Positions 1 through 21,571 of a DNA stretch of 21,571 nt are shown here, one piece after another. The first letter of the stretch is position 1. Each line of letters opens with the position of its first letter. The DNA comes from Armatimonadota bacterium (lineage in GTDB: Bacteria; Armatimonadota; UBA10988). The notes beneath the pieces were generated by a model. The model made no database searches, was not told where the DNA came from, and saw only the letters and a list, made by a program, of their open reading frames with translations. Location of the stretch: assembly GCA_016235455.1 (NCBI GenBank), contig JACRKZ010000091.1, positions 1-21,571 of the forward strand, given 5' to 3'. The translations under genes were made by a program, and so were the position numbers.

Positions 1-855
1 CTGCGCGGCAAGGCGCCGACGCGGGTCTGGCAGCGCCTGCCCGAGGAGACCTTCGACACGCCCGAGAACCGCTTCGTGCGCGGCTTCTGCGAGGCCTTGG
101 GCAGCGCCATCGCCGCCCTGCCACGCCAGCCCTGGTGGCCCAACGTGCCGGATAGCAAGCTGCGCTTGCTGACCGACGCCAAGGCGGCGCTGGCCGGGGC
201 ACTGCGCGCGGAGCCGCTGGTGGACGCCGGCCCGATGCGTCGGCTGCCGTTCGCTTCACAAGTGCTGCTGCGGCGCGACGGGTACCGCGAACTGCGAGAC
301 CTGTGGCAGCGCTTCCAGTTGGCCCGCCGGCCGCTGTTCGGCGCGCTATCTGAAGCGCTTGAGCTGCGGGATGTGGCGACGCTGTATGAGATGTGGGTGT
401 TCTTCGCGCTGGTCGATGAGCTGGCGGAGGTGACGGGTGTGGAGCCGGTGGTGAGCGTCGAGCCGGAGTTGCACCTGCAGCACCAGACCGCCAGGGCGAC
501 GTTTGGCCCGGCCGGCACGCTGTGGTACAACCGCGGCCGCCGAGGCTACTCGGGCCTGCTCAAGCCCGATTACCTGTGGCGCGTGTCCGGCCGGGATCGC
601 GTGGCTTTCGATGCCAAGTTCCGCATGACGCCCGACGAGATGGCCGGGGAGAACGTGGCCAAACGAGCAGACCTGGACAAGATGCACACCTACCGCGACG
701 CTCTTGCGCTGGATGCGGCGGTCTGTGTGTATCCGGGCGATGTGTCGGTGTTTCGGTGTACAGACGGGACCAGCGTCGACGGCGTCGGCGTGCGCGAGGT
801 GGTTGAGGGACTGGCAGGCGTCGGGGCGTTGGCGCGACGGCCGGGGAAGGGGTGA
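1..855 (+). CDS. McrC-like DUF2357 + PD-(D/E)XK nuclease, 5'-truncated by the window edge
   Basis: Frame is open from base 1 (LRGKAPTRVWQRLPEETFDTPENRFV...). It has the DTPENRFV motif of DUF2357, LYEMWVFF, and a C-terminal KPDY...FDAKFR...DLDKMHTYRDAL nuclease core. It ends 3 nt upstream of an McrB-like GTPase. Confidence 0.88.
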   Translation: MRGKAPTRVWQRLPEETFDTPENRFVRGFCEALGSAIAALPRQPWWPNVPDSKLRLLTDAKAALAGALRAEPLVDAGPMRRLPFASQVLLRRDGYRELRDLWQRFQLARRPLFGALSEALELRDVATLYEMWVFFALVDELAEVTGVEPVVSVEPELHLQHQTARATFGPAGTLWYNRGRRGYSGLLKPDYLWRVSGRDRVAFDAKFRMTPDEMAGENVAKRADLDKMHTYRDALALDAAVCVYPGDVSVFRCTDGTSVDGVGVREVVEGLAGVGALARRPGKG

Positions 856-858
856 GCT

Positions 859-3450
859 ATGGCAGACCGGATTGACGACGGCCATTCAAAGACGGCGGTT
901 CCGCAGCCGCAGCGTCGAGAGGACGCCGACCAAGCGCTGGCACCGCGGGAGCGCCGCATCTGGTGGTACCGCGACCAACGGACCGCGGGGTACTACCAGA
1001 TTGAGTTGCCGTGGACCGGTGGAGGCGCCGGCACGGGGCCGCACGCCCTTCGCCTTATCGAGGTCGCGGCAGGCGACCTGATCCTGCGCTTTGACCCCAA
1101 CACGGCAGAGGTCTACGGCGTGTGTGAGGCAACAGAGCCGGCGAAAGAAGTCGGCACGGCAGGCGCCTCCTCGGTTGTGGTCGGCGTGACCAGCCGTCGC
1201 TGTCGCCCTCGTATCCAGATACGCCCGCTCGCCGGTCGCTTGGCGCCGCTGGCGGCCGATGCGACTGACGACTGGCCCATAGGCGCCGACCAGCAGGTGC
1301 GGGTCGGCAGCTTCTACCGGTTCAGCGACGAAGGGCTGCGGGTCCTTCTTGCGTCAATCGGGCAGACGTCCTTGGCGCAGTGGATGAGATCAATCAGCCA
1401 GAGCGATGAGCCCGCTGAGGAGGTCACATCGCCGACCAGGAGCCCAAGGGTGTGGTGGGCAATGGTCGGTCGACAAGCTTCGAAGAAGCAGTATGGCGAC
1501 TGCCTGTGGGCCATGACGGGCACCGGGAAGCGCGACTGGAACCGCATCTCCGAGTTGCGGACCGACGATGTCGTGGTGACCTACGGCGACGGCCAGGTTA
1601 CCGGTCTATACCGAGTGACCGGCGATCCGCAGCAGAGCACCGTGCCGCCGGGTTATCTGACAGACAAGCCGGCGGATACGCCCGGCATGCGAGTGCCGGT
1701 CAAGCACCATGCCTTCGCGCGCCCACTGCCCAACGGCACATTTGCCGCAGCCTTGCTCAGCCTCGGCTTGGACGACGGTCCGCTGCGTTCCAACACGGAC
1801 GGGAAGATCGGCTTCATTTACGAGCTGACGCCCGAAGGCTTGCGGGTCCTGCGCAACTTGTCCGATGAAGAGTGGCCGGAATGGGCTACTGCCGCGCTGC
1901 CTAAGGCCACCGACCCAACGCTGCCGCTCGATCCCCCAGCAGTCGCCACCATGCGGCGCGCTGGCTTGCTGCTCGCTCAGTTCCAGCTTGGCCTTGCTGC
2001 CGCCGGCCTCCACTACACGGAGCACCAGCTCGCAACCTTCCTAACATCGCTTCAGACCAAGGGAGTCGTCATTCTCAGCGGTATCAGCGGCACGGGCAAG
2101 ACAAAGATCGCGCAGTACCTAGCGACAACAATGCCTAACGCGACGGCGCGCTCAGACACTGTGCCTGGCGCAGGCCGCGCGGTGCGGCTGACGCGGACGG
2201 ATATTGAGGGCGGGAAGATCTATCTCCGCAAGCCAGTCCGAGTGGACTTGCCCATGCCACTGCTGGGCGAGACGTGGCGCGTCCAGGTTCGCTTCGGGGA
2301 CGGCCGACTTGGCGACGGCACTGTCACGCACTACAACAAAGACGCTGGCCCAGACCTAAGCCTTCGCGGCGAGGCGAGCCAGTGGTTCAAACGCAATTTC
2401 AGAAGCGGCGACATCATCATCCTGAATCCGACCCTCGACGATGACGGCCAGGTCATCGCCTTCGACCTCGGTACCCCCGAGGACTTCGCCGACCCCTCGG
2501 CGCCGAAGGTCACGACGCCCAACCACCTCTTCCTGCCCGTCCGGCCCGACTGGCGCGACTCCAAGCCGCTGCTCGGCTACTACAACCCGCTCACCGAGAG
2601 CTACGTCCGCACCGAGTTCCTCGACTTCCTGTTGCGCGCCGACGCCAACTGGCGCTCGGGTGAGCCCATCGCCTGGTTCGTCATCCTCGACGAGATGAAC
2701 CTGGCACGGGTCGAGTACTACCTCGCCGACCTGCTCAGCGTGCTGGAGTCAGGCCGCGACGCCGACGGCCGGACCCGCGAGGCGCTGACCTTCGCGGTGC
2801 CAGACGACGCTGATGGCTGGCTGCCACCGCGTGCGCTGCACCTACCGCCGAACCTGTACTTTGTCGGCACGGTCAACGTCGACGAGACCACCCACGCCTT
2901 CAGCCCCAAGGTGCTCGACAGAGCCTTCACCATCGAGCTCTCGCAGGCCGACTTCGCTGACTACCCACCCGCGGTCGGCGATGCCGACGATCTGTCGGAT
3001 GAGGTGCGGAACCAGCTTCTGAAGCAGTTCAGTGATGATGGACGCTGGCCGGTGATCGACAAGGCCATGGTGCGCGAGATCGTCGAGCAGGAGCCCTGGC
3101 TGCGTGCCGATCTGACGGATCTCAACGCCCGGCTGGGTGACGACGGCCTGCAGTTCGCCTACCGCGTGTTCGACGAGATCGCCTGTTTCGTGTGGCGCGC
3201 GGCGCGCAACGGCATGTGGGGCGGCGATCTGCGCGCGGCGTTCGATGAAGCCGTGCTGATGAAGGTGCTGCCCAAGTTCCACGGCTCGCGCGCGCGGCTG
3301 GAAGAGCCGCTGAGGCAGGTGCTGGCTTGGTGCGCCGGAACGGACCCGGCCGATCTGGAGCAGGTTAGCGGCGTCCGCTATCCGCGGACGTGGGCGCGGG
3401 CTGCGCGGCTGCTGCGAGACGTTGAGCGCGACGGGTTCGCGGCGTTCTGA
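859..3450 (+). CDS. McrB-family AAA+ GTPase (NxD type) with N-terminal tandem PUA/EVE-like domains
   Basis: Walker A ILSGISGTGKT; VRPDW...LLGYYNP; Walker B FVILDEMNLARVEYY; signature GTVNVDETTHAFSPKVLDRA; C-terminal MKVLPKFHG and GFAAF. Confidence 0.92.
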   Translation: MADRIDDGHSKTAVPQPQRREDADQALAPRERRIWWYRDQRTAGYYQIELPWTGGGAGTGPHALRLIEVAAGDLILRFDPNTAEVYGVCEATEPAKEVGTAGASSVVVGVTSRRCRPRIQIRPLAGRLAPLAADATDDWPIGADQQVRVGSFYRFSDEGLRVLLASIGQTSLAQWMRSISQSDEPAEEVTSPTRSPRVWWAMVGRQASKKQYGDCLWAMTGTGKRDWNRISELRTDDVVVTYGDGQVTGLYRVTGDPQQSTVPPGYLTDKPADTPGMRVPVKHHAFARPLPNGTFAAALLSLGLDDGPLRSNTDGKIGFIYELTPEGLRVLRNLSDEEWPEWATAALPKATDPTLPLDPPAVATMRRAGLLLAQFQLGLAAAGLHYTEHQLATFLTSLQTKGVVILSGISGTGKTKIAQYLATTMPNATARSDTVPGAGRAVRLTRTDIEGGKIYLRKPVRVDLPMPLLGETWRVQVRFGDGRLGDGTVTHYNKDAGPDLSLRGEASQWFKRNFRSGDIIILNPTLDDDGQVIAFDLGTPEDFADPSAPKVTTPNHLFLPVRPDWRDSKPLLGYYNPLTESYVRTEFLDFLLRADANWRSGEPIAWFVILDEMNLARVEYYLADLLSVLESGRDADGRTREALTFAVPDDADGWLPPRALHLPPNLYFVGTVNVDETTHAFSPKVLDRAFTIELSQADFADYPPAVGDADDLSDEVRNQLLKQFSDDGRWPVIDKAMVREIVEQEPWLRADLTDLNARLGDDGLQFAYRVFDEIACFVWRAARNGMWGGDLRAAFDEAVLMKVLPKFHGSRARLEEPLRQVLAWCAGTDPADLEQVSGVRYPRTWARAARLLRDVERDGFAAF

Positions 3451-3478
3451 GGGCTGTCCGCCGGCCTGCGTGGGCGAC

Positions 3479-3558
3479 GGGAAAACGGGGACAGGCTCGA
3501 TCTACGACCGTCGGCGCGGCCGCCGCCGGTCCGTAATCGACCCAGTCCCCGTTTTCCC
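3479..3558. repeat. ~80-nt imperfect palindrome (REP-like; possible bidirectional terminator) between convergent genes
   Basis: Perfect 14-bp outer arms GGGAAAACGGGGAC (3479-3492) and GTCCCCGTTTTCCC (3545-3558), with nested pairs TCGAT/ATCGA, TACG/CGTA, ACCG/CGGT and CGGCG/CGCCG. Confidence 0.8.
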
Positions 3559-3569
3559 TGCCGACTGCG

Positions 3570-4919
3570 TCACTGCTGCATGTCGACTGACTCGTCGTCC
3601 ACCACCACGCCCTCATGGCCATCGCGCTGGAACTTGAGCCGGTGATAGGCCACGGTGCGCCGCGAGATCGTCGTGCCGTAGTCGTTCTCCAGCACGGCGC
3701 GGATCTCGTTGTCGGTCAGGTGCGGGTTGCGCTCGACGATGCGGCGGACCACATCGGTCTTCTTCTGGAAGAGGAACTTCAGCTCCATCAGCCCGTCGGG
3801 CGTGTCGATGATCTTGTCGCGCAGCAGCCGGCAGACGGTGGCCTCGTCCTCGCCCAGCTCGCGCGCAATATCGGCCTGGGAGAGCGGCTTGAGCGCATAG
3901 ACATCGCGCGTGAGGAAGAAGCGGTACTGGAACTGGCAGACCGCCATGACCAGCCGACAAAGGAGCGTCTTGCGCTGGTTGATCCACTGGAGTTCCAGCA
4001 GCAGGTTCTCCGCATCCTCGACATCGCTCAGGTCGGCCGCCCGGCTCAGCGCGTCGGGGCTGGTGCGGTAGCGCTGGCTGTAGACGCCATCATCGGTGAA
4101 GCTGATGGCCACACAGCGCTCGTGGTCGGTGAGCAGCACCTTGGCCACCGGGCGCAGCTCAGTCGCCGGCGAGTTGCCGGCCGAGGCGCGGGTCGAGCTC
4201 TCGGTGGTGCCGCCGCCGGAGACGAAGGTCTCCACGATGTGCAGCCGACCCAAGGCCTCGAGGATCTCCTCGACCTCGTTGAGCGGCGCCTTGTAGCGCT
4301 CGGCCAACACCGCCGCCGGCTCGCTGCCCTGCATGAAATCGCGCAGGAAGTCGCCTTGCTCCAGGCCGTAACCGTCCACAAACTCGCGCATGAGCACGAT
4401 GCTGTCGGTCATGTCGACATCGGCGCGCGAGGGGATCAGCTCGACGTAGTCCGGCTCGTTCTCGTCGAACTCGGCGCCCGTGCCGCCGCCGACGCCACCG
4501 TCCATGCCGTAGTGGTCCGAGGTGACCCGCTGGTAGTACTCGATGATCTTCTTGAGCTTGGGCGCCGGCGCGGCATAGCGCTCGGCCAGCTCGGGCAGGC
4601 GGGTCAGCGCCTCGCGGTCCAGGAAGTCGCGTTCCCACTGGTCGTGCTGCGTGACCTTGTACTGCTTGAGGAACTGCATGAGTTGCACATCCATGTACTC
4701 CTCATACTTCTCCCGCGGCACGCGACCCCGTGTCTTGACCCGGCGGATGGCCCCCGCCTCCACCAGTCGCTGGAAGGCCGGCGAATCCTCGACGGTCCGC
4801 ACATAGTCGCGGAACTCATCCTCCGGCCGGTCCAACAGATCGATCAGCTGCCGCGGCGGTCGCCTGACCGCCAACTGCGCCTTCACCTGGACCCGAACCC
4901 TGACCTCCGGCCGGTTCAT
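3570..4919 (-). CDS. Divergent RNA polymerase sigma-54 (RpoN)-like protein
   Basis: C-terminal QRKTLL...QFQYRFF...LKPLSQADIARELGEDEATVCR...KIIDTPDGLMELKFLF...LTDNEI...ISRRTVAYHR follows the RpoN HTH and RpoN-box layout. The N-terminus resembles Region I (QLIDLL...E...SP). Start moved to ATG 4919, which has an AGGAG RBS at 4930-4926. Confidence 0.78.
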   Translation of the reverse strand: MNRPEVRVRVQVKAQLAVRRPPRQLIDLLDRPEDEFRDYVRTVEDSPAFQRLVEAGAIRRVKTRGRVPREKYEEYMDVQLMQFLKQYKVTQHDQWERDFLDREALTRLPELAERYAAPAPKLKKIIEYYQRVTSDHYGMDGGVGGGTGAEFDENEPDYVELIPSRADVDMTDSIVLMREFVDGYGLEQGDFLRDFMQGSEPAAVLAERYKAPLNEVEEILEALGRLHIVETFVSGGGTTESSTRASAGNSPATELRPVAKVLLTDHERCVAISFTDDGVYSQRYRTSPDALSRAADLSDVEDAENLLLELQWINQRKTLLCRLVMAVCQFQYRFFLTRDVYALKPLSQADIARELGEDEATVCRLLRDKIIDTPDGLMELKFLFQKKTDVVRRIVERNPHLTDNEIRAVLENDYGTTISRRTVAYHRLKFQRDGHEGVVVDDESVDMQQ

Positions 4920-4929
4920 GCAGCACTCC

Positions 4930-4945
4930 TGGCAAGTTAGTTGCA
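4930..4945 (+). promoter_or_regulatory. Sigma-54-type -24/-12 element
   Basis: TGGCAAGTTAGTTGCA matches TGGCA-N6-TTGCA with exact GG-N10-GC spacing and lies beside an rpoN-like gene. Confidence 0.6.
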
Positions 4946-5000
4946 ATGGAAGTCTAGCTCACACCCGGGCCGGCGTCAACCCTCAGCGCCCAGGCGCCTC

Positions 5001-5064
5001 CCCCAGAAAACGGTGTCAGGACCCGTTTCTCTCGCGAAACGGGTCCTGACACCGTTTTCTGGGG
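5001..5064. repeat. Perfect 29-bp inverted repeat with 6-nt loop (REP-like palindrome)
   Basis: CCCCAGAAAACGGTGTCAGGACCCGTTTC - TCTCGC - GAAACGGGTCCTGACACCGTTTTCTGGGG. Confidence 0.92.
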
Positions 5065-5090
5065 CGCCCGAGATTCCTCGCCGCAAGTTC

Positions 5091-5119
5091 TTGACTAATT
5101 GGGTCCAATTGTCCATAAT
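5091..5119 (+). promoter_or_regulatory. Sigma-70-type promoter for hcp with a palindromic operator-like spacer
   Basis: TTGACT-17 nt-CATAAT; the spacer contains AATTGG-GT-CCAATT; AT-rich patch about 50 nt upstream of the hcp ATG. Confidence 0.7.
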
Positions 5120-5171
5120 AGCCTTGTCGCGGCCGGATGGCGGCCCGGCGGACCTGACGGAGGACGCGAGG

Positions 5172-6818
5172 ATGTTCTGTTTCCAGTGTGAGCAGGCAGC
5201 CAAGGGCACGGGCTGCACGATTGTCGGTGTGTGTGGCAAAACGCCGGAGACGGCTGCGTTGCAGGACCTGCTGGTCTACAGCGCCAAGGGTCTGAGTCAG
5301 TGGGCGGTGCGGGCGCGCTCGCTGGGCGTGACCGACCATGCGTGGGACGTGGCGGTGATGGAAGCGCTGTTCACCACGGTGACCAACGTGAACTTCGACC
5401 CGGCCAGTGTGGCCCAGCGCATCTGGAATGTGGTGGACCTGCGCGACGCGGCCAAGGCCGCCTACCTGGCTGCGTGCGCGGCCCAGGGCAAGACGCCCGA
5501 CGCGCCCGGCGGCCCAGCCGACCTGGTGGTCGAGCGCGAGCAGCAGGCGCTGTCGGCGCAGGCGGCCGTGGCCTCCATCGAGGACCGCATGGACCACCTG
5601 GGCGAGGACATCGTCGGTCTGCAGGAGATGCTGACCTACGGCCTCAAGGGCATGGCGGCCTATGCCGACCACGCCATGGTACTGGGGCAGGAAGACGATG
5701 TGGTCTACGCCTACCTGCACGAGGCGCTGGACTTCCTGTGCGACCCGAGCCCGACGGTCGAGGCGCTGCTGGCGCAGAACATGCGCTGTGGCGAGATCAA
5801 CCTGCGCGTGCTGGAACTGCTCGACTCGGCCAACACGGGCGCCTATGGCCATCCGGTGCCGACCAGCGTTCGCACCACGCCGGTGGCGGGCAAGTGCATC
5901 CTGGTCTCGGGCCACGACCTGAAGGACCTCGAAGTGCTGCTGCAGCAGACCGAGGGCACGGGCATCAACATCTACACGCACGGTGAGATGCTGCCGGCGC
6001 ACGGCTATCCCGAGCTCAACAAGTACCCGCACCTCGTGGGCCACTATGGTGGCGCCTGGCAGCTGCAGTGGGGCGAGTTCGGCCAGTTCCCCGGCTCGAT
6101 TGTGATGACCACCAACTGCATTCAGGAGCCCATGGACTCCTATGCCGACCGCATCTTCACCTGCGGGCTGGTGGCCTGGCCGGGCATCGGCCATATTGCC
6201 GGGCGCGACTTCGCGCCGGCCATCGCGGCGGCGCAGGCGGCGGCCGGGTTCGGCGCCACCGACCCCGACGAGAAGGCCGTCATGGTTGGCTTCGGCCACA
6301 ACACGGTGCTGGGCGTGGCCCCGGCCGTGATCGACGCGGTCAAGGCCGGCGTGCTCAAGCGCTTCGTGCTCATCGGCGGCTGCGATGGTGCCAAGCCGGG
6401 CCGCAACTACTTCACCGAGCTGGCCACCGGCCTGCCCCAGGACACGGTTGTGCTGACCCTGGGCTGCGGCAAGTTCCGCTTCAACAAACAGGAGTTCGGC
6501 ACGCTGGGCGGCCTGCCGCGGCTGCTGGACATGGGCCAGTGCAACGACGCCTACTCGGCCATCAAGGTGGCCGTGGCCCTGGCCGAGGCGTTCGGCTGCG
6601 GCGTCAACGACCTGCCGCTGTCGCTGGTGCTGAGCTGGTATGAGCAGAAGGCCTGCTGCATCCTGCTGAGCCTGCTCTACCTGGGCATCAAGAACATCCG
6701 CATCGGACCGAGCCTGCCCGCCTTCGCGACGCCGGCCATCCTCGATGTGCTGGTGAACCAGTTCGGCCTGCTGCCCACGGGCACGGTCGAGAAGGACATG
6801 GCCGCTATCATCGGCTGA
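5172..6818 (+). CDS. hcp: Hybrid cluster protein (hydroxylamine/NO reductase)
   Basis: Starts MFCFQCEQ...GC...GVCGK (C-X2-C-X8-C-X5-C, class I-like spacing); motifs THGEMLPAH, TTNC, GGCDG, LGCGKFRFN, GQCNDAYS and SWYEQKA; GGAGG RBS upstream of ATG 5172. Confidence 0.97.
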   Translation: MFCFQCEQAAKGTGCTIVGVCGKTPETAALQDLLVYSAKGLSQWAVRARSLGVTDHAWDVAVMEALFTTVTNVNFDPASVAQRIWNVVDLRDAAKAAYLAACAAQGKTPDAPGGPADLVVEREQQALSAQAAVASIEDRMDHLGEDIVGLQEMLTYGLKGMAAYADHAMVLGQEDDVVYAYLHEALDFLCDPSPTVEALLAQNMRCGEINLRVLELLDSANTGAYGHPVPTSVRTTPVAGKCILVSGHDLKDLEVLLQQTEGTGINIYTHGEMLPAHGYPELNKYPHLVGHYGGAWQLQWGEFGQFPGSIVMTTNCIQEPMDSYADRIFTCGLVAWPGIGHIAGRDFAPAIAAAQAAAGFGATDPDEKAVMVGFGHNTVLGVAPAVIDAVKAGVLKRFVLIGGCDGAKPGRNYFTELATGLPQDTVVLTLGCGKFRFNKQEFGTLGGLPRLLDMGQCNDAYSAIKVAVALAEAFGCGVNDLPLSLVLSWYEQKACCILLSLLYLGIKNIRIGPSLPAFATPAILDVLVNQFGLLPTGTVEKDMAAIIG

Positions 6819-6840
6819 CAGCGCAAGCGCATCTGCTGAG

Positions 6841-6896
6841 AGCATGGATGGGCGCAGATGACGGGTCACCCGACCCGCTGCGTCCATCCGCTGCTT
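6841..6896. repeat. Imperfect hairpin downstream of hcp
   Basis: GGATGGGCGCAG pairs with CTGCGTCCATCC around an inner CGGGTC-ACCC-GACCCG stem; only a short T run follows. Confidence 0.5.
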
Positions 6897-7002
6897 TGGG
6901 GGCGTGCAGCAGGCCCGTCGCAGACGATGACCGGGAAGGAGTGGCCGGCGCGGTGGCCAACAAGGCATTGGGGCGCCTTGGGGCGCGCCCGCGGTGACCA
7001 CC

Positions 7003-7569
7003 ATGCGCACGACTGCGCTCGCAATGGCCGCGTGGATGGCAGTGGCGATGGCCATCGGTTGGCCGGCGGCGGCGGAAGAGCCGGTCAAGTCGGGCCCTCA
7101 GCCAGGCCAGCCCGTGCCCGGCGCTTTCGAACCGTTGAACATCACCGGCGAGCACGCCGGCGAGCGCTACTGCCTGACCTGCGCGGCGGGCCTGCAGCCG
7201 GAGGTGATGATCTTCGCCCGGACTCTGAGCGAACCGCTGCTGAAGCTGCTCAAACGCCTCGAGACCGCCATCGCGAAGCACAGCAAGCAGGGCCTGGGCA
7301 GCTTCTGCGTCTTCCTGAGCGAGGCCGAAGGGCTTGACCAGCAACTGCGCGACGCCGCGGAGAAGCACGGCTTGGCGCAGGTGGTGCTGGCCATCGACGC
7401 ACCCGAAGGGCCCGACGGTTACGATCTGGCCAAGGAGGCCGACGTGACCGTGGTGCTGTACGAGCAGCACATCGTCCGCGCCAACCACGCGCTGCGCGCT
7501 GGTGGCCTCGACGACGCGGCCATCGGCCGAGTCATGGCCGATCTCGCCAAGATACTGCCCGCCGAATGA
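7003..7569 (+). CDS. Secreted thioredoxin/redoxin-like fold protein with CxxC (start 6994 GTG or 7003 ATG)
   Basis: Signal peptide (MRTTALAMAAW...AAA-EE); SGPQPGQPVP...F.PLNITG...CLTC...VMIFAR resembles a redoxin N-terminus; ATGA overlap with the next ORF. Confidence 0.65.
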   Translation: MRTTALAMAAWMAVAMAIGWPAAAEEPVKSGPQPGQPVPGAFEPLNITGEHAGERYCLTCAAGLQPEVMIFARTLSEPLLKLLKRLETAIAKHSKQGLGSFCVFLSEAEGLDQQLRDAAEKHGLAQVVLAIDAPEGPDGYDLAKEADVTVVLYEQHIVRANHALRAGGLDDAAIGRVMADLAKILPAE

Positions 7570-8876
7570 ACCCTCGGAGCACCCACATGACACGAACCGC
7601 CGTCCGTTGCCTGTGCTATGGCCTGGTACTGACCGCCACCGCGCTGCTGGGCGCCAGCGACGCGCTCAAGGCCGAGATGAAAGATCCCGATCTGGCGGCG
7701 CACTGGATCTACGACGACCTGCCGGCAGCCACCGCACAGGCCAAAGCGAGCGGCCAACCGCTGCTGGTCGCGCTGCGCTGCGTGCCCTGCCCCGCGGCCA
7801 TCAAGCTCGATGCCGCCCTGACCCACCCATCGCCTGAGCTGGAGGCGGTCGAGAAGCAGTTTGTCTGCGTTCGCGTGGTCAAGAACCAGGGGCTCGACCA
7901 GCGCATCTTCCAGTTCGATGGGGACAACTCGCTGGTGCTGTTCTTCCTCAATGCGGACGGCACGATCTACGGCCGCTATGGGTCGCGGAACGGCAACGCC
8001 GGCAACTCCGACAATCTGCTGTCGGAGGCGGCCGCCCGCAGGGCCATGGAGCGCGCCCTGGTGCTGCACCGGGCCTATCCGGGCAACAAGGCCCAGTTGG
8101 CCGGCAAGCGCGGGCCGGCGCCCGAGTATGCGCTGCCCGAGCAGATCCCCGGCTTGACCGACCGCGCCGTGGAGCCCGTGACCCGCAAGGCCTGCATCCA
8201 CTGCCACATGATCCGCGAGCGGCAGATCACCAACAAGTACAACGCCGGCACGCTCAAGGCGAGCGACCTGTTCGTCTATCCCCTGCCTGACAACATCGGC
8301 CTGAAGATCGCGGTCGACGACGGCCGGCGAGTCGAGCAGGTGGCGGCAGGTTCGCCGGCCGCCAAGGCCGGGCTGGCGGCTGGTGACGAACTGCTGACGC
8401 TCAACGGCCAGCCGCTCACCTCGGTGGCCGATATGCAGTGGGTGCTCAACGCGCTGCCCGAGGAGTCGACGCTGACGGCTCAGGCCAGGCGCGGCGCCGC
8501 GACGCTCGACTTCAAGCTGGCGCTGAGCGGCCCCTGGCGCGAGTCCGATCTGGGCTGGCGGTCCTCCACCTGGGCGGGCCTGCGCCATGGCCTGCTGACG
8601 GTGCCACTGACGGCCGAGGAGAGGCAGGCGCTTGGCGTGGCCGATGGCAGCCTGGCGCTGGCGGTCAAGCAGATGTATGGCAACGCGGCACAAGTCCTGC
8701 CGAAGGCCGGGCTCAAGACGCGTGACGTCATCGTCAGTGTCGGCGACAAGGCGCGCGCGCTGACCGAGTCGCAGTTCCTGGTGCATCTGCGCACCACCTA
8801 CGGCCCGGGTGACCCCGTGAAGGTCACCGTGCTGCGCGATACGCAGCGCCTGGAGTTGACGCTCCCGCCGTGGTGA
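7566..8876 (+). CDS. Trx7/PDZ-domain protein (thioredoxin-like + CxxCH + two PDZ-like domains), secreted
   Basis: Signal peptide; WIYDDL...A.A...G.PLLVALRCVPC; FF.NADGTIYGRYG; CIHCH; PDZ motifs GSPAAKAGLAAGDELLTLNG and KAGLKTRDVIVSV. Alternative start ATG 7587. Confidence 0.85.
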   Translation: MNPRSTHMTRTAVRCLCYGLVLTATALLGASDALKAEMKDPDLAAHWIYDDLPAATAQAKASGQPLLVALRCVPCPAAIKLDAALTHPSPELEAVEKQFVCVRVVKNQGLDQRIFQFDGDNSLVLFFLNADGTIYGRYGSRNGNAGNSDNLLSEAAARRAMERALVLHRAYPGNKAQLAGKRGPAPEYALPEQIPGLTDRAVEPVTRKACIHCHMIRERQITNKYNAGTLKASDLFVYPLPDNIGLKIAVDDGRRVEQVAAGSPAAKAGLAAGDELLTLNGQPLTSVADMQWVLNALPEESTLTAQARRGAATLDFKLALSGPWRESDLGWRSSTWAGLRHGLLTVPLTAEERQALGVADGSLALAVKQMYGNAAQVLPKAGLKTRDVIVSVGDKARALTESQFLVHLRTTYGPGDPVKVTVLRDTQRLELTLPPW

Positions 8877-8920
8877 GGACCGCGCTGCCGTTGAACGCAC
8901 ACCGAAAGAGGACCGCCCCG

Positions 8921-10015
8921 ATGATCGCGTGCCGTACCTTTCCGTCCGTTTTGTTGGCTCTGCTCGTGACCTCCACGGCCAACGCGCTCACCTGGGGCGT
9001 CAATGTCCACGATGGCGGACCCGAGCCAGCGGTTCTGGCCAAGGCGCTGGCCGACCGCCACCTGACCGTCGTTCGCACCGACCTCTGGGGCAACGACCAG
9101 GCCTACTTGGCTCGCTTCCGCCGTGCGGTGACGGTGTTCAAGGAGCAAGGCATCGCCGCCCAGGCCGTGCTGTTCACCAGCTTCTCCGGCGGCCAGCCGC
9201 GCAGCCGTGACTACACCGCCGACCTGGCGGAGGTGGAGCAGACGGCGTATACGCAGACGCTCGGCCAGGTCGAAGCCACCCGCGACCTGATCCGCGACTA
9301 CGAACTGCAGAACGAGATCCCGCTCTACCCCGACATGCTGGTCAAAGGCGAGAAGGTCTACGGCCAGGAGATCGCCGACTGGGACACGCCGGCCTGCCGG
9401 TTGCAGGCCGCGGTGCTGCGCGGCATGTCGCGCGCCGTGGCCGAGGTGCGACGCACGTCCGGCCAGCCGCTACGCGTCATCCTCGGCACGGTCAACCGCT
9501 ATTGGGGCTTCCTGGCGTTCATGCGGCAGCAGCGCGTCGAGTTCGATGTCGTCGGCTACCACATCTACCCCTGGGAGAAGCACGCCACGCTCGACGTCGA
9601 CCCCTGGTTCGGGCCGGGCGGGCCGCTGGGGCAACTGGCCAGATTCGGCAAGCCGGTCACCCTCAACGAGTTCAACGCTGGTGAGATCTACGCCGGTAGC
9701 CCCGGCCATCCCGGCCCCAACTATGAGAACAAGCTCGACGACCCGCAGACCGAACTCGGCTACAAGGGTGTCCACAAGCATCTTCAGGCGCTGGTCAAGC
9801 AGACCGCCGTCAACCTGGATTCGATCCTGTTCTATGAGGCCTTCGACGAGCCGCGCAAGGCGCCGCCCGAGAACCGGTTCGGCCTGTTCTACGACACGGC
9901 CTGTGCTCAGCCCAAGATCACGCTGCTGCTGGCGGCAGCCTTCGCCGGCGGCCGGCTGGAGCCCGGCGAGCAGGAGTTGCTGCGCGCGCGTGGCCTGGGT
10001 CCGGCGGCCAAGTAG
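8921..10015 (+). CDS. Secreted clan GH-A-like glycoside hydrolase (TIM barrel), family uncertain
   Basis: Signal peptide; WGVNVH, YELQNE (acid/base-like), VVGYHIY, TLNEFN (nucleophile-like), YEAFDE...ENRFGLF; GAGGA RBS before ATG 8921. Confidence 0.7.
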   Translation: MIACRTFPSVLLALLVTSTANALTWGVNVHDGGPEPAVLAKALADRHLTVVRTDLWGNDQAYLARFRRAVTVFKEQGIAAQAVLFTSFSGGQPRSRDYTADLAEVEQTAYTQTLGQVEATRDLIRDYELQNEIPLYPDMLVKGEKVYGQEIADWDTPACRLQAAVLRGMSRAVAEVRRTSGQPLRVILGTVNRYWGFLAFMRQQRVEFDVVGYHIYPWEKHATLDVDPWFGPGGPLGQLARFGKPVTLNEFNAGEIYAGSPGHPGPNYENKLDDPQTELGYKGVHKHLQALVKQTAVNLDSILFYEAFDEPRKAPPENRFGLFYDTACAQPKITLLLAAAFAGGRLEPGEQELLRARGLGPAAK

Positions 10016-10024
10016 GCGCTCAGG

Positions 10025-11095
10025 TCAGCCGAGCGCCGTCAGCCAGGCCACCACCTTGGTCTTCCGCGCCTCGCGCGCCAGGGCCAGCGGCGTCCGGCCT
10101 TCGGCGTCGCGGGCGGAAACGTCGGCGCCCGCCGCGACCAGATCGCTCAGCACGGCGTCGCTCAGCCCGCGGTGTGCGGCATAGTGCAGCGGCGTCCAGC
10201 CTCTGTTGTCGGCGCGACGCGGGTCGGCGCCGTGGGCCAGCAGCCAGGCCAGCGACCGGAGTTGGCCGAAGCGGCAGGTCTCGCCCAGCAGCGTGTTGCC
10301 GAGCTTCTCATCGCCCAGACCGTCCACCGCCCAGTGGGCCGGGTCGATCAGATCCAGCAGTTCGACCCGGTTGCGCATGACCAGCCGCGGGAACGCGGAT
10401 CTGCTGTCGGCGCCGGCCAGCACGAAGACTCGCGCCACGGCCGGCGGGCCGGCGCCGCAGGCCCAGCTCAGCGGCGTGTCGTGCTCCTCGTGGATGGGCG
10501 CGTCGGGCTCGGCACCATGGTCCAGCAACCGCTCGGCGATGGTGGCCAACCGTTGCTCGGTCTCGGCCCCGCGTCGCCACCAGCGCGTGCCCGCGACGAT
10601 GGCCAACGGCGGGTTGCCCCGCGCGTTGGGGCGCAGCGCGGCCGCGGGGGCGCCGGCCAGGACCGCTTCGGCGCGCGCCAGATCGGCGATGGCGGATCGC
10701 AGCAGCGCCACGGCCGGCCAATCGTCGTGCCAGGCAGCCAGGCCCAGCGCGGTCAGGCCTTGGCGACCACGACCACGCAGGTCGGCGCCACGCTCGAGCA
10801 GGAGCCGCACGGTGGCCTCGTGGCCGGGCGACCAGGTGGTCTGGGAGCAGATGCAGCAGGTGCGATCCAAGGGCCGACCCATGCCGCCGGTGTCCAGGTT
10901 CGGGTCGGCTCCGGCGTCCAGCAGCAGGCGCACAATCTCGACATGGCCGAACGAACAGGCCTTCATCAGCGGGTCGGGGTGCGTCGCGACGGCGTGATTG
11001 GCGCCCAAGGCGGCGGCAAAGGCGGCGGTGTCGCCGGCTTGGGCGGCTTTGATGGCGGCGCGCAGCAGGCGCTGCGGTGTGTCGATGGGCGGCAT
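10025..11095 (-). CDS. Ankyrin-repeat protein
   Basis: PLMKACSFGHVEIVRLLLDAGADPN, GLTALGLAA, GWTPLHYAA...AGADVSARDAEGRTPLALA; GAGGA RBS before ATG 11095. Confidence 0.9.
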   Translation of the reverse strand: MPPIDTPQRLLRAAIKAAQAGDTAAFAAALGANHAVATHPDPLMKACSFGHVEIVRLLLDAGADPNLDTGGMGRPLDRTCCICSQTTWSPGHEATVRLLLERGADLRGRGRQGLTALGLAAWHDDWPAVALLRSAIADLARAEAVLAGAPAAALRPNARGNPPLAIVAGTRWWRRGAETEQRLATIAERLLDHGAEPDAPIHEEHDTPLSWACGAGPPAVARVFVLAGADSRSAFPRLVMRNRVELLDLIDPAHWAVDGLGDEKLGNTLLGETCRFGQLRSLAWLLAHGADPRRADNRGWTPLHYAAHRGLSDAVLSDLVAAGADVSARDAEGRTPLALAREARKTKVVAWLTALG

Positions 11096-11211
11096 GGCGG
11101 TCCTCAGGGGTATTGTGAAGCCGGCGCGGCCAACGCGACAGATCGCCGCGCGCCGGAAGGAGAGCGCAGCGCCCGGGCGTAGTTCGCTGCTCAGCGGAGG
11201 CTGCGACACCG

Positions 11212-12306
11212 ATGGCTCAGAGCGCCTTGACCCACCGGGAACGCTTCGCGCTGTCCCTCGCCCATCAGCCCGTCGATCGACCGCCGCTCGACCTGGGCGC
11301 CACGGACATGACCGAGATCGAGGGCGGACCCCGTCGCCTGGCGTCGCTGCTGGGCCTGCCCGAGGACGACGAGGCGGTCCTGCGTCGGCTCGGGGTGGAC
11401 ATGCGCGGTGTCGGCGGCATCCTCACGCCCGAAGGCACCGGCGCGTGCCGGCTGTCCGCCACCGAGGTGGTCGACGCTTGGGGCATCCGGCATCAGTGGC
11501 AGGGCCACCACTATGAGATGGTCGGCCGCCCACTGGCCGACGCTGCGGTCGCGGATCTGGACCGCTTCCCCTGGCCCGATCCCGAGCGCATCGATCGCGC
11601 CGCTATCGACCGGCTCCGCGAGCGCGCGCGCTACCTGTACGAGGAGACGCCGTACGTGGTGTGCGGACGACACCCCTACTTCGGCGTGCTGGAGCTGGGC
11701 TGCTGGATGTGCGGCTACGACGAGTTCCTCTACCGGCTGGCCGGCGAGCCCGAGTTCACGCAGCGCTTCTTTGAGATCGTGCTGACGTATCAGAAGAAGG
11801 TCGACGCCATCTACTACGGTGCCCTTGGCCCCTACCTGCATCTGACCACCAGCGGCGACGACTTCGGCACGCAGACCGGACCACTGGTTTCACCACGTAT
11901 GTTCGCCGAGCAGATAGCGCCCTACCTGGCCGAGCGCATCCCCCATATTGCCACCTACACCGACGCCGTCTTCTTTCACCACACATGTGGCGCGGTGAGC
12001 GAACTGATCCCCGACCTGCTGGCGGCCGGCGTGCGCATCCTCAACCCCATCCAGCCCCGCGCCACCGGTATGGAACCTGAGCGGCTCAAGCAGGCCTTCG
12101 GCGACCGGTTGACCTTCTATGGCGGCATCGACACGCAGGACCTGCTGCCGAACGGCACGCCGGAGCAGGTGCGGGCCGAAACCCAGAGGGTGGCCAAGGT
12201 GCTGGGCGCCGACGGCGGCTACATCCTGTCCGCGGCGCACACCATCGGGGCCGATGTGCCGTTGGAGAACGTGCTGGCCATGTACAGCGCGGTCACGGGC
12301 AGATAG
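11212..12306 (+). CDS. Uroporphyrinogen decarboxylase/MtaA-CmuA superfamily protein
   Basis: LT.RER...L.HQ.VDRPP, DAWG, GDDFGTQ.GPLVSP.MF, FHHTCG, LNPIQ, F.GGIDTQ.LL..GT.EQV, GGYIL...HTI. Confidence 0.9.
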   Translation: MAQSALTHRERFALSLAHQPVDRPPLDLGATDMTEIEGGPRRLASLLGLPEDDEAVLRRLGVDMRGVGGILTPEGTGACRLSATEVVDAWGIRHQWQGHHYEMVGRPLADAAVADLDRFPWPDPERIDRAAIDRLRERARYLYEETPYVVCGRHPYFGVLELGCWMCGYDEFLYRLAGEPEFTQRFFEIVLTYQKKVDAIYYGALGPYLHLTTSGDDFGTQTGPLVSPRMFAEQIAPYLAERIPHIATYTDAVFFHHTCGAVSELIPDLLAAGVRILNPIQPRATGMEPERLKQAFGDRLTFYGGIDTQDLLPNGTPEQVRAETQRVAKVLGADGGYILSAAHTIGADVPLENVLAMYSAVTGR

Positions 12307-12313
12307 CACTATC

Positions 12314-12398
12314 CCCTGAGGATCCACAGATTCTGCAGATTACACAGATGGGTTTCTCGCCAATCTGTGCAATCTGCGTAATCTGTGGATCCTCAGGG
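12314..12398. repeat. Palindrome built from 9-nt CAGATT-type units, between convergent genes
   Basis: CCCTGAGGATCCACAGATT-CTGCAGATT-ACACAGAT ... ATCTGTGC-AATCTGCGT-AATCTGTGGATCCTCAGGG; outer 19-bp arms are perfect. Confidence 0.88.
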
Positions 12399-12419
12399 AA
12401 TTTTAAGAAGTGCCGACGA

Positions 12420-13100
12420 TCAGTCGAGCGACTTGATCTTCAGGTTGCGGAAGTAGATCAGCGCGTCGCCGTGCTTGCCCTGGAAGCCAACGAAGCCCTT
12501 GGTGGCCATCTTGGCCATGGGGTTGCTGAGCCACGGCGGCACGTCGCTGCCGTCGGGGTTCTTCTTGGCGTCGGTGAACTTGTCCATGTCGATCGTGTTC
12601 ACCAGCTTGCCGTTGAGGGCGATGGTGATTCCCTTGCCGCGGCAGGTGATGGTCATGCGGTTCCACTCACCGGCCGGCTTGACCGTCTGCTCGACGGGCG
12701 GCTGATGGCCGAAAGCCGAGGCGCACTTCCAGTTCGGCGCAACGTTCTTCCACTTGTCGGCGTAGTCGTCGAGGATCTGCAACTCGATCGAGTTGGGGAT
12801 CCAGTTGTTGATGTTGGTGCAGTAGACCACGACACCGCTGTTGGTGGCCTTGTCGTTGCGGAACTCCAGGTCGAGCGTGTAGTTCTCCCACTCGGCCTTG
12901 GTCCAGATGGCCTCGTCCTTGTTCGCGGACAGCACGCCATCCTCGACTTTCCAGACCTCCTTGTTGCAGGTGGCATCCGACAGGTCGGGCTTGAACACGT
13001 CGGCCCACTTGCTCGAATCAGGGTGGTCAAACTTGGGTGCTTCGGCGGCCAGCGCGGCCGACATCAGGCCCGCGACCATCAGGCAGAACAGCTTCTTCAT
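12420..13100 (-). CDS. DUF1080 / 3-keto-disaccharide hydrolase family protein, secreted
   Basis: Signal peptide MKKLFCL...; WKVEDGVL, NSGV, ELQILD, KPAGEWNRMTI, GFVGFQGKHG...FRNLKIK. Confidence 0.9.
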   Translation of the reverse strand: MKKLFCLMVAGLMSAALAAEAPKFDHPDSSKWADVFKPDLSDATCNKEVWKVEDGVLSANKDEAIWTKAEWENYTLDLEFRNDKATNSGVVVYCTNINNWIPNSIELQILDDYADKWKNVAPNWKCASAFGHQPPVEQTVKPAGEWNRMTITCRGKGITIALNGKLVNTIDMDKFTDAKKNPDGSDVPPWLSNPMAKMATKGFVGFQGKHGDALIYFRNLKIKSLD

Positions 13101-13273
13101 TGGGCTCACATCCTCTGGTGTGTCGGCGCCTTCCTCGACGCCGACACACCACAGACGCTACCACAGCGGCCGCGGTTCGCCGAGTCGCGAAACGATTGAT
13201 CCGCGCGACCGCCCCTGCCGACCAACGCCGCGGCGATACAATGGAGTCAGGTCGCGTGACCACGGAGCATGGG

Positions 13274-14266
13274 ATGCACCGACGGCAACTCATTGCGGCG
13301 CTGATCATCGGCTGCGTGCTGTGGCTCGCGGCTGGTCGCGCCGGCGACACGAACAGCAAGACCAACAAGGAGCAGTCCATGGCGGACCCGCAAGCTGGCC
13401 AGAACGGCCCGATGCCACCCCTCAACGCCGAGGAGTCCTATGTCATCCGCGACAAAGGTACCGAACGACCGTTCGTGGGCAAGTACACCGACACCGTCAC
13501 GCCCGGCATCTACGTCTGCCGGCAGTGCGGCGCGGCGCTCTATGAGTCCACCGCCAAGTTCCGCTCCGAGTGTGGCTGGCCCAGCTTCGACGATGAGATC
13601 CCCTTGGCCGTCAAGCGCCAGCGCGATGCCGACGGCCGACGCACCGAGATCCTCTGCGCCACCTGCGACGGCCATCTGGGCCATGTCTTCGAGGGTGAGC
13701 GCCTGACCGACAAGAACGTGCGGCACTGCGTCAACTCGCTATCCATCGTGCTGCGCCCGAGCACGCAGCCGGTGCAATGGGCGGTCTTCGCGGGCGGCTG
13801 CTTCTGGGGTGTCGAGCACTACTTCAAGAGCGCGCCCGGCGTGCTGACCGTGGAGTCGGGCTACACCGGCGGCACCGTGGCCAGCCCCACCTACCAGCAG
13901 GTCTGCACCGGCACCACGGGCCACGCCGAAGCCGTGCGCATCGGCTTCGACCCCGGCAAGACGACGTATGAGCAGTTGGCGAAGCTGTTCTTCGAGATCC
14001 ACGACCCGACGACGCTCAACCGCCAGGGACCCGACGCCGGCACGCAGTACCGCTCCGCGGTCTTCTATCGCGACGCGGCCCAGAAGCAGGCGGTCGACAA
14101 GCTGGTCGGCCAGCTCAAGGGGCTGGGCTACGCCGTGGTGACCGAACTCGCCCCAGCCGGCCCGTTCTACACCGCCGAGCTGTACCACCAGAACTACCTG
14201 GCGCTGCATCCGGGGCGGCAGGACTGCCATGTGCGCGTGGCGCGATTTGAGCAGCCGGCGCGGTAG
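13274..14266 (+). CDS. msrAB: Bifunctional methionine sulfoxide reductase MsrB-MsrA fusion with signal peptide
   Basis: MsrB motifs KGTERPF, CRQC, CGWPSFD, RTEILCATCDGHLGHVF and RHCVNS precede MsrA motifs GGCFWGVE, GYTGG, HDPTTLNRQGPD.GTQYRS and AELYHQNY. Start is uncertain (13241, 13274 or 13379). Confidence 0.93.
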   Translation: MHRRQLIAALIIGCVLWLAAGRAGDTNSKTNKEQSMADPQAGQNGPMPPLNAEESYVIRDKGTERPFVGKYTDTVTPGIYVCRQCGAALYESTAKFRSECGWPSFDDEIPLAVKRQRDADGRRTEILCATCDGHLGHVFEGERLTDKNVRHCVNSLSIVLRPSTQPVQWAVFAGGCFWGVEHYFKSAPGVLTVESGYTGGTVASPTYQQVCTGTTGHAEAVRIGFDPGKTTYEQLAKLFFEIHDPTTLNRQGPDAGTQYRSAVFYRDAAQKQAVDKLVGQLKGLGYAVVTELAPAGPFYTAELYHQNYLALHPGRQDCHVRVARFEQPAR

Positions 14267-14312
14267 AGCGCGGCCGACTCGCTCGGCACCCAGTGCTGCT
14301 GACCTGCCAACA

Positions 14313-14370
14313 TCAACAGATGACACAGATGACCGGTCGGGCTATCTGCGTCATCTGCGCCATCTGTTGA
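14313..14370. repeat. Second palindrome of 9-nt CAGATG-type units, between convergent genes
   Basis: TCAACAGATG-ACACAGATG ... ATCTGCGTC-ATCTGCGCC-ATCTGTTGA. Confidence 0.75.
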
Positions 14371-14431
14371 ACGTCAGTGGATTCGGCTACAGCGGCGCGC
14401 CGAGACTCCCAGCATAGCCGCGCCGCCGGAA

Positions 14432-16147
14432 CTAGGGACCCGGCCAGGCCACGACCCCAGCCCCAACCGTCACGGCAGCCCGTGCGGTCCAACCCGGCAC
14501 GCCCTGCGGCGCCGGCATCGCCGCGGCCAGCTTGACCAACTCCGCCGACGGCTCCAGTCTGAACCGCCCACCGACCGTGCCAAAGGTCAATGGCAATGCG
14601 CGCGAGTGCAGGTCCTCGCCGTAGCGCTTTTGCCAGGTGTCCAGCGGGTTGTCGGGGTTCCACGACTGGCGTAGCGTCGGCACACCGACCGCGGACGCGA
14701 ACAGGTTGTAGTCCGAGTGGTTCGAGGTCACCGTGCGCGGGCCGGCATCGTCGGAACCCATGTAGACCGTGATCTCGCAGCCCCGAGGACCGGCCGGCCC
14801 GGCCAGCGTGTTGTTCAGCAGCAGGTTGTTCAGGATGCGGTTGTTCTCCAGCGTCCAGTCACCCTCTCGCGGCATGGCCACGATGCCGCAGTTGTTGCCG
14901 GCCACGGTGTTGGCCACCACCCACACGTTCTGCGAGCCGGACAGGTAGATGCCGCGGCTGTGGTTGGCATAGACCAGATTGCCCGCGATGATGCCGCCGC
15001 CCTTGTTGATCTCGTAGAAGATGCCCGCGCCGCCGTTGTCGTGCACGACGTTGTCCAGGATGCGGCACTCGGCGTTGTCGTAGTCGAACCAGATGCCCGG
15101 CGCCTGGACGTTGAACGCCGCCTCGCAGCGCTGGATGGTGCAGCGGCGGTTGCTGGGGATGCATTTCGCGCCGCCGCAGTGCCAGCCGTCGTGGAAGCGC
15201 CGCGTGTTGTTGTAGCTCAGCCGGCAGTCGGTGATCAGGCAGTCGGTGCACTCGCCCATGCCCAGGCCAGTGTTGCAGTTCTGGATCAGGTCGCAGTCGC
15301 GCACCACGCACAGGCGCGAACGGCCCAGGCCCAGCCCGCAGAAGTCGGCCTGCGCGATGGTGCAGCGTTCCAACGTCACCCGCTCGCTCTCGCCGATACT
15401 CACCGCCGGCCATTGCCCGCCGGGCTGGCGGTTCTGGGCCATGGTCAGCCCGCGGATGACCACATCGTGCAGCCGGTTGGCCGTGAGCAGCCACTGGCGC
15501 GTGCCGACCTCGGTCAGGTACCAGCCCGGCTCGCCGGCGACACAGACGTAGAGGGTCTGGTCGGCGTTGTCGTAGAAGAACGAGTTCAGGTGGATATCGC
15601 GCAGGTCGCGGCCCACGACGGTGATCTTGGTGTACTCGTCATTGCGATAGATCAGGTCCGGCCCGATCTGCTGCAAGGCCGCGCCGTCCTGGAAGACCGA
15701 GGAGACATAGCGCCGGGCCTTGTCGACATACTCGGGCCCGACGAAGAACTCGTCGCCGAGGTGCACCTTCCACACGTTGGCATAGGCGTTGGGATACGGC
15801 TCCTTGACGTTCGGATCGCCGGTGAGGCGCTGCCACGGGCCTTTGACGACATCGGAGCCCTTGATCACGACCCGCTCGCCGGGCGCGGCGGCGAAGGTGA
15901 TCGGCTGGCCCGGCTCGCCGGAGCGCGTGAGGATGACCTCTTCGCGATAGACGCCATCGTGGACCAGCACCGTATCGCCGGCCACCAACGGCGCGGCGGC
16001 GGCGTGGGCGAGCGTCTTCCACGGCTGCTCGGCGCTGCCGGGGTTGGTGTCGGCCGCGCCGGGCTGGGCCTGGGCGACGTGGTAGACGGTGGCTTGCGCG
16101 GGCGCCAGCAGCAGCGCCGCCGTCAGGACCGGAAGCAGCTTGAACAT
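14432..16147 (-). CDS. Secreted right-handed parallel beta-helix protein (DUF1565-like N-terminus; pectin-lyase-like fold)
   Basis: Signal peptide; NPGSAEQPWKTL..AA...AGDTVLVHDGVYRE; repeated N-x-x-x-GI turns (GIWFD, GIFYE, GIYL); SDYNLF; GGAGG RBS before ATG 16147. Confidence 0.88.
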   Translation of the reverse strand: MFKLLPVLTAALLLAPAQATVYHVAQAQPGAADTNPGSAEQPWKTLAHAAAAPLVAGDTVLVHDGVYREEVILTRSGEPGQPITFAAAPGERVVIKGSDVVKGPWQRLTGDPNVKEPYPNAYANVWKVHLGDEFFVGPEYVDKARRYVSSVFQDGAALQQIGPDLIYRNDEYTKITVVGRDLRDIHLNSFFYDNADQTLYVCVAGEPGWYLTEVGTRQWLLTANRLHDVVIRGLTMAQNRQPGGQWPAVSIGESERVTLERCTIAQADFCGLGLGRSRLCVVRDCDLIQNCNTGLGMGECTDCLITDCRLSYNNTRRFHDGWHCGGAKCIPSNRRCTIQRCEAAFNVQAPGIWFDYDNAECRILDNVVHDNGGAGIFYEINKGGGIIAGNLVYANHSRGIYLSGSQNVWVVANTVAGNNCGIVAMPREGDWTLENNRILNNLLLNNTLAGPAGPRGCEITVYMGSDDAGPRTVTSNHSDYNLFASAVGVPTLRQSWNPDNPLDTWQKRYGEDLHSRALPLTFGTVGGRFRLEPSAELVKLAAAMPAPQGVPGWTARAAVTVGAGVVAWPGP

Positions 16148-16390
16148 GGGTGTTCCCCTCCGCGGGCGCCGGTGTGGGGCTCGCGGCGTGGGTTGGTTCG
16201 TGGTGGGTGGTGGGTGTCCTGCTGGGTTGGGGTGCGGCGCGTCGTTTACTCTGAGGCCTGGCGCCCGCCAGTCGCTGCCAGGCGCCACTGCGGCGTGATC
16301 GGCCGGGTGCGTGGCGATGCAGTTCGGGTGGCGGCCGTGACGTCGGCAGCCCGCCTAAGCGCGGTGCGCGCGGCCGCCACGGACCGCCGC

Positions 16391-16489
16391 TAGACTGCGC
16401 TCGCGATCCTTAGGCGCCCGGAACACATCGTCGCGACGGTTACGGTGGTAGGCGACGTCGTGTGGCCGGCCCGAGACGATGGCGCGGGC
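16391..16489 (-). pseudogene. Decayed N-terminal fragment of a RAYT / IS200-like Y1 transposase
   Basis: ARAIVSGRPHDVAYHRNRRDDVFRAPKDRERSL resembles the typical RAYT start (AR..V.G.PHH.TQRGN.R..VF....DR..YL). There is no nearby start codon, a stop follows shortly after, and no HUH motif is present. Confidence 0.5.
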
Positions 16490-16584
16490 CGCCCAGAAGG
16501 CGGGTGCGTACGGCCCACAGGTGCGGCATCGGCTTGAACGCGTAGCGTCGCGTCTGCCTCCCCCATGCCTGCAGCGGCAACGCA

Positions 16585-17277
16585 TCAAGAATGCGAACTG
16601 TCGCGGATGGCCGTCCAGACCGCAGTCTGGGTCTCGCTTGAGGGCCAGCGGCTGAAGCCAACGGCGCCGGATGACGCGGCATGGATCCGCAGCGGCTCCC
16701 CGCGGCAATCGAAGGCCAAGTTGATTCGGTCCAGGCAGTACGCCCTATCGCCAACCCACCGGATCGCGTTGTCGACGACGTTACGCTGCCCGCAAGCGAC
16801 CACGGTCGCGGTCACCTGGTCGTCAAGGGCCACGCCCGATAGCCGAACACTGCGCACCGCGGCAGGCCCTAGCGTCGACTCCAGCCGCTCCTTCAGCTCA
16901 CCAAGTCGGACATCCGCCTGCTCGACACCTAGCCGATCCGATGCGAACCCGGCCAAGCGCATTGTGAAGATGCTTGTCGAACGCGGCGGGTTGGTGAGGC
17001 AGAGGCCAAGCGGGCCTGGTGCGGCAAGGAAGCCCGTCGTCTCATACTCGACGCGCTCATATGGCACTTCGGTGCCTGTAGGGGTGACGACCACATCGGT
17101 AAACTGGCGGCGCATGATGAAGCGACCCAAAACCAAGGCATCGGAACGATGGTCGATCTGGAAGCCGATGCCTCGGGCCTCGTCGTACGCATCTTGCAGC
17201 ATCTGGTCCGTGAGATGCCGAAAGAGCGTTGTGTCTGCCGACCAATTGAGGACCCGCATCCGGTAGACCACCGTCAT
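16585..17277 (-). CDS. Hypothetical protein, gene 3 of a putative defence operon
   Basis: 230 aa with globular composition; ATGA overlap with the upstream gene; no motif recognised. Confidence 0.8.
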   Translation of the reverse strand: MTVVYRMRVLNWSADTTLFRHLTDQMLQDAYDEARGIGFQIDHRSDALVLGRFIMRRQFTDVVVTPTGTEVPYERVEYETTGFLAAPGPLGLCLTNPPRSTSIFTMRLAGFASDRLGVEQADVRLGELKERLESTLGPAAVRSVRLSGVALDDQVTATVVACGQRNVVDNAIRWVGDRAYCLDRINLAFDCRGEPLRIHAASSGAVGFSRWPSSETQTAVWTAIRDSSHS

Positions 17278-18464
17278 CCTGCCTCTCTGGCCATCGCTCC
17301 CTCTGACCCAGCGAGGATAGCATCGATGGACTCCTCGGCCGCTCGTTCCAGGAGCACTTGGTAACGTCGTTGCTCGTCCGAGTCGCAGGCGCGGTGAGTC
17401 TTCAACAACTGACCGTCGTTGCGTTGGCTCCTCGGGTAGATGCCACGAACCTGGTAGCAGAACTCGGTGCAGTCGGCCTCATTGCCGAAGCGGGCCTCGA
17501 AAGCGACTCGCACGCCGTTTGCCGTCTGTTCCTCAGACTCCCACGTAGCCCCACAGACGTAGAACTTGCTCGTCAGTGCTGTGTACTCGCGGCTGGCGAG
17601 CACCGTTTGGCCGCGAAGCACCATGTTCTTGACCAGACCAATCACATCGACGTCGGGCCCAAGGGCCTCTTCGAGCACGGCGTCGTCACCCGCAGCGTCA
17701 CCATAGGGCATGTCGGCCTCAGGGCGTGGTTCGGCCTCGGCCGAACTAGCCATCGCATGAGCACGGTGGAGGGAGACCTGCGTGACGTCGACCAAGACCA
17801 TCCTATCCAAGCTACGCATCATCCCCGTGAAGAAGGCGGTCCTGGCTTCGGCAGCCACTACGTTGAGTAGGCTAATAGGGCGCACCGCCGGCGGTAGCGC
17901 CTCCTCCTCACTGGGGGGCAACTGCGCGAGGAACTCATCAGCCAGCGCCTGAAGCTGGGGGTTGGCTTCATGGCGCAGGCTGTAACCCCCATCGCACCGG
18001 CTGACGACAAGCGTCCCCTCTTTGAGGCGTCGCTGCGCCAATCGCGTCTTCGAGGCATCCAACTCCGAGTACGAGACTGTCAGTTCGAACACACCGTCGG
18101 TCGGCCGGGTGATGGTGAGCACCTCGCCCCCCATCGCCGCTCGACTGGCCTTCACCACCTCCAGCGCTGCCACTACATCCGATGGCCCAGCGCTCGTGTC
18201 CATCTTCGCGAAGGTAACCCTCTCGGCGCGAGGGTTTGTATCGGTGTGATCGAGAAGTAGCCGCAAGTCGGGCCAGTCAAGGAACACGGTCGCAAGGTAG
18301 CGGACGATCTCCTCCCTCGGCTCCTGGTCCGACACTAGTATGCCGCGCCCAAGCAGGAACTCGCGAAGCACGGTCGTTGTCAACTTCTGCTTCGAGGATT
18401 CCAGCAGGTCCAGGATGTCCTTGTCGTCAGCGTAGTACAACACCGACTGCGCGCGTGCCCTCAT
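17274..18464 (-). CDS. Hypothetical protein (loosely GapS4b-like N-terminus), gene 2 of a putative defence operon
   Basis: 396 aa; ATGA overlaps on both sides; N-terminal L...L..RGI.....E....L...FL pattern; Ala/acidic-rich loop at about aa 240-275. Confidence 0.8.
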   Translation of the reverse strand: MRARAQSVLYYADDKDILDLLESSKQKLTTTVLREFLLGRGILVSDQEPREEIVRYLATVFLDWPDLRLLLDHTDTNPRAERVTFAKMDTSAGPSDVVAALEVVKASRAAMGGEVLTITRPTDGVFELTVSYSELDASKTRLAQRRLKEGTLVVSRCDGGYSLRHEANPQLQALADEFLAQLPPSEEEALPPAVRPISLLNVVAAEARTAFFTGMMRSLDRMVLVDVTQVSLHRAHAMASSAEAEPRPEADMPYGDAAGDDAVLEEALGPDVDVIGLVKNMVLRGQTVLASREYTALTSKFYVCGATWESEEQTANGVRVAFEARFGNEADCTEFCYQVRGIYPRSQRNDGQLLKTHRACDSDEQRRYQVLLERAAEESIDAILAGSEGAMAREAG

Positions 18465-19438
18465 CGGTCGTCCATCCCGATCTCGATCTCGCTGAATGTG
18501 GGTACAACCGTGGTGACTGTCTCCACGCGTACACGACCCAGGCGCTCGCGGATCTCGTCCAGGTTGTGCAGAGCCGCCACATGGTCATCGACCGCCTGGC
18601 GGAACTGTGTCACAGCGTCGCTCGCGCCTCTGGGCAGGCGCAGCCGCACCTCATCATAGTGCAGCAACTGGTACCGGAATAGGTAGTCGATCAGGTACTT
18701 GAACTCATCAGCCGATCTACCGGTCCGAGAGTAGTAGACAAGCAAGCCATGGAGGACCTTCGGCCCATCGCTATCGGTACGCTCGTACTTGGCGGCGATC
18801 AGCGGACCGGTCAGGGCCTCAACCGTGGCCGACTTGACGTGGTCGTGCCGCGCCCGCACAGTGACCAGGTCCGGGTACAGATACCCGAACCTGCTTGTGT
18901 CTATCCGCAGGCTGTGCTGCATCCGAGCGATGTCGTTGGCCACCGTGGCCAAGTACGCGATCCTGTCTGGCCCCATCACGTAGAGGCGCTGCCGCCGCGG
19001 CACGGCAAGGTCGGCCGGCCGGATCCGACCCAAGAGCTGCTCGAAGTCGGCGTCATATGCTCCGTCGTGGTTGTAGACGAATAGAAGGCCGTGTATCTCT
19101 GTCGCTTCCCCTGGCTTCACGTACCGCTCCTGCCAAGGTGAGCTTATGTTGGCACAGTGCGTCGCCTTCGAGAGCGATTGAATGGCATCCGCAATCCGAT
19201 CCTTTGAGATGGTGCCCCTGGCGTAACTCTTGAGGTCGACGTTCAGGTACACCTCTACGGCACGGTAGGGGTGGGCGTACCGGAACACCACGTCGGTTGG
19301 GTGGGTCTGTTTGTGATGCGCGGGATCCTCGCACGGCCAGTTCTGGTTCACAGGAGGCACGCGCTCCCAGCCGAAGACGCCAAACACATCGGTCGCAAGC
19401 TTGTCCGCCATTCTGGCGATCGCTTCGGTTTCGGCCAT
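18461..19438 (-). CDS. Putative PD-(D/E)XK nuclease (loosely GapS4a-like), gene 1 of a putative defence operon
   Basis: N-terminal helix, then C....HH..THPTDVVF.Y..P......LNVDLKSY followed by a helix and a GLLFVYN strand, i.e. restriction-endonuclease-fold layout. GAGGA RBS before ATG 19438. Confidence 0.75.
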   Translation of the reverse strand: MAETEAIARMADKLATDVFGVFGWERVPPVNQNWPCEDPAHHKQTHPTDVVFRYAHPYRAVEVYLNVDLKSYARGTISKDRIADAIQSLSKATHCANISSPWQERYVKPGEATEIHGLLFVYNHDGAYDADFEQLLGRIRPADLAVPRRQRLYVMGPDRIAYLATVANDIARMQHSLRIDTSRFGYLYPDLVTVRARHDHVKSATVEALTGPLIAAKYERTDSDGPKVLHGLLVYYSRTGRSADEFKYLIDYLFRYQLLHYDEVRLRLPRGASDAVTQFRQAVDDHVAALHNLDEIRERLGRVRVETVTTVVPTFSEIEIGMDDR

Positions 19439-19506
19439 GGTGTCCTCTGGCGGAGCAGGCGCAGACGGCGACCGAGGCATTTGGAGCTGCTCACACCTGA
19501 TTGCAG

Positions 19507-19535
19507 AGGATGCCATCCGGCCAAGGTCATGTCAA
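19507..19535 (-). promoter_or_regulatory. Candidate sigma-70 promoter of the three-gene operon
   Basis: Minus-strand TTGACA-17 nt-CATCCT with an extended -10 TGn, about 70 nt upstream of ATG 19438. Confidence 0.55.
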
Positions 19536-19807
19536 TGGGCTTTCTGGACAACCACGCCACGTGCGCCAAGCGATGGCCAAAGCAACAGTGTGCGTCACCA
19601 GACCGAACTAACTTGCCAACTCTCGAACGGAGACCGACCGGAATAGCCCGCCCGTGCGCGTTCGACTTGCTCGCCATCGCCAAGGACACAGTCAGCGACA
19701 GTGCGGGCCCAGCGATTGCAGGGGCGCGGTCCGCCGTTCGGACTTGCGGACGCCTCAACGGCCACCCTAGCCCGGGCTCCGTCCACACCACCGACACAAC
19801 CGCCAAC

Positions 19808-21004
19808 CTACTTCCCAGCCGCCGGAGCCGCCGGCGGGTTCGGCGCCTGCACGGGCTGCGGATAGCTGATGCCCTTGCGCGATGCCTGCACGGCGATCAT
19901 CTCCAGCACCTTCTGGTCGAACGGGTCGCCGCCACCGGCCGCGGCCAGGCGCTTGGTCTCGGCGTCGACGAAGGTCTGGCGCTTGCGGTTGAGCTCGTCG
20001 AACTGGGTCTGGAGGACCTTGCGCTTGGCGCCCTGGTCCTTGAGATAGGCCTCGCGCTCGGCCGGGCTCATCTTGCGCATGTTCTCGGGCAGTTCCTCGG
20101 TCTTCAGCTCGCCGAGCTTGGCGCGGCCCAGCGCCATGTCCTGCACCAGGTCGCCCGCGCCGCTCACCACGGCGCCGTCGAACCGGCCGCCGAGCGTGGC
20201 GACACGGTCCGCCGCCACCGACGCCGGCGCTGCCGCGGCCACGCCGGCCTTGCTGGCGATCTCCGCCTGCTGGCGCACGCTGCCGTAGGCCACGACCGTC
20301 TTGGTCATTTCGGTGTTGAGCCGCGCGATCTCGAGGTCATACGGTGTGGCGATGGCGGTCATGCCGCCGCTTTGGTCGATCTGGACGTACTTGCCCTCGC
20401 CCTTGAGCGCAATGTCGCGCCAGATCGGGCCGGTCTCACCATAGTTGCCGCACTGCACGGTGTTGACGATGATGTCGCGGCCCAGCGCGTCCTTGACCGT
20501 GTCCGGCCACTTGACATCGTCCTTGTAGTCCATGTGCGGCGGGCAGTCGCCGACCAGGAAGATGACGCGGTAGGTGTCGGAGCCAGTGCTCCAAGTGATG
20601 TCCTTCACGGCTTCGGCCAGGGCCTGGTTGACCGACTCCGGCGTGTCCCCGCCACCGCCGGCGGTGAAGGTGGTCAGGTTGGCGTACACGGCGTCGAGGT
20701 CGTCGCTGAGGTCAAACCGCTTGGTGACATACGCGTCGCCGCGGTCGCGATAGCTGACCAGCCCGATGCGCAGTTGCGGCGTGGGCTTGCCGCTGAGCAG
20801 TTGGTTGGCAATCGACCAGACCTTGCGCTTGGCGCCGTCGATCAGCCCGCCCATGGAGCCTGTGCTGTCGAGCACGAAGCAGACCTCAATCTTGGGGCCG
20901 GCGGCGGCGGCGGGCTGAGCCGCCGTGGCCGGCTTGGCCGGCTGAGCCGAGGCCAGCGAGGCGGCCCACAGGAGACCAGCGCACAACAGGGAGCAGCGTT
21001 TCAT
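19808..21004 (-). CDS. Secreted von Willebrand factor A (VWA) domain protein
   Basis: Signal peptide; MIDAS FVLDSTGSM; GLVSYRD, GGGDTPE, IFLVGDCPPH, IVNTVQCG; helical C-terminus. Confidence 0.92.
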   Translation of the reverse strand: MKRCSLLCAGLLWAASLASAQPAKPATAAQPAAAAGPKIEVCFVLDSTGSMGGLIDGAKRKVWSIANQLLSGKPTPQLRIGLVSYRDRGDAYVTKRFDLSDDLDAVYANLTTFTAGGGGDTPESVNQALAEAVKDITWSTGSDTYRVIFLVGDCPPHMDYKDDVKWPDTVKDALGRDIIVNTVQCGNYGETGPIWRDIALKGEGKYVQIDQSGGMTAIATPYDLEIARLNTEMTKTVVAYGSVRQQAEIASKAGVAAAAPASVAADRVATLGGRFDGAVVSGAGDLVQDMALGRAKLGELKTEELPENMRKMSPAEREAYLKDQGAKRKVLQTQFDELNRKRQTFVDAETKRLAAAGGGDPFDQKVLEMIAVQASRKGISYPQPVQAPNPPAAPAAGK

Positions 21005-21095
21005 GGTTCCTCTCGCAGTGATGCCCATCGGCGGCCATCGAAGCCCCTTACCCGTCACCCGAGCGCCGCGTTGACGCGGGAGTCGTCGCTATCCA

Positions 21096-21104
21096 TGCTA
21101 TACT
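21096..21104 (+). promoter_or_regulatory. Extended -10 promoter candidate for the riboswitch-glyA transcript
   Basis: TGCTATACT (TGnTATACT) about 35 nt upstream of the riboswitch. Confidence 0.5.
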
Positions 21105-21138
21105 GCCCACCTGTCGCGCTGGCGCGACAGGCTTGTAT

Positions 21139-21228
21139 GTCCGGCGAACGCGACTGGCGAGGAAGGCGTGGGCTGCACCACGGGGGAGCGTCGCTGGGCT
21201 GACAGAAAGCGGGCCGATCGCCTGGGCC
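21139..21228 (+). ncRNA. ZMP/ZTP (pfl) riboswitch
   Basis: Hallmark segments GCGACTGGCG, GTGG...CCACGGGGGAGC and 3' GCCGATCGCCTGGGC; P1 CCGGCGA.CGC/GCGTCGCTGG; located directly upstream of glyA, a typical target. Confidence 0.92.
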
Positions 21229-21254
21229 GACGCACCGCTCGGAGACTGAGAACC

Positions 21255-21571
21255 ATGGACATGCTGTCCGACCTGTTTGCCACCGACCCGACCGTCGGCC
21301 AGATCCTGCGCAACGAAGTGGACCGCCAGCGCAATACGCTGGTGCTCATCGCCAGCGAGAACTATGCCTCGCCGGCGGTGCTGGCCGCTTCGGGCACGCC
21401 GTTCGCCAACAAGTACGCCGAGGGCTATCCCACCAAGCGCTACTACAACGGCTGCGGCTTCATGGACGCGGTGGAGCAGTTGACCATCGACCGCGCCAAG
21501 GCGCTGTTCGGCTGTGAGCATGTCAATGCTCAGCCGCACGCCGGCGCGCAGGCCAACACCGCGGTCTACCA
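21255..21571 (+). CDS. glyA: Serine hydroxymethyltransferase, 3'-truncated by the window edge
   Basis: Translated by hand: [14 protein letters not shown]...[22 protein letters not shown]...[16 protein letters not shown]...[21 protein letters not shown]. Confidence 0.97.

Follow-up and report, generated by a model that had tools for sequence, protein, structure and literature searches.

Gene organization and genomic setting

Three genes are encoded on the minus strand of the window, that is, the whole 21,571-nt stretch of DNA analysed here, and we name them after the families to which their products are assigned below. The Hp1 gene (gene 1, 18461..19438) encodes 325 aa, the Hp2 gene (gene 2, 17274..18464) 396 aa and the Hp3 gene (gene 3, 16585..17277) 230 aa, each followed by a stop codon. 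As read from the sequence, the stop codon of Hp1 overlaps the start codon of Hp2 in an ATGA at 18461..18464, and the Hp2 stop overlaps the Hp3 start in the same manner at 17274..17277 (both on the minus strand). The three minus-strand open reading frames have the sizes and the two overlaps given in a preliminary description of this DNA. Among related loci the junctions of the trio overlap or abut as a rule, and the 4-nt overlap between Hp2 and Hp3 recurs in 40 of 78. An alternative upstream ATG at 19516 would extend Hp1 to 351 aa. We favour the 325-aa product starting at 19438 because M-x-E-T is found at the aligned start in all 32 relatives without N-terminal truncation (36 aligned), in three cases behind an upstream extension.

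Upstream of Hp1, a TTGACA hexamer at 19534-19529, identical to the −35 consensus, is followed by a 17-nt spacer and CATCCT (19506..19534 in total, minus strand). This sequence and its spacing had been described as the cassette's own promoter. Both are present, but CATCCT agrees with TATAAT at only 3/6 positions and a consensus scan of 16200-19900 returned no promoter-like site, so that the element is at most a possible promoter.

The GC content of the cassette is 0.624 versus a genome mean of 0.693 (sd 0.018; equal-sized windows), and only 0.08% of 6058 equal-sized genome windows are as low. The GC3 values of the three genes, 0.75-0.78, likewise lie below those of eight other genes in the window (0.81-0.90), in agreement with the lower, atypical GC and codon usage that had previously been judged by eye. 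The cassette is flanked by genes for a beta-helix protein and a VWA protein, both with signal-peptide-like N-termini (read by eye). Its reported position between two secreted-protein genes is thus confirmed, but the transposase scar reported beside it is not: no transposase family in Pfam matched at E ≤ 1 in 14 stop-to-stop frames that together span the two intergenic flanks. Both flanks are single-copy in the genome, with no direct or inverted repeats above chance-level short matches and no tRNA genes. The cassette is chromosomal, with no prophage or integrase near it in the window. In the window ORFs scanned we recognized neither methyltransferase nor helicase nor integrase families, as had been noted before, and a standard restriction-modification (R-M) system was rejected since a methyltransferase family is found in neither the cassette nor its immediate neighbours.

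The cassette DNA was not found in the 30 relatives searched. An empty site could not be defined among them; their matches were limited to the flanking genes and lay on different contigs. Within the phylum, Hp1 occurs in 2 of 401 genomes, counting the source genome. From its atypical composition and patchy occurrence, the cassette looks horizontally acquired.

Relationship to the Rst_3HP system

The three proteins match, in gene order, the PADLOC profiles of the Rst_3HP system, which were run as HMMs without the programs' own per-model score and coverage cut-offs. Gene 1 matches Hp1 (PDLC03004) at 2.1e-61 and 206 bits over model positions 3-333 of 333, and gene 2 matches Hp2 (PDLC03005) at 2.1e-32 over positions 4-352 of 359. 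The match of gene 3 to Hp3 (PDLC03006) is partial, at 3.8e-10 over positions 22-160 of 227 (61%), and this coverage is the weakest point of the assignment. Besides these, the PADLOC and NCBIfam models gave a single weak match, at 0.0097, to DruF, which we rejected. Hp1 and Hp3 also match the phage families phrog_7059 (4e-93) and phrog_5850 (2.1e-24, positions 15-210 of 228), respectively, both of which are of unknown function.

Direct comparisons point the same way. By BLASTP, Hp1 matches the gene annotated Rst_3HP__Hp1 in PQ189388 at 1.4e-56, and Hp2 matches Rst_3HP__Hp2 of the same record at 2.6e-13 and a gene of a Klebsiella P2-like phage at 6.7e-36. Hp3 matches the third gene of this Klebsiella cassette at 7.8e-14 and the Hp3 of a Pseudomonas phage at 1.0e-16. 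Across tblastn and BLASTP, each of the three proteins is linked to the three-gene cassettes of two phages, the Klebsiella P2-like one and a Pf-like one of Pseudomonas. Vibrio phage 1F53_PE003 carries genes annotated Rst_3HP__Hp1/2/3; its Hp1 and Hp2 are matched and the BLASTP value for its Hp3 is a non-significant 0.091, but iterated jackhmmer unites the Hp3 proteins of the source, Klebsiella, Pseudomonas and Vibrio copies. Hp1 also aligns with an unnamed three-gene cassette of the P2 prophage hotspot, and in a P2-like prophage of E. coli the corresponding cassette is bounded by the portal and replication-endonuclease genes.

The gene trio is strictly conserved. The order Hp1-Hp2-Hp3 was seen in 150 of 160 fetched loci (75/80 from genomes and 75/80 from viruses); the remaining 10 are cut by contig ends, and the third gene is conserved in every untruncated locus. 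Viral contigs were scanned with the Hp1 alignment, as that of Hp2 has no conserved stretch. Word-index searches for homologues returned one other relative for Hp2 and two for Hp3, and these two families were assembled from the loci surrounding Hp1. A relative at 65-78% identity keeps Hp1, Hp2 and Hp3, apparently on one 7270-nt contig, while locus L019, with a split Hp2, exemplifies decay. Mobile-element or defence-type families were present in 13 of 20 sampled neighbourhoods and neither hallmark in the other 7. The neighbours include type I R-M and GmrSD genes, and the recombination genes YqaJ, ERF and UmuCD are present in several neighbourhoods.

Judged by these sequence matches, the cassette very probably belongs to Rst_3HP, an anti-phage system of three genes that is already described (PADLOC 3HP; Hp1-Hp2-Hp3), as a diverged, single-copy member acquired by horizontal transfer. 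The preliminary description had proposed an uncharacterised anti-phage system, asking that Rst_3HP be excluded and naming full-score matches of all three proteins to a described system as grounds against novelty. All three proteins match, although Hp3 does so over part of its model, and the claim of novelty falls, while the anti-phage character of the cassette is supported by the same profiles. The locus itself is ordinary, a further example of a defence system that is already catalogued, and extends the range of Rst_3HP well past Proteobacteria and their phages, via horizontal transfer.

Rst_3HP comes from the hotspot of P2-like prophages in E. coli, and its source reports activity against one of eight phages tested, P1, the only phenotype that we found in print (Rousset et al., 2022, PMC9122126). 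A 2024 survey stated that its domains could not be classified, and our literature searches found no published mechanism; only in that sense does novelty of mechanism remain.

Predicted folds of Hp1, Hp2 and Hp3

Hp1 had no match in local Pfam or NCBIfam, and none of the sequence-profile searches of the PDB, run with the alignment of each of the three proteins, returned a match below E 0.18. A precomputed PF26115.1 label is carried by 120/120 Hp1 relatives among the matches listed, and RefSeq names the E. coli Hp1 a 'PD-(D/E)XK nuclease domain-containing protein'. The AF2 model of Hp1 (pLDDT 91) has a restriction-endonuclease-like alpha-beta-beta-beta-alpha-beta core, and its predicted layout has a PD-(D/E)XK nuclease domain at the N-terminus along with a second domain that resembles endonucleases. 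In this model D49 lies at the junction of strands 45-48 and 50-55, and D68-x-K70 in the strand spanning residues 62-72, the strands being adjacent and placing the motif on core strands two and three. The codons of these residues are located on the minus strand at 19294-19292 (D49), 19237-19235 (D68) and 19231-19229 (K70). The THPTD...DLK nuclease-type core noted earlier in gene 1 is present, and its residues H46, P47, D49, D68, L69 and K70 are invariant in 36/36 Hp1 relatives. Foldseek local matches were obtained with HamA, Cap4 and R2 endonuclease, and the fold list of a VIA search includes FokI, BspD6I, McrC, MspJI, AspBHI, Hjc resolvases and NucS. Whole-model Foldseek returned the acetyl-CoA carboxylase central domain and APOBEC3G, low-TM global matches that we hold to be spurious. 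On the basis of the model, Hp1 has the PD-(D/E)XK fold, keeps the catalytic motif D49, D68 and K70 intact, and is predicted to be a nuclease.

The Hp2 model consists of a SAP-like N-terminal helical domain (approximately residues 10-77) and an RdgC/Iml3/CENP-L-like body (79-385), with a disordered acidic insert at 239-269. Foldseek matched it to the RdgC-like fold at E 2.6e-5 with a probability of 1.00, phage RdgC proteins top its BFVD fold list, and the body superposes with RdgC and Iml3/CENP-L across 175-220 residues. RexA is not among the best 50 matches of any fold search. This likeness is confined to structure: Hp2 and Hp3 had no Pfam match, the RdgC profile included; PF04381 found true RdgC in four of five 3HP-carrying genomes and matched Hp2 or Hp3 in none; and hhalign of Hp2 and Hp3 with RdgC alignments of 5 and 34 sequences gave probabilities of at most 1.1%. 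The net charge of Hp2 is −19 here, and the medians are −11 for its family and −10 for RdgC. Nine basic positions are conserved in Hp2.

For Hp3, the nearest named ESM Atlas clusters are CENP-L (0.85) and RdgC (0.80), feature scores in this range (0.79-0.85) serving as leads only, and one phage record carries a third-party label pointing to RdgC/CENP-L. Membership of Hp3 in the fold class of Hp2 is a weak lead; hhalign of Hp3 with Hp2 gave 0.3%. At position 166 of Hp3, 95% of relatives carry D or E, as against N here. A prediction of the Hp1 + Hp2 + Hp3 complex from alignments, with Hp3 as the scored partner and no control runs, gave an ipSAE of 0.01 twice, a value that weighs neither way.

The new element of our analysis is the model-based assignment of folds to Hp1 and Hp2. 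They give a testable model for Rst_3HP, in which a D...DxK nuclease would act with an RdgC/CENP-L-type protein bearing a SAP-like head, and they suggest a link of Rst_3HP to the recently dissected GAPS4 and to RexA.

Possible mode of action and comparison with known systems

The explanation that we moderately favour as a whole combines Rst_3HP membership with a sensor-effector mechanism. Hp1 is probably the effector, a metal-dependent PD-(D/E)XK DNase acting through D49, D68 and K70, to which E3 of helix 1 may contribute. More tentatively, Hp2, alone or with Hp3, might form a ring or horseshoe on phage or aberrant DNA by means of its SAP-like DNA-binding head and so position or license cutting by Hp1. 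Translational coupling would hold the three proteins at a fixed proportion. By analogy, the arrangement would be the sensor-effector type proposed for GAPS4 and not a toxin-antitoxin pair. For this scheme we infer nuclease activity, DNA binding, a complex of the three proteins, a trigger and expression of this copy.

An extension of this scheme, which we regard as rather doubtful, is that Hp2 and Hp3 make up a heterodimeric RdgC-type clamp comparable to Chl4/Iml3 or CENP-N/CENP-L. The SAP head and a basic pore would let this clamp thread or grip phage or damaged DNA, and the clamp would activate Hp1. On this view, a single ancient immune design, 'RdgC-ring plus effector', would have branched into 3HP, GAPS4 and possibly RexA. 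If true, the module with which this design grips DNA is shared with the inner kinetochore of eukaryotes.

The acidity of Hp2 also bears on a toxin-antitoxin or abortive-infection reading, in which Hp1 is a constitutively active toxin checked by Hp2 and/or Hp3 and freed on infection, as envisaged when the partner proteins were suggested to restrain the nuclease. Translational coupling and the strict co-occurrence of the trio would suit a toxin kept with its inhibitors, and the strongly negative charge of Hp2, here and in its family, resembles that of some nuclease inhibitors and DNA mimics. RdgC, however, is equally acidic and yet binds DNA, and Hp2 keeps its nine conserved basic positions. In GAPS4, the closest mechanistic analogue, neither subunit is toxic alone and the authors favour a sensor-effector arrangement (Mahata et al., NAR 2026, PMC13748975). 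We consider this reading unlikely.

It is more improbable that the cassette encodes a methylase-less restriction enzyme, modification-dependent (Type IV-like) or sequence-specific, with Hp1 as the cutting subunit and Hp2 and Hp3 as specificity subunits or a translocation-free clamp. The occurrence of FokI, BspD6I, McrC, MspJI and AspBHI in the Hp1 fold list and the lack of a methyltransferase in the cassette agree with it, and the activity of the E. coli system against a single phage of eight would fit narrow recognition. On the other hand, no modified-base reader (e.g. SRA or YTH) or NTPase was recognized in the three proteins, and RdgC and RexA, which represent the fold class of Hp2, bind DNA without specificity (PMC11077077).

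RdgC modulates RecA (PMC11077077), and this, together with the Hjc resolvases and NucS in the Hp1 fold list and the YqaJ, ERF and UmuCD neighbours, could suggest a module for recombination, repair or element maintenance that prophages and conjugative elements carry, built from a structure-specific nuclease and an RdgC-like modulator of recombination, any anti-P1 activity being a side effect. We give this little credence, since the cassette is found at moron/defence hotspots (P2 gpQ-gpA, or beside type I R-M and GmrSD genes), its occurrence is rare and patchy, and its relative in E. coli has been scored as a defence system.

Least probably, this copy is an inactive relic whose expression or function has been lost behind intact frames: the −10 hexamer is below threshold, Hp3 carries the unusual N166 and no mobile genes lie near the cassette in the window, but all three frames are unbroken and, compared with the profiles, full length (the PADLOC match of Hp3 being partial), the catalytic residues of Hp1 are kept, and the 65-78%-identity relative retains the trio where L019 shows visible decay.

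The cassette shares with Rst_3HP the same three families in the same order with equally tight junctions, and the sizes are 333/359/227 aa there and 325/396/230 aa here. Its identity to the enterobacterial, Vibrio and Pseudomonas phage copies is 30-41% for Hp1, 23-29% for Hp2 and 26-32% for Hp3, the 26% with Vibrio being non-significant (E 0.091). Unlike these copies, it is chromosomal, resides in a high-GC genome of another phylum and has the extra acidic disordered insert in Hp2.

Hachiman and Shedu respond to DNA ends or aberrant DNA through the PD-(D/E)XK effectors HamA and SduA, respectively. They resemble 3HP at the level of fold only, and 3HP has no helicase partner like HamB; the PADLOC Hachiman and Shedu models did not match the cassette proteins.

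The Hp2 body is predicted to have a fold like that of RdgC, RexA and Iml3-Chl4 (CENP-L/CENP-N), to which Hp2 adds the SAP-like head, with no sequence-profile similarity. The phage-exclusion protein RexA has the RdgC/IML3/CHL4 fold, a fold that binds DNA in the form of homo- or heterodimers, and both RdgC and RexA bind DNA non-specifically (PMC11077077). RexA is a precedent for an RdgC-type fold in phage exclusion.

GAPS4 (GAPS4a + GAPS4b) consists of two genes, or a fusion of them, versus three in 3HP, and its trigger, DNA damage, and its 2:2 stoichiometry have been measured (Mahata et al., PMC13748975). Sensitisation to nalidixic acid or mitomycin C has also been observed for GAPS4. The same paper describes a subunit with an N-terminal HGxD-SxK PD-(D/E)xK motif and a predicted DNA-encircling ring. 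Compared by this description only, HGxD-SxK of GAPS4a and HPxD-DxK of Hp1 are both divergent N-terminal PD-(D/E)xK motifs in the first protein, the second protein is a predicted DNA-encircling ring in both systems, the first two proteins together amount to approximately 80 kDa in each, and both systems are carried by mobile elements, P2-like prophages among them. The loose resemblance of genes 1 and 2 to GAPS4 that had been suggested earlier stands as a reasonable functional analogy by the paper's description, pairing a nuclease subunit with a ring-forming partner.

Gene layout and identity of the cassette

The three genes of the cassette lie on the minus strand of the window as ORFs for Hp1 (19438..18461, 325 aa), Hp2 (18464..17274, 396 aa) and Hp3 (17277..16585, 230 aa), and both junctions read as ATGA overlaps, in agreement with the preliminary description. 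An ATG further upstream, at 19516, would give an Hp1 of 351 aa. Judged from the sequence, the 325-aa start chosen earlier is the correct one, because M-x-E-T is kept at the aligned start in 32 of 36 relatives (three of them with an extension upstream of it), the other four being N-terminally truncated, and because GAGGA lies a few bases 5′ of this start. The TTGACA-17-CATCCT sequence proposed as the promoter is present at 19534-19506. It is weak as a promoter, since its -10 hexamer agrees with TATAAT at 3/6 positions and a consensus scan of 16200-19900 returned no promoter-like site.

None of the three proteins matched a Pfam or NCBIfam family. The PADLOC models of Rst_3HP, a three-gene anti-phage system (Rousset et al., 2022; PMC9122126), matched all three in gene order: Hp1 over its full length (PDLC03004, 2.1e-61), Hp2 over model positions 4-352 of 359 (PDLC03005, 2.1e-32) and Hp3 over only positions 22-160 of 227 (PDLC03006, 3.8e-10). 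Each protein also matched one PHROGs family of 'unknown function' (4e-93, 2e-61 and 2.1e-24, respectively). A tblastn search of 50,697 phage records found Hp1 matches in nine, three of which were informative. Vibrio phage 1F53_PE003 carries three genes annotated Rst_3HP__Hp1, Hp2 and Hp3; a Klebsiella P2-like phage (Peduoviridae) has its three between the portal and replication-endonuclease genes; and those of a 13-kb Pseudomonas filamentous phage are labeled 'nuclease related protein', 'hypothetical protein' and, for Hp3, 'RdgC-like exonuclease'. By direct BLASTP against these phages, Hp1 of the window is 30-41% identical (1e-56 to 3e-75) and Hp2 23-29% (3e-13 to 7e-36). Hp3 is 30-32% identical to its Klebsiella and Pseudomonas counterparts (8e-14 and 1e-16), and its pairwise match to the Vibrio Hp3 was non-significant (0.091). 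In this 13-kb Pseudomonas filamentous phage (L003, Tubulavirales; OR621021.1), the complete cassette at 485-3252 adjoins repressor and excisionase genes.

The Klebsiella phage cassette is 96% identical to one in E. coli, where it matched 26 of 5426 complete genomes, 17 of them with a coverage of at least 80%. In one of these genomes, a P2-like prophage has the cassette between its portal gene and its replication endonuclease; the RefSeq name of the first cassette gene is 'PD-(D/E)XK nuclease domain-containing protein'. The name 3HP is absent from the main text of Rousset et al. (PMC9122126), and we equated this prophage cassette with the validated clone of that study by position and gene content, not by accession. 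The cassette of the window is very probably a diverged Rst_3HP copy gained by lateral transfer, and so adds a member to an already known system. Its earlier reading as an anti-phage nuclease operon is supported, and the label 'uncharacterised' is contradicted by the ordered PADLOC matches.

Composition and genomic setting of the window

The composition of the cassette is clearly atypical, as had been judged by eye. Its GC content is 0.624, compared with a mean of 0.693 (sd 0.018) for equal-sized windows across the 6.5-Mb genome, only 0.08% of 6058 of which are as low, and the GC3 of its genes is 0.75-0.78, whereas eight other window genes have values of 0.81-0.90. On either side of the cassette lie genes for a beta-helix/NosD-type protein and a VWA protein, both with N-termini that look by eye like signal peptides, in keeping with the placement between two secreted-protein genes. 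Cassette and flanks are each single-copy in their genome, and the immediate neighbors look like ordinary host genes. We found no tRNA genes and no convincing repeats flanking the cassette, and a search of both intergenic flanks in 14 stop-to-stop frames yielded no match to a transposase family at E<=1. Apart from the proposed transposase scar, which was not found, and the weak promoter, what the preliminary description had observed was largely right.

Several other features of the window were recorded. A truncated DUF2357 + PDDEXK_7 gene at its left end (1-855, +) is followed by a gene (859-3450, +) for an 863-aa protein matching PADLOC candidate PDC-M26A (1.1e-45) and, weakly, nSTAND3; lying about 13 kb from the cassette, the two may form a second, unrelated defense locus. 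The 458-aa ORF at 3570-4946 (-), with an ORF of equal length on the opposite strand, matched only a sigma-54 DNA-binding domain (Pfam, 2.9e-16) and fell far under the NCBIfam RpoN cut-offs (61.6 vs 277 bits). The gene at 7566-8876 (+) is a full-length match to NF041199, Trx7/PDZ domain-containing (seleno)protein (1.7e-116). An ankyrin-repeat protein at 10025-11209 (-) had weak PADLOC matches, PDC-M72A (2.1e-20) and Ankyrin (1.7e-8), which probably reflect repeat similarity only.

Conservation and neighborhoods of the gene trio

Scanning a single genome of each species for the Hp1 pattern yielded 195 stretches encoding relatives, of which 80 loci were kept, from Pseudomonadota, Verrucomicrobiota, Acidobacteriota, Myxococcota, Cyanobacteria and others. 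When plus-strand ORFs of these loci were searched with the window proteins by iterated jackhmmer, 75 showed the order Hp1, Hp2, Hp3, and the remaining five (L016, L029, L040, L069 and L077) end <1 kb past Hp1. Most junctions are overlaps, of 4 nt between Hp2 and Hp3 in 40/78 loci and of 8 nt (21 loci) or 4 nt (18) between Hp1 and Hp2; some lengths are overstated because the first possible start codon was taken as the start. IMG/VR gave 90 stretches and again 80 kept loci, 75 with all three genes, likewise ordered, and five cut by contig ends. Among the genome loci, one from an Acinetobacter MAG (L019, 8987-10079) has Hp2 split into ORFs of 137 and 159 aa, which probably reflects either decay of this copy or misassembly. 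An unverified fecal phage contig (L098, MT836957.1, 1-2661) carries a distant variant ordered Hp3-Hp1-Hp2, with E-x-K replacing D-x-K in its Hp1.

Within the phylum of the window, Hp1 occurs in 2 of 401 genomes searched, its own included, and the cassette DNA had no match in 30 relatives, in which matches were limited to the flanking genes. Neighborhoods of 20 loci (plus or minus 5.5 kb) were sampled with crude ORF calls, and we ourselves sorted the Pfam families into classes. Mobile-element families (integrases, Mu or DDE transposases, relaxases, Trb genes, and phage portal, tail and replication genes) were present in 10, and defense-type families (type I R-M, SNF2-Mrr, GmrSD and NERD-helicase) in five, type I R-M standing directly 5′ of the cassette in two; 13 neighborhoods had one or other class and seven had neither.

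Predicted folds and comparison with RdgC-fold proteins and GAPS4

The Hp1 model (36-sequence alignment, pLDDT 91, pTM 0.89) gave local Foldseek matches to HamA, Cap4 and R2 endonuclease. Two motifs invariant among relatives, H46-P47-x-D49 and D68-L69-K70-S71, fall on adjacent strands (45-55 and 62-72) following helix 2-22, the canonical motif site. N123-H124-D125, C36, H41 and C95 are likewise invariant; the two Cys and two His by the catalytic motif (C36, H41, H46 and C95; 36/36 relatives) may bind a metal or belong to the active center. The best BFVD matches of the Hp2 model (45-sequence alignment, pLDDT 86.8, pTM 0.80) were phage entries named 'recombination-associated protein RdgC' and 'exonuclease', and sequence comparisons detected no relation to RdgC. 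For two Hp3 sequences ~24% identical to each other, the nearest named ESM Atlas clusters were CENP-L (0.85, 0.83) and RdgC (0.80, 0.79); this likeness is a lead only because the scores lie below the tool's level of trust. In Hp3 of the window (16585-17277), residue 166, within a G-x-x-D-V-R motif, is N versus D or E in 95% of 44 relatives, and residue 55 is M versus D or E in 84%.

Our searches of open-access papers and bioRxiv turned up no mechanism for Rst_3HP, and the fold assignments are therefore a modest, testable contribution. By analogy with RdgC-fold proteins and GAPS4, Hp1 would be the DNase of the system, and Hp2, perhaps paired with Hp3, might serve as a sensor of DNA state or a clamp. 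Rival explanations are that the system follows a toxin-antitoxin logic, that it restricts DNA according to its modification, that it serves recombination or maintenance, or that the cassette is a silent relic. For the sensor-nuclease proposal, PMC11077077 describes RdgC as a ring-shaped non-specific DNA binder, whose fold is common to the phage lambda exclusion protein RexA and to Iml3-Chl4, a heterodimer gripping centromeric DNA. According to PMC13748975, the two-gene defense system GAPS4 combines a subunit bearing an N-terminal HGxD-SxK PD-(D/E)xK motif with one predicted to be a DNA-encircling ring; this 2:2 complex binds DNA and degrades it once triggered by DNA damage, and its authors favor a sensor-effector over a toxin-antitoxin pair.
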